64,000 nt of DNA from an uncultured Planctomycetota bacterium (lineage in GTDB: Bacteria > Planctomycetota > Planctomycetia > Isosphaerales > Isosphaeraceae): NCBI GenBank assembly GCA_963845755.1, contig CAWJTV010000033.1, positions 192,001 through 256,000 on the forward strand. Direction: 5' to 3'. The notes beneath the pieces were generated by a model that was not told where the DNA came from, searched no databases, and saw only the letters and a list, made by a program, of their open reading frames with translations. A program made the position numbers and the translations under genes. Below are positions 1 to 64,000 of this stretch, piece by piece (the stretch's first letter is position 1; each line of letters starts with the position of its first letter).

Positions 1-824
1 TCGGCCTCGACGACTTCGCCGCTGGGATCGTGGCCGTCGACGATCTCCGTCCGGTGCACGATGATCCGCGCCGGACCTCTCGTGTGAGAATTTCGCGGGT
101 ACAACGTCGTCGATGCAACGGGCCAGGGCTGCATCGCACGGACGAGGTTGTGGACGGCCAGGGCGGGACGGGACCAATCGATCAATCCATCCTCCTTGCG
201 AAGCTTCGGCGCCCGGGTCACCTTGGTCCGGTCTTGCGGCAGGATTGGGATTTCTCCCGCCGCCAGCGCGGCGATCGCGCGGGCCACCAGCGGGGCACCG
301 AGCCATGCCAGACGTTCCTCCAGCTCACCGGCCGTCTCGTCGGGTCCGATGGGGGTTTCGGCGATGTCGATGATTCCGCCGGCATCGATCCGGGGCGTCA
401 TTCGGATGACCGTCACGCCGGTCGTGAGTTCACCATTCTGGATCGTGCGCGCCACGGGAGCAGCACCCCGATACGACGGGAGGACCGAGCCATGAAGATT
501 GATCCCGCCGAGCGTGGGGATCGACAACAGGTCGGCGGAGAGGATCTGTCCGTAGGCGGCCGTGACGAGGAGATCCGGCTGCATCGCCCGAATTCCATCC
601 AGGCTGCCGGCCGCATTGACGTCCTCGGGCTGCTCGACGCGGACGCCGTGCGACTCGGCCGCCCGCTTGATCCGGCTGGGGATCAACTCCTGTTTCCGAC
701 CCTGCGGACGGTCGGGTTGAGTGACCAGCGCCGCAACATGGTGCCGGGTCTCGACGAGGTGTTCAAAAGAAGGCAAGGCGAAGTCGCCGGTGCCCAGGAA
801 GACCAGCCGGATCGGAGGAGCCAT
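1..824 (-). CDS. fmt: methionyl-tRNA formyltransferase (3' end runs off the window)
   Basis: Manual minus-strand translation from ATG at 824 gives MAPPIRLVFLGTGDFALPSF...VTQPDRPQGR...INLHGSILPSYRGAAP, the Fmt N-terminal and HxSLLP-like motifs. Lies directly downstream of def. Absent from the ORF track because it has no stop inside the window. Confidence 0.95.
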   Translation of the reverse strand, partial: MAPPIRLVFLGTGDFALPSFEHLVETRHHVAALVTQPDRPQGRKQELIPSRIKRAAESHGVRVEQPEDVNAAGSLDGIRAMQPDLLVTAAYGQILSADLLSIPTLGGINLHGSVLPSYRGAAPVARTIQNGELTTGVTVIRMTPRIDAGGIIDIAETPIGPDETAGELEERLAWLGAPLVARAIAALAAGEIPILPQDRTKVTRAPKLRKEDGLIDWSRPALAVHNLVRAMQPWPVASTTLYPRNSHTRGPARIIVHRTEIVDGHDPSGEVVEA

Positions 825-865
825 GAACGTGCGCCCTCCTGTCAGGAGGTGAATGCGGATGTCCG

Positions 866-1484
866 TCAGCCGGGCACACCGTTCGGCCCGCCCGGAACAT
901 CGGGGGTCGGATGCATCATCCCGTCGAGCCGGAGCACCAGGTCCTCGTCCGGGGGGATGACACCGACCCGCTGTGCCTCGCGAAACGCGGCTTCGAATCC
1001 TGCGCAACTGCTCCTCATGGAGTTTCAAATCCGAAGGCTGGAGGTAGTCAATGAACAGCTTGCCCTGAAGGTGGTCCGCCTCATGCTGGAACGCGCGGCT
1101 GAACAGGTCGTCCACGCTGTGCTCGATCAGGCTTCCCTCCAGGTCGTAGGCACGGATACGAATCGTCTTGGCCCGCCGCACCTTCGCATACACGCCGGGC
1201 AGGCTCAGGCAGCCCTCCTCATCCTCCACCGCCGAGTGCCGCTTGACGATCTCCGGATTGATGAAGACTTGCTCCTGATCCCTCTGCTCCGGATCGGCGG
1301 TGAGGTTCAAGATGAAGAACCGGAACGGCAGCGCAACCTGGTTGGCCGCAAGGCCGATCCCCCTGGCGGCGTACATCAGCTCGAACATCGAGCGGACCGT
1401 GGCTCGCAGGTCGTCATCGATCTGAGTGACCGTCCGCGACGCATATCGCAGGGCGGGATGGGGATAATGGACAATCTCAAGCAC
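866..1484 (-). CDS. def: peptide deformylase (apparent 1-nt frameshift near 1000)
   Basis: GTG start at 1484 gives MLEIVHYPHPALR...GIGLAANQV...EGCLSLPG...QHEADHLQGKLF, i.e. all three PDF motifs. A natural-looking C-terminus (FEAAFREAQRVGVIP...VPG*) ends at 866 in a shifted frame. Confidence 0.93.
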
Positions 1485-1718
1485 GAAGGATGCTCCCTCC
1501 ATACCAAGCAGGCCTATCCTGGGGACATGATCGAATCGGAGGTTCCATCGAGGCGAGTCCTAGGGCCTCGGGATAATGACCTCTTCAGGCGGAAAAACCG
1601 GCGGATGCCGGTATTCCAACCGATCGATTCCCGATCGACGCAACATTATTCTATGCCGGATCATGCCGAATCGCTACAGGCTGGAGTCTCATGTCGTTGG
1701 TCGCTCGAGTCGGGAGAA

Positions 1719-2877
1719 TCACCGCCGAGTGCCAAGGCGGTTGCGGTCCAGGACCACCTGGAGGGGCGTCGCCACTTCCTGGGCCACAAAGGCGTGGCCG
1801 GATTCGTTGAGGTGTCCGTTAACGGGGAATACCAGTTTGGCCCAATCGCTCCGCGCGGGCCTGGATCGCCACATCGATCACCGGGACATCGATTTGCCAC
1901 ATCGACAGGATCCGAGCGAGCGGGCTTTGTCCGTCCACCGGTCGATAATTGGCGACCGGTCCGACGACCAGGATGCAGAGCTTGGTCCCGTGCCGCCGGC
2001 ATTCCTCGTCGATGGATCGGAACAACGAACGGCATCGCCTCACGGCCGTTGCGTTCTCCGCGCTGGCAGCCAGTTCCGGGTCGGTCCACCAGTTCTTCGG
2101 TCCCTGTGGCGACCGGGAGGCTCCGCCTGGATTCCAGCTCAGCAGGGCCCGTTGCACGAAGAAGCCGAACTTCGAATGGAGGTTGATCCAGGCGACGACG
2201 TGCCTCGTCCAGGCCGGCTTCCGGAAGTAGTCGCGGAGCGGATGGCCCTCCGAGTCGAAGCCATCATCCGGCAGTAAACCCTGGAAATCGTTCCCCGGGA
2301 AGATGCAAAGGACCAAGGCGTCGGGGGGATTCTCCGGAAGGACATCGTGGATGATGCGATGCCAGTAGTCGAAGAGGTCGGTGGCGGAAACGCCATAGTT
2401 CACGCAGACCCTCGATGGCGACGGCGCGCCCCGATTGAGCTGACGCTCCAGGCGGGCACAGAATGTCGAGTCATACGGAACTTGCATCGCTTCGGTGAAG
2501 GAGTCGCCCACGAAAGCGATGCGATAGGGATGGTCGGCCTCCACGGGTTCGGGTCGGGCACGATATCCCGTCGCATTCGTGCGGAACATGACGCGGAACT
2601 CCGACCCTTCGACGCGATACGTCGTGTTCGGCCACCACTTCTTCCCGACCTCGGTCTGACCGGAGCCGATCATTAGCCGGTCGCAGCGAATCCAGTATCG
2701 AGGTTCCCAGAAGAGACGAAATGCCGCCTCGGCGATGACGAGTGCGATCGTGAAAGTGATCAGGTTGACCACAATCAGGAGGAGGACGCGCCTGCGCCTC
2801 GGAAGTTTCGTTCGGGCCGCAACGTGACTCGGCACGTCCAACGGAGAGAGCCGCGCGGGATTGCATGCAACGGCCAT
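1719..2877 (-). CDS. membrane-anchored SGNH/GDSL hydrolase-like protein (frameshift near 1845)
   Basis: ORF 1819..2877 has an N-terminal TM helix, a GDSFT block I and a GND block III. The shifted frame supplies LVFPVNGHLNESGH (block V) and stops at 1719. Confidence 0.75.
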
Positions 2878-3273
2878 GGCCTGTTCTCCCCGGATCGGAT
2901 TCGCCCAGCTTCTTTTTCGGCGATCCGGGGAAGGAACCTGTGAGGTTTATGGCTGACCGGGGCACGGCGTCATGGCAGGACGCTCAAGAGGGAAAAGCCA
3001 GGTGTTAGTCCGGCCGTGCATCTTGCCGCACCGATTCGTGATATTCCTGGCAGGATGGAAGCGGTCAGCCTTCTGGAGGTCCCTGGCAAATAGGTTTCCA
3101 GGCCTGGTAGAGGATCAGGCGGGAGCGATAGTCGGCTTTCGTGGGTTCGTCCGTCAGCAACTCGATGGCCCGCCCTTGCCACTTGAACGCCGTGACGGGA
3201 GCCTTGACGGAGGCTCCTCGCCGAGACCTCCTCCTGGATTGAATCATCAATGAGAACTCAACGGGATGGCACT

Positions 3274-5609
3274 TCAGGGTGCAGGCGCGAACGGATTGTC
3301 CGGAATGGGATCATATCGCTCGCCCGATCGGATCAGTTCGTTCCAGGGCGGGGCGTGGAGGAGGAAGGCCGGGCCGGCGTCGCCCGTGCCGACCGTCGCG
3401 CAGACGTTTCCCTCATCGGCGGATACGCCGATGCGAAGGATCTGGTGCGGTTCCTTGGAGCCGAGCGCGATCTCGACCCGGAATCGAGGATGCGCGAGTC
3501 CCGCCGCGATCGGCAGGTCCCCGTCGTACTGGATGAAGCGGGTCGTCTTGAGCTGGGACATCAATCGGACCAGGTCGCTCATCCGCGACAGGTCGATCCC
3601 GTCGGCTTCGGTACCGGATTCGGGGACCCACTCCACCTGTCCGCGTTCTTTCGGCATCCGCCGGTAAAGTGCCACCGTCCGGTTCGGCCAGCGAAGGAGG
3701 ACGCGCTGGGCCTTCGCAGGCGCGAACGACATGACGCGATGGTCGTGGAATTCGGCATGGAACAGGCGCACGGTCGTCGCGGAGAGGAGGAAGAGCAGGG
3801 AGTGTCCGTCGAGCGCCGCATAGTAATTCAGAGTTCGAGGGACCGCGTCCCCGATCTTGAGTCGGTGCACGCCATCGGATTCCCAGGTGACCTCGATCGC
3901 CGGCGGGTCGAGGCCCAGATGCTTCCATTCGCCGGCCGGGACGGCTGCAAACTCCTCGGCGCGGAGCTGCGACAATCCGGCAAGCACCTGCGTGATCGAT
4001 GCGGCGTCCGCTTGCGCCGGACCGGCGCGAGCATCCGCCAGGCGTTGGGTTCGCCCGATTGGTCCGGCTCGAACTCGTGGACGCGAGTCCCGCGACGAAT
4101 CGTGAGCTTGCGAATCTTGGTGGGATCGAGCGTGATGAGCGAGCGATCGCTGAAGGCGTACGGGTTCTTGGGGAGCACGTCCAGCAACCGGTCGGGCAGG
4201 GCGAGAATCATCGGGTCGCCCTTCAACCGGGCGAAGATCGCCTTCTTGAGGACATCCTGAGCGCCGAGCTCCAGTTGGAGGGCCGGCCTTCCTTGCGACT
4301 CCGACGAGCCGCCCGTCTCGGTCCCCTGCCGCGGAGGCGTGCCCTGGTCGATCCGGATCGACATGATCGGCGGGTCGAGCTTGGAATCGGGGACTTTCTT
4401 GGGATCGAGGAACTCGCTGGTCTGGAGATTCGCGATGTGGGTGAGGAACGTCTGGACGGTCCGGGAATCGGCCTTCTCGCGTCGGGGCGATGTGAGTTCC
4501 CAGCCGGTCGAGCCCTTCGACAGCTTGAAAATGTCGCTACGAGTCGCGATCTCGATCGCGCTCACGGCGGCCGGCACGATGTCGGTGATCTGCTGGCTGC
4601 GGAGCAGCGTGGGACTCTCGGGAATTTCCGCGAGCGCCCGCGCGTCGACCATCACCACGTCATCCTGGCCGCCCTGCCGGACGAAGACGCGCTCCGGCTC
4701 GTCGGGCACGGGCTTGCCCACATCCAGGACCAGGCGTCCTTCGGTATCCACGGTCTTGGTCGCCAGCTCGACGGTGACCTCCGGCGTGGCCAGGCCGAAT
4801 GGAGCGAAGTCCTTGACATCGTCGGCCACGTAGCCCTTGGGGAGGTCGACCGCGCGGAGCGACGCCAGTCCGGCAATCAAACTCTCGATCTTGGAGCTGT
4901 TGGCGAGGACGTCCAGCGGCTCCTTGAGCTTCCAGCGCCCGGCGCGGTCCCGCTCGGCGCGGATGATCGTCGGGTTTTTGCCGGATCCCCCGCGTCGCGT
5001 GATCTTGACGGACACCACCTCGAAGGAGGGCACGCCCATGATCACGGGCTCGCGCCAGTCGGTAACGGGCGAGTCGAGCCCACCGAGCAGCCGGGCGTTC
5101 ACGACCTCGATGCCCGGACCGCCGACGGGATGGACGAAGCGTTGGCCGTTCGCGGCCTTGCCGACCTCGAGGGTGGCGATGGGCGAATCGGACCCGCGCG
5201 ACCCTGCCGCGCCCGCGAACAGCCGGACCACCGCCGCCGGTGGAGCTAACCCGAACGACTCCGGCGGGCCGGTGAGTGTACCCGCCTCCGGCGACTCGCG
5301 CAACTCCTTGAGGTTGCGGACGAGGATCTCCAGGCGCGAGGGCTCGGCCGCCACGTCCCGGGGCTCGACCATCTGCCAGCGGCCCCGGCCCGCGTCGCGA
5401 CGCTCGAAGACCAGGTGCTCGTTGCCGCGGTCGATCGCCACGCGGCGGATCTCCTGTCCCGGGGTGTCGATCAGGTCCGGCAGCACCAGGTCGGCTCGCC
5501 GCGCCGTGTCCCACTGCGGGCGCAGTCCGGATCGATCGAGCCCCCACATGAGCAGGAGGAGGCCGAAGAACAACACCATCAGAACGATCGTCTTTCGATT
5601 CGATTTCAT
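3274..5609 (-). CDS. DUF4340-repeat protein associated with the Gld-like ABC system (frameshift near 4010)
   Basis: ORFs 3828..5654 and 3274..3987 join. N-terminal TM helix (MKSNRKTIVLMVLFFG) and repeated W-x-M/L-x-x-P and FGLxxP / GLxxP elements. Last gene of the GldA/F/G-like operon. Confidence 0.75.
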
Positions 5610-5613
5610 GTCA

Positions 5614-7444
5614 TTATTCGCGCCGGGCCACGTAGATGATGATCCCCACGGCAATGATCAGCATCAAGGCCGTGGCGGATGGGACCATGATCAGCCGCGA
5701 CCGGAGCTGGTCGTCCACGGCGAGAGTCAGCGCGACGTGGGTCTTGGCGCTGATCCCCATCGTGTCGGGCCGACCGCGCAGCCAGCTCGCTGCGTTCATC
5801 AGGAGGTCGAGGCTGGACGATGCGATATCCTGGAGGCCGTTGTCGGCCATGGCCGGGCAGGAGAAGAGGACCAGCCGCGGCTTCTCCTCGGGCTCGACAC
5901 CCGGGCGCGGCGCGCCGGCCCGCGCGCGACCGCCACGCCGACCGTCACGGGTCCGCGTTGATCGGAAGGATCCAGGAACGGCCGGGGGTTCTTCAGGTCC
6001 GTTTCGGCCCACGAGGAGGGGCTCGTCTGCAGGATCACCACGGGGACGAGGTTCCGGTTCACCGGCCCGTTCGCGCCCTGGTTCTGCCCGGTCAGGCCCC
6101 AGACATAGATCGGCGCCGCGTTGGGGAGGATCACATAACGATTGGGATCCATCGCCGAGGAGATCGGATGGGGGGTCGTCTCCCGCGTCGGGACCTTGAT
6201 CAATTGCAAGTTCCCCTGGTAGTTCAGACGCTGATCGATGACCAGGCCAGGCCGGATCTCGAGATTGTTCGACTTGAGGAAGTCCTCGAGGCCCGAGGGC
6301 CGCGCATTCCCGAGCAGGAGCAGCAGCGGTCGGTCGTGATCCGCGTACTCACGGATCTTCGCCACCTCGTTCGGCTGGAGCGGGTCGGCCGGTCCCGCGA
6401 CAATCAGCAGGGCCAGGTCGCCGGGAATCTCCTCCTCGGCGAGGTGAAGCTCGATCACGTCGCAACCGCTGGCCATCAGCCGCGACTTCCAGTTGCCAAG
6501 CCCCTTGCCACCCGGGTCGTCCGGCGCGGTTCTCCGTGCCCGGCGGTGAAGCCCACCTTGACCCGCTTGCCCCCGTGGAGGCGCATCAGGGCCGACGTGA
6601 GCGCGTCCTCACCGTGGAAGGCGGTCTCGAATCGGTCGCTGGCTGCGCGGAACCGATCGGGCGAGATCGGCTCGAACATCTCCTGATTCCGCACGACCAT
6701 CACCGCGGCTTCGGTCCCCTCACCATACTCGATCAGGACTCCGCCGCCGCGGAGCTGCGCCAGGTCGGGCACCCGCTTGGACAGTTCCTCGATCCGACTC
6801 AGGTCCATATAGGGGTCCAGGCTCGCGAGCCGGATCCATTGGGGATTGGCGGCACGGTACGACTCCAGCAGTTGATCGACGCGGCCGCGCTGGCGCTCCG
6901 CGAGCGGGCCGTGCCCGAAGATCATGGTGAAGGTCACCGGCCGATCCAGCCGGTTCAACTGGTTCAGCGTCTGAGACGCCAGGGAGTACGTCCCCTCCCG
7001 GGTCATGTCCAGCGGCCAGGCCACGTATCGGAACGCCAGTACGTTGATGACGATCAGCACCCCCGCCAGCAGCGAGAGGTTCAGGAACGCGTTGGAGAGA
7101 TCGATGGTCCGTCGCAGGGTTGGGCTGGAATGCCGGTAGCGACGGTTGAGCCCGATGAGCGTCAGGACCAGCCCGAACCCGAGGCCGAACATGGGCATCG
7201 ACCAGGGCACCCCACGGTCGAGCGCGACATAGGCTCCGCCCAGGATCAGCAGCAGGCCGGCCACCACGCCGACCACGATCCGGTCGCGGTAGCCGGCGCG
7301 GTGCGTCGGCGTCCTCCTCCGCCACGGCCGCCTGTCCGGGGGGCGCCCGCGCAGGATCCAGGTCAACACCAGGAACACCGCCAGGGCCGACCCGGCGATC
7401 CAGACGTCGCTGCGCCCCAGGAATGTCAGAATCTTCTCGCCCAT
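5614..7444 (-). CDS. GldG-family ABC transporter accessory protein (several frameshifts)
   Basis: Fragments 6476..7516, 5799..6476 and 5614..6012 contain DMTREGTYSLASQT, FTAGHGE, LLIVAGP, TSPSSWAETD, LLMNAASWL and a C-terminal TM helix ending RRE. Confidence 0.8.
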
Positions 7445-7507
7445 CGACAACCCGTCTCCCCCGCTCGTTATCTTCCGGACGGTCTCCGCGCCGTGCGCGT
7501 CGCCGGG

Positions 7508-7591
7508 GATTCCCAATTCAAGATTCGATGTTCAACATTTTCGGATTCCTGATAGTCATGATTCCCGAATCCTAATCTTGAGTTGGGAATC
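7508..7591. repeat. intergenic inverted repeat built from GATTCCC/GATTCGA-like heptamers
   Basis: gattcccaattcaagatt (7508-7525) is the reverse complement of aatcttgagttgggaatc (7574-7591) at 17/18 positions. Confidence 0.7.
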
Positions 7592-7622
7592 GCGAGTCTT
7601 GTACTTGGAATCGCGAAATCCT

Positions 7623-8385
7623 CTAGCGGTTCGACCGGGCCTCCAGGATTCGTGCGGTCAGGCTGAGCACCAGCACGCAGACCGACAGGTGCAGCACGAG
7701 ATGACGCAGGTCGAGCTGGCCCATGCCAAAGCCCCGGACCTGATACAGGACCGAGGAAAACCGGACCCCGTCCGCCCACCCGGCGCTGTCGGGCGCCGAA
7801 CAGATAGACCAGGGGGACCATCACGATCAGGAACAACAGCACCGCGAACGTCCAGATCGCCGAGATAATCTGATTTCGAGTCATCGAGCTGAAGAACAAC
7901 CCGATCGCCACGAACATCATGCCCATCGTGGTCAGGCCGATCCCCAGCGTGAGGACCGGGCCCACGTCGAAGTAGAAGTGCGCCTGGTAGTACAGGAACG
8001 GCAGATACAGGGCGAACGGCAGGAGCAGGACGAGATACATCACCACGCCCGAGAGCCACTTGGCCAGCACCACCTGCGACTCGGTCACGGGCAGGGTCAG
8101 CAGAGTCTCGAGCGTCCCCGATCGGCGCTCTTCCGCCAGCAATCGCATGGTCAGCGCGGGGATCGCAAAGAGGATCGCGATCCAGAACGCCGGGCTGCCC
8201 GAGATATAGGTCGTCATCGGGTCCCGGAGGCTCGATAATTCGAGCTGGGGCTGCCTGAGGAAGTCGACCAGTTCCCAGTAGTTCAGGAAGGCGACGAGCT
8301 GGAAGGCCAGGAGCACAAGATAAGCCATCGGGGCCAGGAAGTAGGCCGACAACTCGCGAATCAACAGTGTGGAGACGTGTCGCAT
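7623..8385 (-). CDS. ABC-2 type permease, GldF-like (frameshift near 7790)
   Basis: MRHVSTLLIRELSAYFLAPMAY...PALTMRLLAEERRSGTLETLLTLPV...LAKW...SSMTRNQIISA. The shifted frame ends GQLDLRHLVLHLSV...LEARSNR* at 7623. Confidence 0.88.
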
Positions 8386-8387
8386 GG

Positions 8388-9356
8388 TCAGGAGGCCTCG
8401 CGTCGGGCATCGGCGAGCGTGTCCCGGGACACCGCCTGAGTGAACCGTTCTTCCAGGGAGCCCCGCCGTAAATCGAGTCTCCGGAGTATCCAGCCGTTGG
8501 AGTGCAGCTTGCGACTGATGGCTTCGCGGAGGTCCTGGTCGCCCTGAGTCTGGATCTGGAAGCCGGCGTGCTCGCCTTGCTGCTGCGACAGGACGACCTG
8601 CTCGACCCCGGGAATCGTCTGGAGCGCGGCGCGGATGGCCTCGGCGGGGCCCCGGGCCTCTACCTCGATCGCACTCCCGCGCCGGAGGTCCTCCAGCCGT
8701 TCGTCGACGGCGATCTTCCCGCGCGCGATGATGATGACGCGTCCGCAGATCGCCTCGACTTCGGGAAGGATGTGGGTGGACAGCAGGATTGTATGCCGGT
8801 CCCCCAGGTCGCGGATCAGCGCCCGGACCTCCAGGATCTGGATGGGGTCGAGCCCGGCGGTCGGTTCGTCGAGGATCAGGATCGGCGGGTCGTGGATCAT
8901 CGCTTCGGCCAGCCCCACGCGCTGGCGGAAACCCCGAGAGAGCTGGCCGATGATCCGGTTCTCCACCTCCTCGAGGCGGCAACGGCCGACGACCTCCGCC
9001 ACCGCACGCCGGAGCTTCGACCGGGGCACATCCTTGAGCCGGGCGCGGAAACGGAGGAACTCTCGGACGCGCATCTCGACATACAGCGGGACGTTCTCCG
9101 GGAGATAGCCGACCCGGCGACGGACTTCCAGCGGGTCGTCCAGGACGTCGAAACCGGCCAGGGCCGCGCGCCCGCTGGTCGGGCCCAGGTAAGTCGTCAG
9201 CATCCGCATGGTCGTCGTCTTGCCGGCCCCATTGGGCCCCAGCAGGCCGACGATCTCGCCTTCGCTAACCTCGAAGCTGATGCCATCCACCGCCCGGAAC
9301 GACCCGAATCGCCTGGAGAGCCGGTCCACCTGGATCATGGGTTGGTCATTCGTCAT
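8388..9356 (-). CDS. ABC transporter ATP-binding protein, GldA-like
   Basis: Walker A GPNGAGKTT, signature LSRGFRQR, Walker B ILILDEPT and H-loop STH. Confidence 0.95.
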   Translation of the reverse strand: MTNDQPMIQVDRLSRRFGSFRAVDGISFEVSEGEIVGLLGPNGAGKTTTMRMLTTYLGPTSGRAALAGFDVLDDPLEVRRRVGYLPENVPLYVEMRVREFLRFRARLKDVPRSKLRRAVAEVVGRCRLEEVENRIIGQLSRGFRQRVGLAEAMIHDPPILILDEPTAGLDPIQILEVRALIRDLGDRHTILLSTHILPEVEAICGRVIIIARGKIAVDERLEDLRRGSAIEVEARGPAEAIRAALQTIPGVEQVVLSQQQGEHAGFQIQTQGDQDLREAISRKLHSNGWILRRLDLRRGSLEERFTQAVSRDTLADARREAS

Positions 9357-9385
9357 GAGTCATTCGTCGTGGGTCATTGGTCAAT
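9345..9385. repeat. short heptamer repeat tract (GTCATTC/GTCATTG-like) overlapping the ATPase start
   Basis: ggtcattcgtcatgagtcattcgtcgtgggtcattggtcaat has roughly 7-nt periodicity and encodes the MTNDQ start. Confidence 0.5.
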
Positions 9386-10542
9386 CGCCTCGAGCCTCGG
9401 CTCCCGTCAATCCGGGCGAGCGCGAGACCCAGACCAGGACGATCAAGGTCTGCTCCGGAGTTCGGACCGGACTCGGCTTGCCCAGATCCACCGCAGGTGA
9501 GCTCCGCTCCTGCTCGGGAGTCGGCGGTCGATCGGGGGCCGGCGGCTCTTCCGGCGGAGCAGCCTCCCCGTTGCCGGCCGCATCGGGAGCCTTGATCGCC
9601 AGCGCCACGCGGGATCATATCGGCCGCGGGCGACGGAGGACATGCCTGGACCTGCCCGATATCGGCCAGTTGCGTCACGACCGTGGGATCGACGGGAGAC
9701 TCCTGGACCTGATTCTGCAAGGCCGCACGAAGCCGGTTGCGCAGCGTATCGAGCTCATTCGGGCTCACGACCAGCGCGAAGACCGTGGCCTCACCGGGAT
9801 GGCGCGGGTCGATCACGATGCCCTGGGCAATCGTGATCTTGAAGTAGTTGAACCGCGTGGTTTCCTCGACCGCGGTCGCCACCTGTTTCTGGGTCGAACC
9901 GTCGGTCGTCACATCGGCGACCAGGAAGATCCGGCGAAGATCGGGATTGTCGAGGTACTGGGTCACGTGCTCCAGTTCGCCCGAATCGCGGGCGATTCGA
10001 CGGTGATCTTCCCGGTGCCGGTCCTGGGAGTCCGTCTTGCTCGTGGCGCCCTCGGAAGTCTTATGAGGAGCGAATGAGGGCCAGCGTGATTCAGACGCCT
10101 TGAGCAATGGGGCCGACGAAGGACTGTGGGAGCGATCCAGATTGGCGACAATGGGATCCGGCTGAGCGGTCGGACCGCGAGCGGCCCAGGGACGCACCAC
10201 CTGGAAGAAGGTCAGAAGCAGGCCGATCAGGATCATGGCGGCAACGCCCACCATCCCCGCGGCCCAGGCCGGAAGCGGCCGAACCATAGGTCGAACCGGC
10301 AGGGCCGGCCAGATCCGCCGCAGACGGGATCGCGCGCGAACCCGGCGCAGGACTCGGGAGGAGACCTCCACCGGCACGTCGCGCGACAGACCGGCCACGA
10401 GGTCGCGTACGAGGGTCAGCCTTCGTAATTCCTCGCCGAGCTGCGGATCGGCGATCAGGGCCGATTCCACCGCCTGCTGTTGATCCAGGCTGAGCTGGCC
10501 ATCCATGTAGGCACTCAGGAATGACTCGTCGTCAATAGTCAT
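9381..10542 (-). CDS. transmembrane anti-sigma factor (frameshift near 9615)
   Basis: N-terminal LSAYMDGQLS...VESAL anti-sigma motif and a single TM helix. Lies immediately downstream of an ECF sigma. The C-terminal piece is ORF 9381..9608. Confidence 0.8.
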
Positions 10543-10621
10543 GTGTCAGTCTTCGGGAAAGGGGCCAGAGCGGAGGTGGCCTCATGCCTCCCAAGATTGC
10601 GGCGAGGCTCGACGGCTCAGC

Positions 10622-11242
10622 CTAGCGGACCAGGGGTGACCCCTGGCGCACCGGCTGGTGCTCGTCGTCCAAGACCCGCAAACGATTAGAAAGTTCACAA
10701 CGGGCGCGGTGCAACCGGCTGCGGACCGTACCCACGGGGATATTGAGAATCGCGCCGATCTCCTCGTAACGATGGCCATCAAAGTCTTTCAGGACGACGA
10801 TCGCACGATGTTCGGGACTCAGGCTACTCAGCGCGTCCTGCACGATGCGCTCGCGTTCGGCACGCTCCAGGGGGGCGGCCGGGTCGGAATCGGGCGACTC
10901 GTCGGCGGGATCGGTTCCCCGGGAGATCGGCGGCCGGTGCCGAAGCCGTAAGCTGGACCGGATGCGCCGACGACGATGACCGCTGAGTGCCAGGTTGACC
11001 GCAATCCGGTAGATCCATGTATAGAATGAGCTGTCTCCCTGGAACTGGTCGAACTTCTCGAACGCCCGCAGGAACGTGTCTTGCAAGACATCCTCGGCGT
11101 CCTCGGCCGAGCCGATGAGCCTCAGGATCGTCGGGTACAGCCGTTCCTGGTAACGCTTGACCAACACCTCGAACGCATCGGTCCGACCGGCCCGATACGC
11201 TTGCACGAGGCTATGATCGTCGGGGCACCGGGACATCATCAT
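10622..11242 (-). CDS. ECF RNA polymerase sigma factor (RpoE-like)
   Basis: Region 2 DAEDVLQDTFLRA...FYTWIYRIAVN and region 4 YEEIGAILNIPVGTVRSRLHRAR. Start uncertain (11242 or 11326). Confidence 0.93.
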   Translation of the reverse strand: MMMSRCPDDHSLVQAYRAGRTDAFEVLVKRYQERLYPTILRLIGSAEDAEDVLQDTFLRAFEKFDQFQGDSSFYTWIYRIAVNLALSGHRRRRIRSSLRLRHRPPISRGTDPADESPDSDPAAPLERAERERIVQDALSSLSPEHRAIVVLKDFDGHRYEEIGAILNIPVGTVRSRLHRARCELSNRLRVLDDEHQPVRQGSPLVR

Positions 11243-11508
11243 TGTTGGACGTCCGAGCTCGGCCTGGAGTTCCCGCAAAATGCATCGACCCGTAGCGGCT
11301 GGGTTGGGGTGGCCCACGGGATTCATTGTATTTTACAGGACCGAGTCCCAAAAGCCCACATCCCCGAAGGACCAGTTCCACCAAGGGAAACCGACGAGAG
11401 CGTTTCAAGGATTGGGTTGCGCTCGACCGAGGCGGAGTCGAGGTCGGGTGGGTCGAGCCTCGATTCATCGAGACGACGCCCACCCGACCGGGCTTCTCGT
11501 TCACGCTT

Positions 11509-12597
11509 TCAATGAGTGGTCGCGACGAAGCCATGGAAGACCCCGTTCGCGTCCGAGTAGAAGCCCGTAATCTCGCCGGAATTGGTAATGCCCGTGATCT
11601 GGGTGACCTCCACGCCATTGTTGAATGCTTCGTTGGGGTCATCCAGGAAGGTGTATTGCCCGGTCCGCGTGTTATAGAGGAATCCGTGCTGACTGGTCGT
11701 GGAGTCGCCGTAGTAGCCCACGGCGATCCCATGGTCGTTGACCCCGAGGATCTGGGAAAAGACGAACGTGGCGCCTGGTTCTCCAGGGACGGTCGGGATG
11801 GTCGGGTCCGCAACCGCGATGCCCGTGAGAGTACCATGCCTCGCCGCCTTCGCGATGGCGATGAATCCGTGGTCCTGGCCATCGGTGCCGACGTAGAACC
11901 CGACCACCAGGCCGTGGTTGTTCACGCCCTGGGCATTCACGACGTTCGGCCCCGACGGGGCATTGATCGTGATGTAAGTCTTGCCATGGACCTGAAGGAA
12001 CCCCGGCGTCGCGGTCGAGGTCACGTACTGGCCGACGACCGCCCCCTGGTCATTGATCCCGAAGGCCACCGCCGACGAACCGCCCTGAGGAATGAACGTC
12101 TTGAGGTTGCCGCGCCGGCCGAGCGTGAACGCGTTCCCGTTTCCATCCGTGCCCACGACCGTGCCGCCGGAATTGATCCCGAACGCCATCGCCTGCGTCG
12201 ATCCGTTGATGCTCAAACGCTCGACTGCCGTGGCCTTGCGGGGATTCACCGCGAAGTTCTGGAAGTTTCCATCGTTGGAAATGGTGAATCCGACGGCGGC
12301 GCCTGAGTTCGAAATGCCGTTCATGTTCGTCCCGGCGCCTGCGTTCGTGCCCGGAGTCGGACCGTCGAAGTTGGTGAAACTGAAGCCGTGGGAGAAGACG
12401 TTGTTGAGGAGCCCGATCGTCGGCCCGCTGGCCCGAGACTGGTGATCGTCGTGATGTTTGACGTCCGCCACCTGGGCCGGGCCGCTCAGATGGTGCATGG
12501 GATGCATCGGCGCCGCATTGAGCAAGGCGCGATCTTCCAGCGGGTTCAAGGAGGGACGGAGGTCGCGGCGGCGCGGCGATCGACGTTTCTGGAACAT
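11509..12597 (-). CDS. planctomycete LExRxL-motif exported protein with HAF-like repeats
   Basis: N-terminus MFQKRRSPRRRDLRPSLNPLEDRALL and repeated A-x-G-I/V-N-x-x-G-x-V-V-G...HGF units. Confidence 0.8.
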   Translation of the reverse strand: MFQKRRSPRRRDLRPSLNPLEDRALLNAAPMHPMHHLSGPAQVADVKHHDDHQSRASGPTIGLLNNVFSHGFSFTNFDGPTPGTNAGAGTNMNGISNSGAAVGFTISNDGNFQNFAVNPRKATAVERLSINGSTQAMAFGINSGGTVVGTDGNGNAFTLGRRGNLKTFIPQGGSSAVAFGINDQGAVVGQYVTSTATPGFLQVHGKTYITINAPSGPNVVNAQGVNNHGLVVGFYVGTDGQDHGFIAIAKAARHGTLTGIAVADPTIPTVPGEPGATFVFSQILGVNDHGIAVGYYGDSTTSQHGFLYNTRTGQYTFLDDPNEAFNNGVEVTQITGITNSGEITGFYSDANGVFHGFVATTH

Positions 12598-13293
12598 GGA
12601 GTATCTCCCGGGGTTGAGAGGACCGAAGCCATGCGATCGCGAGAGGACGGCCATTCCGCCGCGCACGAGCGGCCGGACCGTCCTCGGGATCGCGGGATCG
12701 CGATCAGAACAATGGGGATTGAGATTCGCCGGGCACGGAAGTGCCGGTCGAGGAACCGTGCGGTCAGGGGAGGCGCCCGCACCGATGTCGCGGGCTCGAG
12801 ATTCGACTTGCTGGGGGCACCGCAAACCTCCGTCAGGCTTGACAACGACCGACTCGCCGCTCACTCGCGGACTCGGCTCGAATCGGTCTCTACCAGAGAC
12901 ATTGCCAGATGTGGTGGCGACCGGACACCTCATCCCGGAGACGCTTCTCGACGGCCGGCTCCCCACGGATCCCGCCGTGGCAGGATCGGCTCCTGCGATC
13001 CAACCGGCACAGGCGAGGTAAGCGGGACGTCCGATGTGGATGGCACACCGTTCACGACAAGACCTCGAATCGGTAGGATCTTCGGAATGCGGACAACTTC
13101 CGCTCGGAGTCGGACGACACAATTAACGAGAGGTGACCACGACCACGACCAGCTCGCCGCGGGGCGCCCGCGGATCGAGTGCGGTCGCGGTCGGCCGGCT
13201 TGCGTATTCAACAGAGTTCATCGTCGGGGACCCGTCCGGCTCTCCTTCTCCGCGCGGAGAGGCCGTGGACTCCCGGCTGCGGGGAGGTGTTCG

Positions 13294-14373
13294 GTGTTGC
13301 TGAGCGATTCTCGACATGTGCGGCCGGAGCGACGCGCCCGACGCCGGACCAATCTGGCCGACCTGGAGCGCCTGGAGACGCGCGACCTCATGGCATTCTC
13401 CCGCCTGGGTTTCTCGCTTCCTGACCTGAAGATCACCGGCATATCCGGTTCGCCGGCCGCCTGGGGCGGGACCCTCGGCCTCACCGCCACGGTCGACAAC
13501 ATCGGCAGCAGCTCGATCACCAACCCGATCGCGCAGGCGCCGGGTAACCTCAGTACGGCCGATGCTCCCGCGTCGTCGGTCGCCATCCTGATCACGCCCC
13601 TTCGCCGCTCCCTCAAGGGCGCCATCGAGATTGGCACATTCACCGCGCCCGCGGTCCCCCAGAATAGCCTGGAACAGCTCTCGGTGGCGTTGACGCTCCC
13701 GTCCCAACCCGCGGGATTTGCCGGCCCGGGAGGTCGGTTCTTCGTCCGCCTGGTCGCCAACGCCAACGGTTCGATGGTGGAAGCGAACCGATCCAACAAC
13801 GTGAGCCGGCCCATTCCCATCAACATCGTCTCCAGTGCCCTGCCGGAACTGCGGGCGGTCTCCCTGGGCGTCCCGGCCACAATGCAGCCGGGCGACACGA
13901 TCACGCCGCAGATCACGATCGCGAACTTCGGCTCGGCACCATCGAGTACGCCGCTCCAGGTGGCCCTGGTCGCGTCCACGACCCAGAGCTTCACCGTGGG
14001 CAGCTCGATCATCGCCCTTTACAACGTCGAGACGAGCATCCCCGGCGCCTACCAGACCGGGAACAACACCCTGACCTTCACCGGACCCGCCGTCACCTTG
14101 CCAACCAGCCCCGCCACTTACTTCATCGGAGTGGTCGTCGATCCGTACGGTCAAATGAACCAGCTCGGCACCCCCTCGAACGTCTTCGAGCAGATCCACG
14201 TCGTCGGCCCGTCGAACTCGGGCCTGCCGCCGGCCGGCGTCGTCTCGACCCCGAATGACGAGCCGTTCCCCTTGCCGCCGACGGGCATCTTCATCGGAAT
14301 CTCTCCCGTCGCGGGCGAGAACACCAGCTCGATCCAGACCAGTCCTCCGCTCAGCCCGATCAGCGTGGTGTGA
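13294..14373 (+). CDS. planctomycete LExRxL-motif exported protein with CARDB/Ig-like domains
   Basis: RRARRRTNLADLERLETRDLMA, then two beta-rich domains (PDL...TVDNIG...VEANRSNN and PEL...TIANFG...YFIGVVVDP). The ORF-track extension to 12388 is shadow of the opposite-strand gene. Confidence 0.72.
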   Translation: MLLSDSRHVRPERRARRRTNLADLERLETRDLMAFSRLGFSLPDLKITGISGSPAAWGGTLGLTATVDNIGSSSITNPIAQAPGNLSTADAPASSVAILITPLRRSLKGAIEIGTFTAPAVPQNSLEQLSVALTLPSQPAGFAGPGGRFFVRLVANANGSMVEANRSNNVSRPIPINIVSSALPELRAVSLGVPATMQPGDTITPQITIANFGSAPSSTPLQVALVASTTQSFTVGSSIIALYNVETSIPGAYQTGNNTLTFTGPAVTLPTSPATYFIGVVVDPYGQMNQLGTPSNVFEQIHVVGPSNSGLPPAGVVSTPNDEPFPLPPTGIFIGISPVAGENTSSIQTSPPLSPISVV

Positions 14374-14685
14374 TCGGACGGCCGGGGCTGCAGATGACCG
14401 CCACCACGTGACCACGGGCCCACGCCCGTGGTCACGGACCGTAGCCGGCTTCACCCGCGCCCGTGCACCGTGCGTGCGCGGATCGAGACGGTCCTGCTCG
14501 CCCCCGGGCCGCAATCGAGACGTCCACAGCCGCGGCGGCGCGGGCCGTCTCTCCGCCCGACTCGCCGATCACGCCCATCGCGATGGCTTGACCCTGACGG
14601 CGACCGCTTCCTACAATCGACCCCTCGAAGGGCACCGCGCCCGACATCACCACGCTCCTCCTCGCTCACCGGGTCGATCTTCCGC

Positions 14686-15684
14686 ATGATTCGCCGATAT
14701 GTTAATCAGTTGACACATGGAGACTCGGTCGACGAGGTCTTCCTCGTCGCCGACAAGCAGCTCCGGGCCAATCGCCAGGGGAACCTGTACCTCCAACTGG
14801 AGCTCAGGGACAAGACCGGGAGCATCGGGGCGCGGCTCTGGAACGCGACCGAGGAGCTCGCCCGGACCTTCGAGCCCGGAGACTACCTGCGGATCCGGGG
14901 CAAGACGCAGGTGTTCCAGGGCTCGCTCCAGATCATCCTGACCCACATCGACGCGATCGACGGGTCCCAGGTCGAGCCCGAGGAGTTCCTCCCGCAGAGC
15001 TCGCAGAGCGTGGCCAAGCTGATGGGGCGGCTCCGCGAGGTCCTGCTGGCGATGAGCAACCCGCACCTCCGCGCCCTGATCGAGTGCTTCCTGATCGACG
15101 ACGACTTCGTCCGGAAGTTCACCCTCGCGCCGGCGGGGATCAAGAACCATCATGCCTATCAGGGCGGGCTCGCCGAGCACGTGGTGACCCTGCTGAACGT
15201 CGCCGACCGGATCATGGGGTTCTACCCGGAAGTCGATCGCGACCTGCTCATGACCGGCATCTTCCTCCACGACATCGGCAAGGTCGACGAGCTGTCCTAC
15301 GACCGGGCGTTCGCCTACACGGACGAAGGTCAGCTCGTGGGCCACCTGGTCATGGGCGTGGAGATGCTGGCAGAGAAGGTCGAGCGTTGTGCCGAGCTCA
15401 TGGGCGAGCCGTTCCCCCCCGAGCTGCTCCTGCGCCTCAAGCACATGATCGTCAGCCACCACGGCAACTTCGAGTACGGCAGCCCGAAATTGCCGATGAC
15501 CCTCGAAGCCATCGCGCTCCACCTGCTGGACAACCTGGACGCCAAGATCCACGCGTTCAGCCGCGAGATCCGCGACGATCCCAGCCGCGACTCGAGCTGG
15601 ACGCCGTTCCAGCAGAACCTGGGCCGACGGTTGTTCAAGGGCAACCCCAACGCGAACGGGAGCGACGGCGGGGCAGAGCTCTGA
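14686..15684 (+). CDS. yhaM: OB-fold/HD-domain 3'-5' exoribonuclease, YhaM/Cbf family
   Basis: N-terminal OB fold (YLQLELRDKTGSIGARLW), then PAGIKNHHAYQGGLAEH, LHDIGK, VSHHG and LDNLDAK. Confidence 0.88.
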   Translation: MIRRYVNQLTHGDSVDEVFLVADKQLRANRQGNLYLQLELRDKTGSIGARLWNATEELARTFEPGDYLRIRGKTQVFQGSLQIILTHIDAIDGSQVEPEEFLPQSSQSVAKLMGRLREVLLAMSNPHLRALIECFLIDDDFVRKFTLAPAGIKNHHAYQGGLAEHVVTLLNVADRIMGFYPEVDRDLLMTGIFLHDIGKVDELSYDRAFAYTDEGQLVGHLVMGVEMLAEKVERCAELMGEPFPPELLLRLKHMIVSHHGNFEYGSPKLPMTLEAIALHLLDNLDAKIHAFSREIRDDPSRDSSWTPFQQNLGRRLFKGNPNANGSDGGAEL

Positions 15685-15724
15685 TCTCACGTTCGCGGAC
15701 CACTCTCGGCCACGGGACCCTGCG

Positions 15725-16337
15725 ATGCCATCATTCCGAATCTCCTTGGCAGCCCTGATGGGGATCATCGGGGTCATCGCACTGGGCCTCGCCGGGATGG
15801 TCTCGGCCTCGACCTTCTGGACGGCGTCCGCGGCGACCGTCACGCTTGCCCTCCTCCTGGCGGCCATCTTCGAGCGCCCGCCTGAGCGACGGGACCGACC
15901 GTGCGATCTCGTCCGGATTCGCCCTGTTCGGCTGGACTTACCTGCTGCTGGTGAACTGGGACTGGGTCGGCGGCCAGTTCGGCCACGACCTGACGGCGGG
16001 CCTGAGTGACGTTGCCGAGGCGATTTTCCCCGAGGTCAGAGCCCCCGTATTACCGCCGTCGCAATCGACCATGCCCCCGGTGCAAGCGATTCAGACCGTG
16101 ACGGTGAAACCCGGTCAGACGCCCGCGGACCTGACGCCTCCAACTCCTCCGGTCCTCACACAATTCGAATACCTCGAGCTGGTGCACCGGCGGCAGACGA
16201 AGATCGGCAACTTCGCCCAGATCGGTCGCATGATCCTCTCGCTCCTCTTCGCGATGCTGGGCGGTTTCCTCGGCCGTTTGCTGGCGCAACGTCGCGAATC
16301 ACGGTCGAGACCGGCGGAGCGGGCGGAAACCGGGTAG
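15725..16337 (+). CDS. planctomycete multi-pass membrane protein with R-I/F-x-L-x-x-L-M leader (frameshift near 15870)
   Basis: ORFs 15725..16009 and 15846..16337 join. Shares GFA-x-x-GW-x-YL and LLGG/MLGG-x-L motifs with 44246..44785. Confidence 0.65.
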
Positions 16338-16371
16338 TCCCGAGTCGCTGGATTCCGACTGGATCGACGAC

Positions 16372-16572
16372 CTGGTGAAGCGGCGGTTGAAAGATGCCGG
16401 GCTGTCGCCGCATTCGTTTCGCGTGACGGCGATCACCGATTTGCTCAGCCAGGGGATTCCGCTCGAGGACTTGCAATACCTGGCCGGGCATGCCGAGCCG
16501 AGGACGACCGGGCTTTACGACTGGCGGCAGAAGAAAGTGACGCGGAACATCGTGGAGAGGATTTCGATTTGA
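16372..16572 (+). pseudogene. C-terminal remnant of a tyrosine recombinase
   Basis: LVKRRLKDAGLSPHSFRVTAIT...LAGHAEPRTTGLYD...VERISI matches the C-terminus of 19080..20048 at 55/66 aa (manual count). No N-terminal part is present upstream. Confidence 0.92.
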
Positions 16573-16604
16573 TGATATAGGGTTTTGATTCGAGGATCGA
16601 AAAC

Positions 16605-17441
16605 ATGGATGAGAAATTTCATCCGGCACAGGCGGCACTCGCCGCAGGCGATGTCGAGAATTTGGCCTCGCTGTTAGAGGCGGACGCCGGGTTGGCGGCA
16701 GCAGTCTCCCATGCGGAGGACCATCCGACGCTCCTGCAATGCCTCGTACTTACCATGCCACCGGTTGATACCTTGGAAAAGCTGATTGACCTCCTGGCAG
16801 ATCATGGTGCCGAACTGACCGACCCGCTCATCGCGGCGTGCGGGTGCAACAACGAACGCGCGGTCGCGAAATTGCTCGACCTGGGAGCCAGGATCGAGGG
16901 TAACGGCCGCTGGTCGCCCTTGGAGGAAGCCCTGTATTTCGGGCACGAGGCAATCCTGTCGCTCCTGCTCCGGCGGGGAGCCGTCGCCGACAACCTCCGC
17001 ACCGCGGCCGGGGTCGGAGACCTGGAGAAGGTCGCCCGCTGTTTCGATGAGCAGGGCATGTTGACGGCGGCGGCCGGAGAAATCGACTGGCCGTTTGACC
17101 ATAAGGCGATACCGGCAGACTTGCGGCGCGACCGCCAGCAAATGCTCGGAAATGCCCTCGTCTATGCGGCGTCATGGGGGCGTGTGGAAGTGGCAAAATA
17201 TTTGTTGGATCAGGGGGCCCAGGTCAACCTTATCCCCGTAGGTTTTGACTACGCGGGCACGCCGCTCCATTACGCTGCATTCCAAGGCCGGCGGGAGATG
17301 ACTGATATGTTGTTACAACACGGGGCTGATCCCGCCGTGCGGGACACCAAGGTCGATGGTCTGCCGGAAGATTGGGCCGAACATTTCGGCCACACCGATC
17401 TCGCTGAGTACCTCCGGCACGCCCGTCAACGTGCCGAGTGA
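16605..17441 (+). CDS. ankyrin-repeat protein
   Basis: SPLEEALYFGHEAILSLLLRRGA, ALVYAASWGRVEVAKYLLDQGA and GTPLHYAAFQGRREMTDMLLQHGAD. Confidence 0.9.
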   Translation: MDEKFHPAQAALAAGDVENLASLLEADAGLAAAVSHAEDHPTLLQCLVLTMPPVDTLEKLIDLLADHGAELTDPLIAACGCNNERAVAKLLDLGARIEGNGRWSPLEEALYFGHEAILSLLLRRGAVADNLRTAAGVGDLEKVARCFDEQGMLTAAAGEIDWPFDHKAIPADLRRDRQQMLGNALVYAASWGRVEVAKYLLDQGAQVNLIPVGFDYAGTPLHYAAFQGRREMTDMLLQHGADPAVRDTKVDGLPEDWAEHFGHTDLAEYLRHARQRAE

Positions 17442-17615
17442 CGAATTGGTCGGATAACCCTCGGCGTTAAGCTTCCGGCGAGGCCGTTTGTCAAATCCGC
17501 GCGGGTACGGAAGTGGTTTGAGACAGAATCGTTTGAAATCGAGGCGCACCCTTTACGGCAGGCCTGTGGAAGTGATATATTCGCCCTGAATCTGTTGGCA
17601 GTGGAGGTAGCTAAA

Positions 17616-17876
17616 ATGTCCATGCCGGGATTTACCGCGGCAGCCTCGCTTTACAGAACGAGCACGCAGGATTACGGGCGTGCGGCCGCAGAGGATGCTA
17701 GCCGAGCTTCCCTAATACCCGCACTGCGGATTGGGGAAGGGCCGGGCTCGGTCAACTGCAATGACCCTTTTGCCTACTATTGCCTTGAATGCGGCGGAAC
17801 GGGCCCGGGGACGATCAGATGCTGCCCAAATGATGACTGCATCATAATAGACCGCCTGCCGGGGCGCCTTGCCTGA
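17616..17876 (+). CDS. small Cys-rich protein with PGFTAxASL leader
   Basis: GGAGGT SD 7 nt before ATG 17616. 86 aa, starting MSMPGFTAAASLYRTS, with a 6-Cys C-terminal region. Confidence 0.7.
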   Translation: MSMPGFTAAASLYRTSTQDYGRAAAEDASRASLIPALRIGEGPGSVNCNDPFAYYCLECGGTGPGTIRCCPNDDCIIIDRLPGRLA

Positions 17877-18099
17877 CGCCCGCTGGCGTGCAGATGGCCT
17901 GATTCAACATATCTGGATTCACTGCTGAGGTTTCTTTGGATCCCAGCAGCGCCATTTACCGAATGGGCGGTTATACCTGCCCTGCAGGTGACATCGCGCC
18001 CCAAAATGGCGACGGATTGCTCAGCGTGTAGCGATCCGCTCCGCGGAACCAGGTACCGCTGCGGGTCGCCACCGACGCGGCGACGACGCACGTGGGAGT

Positions 18100-18260
18100 C
18101 ATCAGCAGAGCCGGATGGCTAGGACGGGCGCGGCGCGTGAGTCGCGTCAGGAAAACCTCGTGGGCCGCGGCGGGATCGGCGAGGCCCTGAACCCATCCGC
18201 TGCCGGTTTCCGTGAGGTCTCGCTGACGATGCCGCCGTCATCGAAGGTGAACGCGGCCAT
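18100..18260 (-). pseudogene. degraded PIN/VapC-type toxin
   Basis: ATG at 18260, 3 nt after the antitoxin's likely stop. Reads MAAFTFDDGGIV then, after a shift, ETGSGWVQGLADPAAAHEVFLTR, resembling a VapC N-terminus. The rest is missing. Confidence 0.55.
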
Positions 18261-18263
18261 GCG

Positions 18264-18561
18264 TCAGCGCCACTCTCGGATGATCGTGCTCAGACAGTGG
18301 TTCACCCTCGAAGGCGATGGGCTGGAAGGCCGGGCGCGACGCGGGATCGGCAGGAGTGGGCAGGCTCGATATGCGGCCGGATTTCAGGAGGTGTTGCTTG
18401 AATTCCGCTTCGGTCATCCGGGGGCCGGTTGTCGGCGTCGGGACGTGGCTGCGGAGTTGCTCCATCGCGTCGCGGGTGGAATCGTCCTCGGAGCGATAGC
18501 GCCCTGCGAGGACTTGATTATGGACGAACCACTCCAGTTCGGCGGGTAAATGGATCGTCAT
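18264..18561 (-). CDS. ribbon-helix-helix antitoxin (ParD/CopG-like N-terminus)
   Basis: MTIHLPAELEWFVHNQVLAGRYRSEDD. A C-terminal EGEPLSE-TIIREWR* is restored by a 1-nt shift (stop at 18264). Confidence 0.7.
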
Positions 18562-18717
18562 ACGATAGTTTCTCCTTGAGGTCTCAGCTTAACACAGGCG
18601 GGCGGCGTTGCCCCACCGGTCGTCATTGCATCCATGATACCAAGTGATTCTTTTTACTGGGGAAGTTAGCATTGGCCATCAAAACGTACGCAGTCATGTC
18701 AAATTCGAGGCGGTGCC

Positions 18718-19065
18718 ATGAAACGATTCCGGCTGAGCACACTGATGCTCCTGATCGTGATCGCGGCCTTGGTCGTCGCCCTGGCGGTGCAACAGCAGCA
18801 GGCGGGCCGCCGCGAGGCCAAACTCCAGGCCCGCTTGGCTCAGTCCTGGCCGGTCTACCTCAAGCAGCAACGGGAGGAGGCACTGCTACGACGGTTGGTG
18901 GCGAGACGAAGTCCAGGAGGGACCCAACGGCAAGAGCCGGAAGATGCAGAGCTAGACCGCGAGATTGAAGCGATGAAAGAGTTGGCAAAAACGATCGAAA
19001 CGGAAGCTCGGCGGCGACCGAGGCGAGGGACACCGACAGTCGGACGCCGAAGCACGAGTAATTAG
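18718..19065 (+). CDS. small single-TM protein with RFRLSTLM leader and coiled-coil tail
   Basis: MKRFRLSTLMLLIVIAALVVALAV with GAGG SD. Ends 14 nt before the recombinase start. Confidence 0.75.
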   Translation: MKRFRLSTLMLLIVIAALVVALAVQQQQAGRREAKLQARLAQSWPVYLKQQREEALLRRLVARRSPGGTQRQEPEDAELDREIEAMKELAKTIETEARRRPRRGTPTVGRRSTSN

Positions 19066-19079
19066 GGAGGGGATAGAGG

Positions 19080-20048
19080 GTGAGTAGCGAACTGGTGAAC
19101 GTGTCGGCAGCGAACGGCCCGGTCATCGTCGCATCGGCGTTGCTGCCGGAACTGGTCGAGCGGGCAGGGGGGGCGGCACGCTTCGCCTGGGAGGAATTTC
19201 TCTTTGCCGAGCACCACAACCCGCATACGCAGAAAGCCTATCTGCGGGCGGTCAAGGCGTTCCTGGGCTGGGCCGAGGGGCAGGGGGTGGAGCTGGCCAG
19301 CGTCACGCCGGGGATGGTCGGCCGGTATATCGTGGGCCCGGGCGGCTCTCCCGCCAAGCGTAACCAGCATTTGGCGGCGCTGCGCGGCTTCTTCGACCGG
19401 CCGGTGAACCGGCATGTCGGCATCCTCGACCCGGCAGCGTCGGTGCGTGGCGTCAAGGACCAGGTGATCGTGGGCAAGACGCCGGAAATCACCATCGAGC
19501 AGGCTCGGACGCGGCTGCGGTCGGTCGATACCGGCCATGTGGTGGGCTTACGTGATCGGGCGATTCTCGCTACGCTGGCCTATACCGCCTGCCGGGCCGG
19601 GGCGGTCGCCAAGCTGCGGCTGAGCGACTTCCAGAACGACGGGACGCAGTACGTGCTGCGGTTCCAGGAAAAAGGTGGCAAGAGCCGGGAAATTCCGGTG
19701 CGTCACGATCTGGACAAATTTATACTGGCGTATGTCGAAGCGGCGGGCATCGCCGGCGAGGCCAAGGATTCGCCGCTGTTCGGGGCGTCGAACGGCCGGA
19801 GCTGGAAGTTGGCGGCGAAACCGCTGCGTACCGAGCGGATTTGCGAGCTGGTCAAGCGGCGGCTGAAAGACGCCGGGCTGTCGCCGCATTCGTTCCGGGT
19901 GACGGCGATCACCTCGCTGCTGGAGCAGGGGGTGCCGATCGAAAACATGCAATACCTGGCCGGGCATGCGGAGCCGCGAACGACGACGCTTTACGACCGG
20001 CGGAAGAAGGAAGTCACGCGGAACATCGTCGAGCGGATTCCGATTTGA
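19080..20048 (+). mobile_element. tyrosine recombinase/integrase (full length)
   Basis: 322 aa with the catalytic set R (TACR), K (EKGGK), HxxR (HSFR), H (LAGH) and Y (TTLYD). N-terminal SAM-like region NPHTQKAYLRAV. Confidence 0.93.
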
Positions 20049-20249
20049 TGTCCAATGATATGTGGAGGCTACGTTGAAGTGCGTTGTCCTACTCGGGTTC
20101 CCAAATCTGCGGTTTTGCTGTTTCCCGACGGAGCCTAGAATCTGAGGGCTGATCGACTTACCGATCCCAGCCGGAGCCTGATCCCGCATCAAGTTCAGGG
20201 TGGAAAGACGTTCTTCGAGGCGAAGAAACTTCAAATGGAGGGGGCCGAA

Positions 20250-20510
20250 GTGAAGACCATCCACAAGTACTCACTTGATACAACCCGCGAAGACAAGATC
20301 ACCGTCATGATGCCCCTTGTCGCCAAAATCGTGATGGTCGGATCGCAGAACGGTCAGCCTTTCCTCTGGGCCATAGTGAACTCAGAAAGCCCCCTGATCG
20401 AAAGGCATTACCGCCTGATCGCTACCGGCCAACCAATCCCCGGCGGATATGAACATGTTGCGAGTTTCACCAGGAACAACGGCGAGTCCACCTGGCACCT
20501 TTTCGAGTGA
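20250..20510 (+). CDS. small hypothetical protein resembling a phage-associated family (DUF7352-like)
   Basis: GGAGG SD then GTG. Reads KTIHKYSL...MP..AKIV.V..QNG.P.LWAIV...TGQPI...WHLFE. Family name recalled from memory, not searched. Confidence 0.6.
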   Translation: MKTIHKYSLDTTREDKITVMMPLVAKIVMVGSQNGQPFLWAIVNSESPLIERHYRLIATGQPIPGGYEHVASFTRNNGESTWHLFE

Positions 20511-20651
20511 CGGAGCGATCGTTTTTTTCTGGACGACCTTGAATTCTCCGATTGGCTAGTGCCGGTGAGCGTCGATGACCAATGCCAAGGACGGCCGCAC
20601 GGTCGCCGAGCTAATTGGCCTACGCCGTCATGTTCGATTCGAGGTGGTGCC

Positions 20652-20915
20652 ATGCGACGTTTCTGGCCGAGGACGCTGATGCTCTTGATCGTGATCGCGG
20701 TCTTGGTCTTCGCCCTGGTGTTGCTCGATTCCTTACCTAGGCTCATCGTATGGAATTCGTAAGTCCTTGGGCCGAATCTCAGGGCCGAGCTGAACGCTTA
20801 AATTGCTGAGTTGAACCAAAGTAACACGGAGTTGCTAATGAAACTGATAAATGCAGATCAAGGATTCCAGGTCGAGGTGAAGAGGGCAAAGGCCGAGAAA
20901 CCGGAGGTAGAGTGA
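20652..20915 (+). pseudogene. second copy of the RFRL-leader gene, with two in-frame TAA stops
   Basis: MRRFWPRTLMLLIVIAVLVFAL. The same frame continues through TAA 20760 and TAA 20799 as NLRAELNA*IAELNQSN... to TGA 20913-20915. Confidence 0.7.
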
Positions 20916-20949
20916 GCAACGATCTGGTCAAAGCGTCATCGGCAATCGC
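20912..20949 (+). pseudogene. N-terminal remnant of a third recombinase copy
   Basis: GGAGG SD, then GTG AGC AAC GAT CTG GTC AAA (MSNDLVKASSA) versus MSSELVNVSAA at 19080. 27/38 nt identical without gaps (manual count), in the same position relative to the leader gene. Confidence 0.5.
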
Positions 20950-21071
20950 TGTCAATAGACCCGAAGCTTAACGAGGTTAGCGGACCCGAACCTTGACGAG
21001 CTTGAGGTTCTCCTCACGGGGCAGTTTCCTCCAAGTTAAGCAGCCTGCAAATCGAGGCCAGCATGAGCTGA

Positions 21072-21190
21072 GAGTCTGTCCCAGAAGGGGCGGGTCCGGG
21101 CGAGCGGGGGGCGTCAGCCCCCTGTCTTGGAGGTCCGTCGCTCACCGGACAGGGGGCTGACGCCCCCGCTCGCCCTTCTGGGACAGACTC
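21072..21190. mobile_element. MITE-like palindromic element with internal REP-type hairpins
   Basis: Terminal inverted repeat gagtctgtcccagaaggg / cccttctgggacagactc. Inner arms gggcgagcggggggcgtcagccccctgtc / gacagggggctgacgcccccgctcgccc. Flanked by TGA and TTA. Confidence 0.7.
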
Positions 21191-23047
21191 TTAATAAGGA
21201 TTCAGTTGAGCTTTATTATATATGCCAACCGCCTCCGTTACGGTTTTTGCCTTTCTGAATTCCACGGTTGCCGTAGGACCGATCTTACTCACGAGCTTAT
21301 TGAGGAATGAAGGATCATCTCGGAAATAAGCGTCGAGCAGCTCCTTGTCATTGACACGTAGCGACCCGAGTATTTCCATCAACATTTTCTTCTCTTTTGA
21401 ATAGTAGCCGGTTTCGATCTCCGCCCCAATCTGAGCACACACAAGCATGGCGATATAATCTGTCGCGCCTTCGTTCATCAAGTGCCCCAGAGCACTCGCG
21501 AAACCCGCCCCTCCAAACTTGTGTACAGCTTCATGAACTGCGATACGGAAGCCGACTTTGTTTGGTCGAAGATAGATCTTTCCATCTTTGTCGCTCTGGA
21601 AACCGTGGACCCTGTCGATTTTGCTCGCCTCCCGCATGCGAACAGTCTCGATGACATCCTTTGACTTGCCGATTAGCAGATGGCCATTAAGATGAAGCCA
21701 ATCCTCCCAATGCCGTTTAGCGAATTCTGCGTCTTTCAACACGACAACGTCACCCGCTACCTTCTTCCCACTTTTGACTTGTTCGATGATGTACTCCGAG
21801 ACATGCGGAGAATCCTGCAGCAACTTGTCAATTTCAACTCCAGGCGATTTGGGCATCTCCATTCTTCCGGAGCAAATGTCGTCAATCGTGGGTTCGACGG
21901 ACTCCGATCGCGCACGATCAGAATACTCCGCGGCCGAAGACCTAACTTCTTCCTTGCTCATGGTTTCGAGCAGCCGATCCCAATTGGCCGTATCGTTTCC
22001 GGCGCGAGCCTTGAGCCAGCTTGAAAAACTAGCTAGTTGGTCTATATCAGCTTTTAATTCATCGAACATTTCCTTGAGTGTAACCCTCTGGACCACTCTC
22101 GGGGGACCGGAAATGGGGGCGCAGTTCGATTTCTTTGCCACCACGCCGGGCCTTCGAGCAAGGATCGGTCCAGTTCTCCGCTGGACCGAAGCATGATCCA
22201 CAACGCGCGCTGGCAAGATCGCCCCATTCGCCGCGACGGTCTTCGGCCGGGAAGCCAAACCAGCGACCGATCCGCTCCCCGTAATCTTCGCCGGGATTGG
22301 CAGGGGCGCCGACGCCGCCCGCATCCCCATTCGGTCTGCTTCGGCCTCGAGCGCCGGGTCTTGCACGACCGCCAGTCCCGAGCCTAGCGGATTACGCACC
22401 CGACCCGCCCTCTGCTGCACCACGTGCGTCAACTCGTGACCGAGGAGGTGTTGGCCCTGTATCGACTGCGGATTGTACTGGCCGGGTGCGAAGTAAAGGT
22501 CCGAGCCGTGAGTAAAGGCCAGCGCACCAATGGCCGTGGCCTCGGGTCCGACGTGCACGCGGACATCCGCGAAACTGGTGTTGTAGAATGCCTCCATCTT
22601 CCTCAGGATCGGCTCGGGTAGGGGCTGGCCGCTACCGTGCGGTTTGAGCATGAAATTCGCCGGCAGAGCAAACGCATTGCCAGCCTGGGGTTGCACAGCC
22701 GTCGGGGTTGCCGGTGCCGGCAAGATCGGCCGGGGCAATTGCGGGCGTGGCGGCATCGCCGGCACAAGGGCGCCGGGCTGCGGCTTGGCTGGGAGGATCA
22801 CGCGGGGTGGTTGACCGGGGCGGATCGCCGGCTGATGAGCCCCGGTGGCGGCACGGCCAGGCAGGATCGGAGCCGGCGGAGAATCCGGGCGCGACTGGAC
22901 CGAGGCCGCCACTTGCGGCCGAACCGGCGCAGCAAGGGCGGGAGACGGCTGGAGTGTCTTGGGGCGCCCGCCGGGGAAAAAGCCCTGGATCACGCGGGAC
23001 GAGATGCCGGGACGAGCGGCGGAGATCGGTCCGGATGAAGGCGTCAT
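21191..23047 (-). CDS. DUF4157 (eCIS core domain) protein with C-terminal HExxH metallopeptidase-like domain
   Basis: GQPLP...FADVRVH...GALAFTHGSDLYFAPGQY...LLGHELTHVVQQ...EAEAD, VQR linkers, and C-terminal HEAVH...NEGATDY. Confidence 0.85.
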   Translation of the reverse strand: MTPSSGPISAARPGISSRVIQGFFPGGRPKTLQPSPALAAPVRPQVAASVQSRPDSPPAPILPGRAATGAHQPAIRPGQPPRVILPAKPQPGALVPAMPPRPQLPRPILPAPATPTAVQPQAGNAFALPANFMLKPHGSGQPLPEPILRKMEAFYNTSFADVRVHVGPEATAIGALAFTHGSDLYFAPGQYNPQSIQGQHLLGHELTHVVQQRAGRVRNPLGSGLAVVQDPALEAEADRMGMRAASAPLPIPAKITGSGSVAGLASRPKTVAANGAILPARVVDHASVQRRTGPILARRPGVVAKKSNCAPISGPPRVVQRVTLKEMFDELKADIDQLASFSSWLKARAGNDTANWDRLLETMSKEEVRSSAAEYSDRARSESVEPTIDDICSGRMEMPKSPGVEIDKLLQDSPHVSEYIIEQVKSGKKVAGDVVVLKDAEFAKRHWEDWLHLNGHLLIGKSKDVIETVRMREASKIDRVHGFQSDKDGKIYLRPNKVGFRIAVHEAVHKFGGAGFASALGHLMNEGATDYIAMLVCAQIGAEIETGYYSKEKKMLMEILGSLRVNDKELLDAYFRDDPSFLNKLVSKIGPTATVEFRKAKTVTEAVGIYNKAQLNPY

Positions 23048-23439
23048 CGATCCAACCTCAAGAGGAATACCCTCGATCTGTGATTAGCCAGCACACCCGG
23101 TCATGACGGAGTCATCAAACCCAGCACCCCAACAACTGCGAGATGAGCGTGGGCATCGGCATCGTCGGGCCAAGCGACTCACTCTAATCCTGCATTATTG
23201 AATTGCGACGAACTTGGCGTCAAAGGGTCGCCACGAAAAACATGGAACTGGCCACGGTACGACCGGAACACCCAGACCGAAGGCGCACGCGGCACGATCG
23301 GCCGGGGGCCTTTGGTTTCCAGTTCCGGGCACATGAAGGCTGGGAACGGGTTGGGAAATGTTTTCCCACTCAGATCGATGCGCCTCGCGCCGGGGACGGA
23401 CCGTTCAGCAAGAGGGTGGCGCTCCGCGTCCGACGCGGT

Positions 23440-23900
23440 TCACTCCGGCCCCGGCTCCGCGACGGGCACCGTCACTCTGTGGGAGACAGCGAAGCTGACG
23501 GGGGAGCCGTACGTCTTGTCCGGCGACCGGCTGCGCACCAGGTCGACCGCGGCGACGGGCCAGCCCGAAGGGGTGTGTTCGAGCCTGTAGGTCTGCCGCT
23601 CGTTGCGGTCGAGATAGAAGGCTTCCATCACGATCCGGCAGGCGTCAAGGCTTTCGGGCTCTGCGGCGAAGATGGCGTGGCTCTAACGGGAGGCAGCGGG
23701 TTTCAGGTCGTCAGCGACGCCCGTCCACCCGCGGTCGCGGGGCGGACCGGTGAAGGCGTCGAGCTAGCCCTGCAGGTTGCCGAGGCGTCCCCGGTCCACC
23801 AGGTCGCGGAGCCGGGCCTCGGCGGCAGCGAAGAGGGAAGGCGGTTCCGGTATCGGTGCGGGGCCGGGTGCGATGAGAGTCGAATTCGCAAACCGGCTAG
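23440..23900 (-). pseudogene. decayed fragment of a hypothetical protein
   Basis: Coding-like reading AEARLRDLVDRGRLGNLQG*LDAFTG...EAFYLDRNERQTYRL with an in-frame TAG and no start context. Confidence 0.35.
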
Positions 23901-24085
23901 CTGGTGACGGCGGGGCAGTAGACCAAACGAAAGGTTGCTTGACTCAGGCGTATGGATGGATATTGGACTTCATCTCTCGGTGCGTTCTACTGTAGTGGAT
24001 ACGCTTCCCGTAACGACTTTTCGAGACGAATTACGCCTCCGCGATGATCGGCGTTGAGATGTGCCGAGCCAGTGATCGCCGGGTT

Positions 24086-26509
24086 TCACGGAAATAGTTC
24101 GACGGTTTGTGAGGTCACGATCGCGGAGCCGACCCCCTCGACCCGAGTCCCGCGTTCGGCGCCTGTGGCATTGTGGACCGCGGTGATGAGCCGGGTCAGG
24201 TCGACCGGCTTGGTGAGGTGTGCGGCGAACCCCGCATCCAGGCTCGCCTGGACGTCCTCTTCCGACCCGTACCCGCTCATCGCGATCGCCGGCAGTCCCC
24301 TCCCGCGCAGTTGCCGCATCAATTCCAACCCCGTCCCGTCGGGCAGCTCGATGTCGCTGACCAGCAGGTCCAAAGAGGGGTCGGCCGCGGCCAGGAGCGC
24401 CTCCGAAAGGCGTTCCGCCACCGTCACCTCATAGCCACGCGCACCCAGCACCAGGGCGAGACACTTGAGCGTGTCCTTGTTGTCCTCCACGACGAGGATT
24501 CTTAGTCCCCTCGACTGCGGCAGGGGGCAGGGGAACGAGCCCGAGGGCGGCTTCACGACGGCGGGCCGCGTGATCGTGGGTAGCTCCAGCACGAAGGTGC
24601 TGCCCCGACCTGACCCCAGGCTTGTCGCGGTCAGCCGGCCGCCATGGGCCTCGGCCAGCGCCCTGCCAATCGCCAGTCCCAACCCCAACCCGCCGCGATG
24701 ACGCGGAGAGACCTCGCCCTGCTCGAATGGCTCGAAGATCCGGGTCAGGGACTCCGCTTCGATGCCGGCTCCGTTGTCGACCACCTCGATCTCGAGGCGC
24801 GGTCGGCCGCCAGGCACCCGGGGGAGCCGGTTGCGGGAGCGGACGACGATGGAACCGCCGGGGTGGGTGAACTTCGTGGCATTGCCGATCAGGTTCCAGA
24901 TGATCTGCTGGAGCCGTGCCGGATCGGCTTCCACGTGGTGTTCGGCAGCAGTCAGGTCCGACCTCAGCGCGATCCGGCCCTTTTCGATTTCACCGAGGCA
25001 GTTCTGGACGGCATGGCGGACGGCATCGTGAGCGTCGACGATGCGGAGGTCGAGATGGAGGCTCCCGCGACCGATCCGGGTAACGTCCAGCAGGTCATCG
25101 ATCAGCCGAGCTTCCAGCTCGACGTTGCGGCGGATCATTTCCAGCGTCGGGCGGAGACCGGGCATCTCGTCCTCGTCGAGCAGCGCCGAGACGGCCATCA
25201 GGACGGGGGAAAGCGGGGTACGCAGTTCATGGCTGAGGACGGCCAGGAAGCGCCCCTTGGCCCGGTCGGCCGCCTCGGCCTCCTGCCGCGCCTGTCGGGC
25301 CGCGCGGTACAGACGGGCGTTATCCACGGCCAGTGCGGCGCGGCGGGCCAACTCCTCGGCCAGCGTCAGGTCGGACGCGTCGTAGCGGCGAAGTCTGTCG
25401 GTGTGGATCAGGGTGACGACGCCCAGCACCCGCCCCCGCGCCGTCAGCGGGATGCACAGGTACGACGCGAAACCCAGCCGCCGGAGGACCTCCAGGTGCG
25501 CGGCATTGCGGGCCGTCGCCGCCAGGGTGGCATCATCGACCTGTTCGGTCGCCTCGGCACGGCCGCTCCGCAGGGCCCGCATCGCCGGGTGGGGGCCTTG
25601 AGGGTCGGGCGGGTAGCGCCGCAGTTCGTCGACCAGGGGCTGCTTGGCCGGGTCGGCGTGGGCGGCCGCCGCCCGGATGACCGTCCCGTTCTCCTGAATC
25701 ATGTCGATCAGGCAGAGGTCGACCGGCAGTCGCACCGCCAGGCAGGCCAGGGCGTCGAGCGTGGCCTCGTCGTCGAGCGACGAGGACAGAACCGCACCCG
25801 CCTCGGCCAGGAGCCGCTGGGCCTCCTCCGCCCGCTTCCGTCCGGTGATTTCGCGGACGTTGCAGACCATGCCGGCGACGGCCGCGTCGTTGAGCAGGTT
25901 GGTGACGGTGCCGTCCAGCCACCGCCAGGTCCCGTTCTTGTCCCGGATCCGGTAGTCCACGCCCCGGCTGGCACCGGGCTCCCCCCGCAGTTCGTCGAGC
26001 AGGCGGCCGACCCGCCCCCGGTCGTCCGGGTGGATCAGCTCGAGTGCGTCGCGGCCGACGAGATCTTCGGGGGCATGGCCCAGCGTGTGCGTGACGGTCG
26101 GGCTGGCGTACCTCACGATCCCGTCGGCGGAGACGACCGAGATAACGTCCCAGCCCCTCTCGATCAAGGCACGGAACCGCTGCTCGTTCCGCTCGGCCCG
26201 CCGCCGGGCGGCGTGCAGGACCTCGGCCAGGGCGCTGATCGACACCCCGCTGGCGATGCCCAGGACCAGCCGCACGATCCGCCAGTAGGGGAAGGATGTG
26301 TGTGAGGTCAGCAGGACGATCACGGCGGTGGCCATCAGTCCCGGCCCGAGACCGCCGTACCAGGCCGAGAGCAAGACGCCGAAGAAATAGACGAGGATCG
26401 GCGTCCCCGCCCCGTCCCGGATCGCCGGGATGTTCATCACCGCTACGCCCAGAGCGAGGATTATCACGGCGAACCCGTAGCGTCGAATCCGGTCGGAGAA
26501 TGTCCTCAT
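24086..26509 (-). CDS. hybrid sensor histidine kinase (membrane DUF4118-like, PAS, GAF, HisKA, HATPase, receiver)
   Basis: IHPDD PAS motif, LSHELRTPL H-box, QIIWNLIGNA N-box, DNGAGI, GLGLGL, and a receiver with VEDN...SDIELPD...KP. Confidence 0.95.
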   Translation of the reverse strand: MRTFSDRIRRYGFAVIILALGVAVMNIPAIRDGAGTPILVYFFGVLLSAWYGGLGPGLMATAVIVLLTSHTSFPYWRIVRLVLGIASGVSISALAEVLHAARRRAERNEQRFRALIERGWDVISVVSADGIVRYASPTVTHTLGHAPEDLVGRDALELIHPDDRGRVGRLLDELRGEPGASRGVDYRIRDKNGTWRWLDGTVTNLLNDAAVAGMVCNVREITGRKRAEEAQRLLAEAGAVLSSSLDDEATLDALACLAVRLPVDLCLIDMIQENGTVIRAAAAHADPAKQPLVDELRRYPPDPQGPHPAMRALRSGRAEATEQVDDATLAATARNAAHLEVLRRLGFASYLCIPLTARGRVLGVVTLIHTDRLRRYDASDLTLAEELARRAALAVDNARLYRAARQARQEAEAADRAKGRFLAVLSHELRTPLSPVLMAVSALLDEDEMPGLRPTLEMIRRNVELEARLIDDLLDVTRIGRGSLHLDLRIVDAHDAVRHAVQNCLGEIEKGRIALRSDLTAAEHHVEADPARLQQIIWNLIGNATKFTHPGGSIVVRSRNRLPRVPGGRPRLEIEVVDNGAGIEAESLTRIFEPFEQGEVSPRHRGGLGLGLAIGRALAEAHGGRLTATSLGSGRGSTFVLELPTITRPAVVKPPSGSFPCPLPQSRGLRILVVEDNKDTLKCLALVLGARGYEVTVAERLSEALLAAADPSLDLLVSDIELPDGTGLELMRQLRGRGLPAIAMSGYGSEEDVQASLDAGFAAHLTKPVDLTRLITAVHNATGAERGTRVEGVGSAIVTSQTVELFP

Positions 26510-27533
26510 GGGCGAGCCCTCCACCGACCATCAGCACGCGCTTACGCTCGCGAGTCAGGACACATCGCTGGCCTCGGCGGATCGAGAGGCGCCATGGGGG
26601 GCCGATTGCAACCCGGGAATCTCTCTCCCGCCGAAACGAACGACCTGCCTGCTAATGCGTCCAGGCCGCTTCCCTCGGGTCGCGACAGCTAGCTGACCCA
26701 GCAGGATGCTGATGTCTTTCCTCTGAACCTGACGCCGGCCGCGAGGGCCTCACGGGAGGCCGCCCAGTTCCTCCCAGCCTCTTGAGTCCCGTACCGCCGA
26801 TTTCAGACCATTCCTATTATAGCCAATACTGGCAGGCATTCAAGCCAACTAAAGGATGGGAGGCGTATTCGCCTCCGTACAACCGCCTCGGTACACAAAA
26901 GGCTGCAGAAACAGGGGACTGTTGGTACTCCCGGCAGAATGAGTAATCTCCATGATCTCACAAACAATTCGACGCGCCCGCCAGCGACGCTGGCCTTGAC
27001 CGTCGCCGGAGGCCCGGCCGATCCGCTCCTGGGTCATCGAAGTCGCAGATCGACCGCGCGCTCGCGCCAATCCACCGGCAGATAGAATTTTTCAAGAAAA
27101 TTATTCCCTTATATTATAGAGAGTTAGGTCAAGATTCTTGCTCATTTTGGCCGAAATGCGTTCTCGTTTTTTCCAAGTTGCGGCATCCTAACTAATAACA
27201 AGTCCTCCGTCCTCAAGCCTTCTGAGGTTGCCTTCCCGCATGATTCGCCGAGATCGGGGCCCCGAGGCGGGAAAAGCGACAGCACATAGCGTTGCATCCA
27301 CCCAGTAATAGTACGCACAAACTCAACCAAGATCGAATGGATGCCACCATCAGAACATGATCGATATTTGAGAGCCGACGAACGAATCCGAGCTCGCACA
27401 TGTCAGACCCAAACGACGAAGAGCTTCATGATTTTAGGCGTCACCATAACTGTGAGAATGGAACTAAGCGTGCATGCTATCTTATGTCGAACCGGGTTCC
27501 TGGAGCAACCCTCAAATCGTTTCTCATCCTCAG

Positions 27534-27720
27534 AACTTCGAAATCGAAGCCACGATTATCCGGAATGTATCGATTCGCGAGTCCCCCAGTTCGATATCGA
27601 AACCGCGCGAACGAACCCGACATCGGAAACTTCGAAATCGAAGCCACGGTTATCCGGAATGTATCGATTGCGTGACCATTCCCAACCTCGATATCGAAAT
27701 CGCGCGAACGAAGCCAACAG
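27534..27720. repeat. two-copy tandem repeat, period about 94 bp
   Basis: aacttcgaaatcgaagccacg(a/g)ttatccggaatgtatcgatt...tcgatatcgaaa(c/t)cgcgcgaacgaa starts at 27534 and again at 27628. Confidence 0.85.
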
Positions 27721-28159
27721 GCCGCATAAACCGCCGGACCGGAAGAAATCGCGAAATCGGTGAAATCAACTCAACCGAGGAAATCGCGCTTAACACCTTA
27801 CACGGCAAGTTCGTCACAATCGGGAGAACTTCCACGGCGGAGTTCGGGTGACCAACGGCCCGCTCGGCGCCCCCAGAAAGCCGAGGATCGGGCTGAGGCG
27901 ACGTGTGTGAATTCTAGATTGCATGGATCAAATCGAAGCGGATCGATGGGAGGAAAGGCACCCGATACCCGCGCGGAGAGCGACCCGACTCTCCCTCGCG
28001 TGATCGGGGGCATCCTTCCTGCACTCGACTCAGTCGTCGCCTTGTGTGGGAAACGTCCGACGGGACCCAGCGTGCGTCTGCGAATCCCTGCCGCCCGACT
28101 CGGTGGGTCAACGATTCGTCAACTGAACACGGAACACTCAGCGACCGGAGCGAGCGGAG

Positions 28160-30483
28160 ATGGCCGATTTCGCCGCAGATGTCTTGAAGCTGGTCTCCGA
28201 ACCGGGTTACAAGCCGATCACGCTCAAGGCGATGTCGCGTCGGTTCCAGATGGATGCCGACGACTACGCCGAGTTTCGCGCCACGGTCAAAGGATTGATC
28301 AAGGAGGGGAAGCTCGACCTGGCCAAGGACAAGACCCTGCGCCGGCCCGATCAAGCGGGGATGATCGTCGGGCTCTTCCGCCGTTCGGCCCGGGGATTCG
28401 GGTTCGTCCGCCCCCATTCGACGTCCGCGCGTTTGGAGTCGATCTACATCGCGCCCGAGGCGGCCGGCGATGCTTCCAGCGGCGACGAGGTCGCGGTCAA
28501 GATCACCAAGCGCAGCGCGTCGGCCTGGGATGAACGATGAGGGGCGGGTCGTCCAGATCCTGGCGCGGGCCTCGGGGATCTTCGTCGGCACGTATTTCGA
28601 GGAAGCCGGTTTCGGATTCGTCCGGATCGACGGCACGACGTTTCACGACCCCATCGACGTCGGCGACCCGGGCGCCAAGGGAGCCAGGCCCGGCGACAAG
28701 GTGGCCGTCGAGATCGTCCGATACCCCAGTCCGTACCAGGAAGGCGAGGGGGTCATCACCGAGATCCTCGGCCAGCGGGGCATGCCGGGCGTCGATACGT
28801 TGACGGTCATCCGCGCGTTCAACATCCCCGACACCTTCGATGAGGACGTCCTCGATGAGGCGCGCGATCAGGCCAAGCGATTCGACGAAGCCGAGATCGG
28901 GCCGCGCGAGGACCTCCGGGATCTCCTCTGCGTGACGATCGACCCGGCCACCGCGCGCGACTTCGACGATGCCATCTCCCTCGCGCGCGACGAACAAGGT
29001 TACTGGAGCCTGGGCGTGCACATCGCCGACGTGTCGCATTTCGTCCGAGCGGGATCCCCCTCGACCGCTCGGCTCGCGACCGCGGCACGAGCGTCTACCT
29101 GCCCGATCGCGTCATCCCCATGCTTCCGGAGATCCTCTCGAACAGTCTTGCAAGCCTCCAGGCCGGTCGCACGCGGTACACCGTCAGTGCCTTCCTCGAG
29201 TTCAACAGCGAGGGGATCCTGACTTCGAAGCGGTTCGCTCGTTCGGCGATCCGGGTCGACCACCGCTTTACCTACGAGCAGGCCCTGACGGTCATGAAGG
29301 CCCCCGCGGCGGCTCATCACGGTGTCGCCCCCGCGGTGGCCCGCATGCTAGGCGAGATGCTCGAGCTGGCCATGATCCTCCGCAATCGTCGCTTCGAGCG
29401 CGGGCGCTGGAGTTGAACCTTCCCGAGGTCGGGATCGAGCTGGGCGACCAGGGTGAGGTCACCGGCGCGCATCTCGCCTCTCACGACGAGAGCCACCAGG
29501 TCATCGAGGAATTCATGCTCGCGGCGAACGAGGCCGTCGCGACGACTCTCGGCGCGCAGGGGATCCTCTTCCTCCGGCGCGCCCATCCCGACCCCGAGCC
29601 CTTCAAGCTCGACGAGTTCGCCGAATTCGCCCGCAGCCTGGGCCTGGCCATCGAGTTGCCGCAGAGCCGCTTCGAGCTCCAACGCGTCCTGAAGGAGACG
29701 GCCGGCCGGCCGGAAGAGTACGCGGTTCACTATGGGTTGCTCCGCAGTCTGAAGCAGGCCAATTATACGCCGGAAGCCGAAGGACACTATGCGCTGGCCA
29801 GCGCGGACTATTGCCACTTCACCTCGCCGATCCGCCGCTACCCGGACTTGCAGGTCCATCGCCAGTTGCTCGCCTGGCTCGAAGAAAAGAAGCCCGCGAA
29901 CCGGCTGGACGAGCTGATCGTCCTGGCCGAGCACTGCACGCGCACCGAACGGCGGGCCGACGCCGCGGAGCGCGAGCTGATCCGCGTGAAACTCCTCTCC
30001 TACCTGGAGACCCGCATCGGCGACTCGTTCCAGGCGGTCATCGTGAGCGTCCAGGACTTCGGCCTGTTCTGCCGGCTGACGCAGTTGCCGGTCGAGGGCC
30101 TCATCCACGTCACGTCCCTGGCGGATGACTACTATTACCTGGAGTCCGGCACGCACACGCTGGTCGGGCGCAGGTCGGGTCGCCGCCACCGGCTGGGCGA
30201 CCGCGCCATCGTCCGGATCGCCCATGTCGAAGTCGATCGCCGCGAGCTCGATCTCGTCCTGGAGGATTCGCCCCTCTCAGGGTCCCGGAGCCGGGCGCGC
30301 GCCGGCGCGGAGCCGAACTCTCCAACCGGTCGCGCCGACGGACCGGTGCGGCGGGGTTCCCAGCGGGGGCGAGCCCGATCTTCCGACGAGCCAGCCCGGC
30401 CCGCCCCGAGCCCGGCGGACTCGACCGCCAAGCGCAAGAAGAGAAAGGCCAAAGCCAAGGCGAAGAAGCGCCGGCGGAAGTGA
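28160..30483 (+). CDS. rnr: ribonuclease R (split by about 3 apparent frameshifts)
   Basis: GFGFV cold-shock domains, TIDPATARDFDDAIS, VHIADVSHFV, IEEFMLAANEAVA, HFTSPIRRYPDL, an S1 domain (EGLIHV) and a basic tail. Confidence 0.95.
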
Positions 30484-30599
30484 AAGATTTGATTCAAGAT
30501 CACATATTCAACATAGAATGCTCAGGCAATGACATTTCAGAACTACTTGTTATGTTCATTAAATTTAAAATCAGGAATCTTCCGATCTTCTCGCATCTT

Positions 30600-33500
30600 T
30601 CAGTCCATTGCGGAGGCCAGTCGAGGGCGTCCGTCCCGGGACTGCCAGATGTGGGCGGCGGCCCGCCGGGTTATTGTGAGAAAGCGTGGGAGCCGGTCCG
30701 GCCGTTGGCCCAGACAGATCAGGTAAGAGGCCGCGATGGCGACCTCGATCTTGGGATCGGCATGGGCCCAGGAGGCAGCCTGTTCCAGGTCGGCCAGCGC
30801 CAGGTCCCAATGGCGGAGCCGGATGTGGCTCCGGGCTCGACCCAGGAACGCCTCCGGGAGCTCGGGATCGCGGAGGAGGGCCAGGGACCACTCCCGGACG
30901 GCCGCGTTGGTATCCTGGAGCATCATCAGGGCGGAGGCCTTGCGCACGTGAACACCTTCCAGTGCGCCCGAGGCGATCGCCCGATCGTAATCCGCGATGG
31001 CGCCCTTCGGATCGCCGCCGGCCTGGCGCAGGGCCCCATGCAATTCGATCAATCCGGGCTCGTCCGACTGGATGGTCAGCCCGAAGTCGACATGCCGTGC
31101 CGCCGCGACCCGGTCGCCGCCGAAGGACAGGACCCGGGCACAGATCAGGTGGGCATACGAGGAGAACTGGGACAACGCGATGGCGCGGCCCGAGGAGGCG
31201 ACAGCCGCGGATTGGTCCCCGAGCGCGGCGAGGATGACGGCCCGGGTCAGCGTTGACCGAAAGGCGGCCCGATCCCGTCCGGCAGCCACGCTGCGCCAGT
31301 CCGTCGGCCGCGGCGCGGAGGTCGGCGTGCAGCCGTTGGCCGCCGATCGGCATCAGGGCGATGGCGTCGGGCCGGTCGAGCTGGAGCTCCTCGAACCGCC
31401 GGTCGGCCAGCAGCGCCGCGTTGCCAGAGCCGCTCATGGGCCGGACACCGGTAAACCCGACGCGCCTCGGCCGCGTCCGAAAGCGCATCCACGGTGTGGC
31501 CCTGGAGGAGTCGGGCCAGCGACCGCGCCGCCAGGATCTCGCCGGGATGCTTCAGAGAAAAGCCCATCTCCAACAACGCGCTCAGGTCCTTCTCCGCCAA
31601 TGCTGCCTGACCGCGTCGAAGTTCCAGCAGTGCCCGGCTGTGACGGACCACCGTGTCGCCGAGGTCCAGCTTCAGCAAGGCATCGTATTCGACTTGAGCG
31701 CGATCGACCGCCCCGGATTCGACGTCGAGATTGGCCCGATTCAGGCGAGCGGCCCGTGCGAGAACGTCCGTGCTATCCAACCTGGTGACATGGTCGTACT
31801 CGGCACGAGCATGCGCGAAATTGCCCAGTTCCTGGTACAAATACCCCAGCTCCAGGTGCACTTTCCGAGCCTCGGGCTGTCCGCGCAGCTCGTCGAGGGC
31901 GGCGTTCATGTCCTCGATCGCATCGGCCCAGTTCCCCTTGGAACGGTAGAGTCGTGCCCGGCTGAATCGCACCCAGGGACTCTTCGGCTTGAGGGCCAGC
32001 GCGATGGCGTAATGAGTCAACGCCTCATCCATCGAACTATCCTGGTCCGCGACGTAGGCCAGGTAGAACTGATACCAATAATTGTCCTGCTCGAGCCGGA
32101 CGGCATGGCGCATCCATTGGATCGCCCGGCTTCTCTGATCGTTGCGCAGGCAGAGCAGGGCCCACTGGAACGACGCGAGGGCCGATTTCTCGGCGCCGAT
32201 CTCGTGGGGCTCGCCTTTGAAAGAGGGGCTATCCCGCCCCGATGGCCGATCCAGCAGACCGTCCCGAGCGTTCCGGGAGCGCTGCACCCAGGCCCGCAGC
32301 GCACGCCAGGGCTCCTTCGGCGTGGCGAACGCCAGAGCGGTGTCGCACAACGCGACGAGCTTCGCGATCCCCTCCTCCCGCAGCCGCCGAGCCTGGTCCC
32401 CGGCTCCTTGTTCCGAAGAGACGAACTCGTCGAGCGTGACGACCCAGAAGAACAGGAGCTGGTTGACCTCGATCCGGAGCCTCTGGAGGCGCGGGGCGTC
32501 GAGCAGTTCGACGATATATTCGAGCTTCGTCCAATCTTGCGAGGTCAGCACGTAGAAGGGGGCCAGCGCGTTCTGGAGCTCGACCCCGGCCTCGGTCAAC
32601 TGGCGACGGTTCAGCAAGAGGCGGAACCGGAGCCGCTCGGCGGTCTGGAACAGCGCATCGGCGTCGCCGCGGATCTGGGCGAACCGTTCGGCGAGTTTTC
32701 GCTTCTGCATGGCCCGGGTCTGGATCTCGTCGAGGTTCGGGCCGAAGTTGAGGTTCCGCAGCTTGTCGACGACCGCCTTGATCGTGGTCGGGAAGCCCCG
32801 CCAACGCGAGGGGTATTTCCGGGGGTCGAGATTGTCGAAGTGGTTGATCAGGTCGATGGTGGCGTCGAGCTGCTTCCGGGCCGTCTCGAACTCGCCGCTA
32901 TCGAACGAGGCCACTCCCTTGTCCAATTCCTTCTGGATGAGCTTCCTCGTATCGTCCCGATCGAGGAGGATGCCGAGGCCGGCGAGGAGGGTGGCGGCCA
33001 GCGCGACGAGGATCGCGGATGCCATGGCGAGCCGTCGTCGCCGTCGCCGCAGCCAGCCGGAGATGCGGCTGACCCAGGGTTCGCGCGAGTGGGGCAGCGG
33101 GAGGTCCTTGGAGACGGCCTGGAGGTCGGCGGCCAGCTCGATGGCGGAGGGATATCGGTCGTTGGGCTCGGGCTCGAGGCAGCGGCGGACGATCGCCTCG
33201 AGGGACGGGGGGATCTCAGACTCCAGTGCCCGCGGGTGGGGGGTCGCGCGTCGGCGGTCGTCGGCCGCCCGGAACAGGGCCTCGACGACCGACGAACCGC
33301 GTCGGGGCGACGCGAACGGCCGCTGTCCCGTCAGGGCCTCGAAGAGCACGACGCCGAGGCTGTAGATGTCGGAGCGGCCGTCGACGGCCTCCGGCCCGCC
33401 CTCGGCGAGGGCCAGGAGGTGCTCGGGAGCCATGTAATCGACGGTCCCGCCCAGGGTGGCGGCGTCGGCGGCCGCGCCGTCGGACGCGACCGGCTCGCGC

Positions 33501-34524
33501 GCCAGGTTGAAGTCCAGCAGCATGGGCATGCCGTCGGAGGTGACCAGCACGTTCGACGGCTTGATGTCGCGGTGGAGTACGCCGCGATCGTGGGCATGCG
33601 CCAGGGCCTCGGCCAGCCGGGCTCCCCACCAGGCGATCGCCTGGTCATAAGTCCGCAGCGTCAGGGCCACTCGACCCGCCGACGGGCCGGCCGGTACGGC
33701 GTCGCCCGGCTCGAGTCGGTCGATCGCCTCGACCAGCGCCGTCCCCGAGCGGTCATCCCGTTCCCGGCAGTCCGAGAGGACCTGGGCCAGCGTGGTGCGA
33801 CCGAAGTAGGGCATGCACAGCAGATGGAGTCCCGTCGCCCGATCGATCCGGTGGGAGTGCACCGGAACGATATGGGTATGCTGGAGCCGGGCGAGGGTCT
33901 GCGGTTCGCGCGAACCGCGACGGGTGACCTTCAACGCGACGGGGCGGTCGGCCAGTTGCCGCTCCCGGGCCAGGAAGACGCGCGCGAACGCCCCGCGGCC
34001 CAGCTCCTCGACCAGATGAAACCCCGCGATCATCTGGCCGGCCTCGGGGAACGCCCCGGCGGTTCCCCCCATCGACGCCGCTTCGGAAAACAGCGCCGTG
34101 GCCGTCGAACCCGAGCCGACGAGTTGGTGGATCTCCAGCACGCGGCGCAGCGGGCCTGCGACCCGAGAGTACCGGGTCAAGAACTCGGCCGGGTCCGGGG
34201 CCTCCTCATCCTCCTCGCGCAAGCAGAATTCCTCGTACGCCAGCGCGACGATCGTATCTTCGCTCAGGTCGGCGTGGTGGTCGATGTACCATTGCGCCCC
34301 ACCTTCTCCCCGGACTCCCAGCGGAGCGAGAGGTCCGTGCGGAGCAAGGCCAGGCGCGCGCCAACGCCGTCGCCGCCGCCGGCCGACTCGAGAAACGCAT
34401 GGGGATCGGGCCGGTGTCGGAGGTGCTCGGAGTCGCGCCAGGCTTGCTCATACTCTCGGGCCAGACGAACCGCGGCAGGCGACGACGCCTCCTCCCACGT
34501 CCGCCGGCTGGCGGACACGCTCAT
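30600..34524 (-). CDS. Ser/Thr protein kinase with TM helix and TPR repeats (frameshifted)
   Basis: Fragments 34264..34524, 31247..34222 and 30600..31289. Motifs LGRGAFARV, VALK, HRDIKPSN, DFNLA, YMAPE, DIYSLG, then TPRs. The ATG overlaps the ECF stop (TGATG). Confidence 0.9.
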
Positions 34525-35129
34525 CACGAGGTCCCCCACTCCCTCTCCATTCGGCGTCTCAACTCCTCGAGGACACGCTGGACCGTCCGTTCGCTGATCC
34601 CCAGCCGATCGCCGATATCCTTGCTGGAGAGGCCCTCGGCCTTCATCTCCAGGATGGTCCTCCGCTCGGCGGGCATCAGCTCGCGGAGCCGGATCAGGAT
34701 CTCGTGCGCCTGGGCCACCTCGCTGGGCGAGTCGATCGAGTCGGGCACGTCCTTGGGGCGACGGCCGTCGCCCCAAAGGGGCTCTTCCCGATGCATGTCA
34801 TGCTTGCGACTGGCCGCGCGACGGTATTCGTCGATTACCTTATTCTTCGCAGCCCGCGCCAGAAATGCGACAAGATGCCGCGAGTCCTCGAATTCCGTCG
34901 GCGCCGTGCGCATCCGACGGAAGAAGCTCCCCCAAACGCTCTGGAGAAAGTCGAGCGAGTCGAACCGCGATCGCAGCAGCCGCGGCAATTGCCGACGCAC
35001 AACCAGGCGAACCTCCGCCTCGAACCGGCTGAGCAATTCGCGCGCGGCACTCTCGTCGCCGGACTGGATCCGCTTGAGGAAATCCGAGAGCTCGCTCTCC
35101 CCTCGTTGCGTGGATTCGCCGAGGGCCAT
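34524..35129 (-). CDS. ECF sigma factor, kinase-associated planctomycete type
   Basis: LRSRFDSLDFLQSVWGSFF...KNKVID...SPSEVAQAHE...GLSSKDIGDRLGISERTVQR. Confidence 0.9.
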   Translation of the reverse strand: MALGESTQRGESELSDFLKRIQSGDESAARELLSRFEAEVRLVVRRQLPRLLRSRFDSLDFLQSVWGSFFRRMRTAPTEFEDSRHLVAFLARAAKNKVIDEYRRAASRKHDMHREEPLWGDGRRPKDVPDSIDSPSEVAQAHEILIRLRELMPAERRTILEMKAEGLSSKDIGDRLGISERTVQRVLEELRRRMEREWGTS

Positions 35130-35613
35130 GCCATAGCCTCCTCTGCCCGGTCCAGGTTCGCCACTCGGCGTGGTGAGACCTCCGTGTCAGACGCCTCGGT
35201 TCGGACGCTTACTTTGATTCCGATCAGACTAACCCGAATCGCCCTCGGTTGACAAGTTCAGGTGGTCGTTCGTCCTGGGCTACGATCCTTCGATCGCGGA
35301 ATCGCTCTCTCGAACCTGGAATCGCAACCACCGACCGGTCCAGGCTTAGGCCCAAAACCGATCTGCTGACAGGATGCCACCACCGATCCCCTTGACAACA
35401 AACGGTTTGGGGTGTGTCTGAAACCCCTTTGACAATCGCTGGAGATAGATCGTTCTCTCCACCATCGAGTCGCACAGGTCTTTCAAGTCGTCTTCGGCAA
35501 CCTCCGCGTCGCTGTGGCGAGTTCTCTCAACATTGGCTCAATGTTCCAGGATCCAAATCAAGTGATGGCCTGCCCCCATTTGCACGTCCCACCCGATCGG
35601 GCTATCACCAATC

Positions 35614-37548
35614 CTAGCGGCGGCGCTGTTCGGCGAGCCACTCCTCGAGCGATTCACGCTGGTCCGCGTGCAGCTTGATCAGGGTGGCGAACTCGTTGTC
35701 AGCCGCCTTCATGTCCTTGTCGTGCAGGAGGCATTGCACCAGAAACATGCGCGCGAACCTGAGGAACGGATTGATACGGAGCGCCTTGCGCGCTTCGTGA
35801 CGCGCGCCGTTCCAGTCCTGACACTGCATGGAGAGGAAGGCGAGCCGCTCCCGGCAGGCCGCGGACCAGGGATTCAGCGCGACGGCACGCCGGGCGGGTT
35901 CCAGCGCGGCCTGGTAGCGTTTCAGGTCGATCGCATAAGAGGTGTAATCATCCAGCAACAGCTCGTACGAGGGGTTCAACTTGAGGAGAGAATCGGCGAG
36001 CTGCAAGGCTTTCCCGTATCGCCCGGTGAACGACAGGACCTGTGCCTTCATGCGCGAGGCTTCGAGATCTTCGGGATTGTCCGTGACGACTTTGTCCAGA
36101 GCGGAGACAAGGAGGGGTCCGATCGTCCGCGTTTGCGGCGTAACGGGCAGCCGCGTCCACTGGGCCACCACGGCAATCGCCAGCTCTCGATCCAGCGATT
36201 TGAGGTGCTTTGGATCGACATCGCCATTAAGACGGACCAGCGGAAACGGGGAGCCGCTCCGTCTTGCCGCGGTCAACCAGGCATTCGGCTCCCTGAGGAT
36301 CCGGTGATCTCTCACGGCGATGTGCACGGCATCCACCGTCTGCGACATGGGCATATGACAGCCAACGCAAGAGTCCTCCCGGTCTCTGGCGAGGCGTATC
36401 GTCTCGGGGAGCTTGCATCCGTGATCCTCGTGGCAGGCCAGACACCGCTCGCGGAAGTAGGCAACCTTTTCCTCGGGGTCTGGGATCTCGTGAGGGTCGT
36501 GGCACGACACGCAGCCGAGGCGGCCCTGGCTCGCGCGGAAGCACCGGCTGTCTTTCATCTGCTCGACCTGCCCCACCAGCTTTTGCCCCTCGTCGGTCGT
36601 GTAACCGTAGTTGACGAAGAACTCTGTCAGGGGCAGGCCCGGGCGATAGTCGAAGGCGTCTCGGCCCAGGCGGTTGACGCGCCGGTCGCCGACCAGGTGG
36701 CACTGCTCGCAGACGTTCCCGCGGAGGACAGGGTCGAGGTGCCTTGGGTTGACGATCGTCAGGTCCCGGCCGCCCGAAGCCTCCTGGTGCCGCGCGTGGA
36801 GCTCGCCGGGACCGTGACAGCGCTCGCAGCCGATCGCATAGCCCCGGAAGATCGGCTCCTCGTAACGGTTCGCGGAGAGGGCGACGGGCTCGACGCGGTT
36901 GGAATGACAAAACAGGCAATCGGGATCGATCGGCCGGTCGAAATGCGCGCTGATCTTCTCGTAGCCCGGCGAGAGGTCCCATCGCTGCTTCTGGGTGTAC
37001 CAGGTGATGGGCGACTCGAACAGTCGGCCGTCGCGCTCGACCAGGTACGTGATACTCCGCGCGCCCGACCCCACGGCGTACGCGACCTCGGCCTCGACTT
37101 GCGCCAGCACGTGACCTCCGTCGAGGACGGTTTCACGGTGAATCTCACGTCCATCGCGCCGTTCGATCGTGAACACAGAGGGAGCGACGCCGAACGACGT
37201 CGTCCCGGTCGGCCGAGCGGAACCGACCGCCGGTGCCGACGCGATCGGAGTGAGCGATCGTCCCATGGGATGGCGCCGGAACGTCTCGGCGATGTCGGGG
37301 TGGCAGTGGGTGCACGCCGCGTCGCCGACATATTTGACCCCGGGCCGGGCGTTCAACCAGGGGGACTGCGGCCAGGAGAGAGCCTGGCGCGCGAGGCTTG
37401 CTGGTCGTTTAGACGAGAAATGAACCGTAGGCCACAGGAATCCGCCGATGCCAAGCCCGACGACGAGCAAGAGACACGCTAGCGCGACGATGGAGGCGTG
37501 CGGATGGTGTTTGAGCCGTCGGGCTCTTACTGGCTGCTGCGCGTCCAA
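35614..37548 (-). CDS. multiheme c-type cytochrome with C-terminal TPRs
   Basis: N-terminal TM helix and seven CxxCH motifs (CTHCH, CLFCH, CERCH, CEQCH, CVSCH, CLACH, CVGCH), then TPR-like helices. Confidence 0.88.
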   Translation of the reverse strand: MDAQQPVRARRLKHHPHASIVALACLLLVVGLGIGGFLWPTVHFSSKRPASLARQALSWPQSPWLNARPGVKYVGDAACTHCHPDIAETFRRHPMGRSLTPIASAPAVGSARPTGTTSFGVAPSVFTIERRDGREIHRETVLDGGHVLAQVEAEVAYAVGSGARSITYLVERDGRLFESPITWYTQKQRWDLSPGYEKISAHFDRPIDPDCLFCHSNRVEPVALSANRYEEPIFRGYAIGCERCHGPGELHARHQEASGGRDLTIVNPRHLDPVLRGNVCEQCHLVGDRRVNRLGRDAFDYRPGLPLTEFFVNYGYTTDEGQKLVGQVEQMKDSRCFRASQGRLGCVSCHDPHEIPDPEEKVAYFRERCLACHEDHGCKLPETIRLARDREDSCVGCHMPMSQTVDAVHIAVRDHRILREPNAWLTAARRSGSPFPLVRLNGDVDPKHLKSLDRELAIAVVAQWTRLPVTPQTRTIGPLLVSALDKVVTDNPEDLEASRMKAQVLSFTGRYGKALQLADSLLKLNPSYELLLDDYTSYAIDLKRYQAALEPARRAVALNPWSAACRERLAFLSMQCQDWNGARHEARKALRINPFLRFARMFLVQCLLHDKDMKAADNEFATLIKLHADQRESLEEWLAEQRRR

Positions 37549-37734
37549 CGGCCCCTCCGAGCTCCATCACCGCCGCGCTTGGGGGCGGTTGCCGCCCACC
37601 GGCGTGATTCCGCGGCTCCGAAACGAGGTCTTCCAATCGATAAACCATCGTAATCGGAGTCAAGGGGTGCGGCAACGGGTCCAGGCGATCGTTCCCGACC
37701 CCGCCCCCCCCGCTTTCACCCACCAACCGACGAC

Positions 37735-38139
37735 TTAAGGTGACGTCTTTTCGTTGGCCCGTTCCGTCAAGATCGCTTCGAGTCGTTCTTCCTGGTCAGA
37801 ATCAAACTGATAGGCGGACCGGCCTCCGATCCTCAGTACCATTTCCGGGTGGGCGAACTCACAACGGTCTGCGATGAATCCAGTGACAAAGCCGCAATCG
37901 GGCTGTCGCTTCCAGGGGCGTCCGGCCAGTCGCTTCAGGTAGCGTGGCCAGAACGGCGGTTGAATGCCTGCCCAACCGGCGAGGGTGGGAGTACCACGAG
38001 TGTCGATGCCGGTATGAACATGGTATTCCGTCGTCCGATAGACCTCGACCGCTGGAATCCCCAGCCCGAGGCACACGGCGATGAAGAACACAATGATCAT
38101 GATGGAACGGATCGAAATTCGGCGTCGGAATGCCATCAT
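37735..38139 (-). CDS. small membrane-anchored protein with RISIRSIM leader
   Basis: MMAFRRRISIRSIMIIVFFIAVCLGL. Confidence 0.65.
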   Translation of the reverse strand: MMAFRRRISIRSIMIIVFFIAVCLGLGIPAVEVYRTTEYHVHTGIDTRGTPTLAGWAGIQPPFWPRYLKRLAGRPWKRQPDCGFVTGFIADRCEFAHPEMVLRIGGRSAYQFDSDQEERLEAILTERANEKTSP

Positions 38140-38302
38140 GACCTCGTCACTGACTGGGCAATCGTGGGCGGCCTACTCTGTAAACGTGTGATCCGAGCTC
38201 CATATTCGTCGTATCCAGCTTGATGCTTCACCCGACCCCGACCAGTCGGTATGCTGAAGCGGGCCTGGGAACCTGGCGCTGGAACCTACAAGGAGATTCC
38301 TC

Positions 38303-39938
38303 ATGTCGAGACCGCGTCGATCGGCTGCCGCATTGACTCTGGCTATCCTCTTCGGGTGGGGCTCGATCGCCCTGGCCTGCACGAGCATCGTGGTGAGTCG
38401 GGGAGCGTCCAAGGACGGCTCGGTGATGGTCACCTACTCGGCGGATGCCCCGTTCATGCCGAAGCTGCTCTACGTGCCCGGCGGGACGCATCAGGCAGGG
38501 GAACTGATCCAGGTCCGCGCCTGGGAGAACGATCGGCTTTGCGGACCGGTGAAGCAGGTGGCGAAGACGTATTCGGTCGTGGGTCTGATGAACGAACATC
38601 AGCTTTCCCTCGGCGAGACGACGACGGGGGGACGCCGTGAGCTGCGCGATCCCAAGGGGATGCTCGACTACGATGCCCTGATGCTCTTGACCCTCCAGCG
38701 TGCCAGGACCGCGCGCGAGGCGATCAAGATCGTCGACGAGCTCGCGCGCGAGTATGGCTATCAATCGTCCGGCGAGACCTTCTCGATCGCCGACCCGAAG
38801 GAAGCCTGGATCATGGAGCTGATCGGCAAGGGACCCGATCAGAAGGGGATCGTCTGGGTCGCGGCCCGGGTCCCCGACGGGATGATCACCGCACACGCCA
38901 ATCTGAGCCGGATCACCACGTTTCCGCTCGACGATCCCGAGAACTGGCTCTATTCGCCCGACGTGATCTCATACGCGATCGAGAAGAGATTCTATGCCAC
39001 GGATTCCTCGAAGCCATTCAGCTATCGCGATGCCTATCATCCCGGCATCGGCCCGTCGCAGCAGCGGGCCTGCGCGGGACGCGTCTGGAGCATCTACCGC
39101 CGTTCCGCGGCATCCCAGGGGTTCTCCGACGCCTTCTTCCGGGGGAAAGATGGGGCCGAGGACTACCCGCTCTTCATCAAGCCCGATGCGCCTTTGAGTG
39201 TCGCCGACGTGATGGCCCTGATGCGTGACCACTACGAAGGCACGCCCTACGACATGACCAAGGGGCTCGACGCCGGCCCGTTCGGCACCCCGGTCCGCTA
39301 CCGGGAGCTTCCCTTCAAGGTGGATGGCGAGTCCTATATGTGGGAGCGGCCGATCTCCACCCAGCAGGCGGGCTTCGTCGTCGTGAGCCAGAGCCGCAAG
39401 GGGATGCCGGACGGCGTGGGTGGCGTGACCTGGTTCACGCCCGACGACGCGTTGACCTCGTGTTTCACCCCGTTCTACTGCGGGATCACGGCCCTGCCGG
39501 CCCCGTACGTCAAGGGGGACTACAAGAAGTTCGAGTGGGATTCGGCGTGGTGGGTGTCGAACCTGGTCTCGAACCTCTGTTACGACCGCTGGTCGAGGGT
39601 CGCCCCCGACGTGCAGGCCGCCCAGTCCCAGCGCGAGGCCGACCTGCTCAAGATGCAGCCGGTGATCGAGGAAGCCGCCGCGAAGCTGGGGGCGACCGAT
39701 CCGGCCTTGATGCGCGAGTTCCTGACCAATTATTCGGTGTTCGACCGGCGAGGCGGTCTTCCGCAACTGGCAGGGCTTGGCCGAGTCCATCCTGACCAAA
39801 CATGTCGATGGCTATGTAAAGAGCGCCCAGGGCCGACCGAGGGGAGTTGGCTACTCTCCCGAATGGCTCAAGCGCGTCGTCGCCGATCAGCCCGATCAGT
39901 TCAAGGTCCAGATGAAGTCCAGCGAGACTGATCATTGA
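38303..39938 (+). CDS. peptidase C69 family dipeptidase (frameshift near 39740)
   Basis: Signal peptide followed by the Ntn nucleophile CTS. Motifs MNEHQLSLGETT, GYQSSGETFSIADPKEAW, RDHYEGT and ERPIS. The shifted frame ends at 39938. Confidence 0.9.
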
Positions 39939-39947
39939 GGAAGACCT

Positions 39948-40060
39948 AACGCGGCTTTCGGCTGCAACCCAGGAAGGATTCGAGATTCGAGATTCCCGAT
40001 CCCGAAATCGTTCCTTTGGGGATCTCGAATCGGGGATCTCGAATCGGGGATCCAGGATCC
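39948..40060. repeat. heptamer-based hairpin repeat with CGGCTTTCGGCTGCAACCCA end
   Basis: gattcgagattcgagattcccgat... pairs with ...gatctcgaatcggggatctcgaatc. Related copies at 43729 and 46228. Confidence 0.75.
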
Positions 40061-40319
40061 CCCAGGTGGCGCACGCCGCAGAGATTTGACGGAGGAAGAC
40101 TCCAAAAGGCTGTTTCATCAATCTCTGGCCCAGCCCCCGAATGGAGGCGGCAGGACTTAGCCAGGAGCGTCAGCCCCTGGACCAGATGCTGATCAAAGCG
40201 GCCCCGAGCCCCCCGACGGGGAGAAGGTGCCCCCAGGGCGGAGTAGGGGGATCCTGCATACGAACCGGACGAGTGCGCAGCCCAGGCGTTCTCCTCGATA
40301 GGATACTTCCCCACTCGGG

Positions 40320-40868
40320 CTATGGCGTCGGACGGAGCTTGACCAGCGCCCAGCCCGTGTCGCTCGATCGGAATTCGTATACGCCCGCCGAGATTGCATA
40401 CCGCTGAACACCGAAGTCACCGCTGCGGTCAAAGAGGATCCTCGACGACGGTCCCACAACCAGTCTCTGGACGCTACCGTTTTCGGTCTTGTAGGTAATG
40501 CCATCGACCACGTAGTTGACGGCGACGCCCGTCTGCTCGGGGTTGCGGATTACCACAGAGACCTCAGCCCGCGTCGTCGTGCTGGGTGTCGATCCTGATG
40601 CCGCATTGGACGATGCCCCGCCGCCAGGCGCCGGGTTGAGGACGGGTGCCGGCTGTGGGAACTTGTAGAACTGTGTCGGATTGGACGGATAATAGCCGTC
40701 GCCCGGATACTGCGGATGGGGGACAAGGGCAGCACTCAGGCTGATCGGCTGGGGCAGGGGACGCCGGCCGAGCTCTGGCGGCAGGATCAGGTTGCCGACC
40801 TGCCAGGGCGCAATCGACTCCGCCGGCGCGGTGGCCACGTCGGTGGCCGGTAGGATTGGCCTGTTCAT
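40320..40868 (-). CDS. hypothetical protein, Pro-rich N-terminus and small beta-rich C-terminal domain
   Basis: GAGG SD before MNRPILP. C-terminus VVIRNP...VNY.VDG...ILFDR.G..G..RY.IS.G.YEF...GWAL. Confidence 0.55.
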   Translation of the reverse strand: MNRPILPATDVATAPAESIAPWQVGNLILPPELGRRPLPQPISLSAALVPHPQYPGDGYYPSNPTQFYKFPQPAPVLNPAPGGGASSNAASGSTPSTTTRAEVSVVIRNPEQTGVAVNYVVDGITYKTENGSVQRLVVGPSSRILFDRSGDFGVQRYAISAGVYEFRSSDTGWALVKLRPTP

Positions 40869-41167
40869 GCACACCTCGCGGTTGGTTGCACCCGGTCCGT
40901 CAACGACCCGAGACGGATCACGACCCAATGCTATCAAACAGGCGAAGCGGCTCGCGTTCCAGGACCCAGTCGGGAGATTCGAGGAGGAGAATGGGAGAGC
41001 CCGGGTCAAACCGGGTTCCGCGGTCGGTGGCAACCGGCGCAATCGCGGTTTCCGGCTTCCGCGACCTCGGGTAGAATCCTCGCGCAGGAGGGAACCACCA
41101 TGCAGACCATGGGGCTTGTTGCTCGGGCGAACGAGCAAGGCCGGCGACCCCGGACGGGAGGCCAGCC

Positions 41168-42551
41168 ATGAGCGGCCTACGCAAGCCGCAACCGCCCCGA
41201 CGCCTCTTTCGCAACCGCGACCGCGCCGGCGTGGTCGCTCCGCGCGCGGATCGCGCCGCGACTCCCGATGTCGCCGATCTCCTGACCGACGGCAAGACGC
41301 ACCTCCAGGCCGGTCGCCCGGCCGAGGCCGAAGCCTGCTTCCGCCGGGTCGTCGCGATCGCGCGGGAGAGGACCCCGGATCGTGCCGCGGCGCATGCCTG
41401 GCTCGGCCGGCTGGCGGCCGACCGGGGCGACCTGGACGAGTCGCTCGATTGCTACCAGCTCGCTTGTCAGCATCAGCCCGATGAGCCCGGGATCCGCGGC
41501 GATCGCGGCTTCATCCTGAACCGCCTCGGTCGATTCGAGGAGGCTGCGTCGGAGCTTCGTGAGACCATCAGGCTCGATCCCGGGTTGCCGACCCCCCATT
41601 TCAACCTGGGGATCTCGCTGCTGGCGCAGGGAGACTTCGAGCGAGGCTGGGCCGAATACGAATGGCGGCTCCGGATCGATTTCCCATGGATTCACTTGCG
41701 CACGACCGAGTGGCCGCGGTGGGAGGGCGAACCGCTGGCAGGCCGGACGATCCTGTTACATACGGAACAGGGAATCGGCGACGCGATCCAGTTCATCCGC
41801 TTCGCGCCGACTCGTGAAGGCCCGAGCGGGTCGAGTGCTCCTGGCCTTCCCGCCGGAGATGACGCCGCTGGCCGGGTTGCTCCACTGGGCGGTTCGCTGC
41901 GCGCCCGCGAACGGAGGCGAATTGCCGGAACCGCCCGCCGAAGGGAATGCGCGATGGGACGCGCACGCTTCGCTGATGAGTCTGCCGTTCATCCTCGGCA
42001 CGACCCAGGCCACGATCCCGCCAGCCCCGTACATCCTTCCCGAGCCCGATCACCTCGAGCGATGGCGACCGGCCATGGATTCCATCAAGGGGTTCAAGGT
42101 GGGAATTGCCTGGCGTGGAGGCACCGTCCATCCGGAAGACCGCTTTCGTTCATTCCGCCTGGCCGAATTCGCACCATTAGCCGACATCTCCGGCGTGCGG
42201 CTGATCAGCCTCCAGAAGGGTGAGGCCGTGCAAGAGCTGGCCGGCTCGGCTTTCCCGGTCGTTGACCTTGGCCAACGCTATCAGGCCGGCGACTGGCTCG
42301 ACACGCTGGGAATCGTGAGTCAGCTTGACCTGGTCGTCGCGTGCGACACCGCCATTGCTCATCTGGCCGGCGCGCTCGGCAAGCCGGTCTGGATCGCGCT
42401 GCCGCATGCGACCGACTGGCGGTGGATGGTGAATCGGGACGATAGCCCGTGGTATCCGACCCTGAGATTGTTCCGCCAGGGCAAGCCCGGCGAGTGGGCG
42501 GGCGTGTTCGAGCGCATGGCGGAGTCGCTACGGGGCGTGATCCGACCCTGA
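41168..42551 (+). CDS. TPR-repeat glycosyltransferase (GT9-like C-terminus; frameshift near 41810)
   Basis: TPRs, then GWAEYEWR, EQGIGDAIQFIRF, LMSLP, VGIAW, SLQK, LDLVVACDTAIAHLAGALG, WRW and SPWYP. Confidence 0.88.
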
Positions 42552-42721
42552 AGATGTCATCCAGGGGACCAATTCATGAGACGAAGCGGAATGGTGTCCT
42601 GAGCTGCGCGGCTCGGATCGCGCTCGCCCCCGCGTCAAAGCCCGGGACTGATCATGCCGGCAAGAAAGTCGGTCGGGCTGGAACGCCCGACCTACTTCGC
42701 GTGCCCGAACCGGGCTCGTGG

Positions 42722-43429
42722 TCAGGTCGAAGGTCCCGTCCGTCGGCGCCCGAGTCGCGGACGGGCCTTCCGTACCAGGAGTCCCATTGCCGACATCCCG
42801 ATCAAGGCCAGGACGCCGCTCGTGGGCTCGGGGACCGAGGCGACCGTTGTGACGGAGGCATTATCGGCGTAGAATTCCCCAGTAGTTAACAGGTTCTCTG
42901 AATAGATGGCAACCAGATCGGCATTACTTCCTGCGGGTGCCGTGAACGAAATCGTCTCCCACTGGTCGGTGGTCGTGCTGAGAGTTCCCCCAATAAAGGT
43001 ACCTCCGCCATTGCCGAAAAGGGCCACGATCACGGGCCCGCTCAACACGTCAACGTTGACCGACGCCGTGACCGCCCCGGACTGTTGTGCGAAACTTTGT
43101 TGCAGCCCGTTGAAAAAGGGAGGACCCCCGTTGGCGCCCACGGAGGTCACGTGGATCATGAATTCGCTGCCGAGGGGATCCGTCGTCGGCAAGAGCTCCG
43201 AGCTGGTCGTGGCGGTAAAATTATTGAAGAGGTTCCAGAATTCGGCGGATGACGGCGCAGCAACTCCCGAGGCTGTGATCGATGTGGGATAGTTGGGGGG
43301 CGTCAGTCCGGGTGTGGGTGTGTCGAATCCCCCATTCAGCAGCAGGTTCCCGCCCCGGGCGGAAGACGGTACGCAACAGGCTGCCATTGTCGCCAGGAAA
43401 AGAACGTTTCGGCGTAATGAAAGCAACAT
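42722..43429 (-). CDS. PEP-CTERM sorting domain protein
   Basis: Signal peptide, NLLLNGGF carbohydrate-binding-like start, and VPEPTS + TM helix + basic tail. Confidence 0.88.
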   Translation of the reverse strand: MLLSLRRNVLFLATMAACCVPSSARGGNLLLNGGFDTPTPGLTPPNYPTSITASGVAAPSSAEFWNLFNNFTATTSSELLPTTDPLGSEFMIHVTSVGANGGPPFFNGLQQSFAQQSGAVTASVNVDVLSGPVIVALFGNGGGTFIGGTLSTTTDQWETISFTAPAGSNADLVAIYSENLLTTGEFYADNASVTTVASVPEPTSGVLALIGMSAMGLLVRKARPRLGRRRTGPST

Positions 43430-43577
43430 AGATGATCCTCGCGGGTTTAAATGTCCGTCGGGATTCATATGACATGGCGGATCCAACGACACCTGATCTC
43501 CTTGCCGAGGTCAAAAAGCCAACGAACCGAGGCCGTGTCAGCGCGCTTCACGGTTGGTTTGCATGCAGGCGAGTAGC

Positions 43578-43647
43578 CCGTAGGGTGCTCTGTGAGCACC
43601 GATCCGTGTCGCCGGGCCTTACGCGGTGCTCACAGAGCACCCTACGG
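43578..43647. repeat. GTAG-type REP doublet
   Basis: Perfect 24-bp inverted repeat ccgtagggtgctctgtgagcaccg / cggtgctcacagagcaccctacgg. Each arm is itself a hairpin preceded by GTAG. Confidence 0.85.
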
Positions 43648-43728
43648 AACCGGCCAGGTGCTGCTGCGCGTGCCCAATCCATTCGTTAGCGTCTTCCTCC
43701 GTAGGATCCCTGCGCCGCGCACCTCTGG

Positions 43729-43812
43729 GGAATTCAAGATTCGAGATTCCCGATCGAACGATTTCTGGATCTCGAATCGGGAATCCCTCTTGGGTTGCGG
43801 CCGAAGGCCGGG
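43729..43812. repeat. heptamer-based hairpin repeat (copy 2)
   Basis: gattcgagattcccgat...gatctcgaatcgggaatccctcttgggttgcggccgaaggccg. Confidence 0.75.
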
Positions 43813-44245
43813 TGAGGCGCTCTAGGATTGGTCTACGTGAGCGTGAGGGTTGCTGGCATGAACGATGTCTTGCCATTCGCCCACGCTTACTAAAGTTGCT
43901 TCGGTGACCCGCGACCTGACATTGTCGCTGTTGTCGTGATTGAAGAGTTACCGCATCATCCGGCAGAGAAGCGTTTTCACCCGACCACTTCGGCAGGCCG
44001 ACCCCCTCCCTCCCCTAGGCACAATCCTTGCGCGAGCAGTGCAGAGCAGGACCGTCGCAAGACCAATCGCATTCATCCTGATCCAAGCGAATAGCAAGAA
44101 TACATCCAGGACGACAGAATTGGTAGCCTATTGTCGCATTTCTGAATGCCGAAGGCAACCTTTGAGGTCATTCTGTTGCGTTTTCGCAACATGAGGCCAT
44201 CTTGGTGCGACTATAAAAATAATTATAAATATGATAAATCAGATT

Positions 44246-44785
44246 TCAAGGTGATCTGACGACGGTTCGCGTCTCCAGCTCGTCGCGCGTGCGATGCAAT
44301 CGCCTGGCCAGGAGTCCGCCGAGCAGGGCGGCGATCGGAGTCAGCAGCGCGTGGCAGATGACCCGGTATGGCTCGGGGATTGCCCAGTTGAACGGGATCG
44401 CATTCCGAAGCGGCTCTGACCAATACTGCCAGATGCCGTCCGTGGTTGCCCCGACCCCGCCCCTGCCACTCACGTCACCGATCGTGGGATAGACGAGATC
44501 CATCAGGGCGGATGTGACGATCAGGGGAGTCATGCCCGAGCCGCTCCAGGGGTACGAGCTCAACCCCAGGTAGAGCCACCCGCAGAAGGCGAAGCCCGTC
44601 CAGAAGGCCCGCCGCGCGCCCAGCCGATAGACGGCGGTCAGCGTGGCCGCGGCCATCGAAGTGGTTACCAGGCTGAAGAGGGTGCTGGCCCAGATCCAGG
44701 AGGGCGAGCGCATCGCGGCGAAGCCGACCCCGAAGTAGACGATGATCAGGAGCAGGCGGGCGATGGTGATCCGAAACCGACCCAT
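44246..44785 (-). CDS. planctomycete multi-pass membrane protein with RFRITIARL leader
   Basis: Four hydrophobic segments and RAFWTGFAFCGWLYL. Paralog of 15725..16337. Confidence 0.75.
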   Translation of the reverse strand: MGRFRITIARLLLIIVYFGVGFAAMRSPSWIWASTLFSLVTTSMAAATLTAVYRLGARRAFWTGFAFCGWLYLGLSSYPWSGSGMTPLIVTSALMDLVYPTIGDVSGRGGVGATTDGIWQYWSEPLRNAIPFNWAIPEPYRVICHALLTPIAALLGGLLARRLHRTRDELETRTVVRSP

Positions 44786-45090
44786 CGGGACCTCCGATCA
44801 TGAGGCGTCGGACCCGCTCGTCCGATTGTCGGCGAGGCGGGGCGCGATGATCGCTTCGCCAGGAGAGCGGAAGGGAACGAAGGGGTCATTCACCTCGTAA
44901 CTATACGCATCTCGCGTGAACCGCTCCAGGTCGAGGAAAGCCCTCTCGGCGAAATAGTCCCGCCCATCCGCCGAACTCCTTGACAGGCGGTGTGGTTGCA
45001 GCCAGGATCAGGCCGGGGCGACCGCACCAGGCGGACGCGTATCGGCGGAGACGTTCTCCGCACCGCGGTTGGACTTGGCATCAGGGGTCG

Positions 45091-46228
45091 ATGGCGATGT
45101 TGATGACGGGGCTGTCGGGAAACGAGATCTACTGTCTGGCGCAGAAGGGATTTGACCCCGGGAACATCGTGGTGGGCAACAGCGTCTACTCGCTCGGGTT
45201 GTTGCGGGGTATCACCAGTGGGCTCAAGACGCTCTCGGGTGGGGAGATCGGCAGCATCACCCACCTCATCGTCAACGGCCGGCACGCCGCCATCAGCCGG
45301 CTGGAGAAGGAGGCCCAGGACGAAGGGGATCGGGGGCTGACCGGCGTCGCCTCCGAACTGCGGAAGATCGGGAATCTGATGGAGTTCCTCGCGATCGGCT
45401 CCTCCGTCAAGAGCAAGGCAGCCGCCGGCTCGTTCTTCTCGACGGCCTGCTCCGGGCAGGATCTGTTCTGTCAGATCGACTCGGGCTATGAACCCCGACA
45501 CTTCGTGATCGGCAACGTCGCCTACGCGTTGGGGGTCGCGCGGGATCTCGGGCGGGCTGAAGATGTTCGCCCGGCGCGGCGAGGTCAAGGAGTTCTCGGA
45601 CATGTACAACCACACGCGCCATCTCGCCCTGGAGCGGCTGGAGGCCGAGGCGGCCGAGCGCGGTTGCAACGCGGTGGTTGACGTCATCACCCGGATCATC
45701 CCGTTCGGGCCGGGAGTCCGGGAGATGCTCATGGTCGGCACCGGCTCGTACAACCCGGCGCTGGGGCAGCCGAAGGTGCCCTATACGTCCGAGCTGACCG
45801 GTGAAGAGCTCTGGAATCTGACCCAGTTGGGCTATGCGCCGCTGCGGCTCTTGCTGGGGACGAGCGTCTACGCGCTGGGGCTTGCCGGCGGCATCTCTGC
45901 ATTCTTCCAATCGTTCGGCCGGGGCGAGATCGATGAGGTCACCCGGCTGGTCTACGACGCCCGGGAGAACTGCCTCGACCACATCCGAATCGAGGCCCAG
46001 CAATTGAAGGCCGACGCGGTCATCGGCGTCAAGCTCTTCATCAACGAGCTGGGCTCGGGACTCGTCGAGGTGATGGCCATCGGCACGGGGATCCGCAAGC
46101 ACGCCGGCGTCTCGACCCAGAGCGATCAGCTCATCCCGCAGGCCATCACCCGCGATCGCGACACGTTCTTCGACCAGGCCCCGGCCGTGCCGGGAATGCC
46201 GCAACCCCGGAACCTCGAACGAGCCTGA
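45091..46228 (+). CDS. YbjQ/UPF0145 (heavy-metal-binding-like) repeat protein (frameshift near 45545)
   Basis: Three tandem units of the form G(F/Y)xP..(V/L)G..VY.LG...GE......(R)......EA......V.......E..A.G(S/T). Confidence 0.8.
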
Positions 46229-46306
46229 CCCGATTCCCGAATCCGTCTTCATCCGGAATCCGGAATTGGGAATCGTGAATTCCTCTTGGGTTACGGCTGA
46301 AGTCGG
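46228..46306. repeat. heptamer-based hairpin repeat (copy 3)
   Basis: cccgattcccgaatcc...ggaattgggaatcgtgaattcctcttgggttacggctgaagtcgg, starting at the preceding stop codon. Confidence 0.65.
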
Positions 46307-46366
46307 ACATGCGGATTGCGTCGGACGAGCTCACCAGGGCAAACTCAAAGTTTTCGGGATTGACTG

Positions 46367-46395
46367 TTGATTGCCCGGGGTCGGGCGGATACATT
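46367..46395 (+). promoter_or_regulatory. sigma70-type promoter
   Basis: TTGATT (46367-46372), a 17-nt spacer and TACATT (46390-46395). Confidence 0.6.
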
Positions 46396-46401
46396 TGAGT
46401 T

Positions 46402-46675
46402 GTCGGTCGAGACATGACACACAGCATCGGCCGACTTTCGTGTGGGTCGCGCGAACGGCGCGACGGACTAGAGCCCGCCCCAGCTCGAGGCTGGTCTCTG
46501 GCTGGTCCGGGGAGGCTAGAACGAAAGGAGGTGATCGCGTGTGTAGTGATAACCAGGAGCGGCTCGCCTAACGGCAGCCGACGGGTTGCCCGTCGGGCAG
46601 CCGCATGCTTGACCATAACCTTACGGTTGGGATCGGCCAGGTTCGGGCCTCCGGGTTTCGAGCCTGGCCGGATCC
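46402..46675 (+). ncRNA. candidate structured small RNA containing an extended SD and a 10-codon ORF
   Basis: Begins just after the promoter with successive hairpins. GAAAGGAGGTGATC at 46523-46536, GTG...TAA at 46539-46571, and a closing long hairpin at 46630-46675. Confidence 0.45.
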
Positions 46676-46729
46676 TATGTGCTATAAGATCTTCTTGCCT
46701 TGGGTTTGCTGAACGGGAGACGGGCTCCA

Positions 46730-46846
46730 TTGGTTCGGACCTACGCGGGTGAGTACGGCCTGTTCTTTGACCGTGGCTGGTGGTGGTCCTGGGCGTTTAC
46801 CAGCTCCACGACAGGTCGCCGGGCCGAGGACGGAGTATCCCCCTGA
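46730..46846 (+). CDS. aromatic-rich attenuator leader peptide
   Basis: GGGAGA SD at 46715-46720 and TTG start give MVRTYAGEYGLFFDRGWWWSWAFTSSTTGRRAEDGVSP (4 W, 3 F, 2 Y in 38 aa), upstream of DAHP synthase. Confidence 0.8.
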   Translation: MVRTYAGEYGLFFDRGWWWSWAFTSSTTGRRAEDGVSP

Positions 46847-46877
46847 CTCCCGACTCAACTTCTTGAGCATACACACC

Positions 46878-46915
46878 AAGCCCCGGGACCTCTCGACAGG
46901 TCCCGGGGCTTTTTT
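46878..46915 (+). terminator. intrinsic terminator of the attenuator
   Basis: Perfect 14-bp stem aagccccgggacct / aggtcccggggctt, a 6-nt loop and a T-run. Confidence 0.88.
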
Positions 46916-46967
46916 GTTGGCGATTTCCGATTCTCCGGTCATGGGTGCAGACTGGCGAATGCCTTGT

Positions 46968-47025
46968 GTAGGTCGGGCTTTCCAGCCTGACGCCCGGTCC
47001 TGTCAGGCGGGAAAGCCTGACCTAC
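46968..47025. repeat. GTAG-type REP doublet
   Basis: gtaggtcgggctttccagcctgac ... gtcaggcgggaaagcctgacctac, a near-perfect inverted pair. Confidence 0.85.
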
Positions 47026-47057
47026 TCTAGATCCAACACTCGGGAGGGCGGTCAACC

Positions 47058-48071
47058 GTGATCGTGGTCATGAAAGCGGACGCAACACCGGCGCAGATCG
47101 CGCACATGGCGGATCATATCGCCTCGCTGGGTTTCAAGCCCCAGGTGATCCACGGGACGCACCAGACGGTCATCGCGGCCCTGGGTGAAGAGCGGGCCGG
47201 TCTGACCGAGGCTCTCGAACCCGGCGAGGGCGTGGAGAAGGTCTTGCCGATCATGGCGCCGTACAAGCGTGCGTCGTCCGAGCTGAAGCGCGAGCGGACG
47301 ATGGTCAAGGCGCGGGGGCTGGAGGTCGGCGGCACGCGCGTGGCGGTGATCGCCGGCCCGTGCTCAGTCGAGGATGAGGAGCAGATCGTCGCGCTGGCGC
47401 GGAAGCTCAAGAGCCTGGGCGCCACCGGGCTGCGCGGCGGTGCGTTCAAGCCGCGGACCAGTCCGTACAGCTTCCAGGGTCACAAGGAGCTGGGGCTGAA
47501 GATGCTCGCCACGGCGCGGGCCGAGACCGGGCTGGCCATCGTCACGGAGGTCATGGCACCCGAGCATGTCCCGATGGTCGCGGAATATGCCGACGTCCTC
47601 CAGATCGGCGCACGCAACATGCAGAACTATCAGTTACTTCAAGCGGTCGGCGACTCGGGAAAACCCACCATGCTGAAGCGCGGGATGAGTGCCACGGTAG
47701 ACGAGTTCCTCCTGGCCGCCGAGTACATCCTCGACCGCGGCAACCCGCACGTGATGCTCTGCGAGCGCGGCATCCGCACGTATGAGGACCACACCCGATT
47801 CACGCTCCCGCTGGCGACGGTCCCCTACCTGCACGACAAGAGTCACCTGCCCGTGGTAGTCAACCCCTCGCATGGCACCGGCAAGGCGAAACTCGTCGCA
47901 CCGATGGCCAAGGCCGCGGTCGCCGCCGGGGCCGACGCGTTGATGGTCGAAGTCCACGACGACCCCGAGCACGCTGCTAGCGACGGCGCCCAGACCATCA
48001 CGCCGGCCGCGTTCAAGCAAATGGTCAACCAGTGCCGCCGAATCGCCGAGGCCGTCGATCGGACGATGTGA
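47058..48071 (+). CDS. aroF: 3-deoxy-7-phosphoheptulonate (DAHP) synthase, class I-beta with N-terminal regulatory domain
   Basis: [47 protein letters not shown] and SDG. Confidence 0.96.
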
Positions 48072-48153
48072 TTCGCCAAGGTCGTTCGATTTGGGGTGGA
48101 ATGCAGGAAACGCAAAAGCCCGCGACCGACCGTCACGAAGCCAGGAAACGATC

Positions 48154-48399
48154 ATGCCGTTGGTGATTCCTGATGAGGCGCTGCGAGAGGCGGGCCTCAG
48201 CGAACGGGATGCGCTGGTGGAGTTCGACTGCCGGATATTTGCGGCCGAGAAGCTCACGCTCTGGTCGGCTTCGAAGCTCGCGGGGTTGAGCCGGGTCTCG
48301 TTTGAACAGGAGCTTTTCTCCCGCGGGATTCCCCTCTATCGGCCGGATCCCCACGATCTGGCCGAGGATCTCGCCGCGATGGATCAAGTGGGAGCCTGA
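48154..48399 (+). CDS. UPF0175-family antitoxin
   Basis: MPLVIPDE...KLTLWSASKLAGLSRVSFEQELFSRGIP...DLAEDL, directly upstream of a DUF3368-like gene. Confidence 0.82.
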   Translation: MPLVIPDEALREAGLSERDALVEFDCRIFAAEKLTLWSASKLAGLSRVSFEQELFSRGIPLYRPDPHDLAEDLAAMDQVGA

Positions 48400-48401
48400 T
48401 C

Positions 48402-48890
48402 GTGGCTGTCGTCGTCAGCGACACCTCTCCGATTCGGGCGTTGGCGCATCGGGACCTGCTTGCGCTGCTCCCGGGGTTTTTTTCGCAAGTGCTGGTGCCT
48501 CCGGTTGTGGATGACGAGCTGAAGACGCCACCGGCAGGGCTGCCCCGTGTCGATGTCAGGGATCTTCGCTTCGTGACCATCCAGGCGCCACGCGATCGGG
48601 CGAAAGTAAAGGTGCTTCTTCGGGATCTTGATCCTGGCGAATCAGAAGCCCTGGCACTGGCCGTGGAGGTCGGTGTTTCGGCGGTCCTCATCGATGAGAG
48701 TGCCGGTCGGAGAATGGCGAGGCAACTCGGGCTGCTTCCGATCGGGGTTCTTGGTGTTCTGATCCGGGCCAAACCGCGCGGGCTGGTACCCGAGGTCGTT
48801 CCTCTCCTCGACCGTCTGAGAAGCGAGCTGGGCTTCTTCATCTCCGATCAGTTGCGGGCCGAAGTACAGCGCCTCGCCGGTGGGCCTTGA
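48402..48890 (+). CDS. DUF3368 PIN-domain protein (toxin)
   Basis: VVSDTSPI, VPPVVDDEL, LDPGESEALALA, LIDE..GR, G.LGVL..AK and GFFIS. Confidence 0.85.
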   Translation: MAVVVSDTSPIRALAHRDLLALLPGFFSQVLVPPVVDDELKTPPAGLPRVDVRDLRFVTIQAPRDRAKVKVLLRDLDPGESEALALAVEVGVSAVLIDESAGRRMARQLGLLPIGVLGVLIRAKPRGLVPEVVPLLDRLRSELGFFISDQLRAEVQRLAGGP

Positions 48891-48955
48891 TCCGGATCGG
48901 CCTCTCGACTTTTCCGCTCATAACCAAGATTCGGCGCGGGACAGGGACCGAATGG

Positions 48956-51861
48956 TCATTTCTTGGAGAGAATGCGGTCGATTCGGTCGGGGATCTCCAG
49001 GCTCCTGGCGGTGAGTCCGATTTTCAGCTCCTCGGCATAATCGTAGTTGATCTGACAGGCATCCGGAGCGTCCCAGAGGATGTACCGCTCCTTGTTCTGG
49101 AAGTCAACGTAGACGATCGCCATGCTCGCGTTCTGGTACATCCAGACGGCGATCGCCGTTCGCGAGGAGGAGTTCCTGGTGAGGGCCGAAGGGGTGAAGA
49201 TCTCGATCTCCTTTCCCCGTTGCTGCATACCCTTCAAGACCGCCCGAACGGCCGATCCCGCCCGAATGGCGGACCGGCCCCGGCCCGTGGGGATGACCGC
49301 GAGTTCGTACGGCCCGACGGGCAGCGTCCGGTGAGACACGCGGAGTTGCGTGGCGTTGCCCTGCGCATCAATGGCCTCTTCCCACAGTTTGCGGAGGAGG
49401 TTCTGGTCGAACAGGAACGGGTCGGCCGGCGAGAGAGGGACGATCACCTTGACCCGCGGGGCATCGTCGTCGTCGGACACCTCGTCGTGAGGGATCACGC
49501 CTCCGACGTAAAACGGACGCCGCACGGGAGTCGCTGGGATCTCGGAGGAGCTCGTCTCATCCGCGTCGATCTGAGGGTCGTCCACGAACGTGGAGAGGTC
49601 CGCGTCGAGCTGCTCGGCGACTTCCAGCGGGATGGCGACGATCATCATCCGGTCGAGCCGGACGCCCGCCACGGGGACACGGAGCAGCTTGCCGACCAGA
49701 TAGTCCCAAAAGGCCTCGGGCCCGGATCGAAATGTGCGCTGCCAATGGGCATGCTCGATCAAGGGGTAGACGACCTCGGGCCAGAGGTCGACGCTGACCG
49801 TATCTCGGTGGTTGGATCCGGTGGAATAACGGAGGACCGCCTGGCGGAACTCATCCTCCTGGCGCCAGATATCCGCGACGCGATTCCAGAGGGAGACGCG
49901 GTGGGCGTCCATCGCGTCGTGAGGCGGGGCGATGAGCGTCAGATCGCTGAGAGTTCGGGGCATCAGGCCGGGGTTGAGCACGCCGTTGGAGTCGAGCATC
50001 GACTTGCGGGCGTAGACGCTGGCCTCCTTGAGCCGCTTGCGGACCTTGCGGAACCATTTGTTCTTGGCGGGGCCATCGCGGCTGGCCAGGTACTTGACCA
50101 CCATCACGGGAGTGAGCGCGGCGCGAACGTCGGGGCGCGCATCCAGCAGCACGCTGGCGCGCTGGACCGACTCGTCGGTCGGCCCAACGCACCCCAGCCA
50201 GGTCATCGCCAGCATGAGCCGCGCGCGGTCCGCGTTCCGAGCGTCGAGCGGTCGTCTGAGGAGAATCCCCTCCCGCCGCGCGCCGCCGAGGAGGAACGCC
50301 AGGTAATGACCGCAGAGATAGCGCTCTTCGGCGGAGAGGACGACCGGCATGGCCAGCGTCTCCGCGAGCATCTGCCTGGCGACCGGGTGGTCGCACGACC
50401 CCTGGGCGCCGGGGTGGTCGGTCCTGGACGCCCTGGGGGAATCCTGGGGAGCGGACGGCGGAGACCCCGCGGTCTCCGAGCGCACCCGATGCGCCGCGGG
50501 AGGGGCCTCCGTCAGTGACGACATGACGAGTCCAGGGTCCGCTCCTCCTGTCCCGTTCGCCGGGGCACCCTCAGCGTTCTTCGGGCCGCCCACGGTCCGC
50601 GTGCGCGACGGTGGCGGGGCGACCAGGAGTCGTGGATCTGATCGCGGAAGTCCGGGGTTGATTCGCTGAAGCCGCTGCGCCGCCCGGCTTCCTCGAAGAG
50701 CTCGAGGGCCACCACGTTGCCCGATGCGGGCCGCTGGATCGGATTCTTCGCCAGGAGCGAGAGGATCAGGTTCTCGAGCGTTGACCAGATCTCGGGGTTC
50801 TTGAACCGGGGAGGCGTCGGCGCGGCGTTCCTGTGCTGCCCCATCACCGAGAGCGCATCGCCGGCGAAAGGAACCTCGCCCGTCACGCATTCGTAGAGCA
50901 TCACACCCACGGAATACAGGTCGGTGCGATGGTCGAGCGATAGGCCCTGGGCCTGCTCCGGGCTCATGTAAAGCGGGGTGCCCTGGATCGTCCCGATCGG
51001 GTCCATTTGGTCGCCGGTAACCCGCGACAGACCGAAATCGGAGAGCTTCGCCTCGTCGCCCGGTGTAAGCAAAACGTTGCTCGGTTTGACGTCGCGGTGG
51101 ATTACCCCCTGGATGTGTGCGTAGTGGAGGGCCTCGGCCACCTGTCCGCAGATCCGCAACCGATCATCCAGGGGCAGGTCCCGCCAACGATTCGCGAGGC
51201 TCGGCCCGTTCACCTCCTCCATGACGAGGAAGTAATTCCCCTCCGACTCACCGTAGTCGTACAACCGCACGATCCGGTCATGAACCAACCTGGCGAGAAT
51301 CTGGGCCTCGAGGCGGAGCTTCTTGGCTTCCTCCTCGCTGCGGGCGTCCTTCAAGAATTTGATGGCCACGTTCCGCCCGAGCAACTGATCGGTCGCCCGG
51401 TAGACGGTGCCCATGCCGCCCTGGCCGAGTTCCGCGTCCAGGGTGAACCGCTCATTGAGCCTCGCGCCGACGCCGATCACCCGACCGGCCTCTCGAGAGG
51501 CAGGAAGCCGGCAACCGTTTCGATAGACACTGGCTCCGTCGCCGGTTCGGGATGGGGGTGCTGTCTCAACGGGTGTACGAGAAGTCTCGGGTCGGCGGCG
51601 GATCACCCCCTCATCCGCCCTTCGGGCACCTTCTCCCCGGGGGGGAGGAGAGGATGGATCCGTCCCCCTCGCCCCTGGGGGAGAGGGTTGGGGTGAGGGG
51701 GTCGAGGCGGCGACCTTCTCGTAGACCTTCTCAGAAAAATCGGCCGGAGCCGGGTTCCGTCCCCTCGATCCCTCGCGGACCAGACAGGCCGGACACTGAG
51801 CCTTGGGGGCGTTTGCAAGGATCGGCCCCCCGCAGTTCGGACATCGTTCGCGTACCGCCAT
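48956..51861 (-). CDS. Ser/Thr protein kinase with N-terminal Zn-ribbon and large unknown C-terminal domain (frameshift near 50685)
   Basis: CPNC...CPAC, LGQGGMGTV, VAIK, HRDVKPSN, DFG and GTPLYMSPE. Continues in ORF 48956..50890. Confidence 0.85.
51606..51701. repeat. palindromic repeat pair inserted in-frame in the kinase gene
   Basis: ccccctcatccgcccttcgggcaccttctcccc...gggagagggttggggtgaggggg, 96 bp. Confidence 0.75.
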
Positions 51862-52440
51862 CAGCAGCCTCCCCCACGGCTCGGGGTCGCTTCCATCACT
51901 GATTCAGACGCGAGCCGGTCGGAAAACTTGCAGGCTCGGTGACCCGATTCTCCGCTAACTCGACCGCCATGACTGACGCATCGGTTCTGCCGCCTGTTCG
52001 GGTGACACTGGCAACGGAGTGCGTGCGATTCTGCTCTCCGCCCATTGCCCCGGCACATCACCGTCAGTCAAAATGGTTGCATCAACGCGCGTATTCGATC
52101 GAGATTCCTGTGGTCCTCAACATAATTACGAAGACTCTATACACGACGCGGCGAACAACGCCAGTCGTGAACTGGCGATCTGGAACTCAAGGGGCGATCG
52201 GAGTTCCCATGGCCACCGCGTTCACCGGGCGCGACACGAGAGACTTGCCTGCCCGCAACGCGACAGACGCGCGGAGTGGGTAGGGGATGGGCTCGGCCAA
52301 GCGAGGCTGGGGCTTTGAAAAGCGATCGGTCGCTCGATCACTTTCTGGCACAGTCATGGTAAAGGTTTTCCTGTAGCCGTTTTGCGCCCATTCGTCGTTC
52401 ATTGGCGGATCCGAGCTTTACACTTCCATTCCCCTCATGG

Positions 52441-52611
52441 GTATGCGAGAATCCCGCCGGATCTCCTCAGTTAAGAAATGTGAAACAGAAACTGAGCCGC
52501 TTCTCCAACAGCGCCGTTGGGGGACGAACGATGCACACCGCAGGGGCGGGGCGACGTGACGCCAAGCTCAATGAGGACCGTGCCGGTTGCCGGGACCCCA
52601 AGGATCGACTG
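52441..52611 (+). pseudogene. diverged duplicate of the ECF upstream region and first ~27 codons
   Basis: Aligns with 55608-55772 (gtatgcga..aatcccg..ggatc..ctcagt..aatgtgaaa..gccgttgggggacgaac.ATG..ctcaatgaggacc..ggatcgactg), then breaks off. Confidence 0.8.
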
Positions 52612-53094
52612 AACCTTGCGGGAGCAAAAAGGGACGGGGCGAATTGTTGAGTTGGAGGCCGGGAATTCGTTCGGTCCCCGTCCCTGTTTCGGCCGCCGTG
52701 AAAAGGCCCGCGCGATCGTTTATTCTGGAACACTGGGGCGAAGGAACGGGCGTGTCAGCCGTCGCCAGGGCCATCGAGGACAAGGGGAGGGCAAAGGGAT
52801 CGCAGCGTTTGCACGGACCGAGTCGGGGGAGCCGGGGACCCTGTTTTCCCCATCAGAGGCAGAGCGTTATTACAGTCCCCTCGGCGCCTGGAAAGGTCCC
52901 CTGCCAGCACGCGACGTCGAGGACGAGTCGCTCCACTTCTGGCGGTCGAGCGGCGACGAGGGCGTCCGGTGGCTCATCCATCGTCTGGGGGACGAATTCC
53001 ACCTTGAGACGCTCCACGGGGTCGCCTCCCTGCTGGCCGATCTCGGCGAGATCATCCTCGCTCCGGTCTTCCCCCCCCTTTTCGCCCCCCCGTC

Positions 53095-53423
53095 GAGTCC
53101 GTTCTTGAAGAAGCCGCCGCCGGATGTCGGCAAGGGCAACTCGGTGATGACCCCCGACAAGGTGATTTGACCGATCGCGTTATTCAACGTGTCGGTGAAG
53201 TAGACGTTGCCGTCAGGCCCGCCGGTAATCCCGAACAGGCCGTTTCCTATGGCCGGGCTTCCGGCCGGGATCGGGTATTCCGTGATGCTGGCCAAGACGC
53301 CCGTCATTCCAGACTCTCAAAACGCAGTTTCGCCTCGCGACGGCCCGCCGTTGATGGTGCGATCCCACGAGCCTTCCCGCGTGTCCACTCCACTCGAAGA
53401 TAGCGAATGAACGTTCCACGCAT
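53095..53423 (-). pseudogene. truncated LExR-motif Vgb-like beta-propeller protein
   Basis: ATG 53423 ...AKLRFESLE*R (stop inside the motif), then ITEYPIP...GITGGPDGNVYFTD...IGQIT..GVITELPLP, cut off near 53095. Confidence 0.7.
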
Positions 53424-53499
53424 GATGAGGTGCCCCATCAAGAGTCGATGTGGGCCAACTTATGGGACCAGGGTGCGAGGGGACGCTCGCAAGGGAGAA

Positions 53500-54171
53500 T
53501 CATGAGGCTTTGCAGTAGCGATGCCGGGCGACGAGACCGCATACCACGGCCGATAAGCTGCCCAACAGCAACGACGATGGCTCCGGGACAGAACTGCCCT
53601 GGAACGAGAGGTCATCGATGGCGAAGTCGTTACCCGCAACCAAAGGCTGAGGGTTAACATCGGAGATCGTGAGGGTCAGGGTCGTCTCGGACCCCGTGGT
53701 CAGGCTCCGCGTGAACTCTTGCCACTGGCCGGGCTTCGTCGCATCGATAGGAAAGTCAGCGCCAGTAGCCACCCCGTTAGCCGAGAGTTGCAAGATGGCG
53801 GGATTGGCAGTGTCGGCAGCGGTCGCCCAGCCAACAAAGATGTAGTTGGTATGGGAAGCGACGGTAATCGTTTCCGACCAGAACGGATTCTGGCCGCCGG
53901 CTCCGTCTCCGAACATCATCAGTCCCGAGCCAGTCGTATGGTCGCCGAAGGACTCATACCCATTGGTAAAGGCCGTGGCGGGATTGGTGACGACTCCGTA
54001 ATCGCCAGGTCCTGTGAATGTTCCGTTAGGAACATGGGTGTAGCCGGACGTGAAGCCGGTGTTGCCGGCGCTGAAATCCCCGTTGACAATCAGATTGCCT
54101 CCACGAGCATTCGTCGTGACGAATCCGCTGATGATAACCCACATCAGACCTTTGAAAAGCGACATTTTCAT
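53500..54171 (-). CDS. PEP-CTERM sorting domain protein
   Basis: Signal peptide, NLIVNGDFSAGNTGF...GNDFAIDD, and VPEPSS + TM helix + basic tail. Confidence 0.9.
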   Translation of the reverse strand: MKMSLFKGLMWVIISGFVTTNARGGNLIVNGDFSAGNTGFTSGYTHVPNGTFTGPGDYGVVTNPATAFTNGYESFGDHTTGSGLMMFGDGAGGQNPFWSETITVASHTNYIFVGWATAADTANPAILQLSANGVATGADFPIDATKPGQWQEFTRSLTTGSETTLTLTISDVNPQPLVAGNDFAIDDLSFQGSSVPEPSSLLLGSLSAVVCGLVARHRYCKAS

Positions 54172-54252
54172 CGTAACCTCACTTTCCTCCGAAGAACGAG
54201 ACGCCAGGCTGGAGTCTCAGTGTCTGTTCCATCAGGATCGGAAGTCGATCCC

Positions 54253-54315
54253 GGAGGGTGGGTGAAACCCCACCGAATGGCGATGACTGACGTCGCTGGG
54301 TTTCACCCAGGCTAC
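54253..54315. repeat. degenerate REP doublet
   Basis: gggtgggtgaaaccc ... gggtttcacccaggctac. Confidence 0.55.
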
Positions 54316-54394
54316 GACGGTCAAACCGGCTTCAGGAACCGACTTTCACAGCCGACTCACCCCGCCCGAGACGCGCACCCGAAACGGTCGAAAG

Positions 54395-55103
54395 TCAAAG
54401 CCGGGCACCGTCCCCTCTCGGGCAGGGCTTTCGTCGTCGCCAGCCCCAGTAGCCGAGGCCACAGGCGGCAGCAATGCCGAAGCAGGATCAGGCTGGCGGG
54501 TTCGGGGACGGCGTTTGCCGTGAAGCTGATCGGATTCAACGCAAACCCATCCGTTACCCCGTTGCCTTCCACGTAGAATTCGATCACGTTCAGTCCCGGG
54601 ACGAAGCCGCTGGAAAGGTCCACCGTGGGACCAAAGCTATAGGTATCCCCTCCGGGCCACGTACCGGTTATCAGGGGGCCGCCATTCAGGCTGTATTTTG
54701 GCACCCAGGTCCCACGGTCGGCGAAACCTTGACCGGAATCGTCCGCGGCCCACTGGAACTGCAGATCCGCGGTGTTCGGATCGTAGCCCGTCAGGTCGAA
54801 GGTCTGGCGGAACACGAAGAAGGTCCAGTCTCCAACAGGCCCGTTCGTTCCGGTCGAATTGTTGGCAATCCATCCCGTCGTCCCGGTAAACCTCCCCGTG
54901 ACCGCGGTGGCCGTGACGAAGCCCGTGGTCGGAAACGACGAGAACGAACCGTCCGTACCGCCCACGTTGACGGCGACCTGCCACTGCGACGCATTGGAAG
55001 TCGAGTAAAACGTGGGCCCACAATACCCTTCCGTGGTGCCCAAGGTGAGACAGACGGCCACGGCGCTGATCACCTGCAACCTGCTCAGAGTCGAACGCTT
55101 CAT
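54395..55103 (-). CDS. PEP-CTERM sorting domain protein (frameshift near 54478)
   Basis: MKRSTL signal peptide and VPEPASLILL. The shifted frame gives GIAAACGLGYWGWRRRK, ending at 54395. Confidence 0.85.
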
Positions 55104-55697
55104 CGGGTTGTCCTCCTCCATCAGGGGATGTCGATTTAGGTTTCGAGAATGATGCCGTTCCGGTGGGGACGGACCGGGATGCTTTTCCACACAAGTCGAA
55201 TCCGTTGCCAAGAATTTCGAGCCACTTCTTGATTTCGGATCCGGCGGTTCCTAGGATGGATGCCATCAAGTAATCAGACCGCGATCGGCCTTGAACGCCG
55301 GATCGGCATAAGCGTCCTCGCCTAGAGGCTCGACCCGACGACTCACGGACGCAACGTGACCAGGCCAGCAGTTGCGGCGACACATGACCGGCGGTCGAGA
55401 CCGGGATTCGCAGATCACAGCCAGGTTGGCCCCGCGAGCCAACCGAATTCTCCTTCTATCTGAATTACGAATCGGATCCACACGTATCCCAAAAAAGTCG
55501 CGTGACGAAACTCATGCGTAGAGACTCCGTGACGAGGAGTCCCGGCGTGAAACGCCTTTCGCCTTCTCGTTACCGGATCGAGCGTCGAGCTTCCATCCGT
55601 CTTATCGGTATGCGAAAATCCCGTTGGATCCCCTCAGTCAAAGAATGTGAAATAAAAATTCAGCCGATTCTCCGACAGAGCCGTTGGGGGACGAACT

Positions 55698-56271
55698 ATG
55701 AGCGTCGCAGGGCGGGGTGACGCCGTGCTCAATGAGGACCATGCCGGCGGCCCGGACGCCAGGGATCGACTGGTCCGGGCGATTTACCAGGACTTGCTGC
55801 GGCGTCGCGCGAGCCATGATGCGGCGCGAGCGCCGCGACCACACCTTGCAGGCCAGTGCCCTGGTCAACGAGGCCGTGATGCGCCTCGTCGAGAAAGAGG
55901 CAATCACGGAATCCTCCGACGCCAGCCACGTCCTCGCTGCGGCGGTCGAGGCGATGCGCCAGATCCTGGTCGACCACGCCCGGCGGCGCAACGCCGGCAA
56001 GCGCGGGGGCGGTCGGGCCCGCGTCCCCCTGGACGAGGTGCTGGTGAGCTTCGAGGAACAGGGGGTGGACGTGATCGACCTGCACCAGGCCCGCGAACGC
56101 CTCGCTCAGTCCCATCCGGACCCATCGCAGGTCGTGGAACTGCACATCTTCAGTGGGCTGTCGATCGGCGAGATCGCCAAGACACTGGGGGTCTCGCGCA
56201 CGACCGTCGAGACCCGCTGGCGGTTCGCACGGGCCTGGCTGCACGACCAGCTTGGAGGCTCGGAACGATGA
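55698..56271 (+). CDS. ECF sigma factor, kinase-associated TIGR02999-like (frameshift near 55803)
   Basis: ARDRLVRAIYQDL joins ERRDHTLQASALVNEA...MRQILVDHARRRNAGKRGGG...VVELHIFSGLS...WRFARAWL. Confidence 0.88.
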
Positions 56272-58778
56272 CTCCCGAGCGCGGCCAGAGGGTCTATGCC
56301 GTCTTCGAGGCGGCGCTGGCGTGCGATCCGGCCCGTCGTGCGGCCTTGCTCGAGGAGCGGTGTGCCGACGACCCTGAGCTGCGTACCGAAGTCGAACGAC
56401 TCCTCGTCGCAGGACTCCGAAGCCGAGCGGGATTGCTTCCTGGCAACTCCGGTCTCGACGGACGGGGAGGCACGCGACATGACATGTTGACCGAGAAGGA
56501 CCCCGAGTTCGGTCGGTCGAAAAGCTTCGAAGGCACGAGCGGCGTGGCCCCGATTCCGGCCGCTCTGCTGCCTCCCGGCCTGGCCGACCACCCCGATTAC
56601 ACGATCAAGCGGATGCTGGGCCGGGGCGCGATGGGCGTGGTCTACCTGGCCGAGAATCGACTCATGGGGCGGGACGAGGTGCTCAAGGTGACGAGGCTGA
56701 AGATTGTGGCCGATGGCCCGGAGGTCCTCGAACGCTCCCTCCGCGAGATTCGTGCCGTCGCGAAGCTCGATCACCCCAACATCGTCACGTCGCACCGCGC
56801 CGTCCAGCTCGGCGAGAATCTCGTACTGGCCATGGAACACGTCAACGGCCGCAACCTGTCCCAGGTCGTCAAGGCCCGGGGGCCGCTGCCGGTGGCGGAC
56901 GCCTGTCATTACATCAAACAGGCGGCGCTGGGCTTGCAGCACGCGCACGAACGCAGGATGGTCCACCGCGACATCAAGCCCAGCAACCTCATGCTCACCC
57001 GCCAGGGCGGCCGCGACGTGATCAAGGTGCTCGACTTCGGCCTGGCGAAGGTCCAGAGCGAGGGGCCGACGGACGCGACGCTGACCCACGAGGGCCAGAT
57101 GCTGGGCACGCTCGACTACATCGCACCCGAGCAAATTCGCGACGCGCGGCGGGCCGACATCCGAGCCGACATCTACGGCCTGGGTTGCACCCTCTATTAT
57201 CTCCTGGCCGGTGGCCCGCCATTCCCGAGGTCCAGCTACTATGAGATCTTCCACGCGCACCACGAGGCGGAGGCAGCCCCGCTCGACGAGGTGCGTCCGG
57301 AGGTGCCCGCGGCGCTGGTGGCTTTGGTGGCCAGGATGATGGCCAAGGAGCCTGACGATCGGCTCCAATCGCCCGCCGAGGTGGCCGACGCGCTGACGCC
57401 ATTCCTCGAGCCGGGCGCGAACCACGAGTCCGGAGGATCGCGTCCCGCGACCTCCCGCGCCGGAGAGGCCGCTCTGTCTCTCCAACCGGTCGGCAATGAG
57501 TCCGCGCCGGTGAACCCCATGGTCACACACGCGCCGTCTCCAGGGCCGCGCCGATCGTGGGACCGGGCGTCGGTCGCGGCCGGGGTGTTGTTCCTTTCGC
57601 TTGTCGTCGCCTCGGTGGTGATCTTCAAGACTCGGAACGGGACCATCGTCTTCGAGAACCTGCCGGAGAAGGCGGTTGTCACTGTCGACGGCGATGCGAT
57701 GACCGTCGAATGGCCGGACGGCGAGGGCCAAGGCCGCGCGCGGATCACGCTCGCGCCCGGCAAACACGCGGTCCAGATCCCGGTGAACGGCGTACGCGTG
57801 ACCGGCGAGGTGGTGAGCGTGGAATCGGGAGGGGTGAAGCCGTTCGTCGTGCGGATCGAGCCACGGCCAGTAACTGCCGAAGCACAAGTGCGAGCCACCG
57901 CTCGATCAGGACAGCAGCCGAAACCGGTCAAGAATTCGATGGGTATAACGCTGGTGCTCATTCCCGCGGGGGATTTCGTGATGGGCAGTCGATTTGAGCC
58001 CCCAGGCGAAGACGAGCGGCCTCCGCACCCGGTCCGAATCACCCGGCCATTCTACCTCGGTGTCTATGAGGTCACCCAGAAGCAGTATGAGACGATCATG
58101 GGGAAGAATCCGAGCCACTTCTCGGGCCGACCCAGGAATCCGGTCAACGATGTGACCTGGATCGATGCGGTCAGCTTCTGCAACAAGCTTAGTGAGCGCG
58201 AGCGGCTCCCGCCATATTATTGCATCGTGGGTGCGAAGGAAGTGACCATTCTGGATGGCACGGGATACCGGCTACCGACCGAGGCGGAGTGGGAATATGC
58301 CTGCTGGGCAGGGAATTCCGATACCATCTCATTCCGCAACAACACCCATTTGAGTCGATATGCTTGGAATGCGACCAACTGCGGTCGAATGACCCACCCC
58401 GTCGGCGAGAAGGAGCCCAACGCCTTCGGCCTGTACGACATGTACGGCAACGTCTGGGAATGGTGCTGGGATTGGGTGGGGCCGTATCCGTCGAACCTGT
58501 CGATCGACCCGACCGGTCCGGCTACGGGGAAGGTCCGCGTTCTGCATGGCAACGGTTGGTGGAACGGCGATTGCGAATCGACTCGACCGTCGTTTCGTCT
58601 GGGCTTTCCGCCCGGGAGGACTTCGCCGAATCACGACTTTGGATTACGCATCGCCGCAGGTGGAACGGATGGCTTGCCCAACATCGCCGCCGAGAGTCCC
58701 GCTCGCACGCCGGTGGGCAAGCCGCAGGTGCCACCCACCGTCCCCCCTTCGCCGGGTGAACAACACCGGTTGCCCTGA
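56268..58778 (+). CDS. Ser/Thr kinase with TM helix and formylglycine-generating-enzyme (SUMF1) domain
   Basis: ATGA overlap with the ECF stop. Kinase motifs LGRGAMGVV, HRDIKPSN, DFG and YIAPE. C-terminal YRLPTEAEWEYAC...PNAFGLYDMYGNVWEWC. Confidence 0.92.
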   Translation: MTPERGQRVYAVFEAALACDPARRAALLEERCADDPELRTEVERLLVAGLRSRAGLLPGNSGLDGRGGTRHDMLTEKDPEFGRSKSFEGTSGVAPIPAALLPPGLADHPDYTIKRMLGRGAMGVVYLAENRLMGRDEVLKVTRLKIVADGPEVLERSLREIRAVAKLDHPNIVTSHRAVQLGENLVLAMEHVNGRNLSQVVKARGPLPVADACHYIKQAALGLQHAHERRMVHRDIKPSNLMLTRQGGRDVIKVLDFGLAKVQSEGPTDATLTHEGQMLGTLDYIAPEQIRDARRADIRADIYGLGCTLYYLLAGGPPFPRSSYYEIFHAHHEAEAAPLDEVRPEVPAALVALVARMMAKEPDDRLQSPAEVADALTPFLEPGANHESGGSRPATSRAGEAALSLQPVGNESAPVNPMVTHAPSPGPRRSWDRASVAAGVLFLSLVVASVVIFKTRNGTIVFENLPEKAVVTVDGDAMTVEWPDGEGQGRARITLAPGKHAVQIPVNGVRVTGEVVSVESGGVKPFVVRIEPRPVTAEAQVRATARSGQQPKPVKNSMGITLVLIPAGDFVMGSRFEPPGEDERPPHPVRITRPFYLGVYEVTQKQYETIMGKNPSHFSGRPRNPVNDVTWIDAVSFCNKLSERERLPPYYCIVGAKEVTILDGTGYRLPTEAEWEYACWAGNSDTISFRNNTHLSRYAWNATNCGRMTHPVGEKEPNAFGLYDMYGNVWEWCWDWVGPYPSNLSIDPTGPATGKVRVLHGNGWWNGDCESTRPSFRLGFPPGRTSPNHDFGLRIAAGGTDGLPNIAAESPARTPVGKPQVPPTVPPSPGEQHRLP

Positions 58779-59146
58779 ACTTCCAGCGGGGAGTCGATGG
58801 CTAAGCCACGTGCGTCATCAGGGTTCTCCCCTCTTCCCGGCCTCCGCCCGTACCACCAGGCCAGCGAGTCGGGCGTCCCGTTCTACAAGAGTGCACGACC
58901 ATCCCGAAATGTCCGAGTCCCCGGAGAGATCTGGGTGAACTGCCTCTGTAAGGCGACCGGTGCCGACCCGGTCGAACTACCCGGCGAAGTGTGGGGTTGG
59001 TAGAATCCCAGGTGTACGAAAGTCGTCATGGGGCGATGGTCATCGCCGGTCGGTTTGGAAGGTCCGGGATCGGGAAGTCCCAACTCAACGAGTGAGGAAC
59101 TCACGATCGAGCTTCCTCGAGAATCCTTGAACAGGAGGATGGCCCC

Positions 59147-59404
59147 ATGGTCAAGATCTTGCGAGGCGTCGTTCACGGCCGGACCATCGAGTTGGAAGCC
59201 GAGCCCGACATCGAGGATGGCCGGACCGTCGAGGTCATCGTCCGATCCAAATCGCTTCCTGGTCCGCCTCCCGGGTGGCGGCCGGGAGGCCGCGAGACGG
59301 CGGCGGGGATGATGGCCGCACACTGGACCGAGGAGGACGATCGGATCCTCGAAGAGATCAAGCGGGCCCGTCATCAGCCCTCAACGCGGGAGATTCCGGA
59401 GTGA
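59147..59404 (+). CDS. putative antitoxin
   Basis: 85 aa, MVKILRGVVHGRTIEL. Its stop overlaps the PIN gene start (GTGA). Confidence 0.7.
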   Translation: MVKILRGVVHGRTIELEAEPDIEDGRTVEVIVRSKSLPGPPPGWRPGGRETAAGMMAAHWTEEDDRILEEIKRARHQPSTREIPE

Positions 59405-59796
59405 GTTTTCTTCTCGACACGAACATCCTCTCCGAGCACCTCCGGCGACCCGCGGGACTCACCCATCGCTTCGTCCAGCATTCCGGCCGGCTCTACACGT
59501 CGAGCGTTTCCCTGGCCGAACTCCACGATTGGGCAAACGGCCGTGGTGATCCGACTCCGACCCTTGCGGCCATCCGGGACCTGCTGACGTATGAGGTGAA
59601 CATCATTCCCTTCGACGCCGACCGTGCCGAGGACTTCGGGCGATTGAGGGTCCTCCTCCGCCGGCAGGGTATCAACGTAGACAATATGGATCTGCTCATC
59701 GCCGCGACGGCTCGTGTCTACGACCTGACACTCGTCACACATAACACACGGCATTTTCAGGGAATCCCGGACCTCAGGCTCGAGGACTGGCTCTGA
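59401..59796 (+). CDS. vapC: VapC-family PIN toxin
   Basis: FLLDTNILSE...SLAEL...MDLLIAATA....LVTHNTRHF..IPDL..EDW. Confidence 0.92.
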   Translation: MSFLLDTNILSEHLRRPAGLTHRFVQHSGRLYTSSVSLAELHDWANGRGDPTPTLAAIRDLLTYEVNIIPFDADRAEDFGRLRVLLRRQGINVDNMDLLIAATARVYDLTLVTHNTRHFQGIPDLRLEDWL

Positions 59797-60108
59797 TCGG
59801 AATGTCCCGCTCAGAAAAACCGGGAGCCTGGTGTGACGCCACCGCGAGACGTCACGACAGCGAGGAGCAGCACCGGCCCTGGAGCCAATCACGTGTCCAT
59901 TCGCAGACACTCCTCAAACAGGGTGAGCCAGATCGATTTGGCAGCGGTTCAGAGGCTGTTCCAGAATCGTTCGTTGGCGGGGGAGCCTCACCTGGGGGAT
60001 CGAATCGTGGTTCTCTCGTACGCCGCAGGCGTTGCATAACTCGGCCCACGGTCGCCGCAGGCGCACCCTGGGACGAAGTCGCGGATCCGAAGATGTTCAT
60101 CGCAGTAG

Positions 60109-60770
60109 TCAGGAGACCCGCGCCGAGTACGTCGGGAGGTGATTCCCGCCCCATCCGTAAGTCGCCTTCATGAGAGTTCCGGCCTCGTGATCCGCTTCGG
60201 CGTGCATCAGCGCCTGCACCCGTTCCTCCTGGGCGTCGTCCAGATCCGAGTACGCCTCCAGGAATACGGCCAGAAGGAACTTCCGATAGTCATTCTCCCT
60301 CGAAGCGGCGATCCGTTTCGACCCCTCGGCATACAGCCCGGCCCGCCGCTCCGCCGGGATCTTCATCAGGGCGTCGGCGCCTCGCCCAGCAGGTTCTCGC
60401 CCATCGCATGAGCCTCCCCGGGCACGGCCGGCAGGCCGACGTAGGCATACTCGAACCGGAGGACCCGCTGCTCCCAGAAGTGTTCTTCATGGACATCCCA
60501 GCCGGACCCGTCGAGCCCGACGCGGAGGAACCACGCGATGAGGAATACGGGGCAGCCCAGTGTCGCGGCGAAACTGGACGTAATAGTCGAACTTCCGCGG
60601 CCGGAAGACCACACCTGTCGCGCGACTCGACCTCGACGTGGACCAGCGCCACCAGGTCGGTCACGCCCGCGCGGACCGGCGGCGCGCCGGGCTTCAGCTT
60701 CAACTTGGCGACCAGATCGAGCCGCCGCTTCTCCCCCTGGGGTGGTGCCAGGGACCGAACTGCCGAGGCC
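60109..60770 (-). pseudogene. decayed Rpn/PD-(D/E)XK-like (putative transposase-related) gene
   Basis: Pieces in three frames read PPQGEKRRLDLVAKL...VHVEVES...FDYY...LPV..IA.FLRVGLDG...ENDYRKFLL...EAY. The N-terminus is not recognisable. Confidence 0.55.
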
Positions 60771-61245
60771 CTGCGACGCCACCCTCAAGGCCGGAGAGCC
60801 AGCCGAGTTGAGGAGCCTGCTCCCGGATGCGCGCGAAGACACACTTGACCTCGCGACTCGACGACCTAATGGCCGATTACCGACGTGGCCTGGCGCTCAA
60901 GACCTCCACCGAAGATCGGGGAGGATTGCTGGATCCGATGATCGCCAGACGGCGCAACATACAATCAATAGTTAATAATTATAAATATTAATTATATATT
61001 ATATTGAATCGCGCTTTCCTGAAATGTTCACAATGATGGTCCCCCACCTCCACACCTGATTCTCCACCTGTTATCAGGGGGGTCGCGGATCGCCTGGGTG
61101 AACGGTCCCGAACCGGCGGGGTGAACGGTTCGGGACCCGTTCTTGGCCCGCCCATTCCGCCCAACCCGAGCTCGAGGACCGACAACCCGCGCGGCAGACC
61201 ACGGTGTCGGGCGGTCCGTGCATTGCTGTTCACCGAGAAGTCTCT

Positions 61246-63743
61246 TCATTTCCCCCGGTACGCGATCGCACGCCGCGCCGCGGGCGGCACGGGCGCATCC
61301 TTCCCCTTGATCGACTTCCAGAGGATCTCATTGAGCTCGAAGTCGTCGATCCGGTCGTACTCGTCGAAGTCCATCTTGAGCGACCGCTCGGCGCCGTAGG
61401 CGGTCGGTAAGTTGACCTCGTTCAGATCGATCTGTGCGGGCTCGAGGGCATAAGGCGTCACGTCGGGCTTGTCGGTGAACGAGGCGAACATCGGCCGGGC
61501 CGACGCGTCGAACTGGGAGAGCGGCGCCAGGCCCAGGATCAACTCGATCGTCCGGAGCATGCTGACCGTGCTGTACTGGCTGCTATCGAGTTGCTTCCGC
61601 CTCGTATAAGCGCTGATGACCAGCCCGACGGTGCGGTGGGCATCGACGTGGTCCGGGCCGTTCTGGGCATCGTCCTCGATGACGAAGATCGCGATCTCGG
61701 GCCAGTGCTTGCTGTGCGTGATTGCCTCGACGATCCGCCCCAGGGCCTGGTCGTTGCTGGCGACGCAGGCGCGCGGCGTGAAGGTGCCCGGGACGCGTGC
61801 CGGTCGTATGATCTTCGCCCAGGCTCATCACCATGAACCGCGGCAGGTTGCCGTTCTTCTCGAATTCGCGGAATTCTCGGAGGAAGGTCTCGGCATTGTC
61901 GGTATCGCGGTTGCGGCCGCCGCGGACCTTGGCGATGCCGTAATCGGGGCACATATGACCGACCAGACCCGGCACCGCCCCCTCGACGCGGAGCGAGCCG
62001 TCGGGCTGGCTGACTCGGCGTCCGTACTCGCCATAGCTGCGATAACTCAATCCCGCACGAGAGCACGCGTCCCAGAGATAGCCCGAGGGGGCGTTCGACA
62101 GATCGCCGTCATCATCGTCGTGGATTCCCGTCCGGCCCGAGTAGGTCAGGGCCCAGTTCCGCGCGATGTAGTCGGTGTTGTAGGCCATCGTCGACCACGG
62201 GTGGCCGTCGGCCGAGACATGGCCGTTGCAATACAGGTTGTCCAGGAGCACGAACTCCTCGGCCAGCTTGTGGTGGTTGGGCGTCACCTCACGCCCGAAC
62301 ATCACCAGCGACGGGTCGCCGTTGCCCCGGGACATGTCGCCGAAAACCTGGTCGTAGGTTCGGTTCTCCTTGATGATATAGAGCACGTACTTGATCGGCG
62401 ACGGATCGCCCACCTTGGTCGGGATCGCGGTCTTCTCCGGATGCGGGGCGTCGGTGATGAGCTGATCGGAATACGGGCAGTTCTTGTAGACCGTCTCGGT
62501 GTATTGGGCCAGGGCCTTGTCGTCGGGGACCGGGACGATCGACAACGACCCCGAGAGCGTCGTGCCGATGTAGGGGAACGGCAGGACTCGGCGCTTGGCA
62601 ACCGGATCGTACTCGGTCTTCACCTTGGCCTTGGCCGGCTCGATCGGGTTGGCCCGGGTCTGGTTCCCTTTCCCGACCCCGACGAGCAGCGACTTGCCGT
62701 CCGGCGTGACCGCCACGGCGGTGGGATACCAGCCTGTGGGGATGAAGCCCTTGACCTGGCTGCGGCTCGGCATGGCGACGTCGATGACGGCGATGCAGTT
62801 GTTGTCGGCGTTGGCGACGTAGAGCGTCTTGCCATCCGGAGCGATCGCCAGGGCATCGGGCGTACTCCCCTCGGGAGCCATGGGGAACAGGGCCGTGTGG
62901 ATCGTCTCCACGACGATCCCGCGCCGGGTGTCGATGACCGAGACGCAGTTGCTCGAGGAGCAGGCGACGAAGATCCGATCGTCCTGGGGATGGACGGCAA
63001 TCTGGTTGGGGTGCTCGCCGACGCTGATCCGGGCCACCGTATGAAGATCGACCGGGTCGAGGACGCGGACGACCCGGCCGGCCCAGTCGGAGACGTACAG
63101 ACGGGAGCCGTTGCGGGCAATCGCGACGTCATAAGGCCGCGCGCCGGCCGTTGCGGATTGGATCTCTTTCTCGGTCGCCAGATCGATGGCCGTGATGCGT
63201 CCCGGCCTCGACGTCTAGCGAGTAAAGCATCTTACGCTGAGGATCCAGAGCCAGCCCGCTGCGGAAATGGCTGGCGCCCGCCGATCGTCCCTTGCTCTTG
63301 GCCGTTTCCGCCGCCCCGGTTCGGGTCAAGCGATGCTCAGCCAGACCGAATGCGTGCAGCATGTTGCCGCCGCCGCCCGACCACCAGATCCGGTCGGCCT
63401 CGGGCGTGACCGCCAGGCCGAACCAGCTCTGGCGGACGGTCTGTTTGTCGACGACCTTCTTCTCCTGCAGATCGACGATCGCGAGTTCGTGGGCGTTGTA
63501 ACCGCTGGTCGCGGCCAGCACATGGCGGTTGTCGGCCAGCGGGATGATGTTGAGCGGAAGGTCGGCCAGCGGGATGTGCTCACCCGCGGGCTTCAATCTC
63601 CAGCCGTTGGGCAAGAGGAAGCCTTGGTCGGTCGGACCCGCGTAACGGGGAGTCTCTTGAGCCCGTGGCGCCGTCGTCCCGAACAGGGCCAACGTCAGAG
63701 TCGCCAGGATCGCGAGGGAAAGCGACGTGAGCTGCCTGGTCAT
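61246..63743 (-). CDS. exported YncE-type beta-propeller / alkaline-phosphatase-like phosphoesterase (frameshifted)
   Basis: Signal peptide, LLPNGW.L.PAG, YVANADNN..AV, GFIPTGWYP, IIKENRTYDQVFGD, SADGH and ELILGLAPLSQFDA. Fragments 63129..63743, 61583..63037 and 61246..61560. Confidence 0.88.
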
Positions 63744-63879
63744 GGAACGAGCCTCTTGCAGGGTCGAAACGGGGTGGGTCAAGCCGTCGAAGTCCCGCCC
63801 ATGGTGACCGACCGCGGTGAGGAAGTCCAATGAGTTTTCGGTGTAGAGGCGATGGAAGGGCGACCAACCGCTCATGGAT

Positions 63880-64000
63880 TCAAGGACGTCCGAGAGCTCC
63901 GACAATGGCAGCCTTGAGCTTCTCGACATCGCGCCCGGTTCGAACTCGGCGTCGGCGACGATCTTGCCATCGGGGCCGATGACGGCGTAATCCGGGATGA
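63880..64000 (-). CDS. 3' end of a probable thioredoxin-like (TlpA) domain protein, partial
   Basis: IPDYAVIGPDGKIV, then in a shifted frame RDVEKLKAAIVGALGRP* ending at 63880. Confidence 0.45.
   Translation of the reverse strand, partial: HPGLRRHRPRWQDRRRRRVRTGRDVEKLKAAIVGALGRP

What the first reader, a model, noticed from the sequence alone, without database searches (positions are those of the whole stretch)
15725..20949. Tandem array of [constant-leader membrane gene -> tyrosine recombinase -> variable cargo] modules
Seen: (i) an intact recombinase at 19080-20048. (ii) A diverged copy of its last 66 codons at 16372-16572 (55/66 aa), with similarity ending 2 nt after the stop (gatttgatg) and different cargo behind each copy: ankyrin, Cys-rich peptide and TA pair versus a phage-like small protein. 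(iii) Two copies of a leader gene (18718, 20652) sharing the upstream region (29/34 nt up to the ATG, plus attggcc) and about 25 codons of RF-x-x-x-TLMLLIVIA-TM, then diverging completely. (iv) Each leader gene runs directly into a recombinase start, the second a 38-nt remnant at 20912. A more distant member of the leader class also precedes the first remnant. Inference: three related units accumulated at one hotspot, each pairing a recombinase with a constant-N/variable-C membrane protein and a swappable cargo slot. This would be a cassette- or shufflon-like diversification element rather than a classical integron (no attC array recognised) or prophage. I do not recognise it as a described system.
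Basis: partly seen in the sequence, partly recalled or inferred. Interest (0 to 1): 0.78.

Follow-up and report, generated by a model that had tools for sequence, protein, structure and literature searches.

The report
Decayed resolvase modules lacking their sites
Three broken, back-to-back copies of a small DNA-swapping module sit in a soil bacterium's chromosome; intact relatives pair the same enzyme with a short palindromic crossover site where neighbouring genes are exchanged, but these copies have lost that site.

Summary
The recombinase belongs to a family found in 66 of 121 related genomes and on 136 plasmid records. This is the layout of the F-plasmid rfsF-ccdAB-resD resolution module. 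In relatives, shared sequence breaks at the site's 6-bp spacer, the signature of site-specific crossover. The leader gene is one passenger among many: 8 of 31 close loci carry it, its class has about 70 members in this genome, and its tails diverge gradually rather than at a fixed breakpoint. The 'distant leader' at 15725 is a syntenic host gene. The window holds pieces of three independently derived units inside an 11.8-kb insertion. No complete site is left (one probable half-site), and several genes are pseudogenes. It is a relic of a resolvase/site module system, not an integron or shufflon. I did not find this family's site in the papers searched. The scan noted similar layouts on other DNA (ResD/rfsF; archaeal 11-6-11 arrays).

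The parts
15725..16337 (+). Host membrane-protein gene of the RF-x-L leader class, frameshifted near 15870; left flank of the island, not part of a module
   Evidence: Orthologue follows yhaM in G025, G026, G071; in G025 and G026 it is followed directly by rnr (window 28159)
16346..16572 (+). Unit 1: 3' remnant of a recombinase of the L033/L037 subtype, carrying the same 12-bp deletion as the intact copy
   Evidence: a short-read contig spans 16306-16456 with 1 mismatch and no gap
16605..17441 (+). Unit 1 cargo: ankyrin-repeat protein
   Evidence: Pfam Ank_2 3.7e-21; paralogue elsewhere on C33 has no site beside it
17446..17460 (+). Probable left arm plus 3 spacer bases of a downstream ('B') site; right arm gone
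   Evidence: Matches the left arm of the downstream sites of L032/L101/L047; the 11-mer occurs 5 times in 14.27 Mb; scores below background with the full-site matrix; motif chosen after seeing it
17610..17876 (+). Small Cys-rich protein with MPGFTAAASLY start; accessory gene
   Evidence: No Pfam/NCBIfam/PHROG hit; unnamed Atlas clusters at 0.88-0.89, lead only
17850..18561 (-). Type II TA pair: ParD-like antitoxin (18238-18561) and a toxin broken by frameshifts (PIN type inferred from the similar pair on C40); divergent from the recombinase, as in several relatives
   Evidence: TIGR02606 1.9e-6, below cut-off
18718..19065 (+). Unit 2 slot gene: single-TM 'leader' protein; the site expected 81 nt upstream of its ATG is not recognisable
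   Evidence: Five sister units have the spacer 80-81 nt before the ATG; best candidate here scores -4.7; homology to sisters starts at 18673
19080..20048 (+). Unit 2 Xer-like tyrosine recombinase (core-binding + catalytic domain, no arm-binding domain), probably decaying
20235..20510 (+). Unit 2 cargo: DUF7352 protein, shared at 95% with the sister unit L047 in G046
20614..20620 (+). ATTGGCC microhomology junction where L047 homology ends and the upstream region of leader 2 begins; inferred deletion of the downstream site of unit 2 and the upstream site of unit 3
   Evidence: L047 continues about 300 nt further to a complete B site
20652..20915 (+). Unit 3 slot gene: leader pseudogene, 87 codons with two in-frame stops
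20912..20949 (+). Unit 3: first 13 codons of a third recombinase, resembling the L035/L050 starts more than the window's own
   Evidence: by eye

Best explanation
The region is a decayed tandem of three modules of a widespread resolvase system. The intact module is: symmetric 11-6-11 site overlapping a promoter -> 0-3 coupled passenger genes -> Xer-like tyrosine recombinase -> cargo, often with a TA pair on the far side of the site and sometimes further sites downstream. A homomeric recombinase most likely binds the palindrome, represses its own operon and crosses over in the 6-bp spacer. On plasmids with one site this resolves dimers (inferred). Where several sites or degenerate look-alikes exist, crossovers swap what lies left and right of the site (shown by comparison). 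Passenger and cargo are reassorted by homologous exchange inside the recombinase gene and by illegitimate capture (inferred). In the window, three such units from different subtypes joined behind yhaM, and later deletions removed the sites, leaving stubs and pseudogenes.
For: Site: 73 matches in 89 recombinase loci (1.58 Mb) vs 6 in the 14.27-Mb genome; the five best genome-wide sites flank the C29 and C40 copies; 58 of 89 loci have one within 1.2 kb upstream, 27 of 89 have two or more; 10 of 10 fetched plasmid/phage homologues from other phyla have it upstream. Outer arms track recombinase relatedness (0.71-0.79 identity above 75% aa, 0.30-0.41 below). Crossover signature: 11 copies of one left flank (60-nt identity mean 0.84) join 7 different right flanks with the break just after the spacer; 8 leader-type units share the right flank (27 of 28 pairs 0.68-0.94) with left flanks at shuffle level (0.44-0.61, null mean 0.49). 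Plasmid copies lie beside rep, par and TA genes. Empty site in G025 and G026. Sister unit L047 keeps both sites. Identity to L047 steps from about 0.85 to 0.92-0.97 inside the recombinase. Extra recombinase stubs are common: 8 C-terminal, 4 N-terminal, 5 full, 4 internal in 88 loci.
Against: No recombination was shown experimentally. The window itself has no complete site, so the link rests on relatives. The site rule was made after seeing the sites; in 60 loci fetched later (10 overlapping loci already seen) only 32 had a strict site. Upstream and downstream sites of one locus have different arms and mostly different spacers and are each self-symmetric, so excision between them is not indicated by hybrids. 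The 11-copy left-flank set comes from only two genomes of one other genus. Host XerC/XerD acting on the sites was not excluded. How the modules first reached the chromosome is unexplained.
Confidence: 0.7

Rival explanations
1. Self-mobile mini-elements: each site-passenger-recombinase-cargo-site unit excises as a circle between its two direct sites and integrates at like sites or pseudo-sites, so tandems form by repeated integration (a pdif-module-like platform with its own recombinase).
For: 7 of 8 close loci with both an upstream and a downstream site have them in direct orientation; homology among units starts at the outer edge of the upstream site and, for L031/L032/L101, ends at the downstream site; hybrid sites with non-matching right arms exist; C29 holds a second tandem with three sites.
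Against: Only 12 of 31 close loci have a downstream site; arm pairs are not A/B hybrids; no identical module was found in two unrelated contexts apart from the G025/G026 repeat; no joint attributable to a circle in four low-share runs.
Confidence: 0.3
2. One reading: a shufflon- or cassette-like diversifier that pairs a constant N-terminal membrane leader with swappable C-termini and cargo through fixed breakpoints.
For: Leader precedes the recombinase in 8 other loci; heads are 74-85% identical while some tails are unalignable (L031 vs four others z <= 0.2); many alignments end at codons 34-41.
Against: Other tails are clearly homologous and diverge gradually; no repeated site at the TM junction and no inverted repeat set; most family members have other slot genes or none; leader 2 is a pseudogene.
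Confidence: 0.07
3. A single old tandem duplication that decayed in place.
For: Remnant and intact copy share a 12-bp deletion seen elsewhere only in L047.
Against: The remnant's 3' part is closer to L033, L071 and L037 (0.875-0.905) than to the neighbour (0.827); the two belong to different subtypes by their C-terminal motifs; leader 2 is as close to G046 copies as to leader 1. The shared deletion is better explained by local exchange or repeated slippage.
Confidence: 0.05
4. The sites are substrates of the host XerC/XerD (true pdif), and the recombinase gene is only a passenger.
For: 11-6-11 geometry with inner ATAA/TTAT as in dif (recalled; geometry also in 10.64898/2026.09.14.751567 passages); some arms resemble TTATGT.
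Against: Sites are symmetric rather than C/D asymmetric, their arms change with the linked recombinase, and the same core occurs in planctomycetes, proteobacteria and acidobacteria.
Confidence: 0.08

Closest known systems
F-plasmid rfsF-ccdAB-resD multimer-resolution module (ResD/rfsF, RsdB)
   Same: Site upstream, coupled passengers (ccdA, ccdB) between site and tyrosine resolvase, next to rep/par (record NC_002483). PMC9412624 (passages) reports plasmid homology ending at rfsF, a TA pair next to it, and possible acquisitions through it.
   Different: ResD matches only over 75 aa at 28%. The palindrome upstream of ccdA has a different sequence (best as 8-bp spacer). This family has a longer N-terminal domain, occurs in chromosomes, and often has several sites per locus.
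TnpI/IRS of Tn4430 and Tn5401, and TA pairs at Tn3-family res sites
   Same: Tyrosine resolvase downstream of its core site, TA pair divergent on the other side, exchange of TA modules at the site (PMC7157771, passages).
   Different: No Tn3 transposase next to any copy in 5 genomes searched; no DR1/DR2 accessory repeats were looked for or seen.
Acinetobacter dif modules (pdif, XerC/XerD) and the Tn6022 XerC-like/dif-like system
   Same: Accessory and TA genes between 11-6-11 sites; mosaic flanks (PMC9455709, PMC11014353, passages).
   Different: Those use host XerC/XerD or a XerC-like enzyme with host XerD on asymmetric sites; here sites are symmetric, tied to an element-encoded enzyme, and number 1-4 per locus.
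Integrons (IntI/attI/attC) and the R64 shufflon (Rci/sfx)
   Same: Tyrosine recombinase beside variable genes.
   Different: Not IntI, no attC array; no inverted sfx-like repeats or alternative C-terminal segments.

Membership tests
Tyrosine recombinase, simple (Xer-like) type | Core-binding plus catalytic domain with R-K-HxxR-H-Y, no arm-binding domain | tested here: met
Chromosomal XerC/XerD | Score above TIGR02224/TIGR02225 cut-offs | tested here: not met
   93 vs 335 and 89 vs 330 bits
Plasmid resolvase module of the ResD/rfsF kind | Palindromic core site upstream of a site-passenger-resolvase operon | tested here: met
   Met for the family; the window's own copy has lost the site
Plasmid resolvase module of the ResD/rfsF kind | ResD orthologue and rfsF sequence | tested here: not met
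   28% over 75 aa; different palindrome
Plasmid resolvase module of the ResD/rfsF kind | Resolves multimers at the site | not testable with these tools
   Needs an assay
Tn3-family transposon with TnpI | Linked DDE_Tnp_Tn3 transposase | tested here: not met
   None adjacent in 5 genomes; nearest about 32 kb away on G025:C36
pdif/dif modules | Asymmetric XerC/XerD arms | tested here: not met
   Within-site symmetry of outer 7 bases 0.84, partly imposed by the selection rule; the host dif site was not identified
pdif/dif modules | Homology breaks at sites between modules | tested here: met
Integron | IntI-type integrase | tested here: not met
   TIGR02249 36.9 vs 265 bits
Integron | attC array | tested here: inconclusive
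   No repeated hairpin family between genes in 15600-21200; no attC covariance model was run
Shufflon (Rci) | Several inverted sfx repeats with alternative C-terminal segments | tested here: not met
Prophage or SSV/Mx8-type split integrase | Virion genes; complementary int(N) and int(C) at the two ends | tested here: not met
   No structural PHROG among 8 island proteins tested; 13 + about 76 codons are not complementary and come from different subtypes

The most novel reading that the evidence does not exclude
The family is an undescribed, cross-phylum set of single-recombinase/symmetric-site pairs that share one spacer but differ in arms, and in Isosphaeraceae-type chromosomes it has become a self-contained dif-module-like platform that captures and shuffles TA, defence and membrane genes by crossover at cognate and pseudo-sites; the window is a fossil of such an array.
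Probability: 0.35. Interest if true: 0.75.

Novelty: new variant of a known kind. Interest (0 to 1): 0.5.

Why it matters
It assigns a predicted target site to a common but anonymous 'tyrosine-type recombinase/integrase' of small plasmids in proteobacteria, acidobacteria and planctomycetes, which makes its function directly testable and may explain how plasmids lacking dif sites resolve dimers. The arm variants are candidate orthogonal recombinase/site pairs. If the crossovers seen in planctomycete chromosomes are ongoing, this is a further route, besides integrons and pdif modules, for moving TA and defence genes. The window locus itself is dead or dying and matters mainly as the pointer.

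Tried and rejected
Leader as a system-specific gene: rejected. Fixed breakpoint after the TM segment or after the stop: rejected. tRNA/tmRNA target: none in the window. Split-integrase prophage: pieces not complementary. Tn3 resolvase: no linked transposase. Full site in the window: none with two matrices (best 5.4 in the whole window; best 7.3 in 15600-28200). A global test of alignment ends near sites gave only 172 observed vs 77 expected of 11,738 ends, diluted by recombinase-gene alignments. Reads: four runs held 5-12% of the words; they confirm short pieces but may include the source sample, and joints at 80% likeness come from related recombinases, so circles were neither seen nor excluded. 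Metagenome scan for the exact site gave 4 short contigs, 2 with the recombinase downstream. Atlas look-ups for the leader and the Cys-rich peptide gave unnamed clusters only. No paper describing the leader class was found in one search. Exact site 16-mers: 0 papers.
Full report
Setting. The window is G000:C33:192001-256000 of a 14.27-Mb, 64% GC genome. Relatives of its recombinase come from planctomycete records, including Isosphaeraceae. The flagged region follows yhaM. In G025 and G026 yhaM, one membrane gene and rnr are contiguous, and in G071 about 2 kb separate them.

Observation. All four points check out. Additions: the remnant repeat starts at 16346; leader 2 is an 87-codon frame with two stops; the TA toxin is frameshifted; the full-length recombinase lacks four residues before SPHSFR and has 9 substitutions at columns conserved among 15 close relatives, of which L108P was also absent from five further copies. 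The 12-bp deletion is in both window copies and in L047 of the same-genus genome G046, and a short-read contig covers it in the remnant, so it is not an assembly error.

The family and its site. The protein has matches at E <= 1e-40 in 66 of 121 genomes of the family, G000 included, on 136 plasmid records and 3 phage records. Scanning flanks for palindromes showed a site upstream of the gene: 11-13-bp symmetric arms ending in ATAA/TTAT around a 6-bp spacer such as tcccct, cgccct or tgtcct. It lies about 40-80 nt upstream when no gene intervenes and 290-1100 nt upstream when passengers do. A strict rule finds 73 sites in 89 loci (1.58 Mb; L065 and L114 are one locus) against 6 in all of G000. 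The rule was written after seeing the sites; among 60 loci fetched later, 10 of which overlap loci already seen, 32 have a strict site. With a matrix, 58 of 89 loci have a site within 1.2 kb upstream and 27 of 89 have two or more. I fetched 10 of the 139 plasmid and phage records; all 10 have the site upstream (one, L133, repeats a site used to build the rule). The complete 8-kb plasmid L134 has one strong site, beside rep, an AAA ATPase and a TA pair, as expected for dimer resolution. Outer arms are 0.71-0.79 identical between loci whose enzymes are over 75% identical and 0.30-0.41 otherwise (pairs are not independent), which points to binding by the linked enzyme. A TGnTAnnnT-like element follows the site in many loci (by eye), so the site probably overlaps the operon promoter (inference).

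Evidence for crossover at the site. Eight leader-type units share the 100 nt right of the site (27 of 28 pairs at 0.68-0.94) while their left flanks are at shuffle level (0.44-0.61; null mean 0.49, max 0.58). Conversely, a 0.9-kb non-coding segment ending in the left arm occurs in about 14 copies in G025 and G026. In 11 anchored copies (L154 dropped as near-duplicate of L149; L163 and L031 not anchored) the left 60 nt average 0.84 identity, conservation runs through the spacer and two more bases, and the right sides fall into 7 classes; 5 copies have a second site 70-81 nt further on. L034 joins this left flank to the leader unit. At downstream sites, L031, L032 and L101 share the left side while L047 and L101 resemble each other on the right. 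These are the patterns expected from tyrosine-recombinase crossover in the spacer. Against a simple excising element: only 12 of 31 close loci have a downstream site, and although 7 of 8 two-site close loci are in direct orientation, their arms differ and are not hybrids of each other.

The leader gene. But among 31 loci at 64% identity or more it occupies the slot in 8, the window included; others carry glyoxalase, GNAT, Shedu, MazE/PIN or UPF0175 pairs, Imm53, another leader-class gene, or nothing (50 of 118 called genes were scanned). One fully supported five-member clade holds three different slot genes. The leader class itself is common: 70 ORFs in G000 by an iterated profile, 3 near a recombinase, all in the window. 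Tails are homologous in some pairs (z 22.5, 11.3, 5.0) and not in others (L031), so divergence is graded. Because the slot has no site on its 3' side, slot and cargo swaps need another route; the step in identity to L047 inside the recombinase (about 0.85 to 0.92-0.97) suggests homologous exchange in the gene. Similarity ending at the stop codon is then only the end of the conserved CDS; the sequences after the stop share nothing.

Reading the window. L047 is the sister of unit 2: site, leader, recombinase (split by an IS), DUF7352 at 95%, then a downstream site. In the window, homology to L047 ends at 20621 in an ATTGGCC microhomology and continues into the upstream region of leader 2, so a deletion probably removed two sites. 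Unit 2's own upstream site is unrecognisable at the expected place. After the ankyrin gene, 17446-17460 looks like the left half of a downstream site (post hoc). The three recombinase pieces are of different subtypes, so they are separate acquisitions. Such stubs are common in the family, and C29 of the same genome has a similar tandem that still has three sites.

Comparison with known systems. The layout is that of F-plasmid rfsF-ccdAB-resD (lead from earlier scan notes), but ResD is only remotely similar. PMC9412624 (passages) reports homology ending at rfsF and possible acquisitions through it. PMC7157771 (passages) describes TA pairs at Tn3 res/irs sites and exchange there; no Tn3 transposase is linked here. 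pdif modules and the Tn6022 XerC-like system use host Xer proteins (PMC9455709, PMC11014353, passages). The planctomycete plasmidome preprint (10.1101/2024.01.22.576637, passages) lists a PF00589 recombinase on 9 plasmids without a site. PMC8138268 (passages) did not let me place the family; 10.64898/2026.09.14.751567 and PMC11724359 (passages) did not describe it. Nine searches found no description of this site, but the library lacks most subscription papers and I read no supplements.

Verdict. A real but decayed tandem of resolvase modules. The mechanism is of a known kind; the family's site and its use for shuffling in planctomycete chromosomes appear undescribed. Shown: anatomy, site association, breakpoints at the spacer, host-gene status of 15725. 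Inferred: binding, resolution, autoregulation, the order of events in the window.

Noticed in passing
window 21068-21191: 123-bp double-hairpin repeat (REP/MITE-like) with dozens of 93-98% copies across the genome.
   Followed up: no
window 21191-23047 (-): 618-aa protein with proline-rich N-terminus and eCIS_core domain, low-GC C-terminal part, inside the same insertion.
   Followed up: no
window 17610-17876: Cys-rich small protein with an MPGFTAAASLY start; unnamed clusters in Acidobacteriota/Myxococcota at 0.88-0.89.
   Followed up: partly
G025/G026, e.g. L034:10290-11200 (-), L149-L156: A 0.9-kb non-coding segment ending in the site's left arm is present in about 14 copies, some followed by a 70-81-nt mini-module and a second site; it contains a G-run terminus that may be a Tn3-type inverted repeat (unchecked). 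Possibly the end of a non-autonomous element.
   Followed up: partly
L108, L126, L127, G000:C40 102623-103664: In distant family members two sites in inverted orientation bracket the recombinase gene alone, which would make it an invertible segment.
   Followed up: no
G000:C29 384300-388700: Second tandem in this genome: site, small gene, frameshifted recombinase, cargo, site, TA genes, inverted site and a recombinase start cut by an IS.
   Followed up: partly
G000 genome-wide: About 70 ORFs begin with an RF-x-L-x-x-LM + TM motif that has no Pfam or NCBIfam model among those tested; not found described in one paper search.
   Followed up: partly
window 27534-27719: Imperfect 42- and 39-nt direct repeats at about 95-nt spacing in a low-GC stretch just before rnr, at the right end of the insertion.
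   Followed up: no
L033, L038, L042, L106, L109: Defence-type genes (Shedu, CAP12 TIR, DuOB+DUF488, Abi_alpha, RelA/SpoT) sit next to the site or recombinase in relatives.
   Followed up: no
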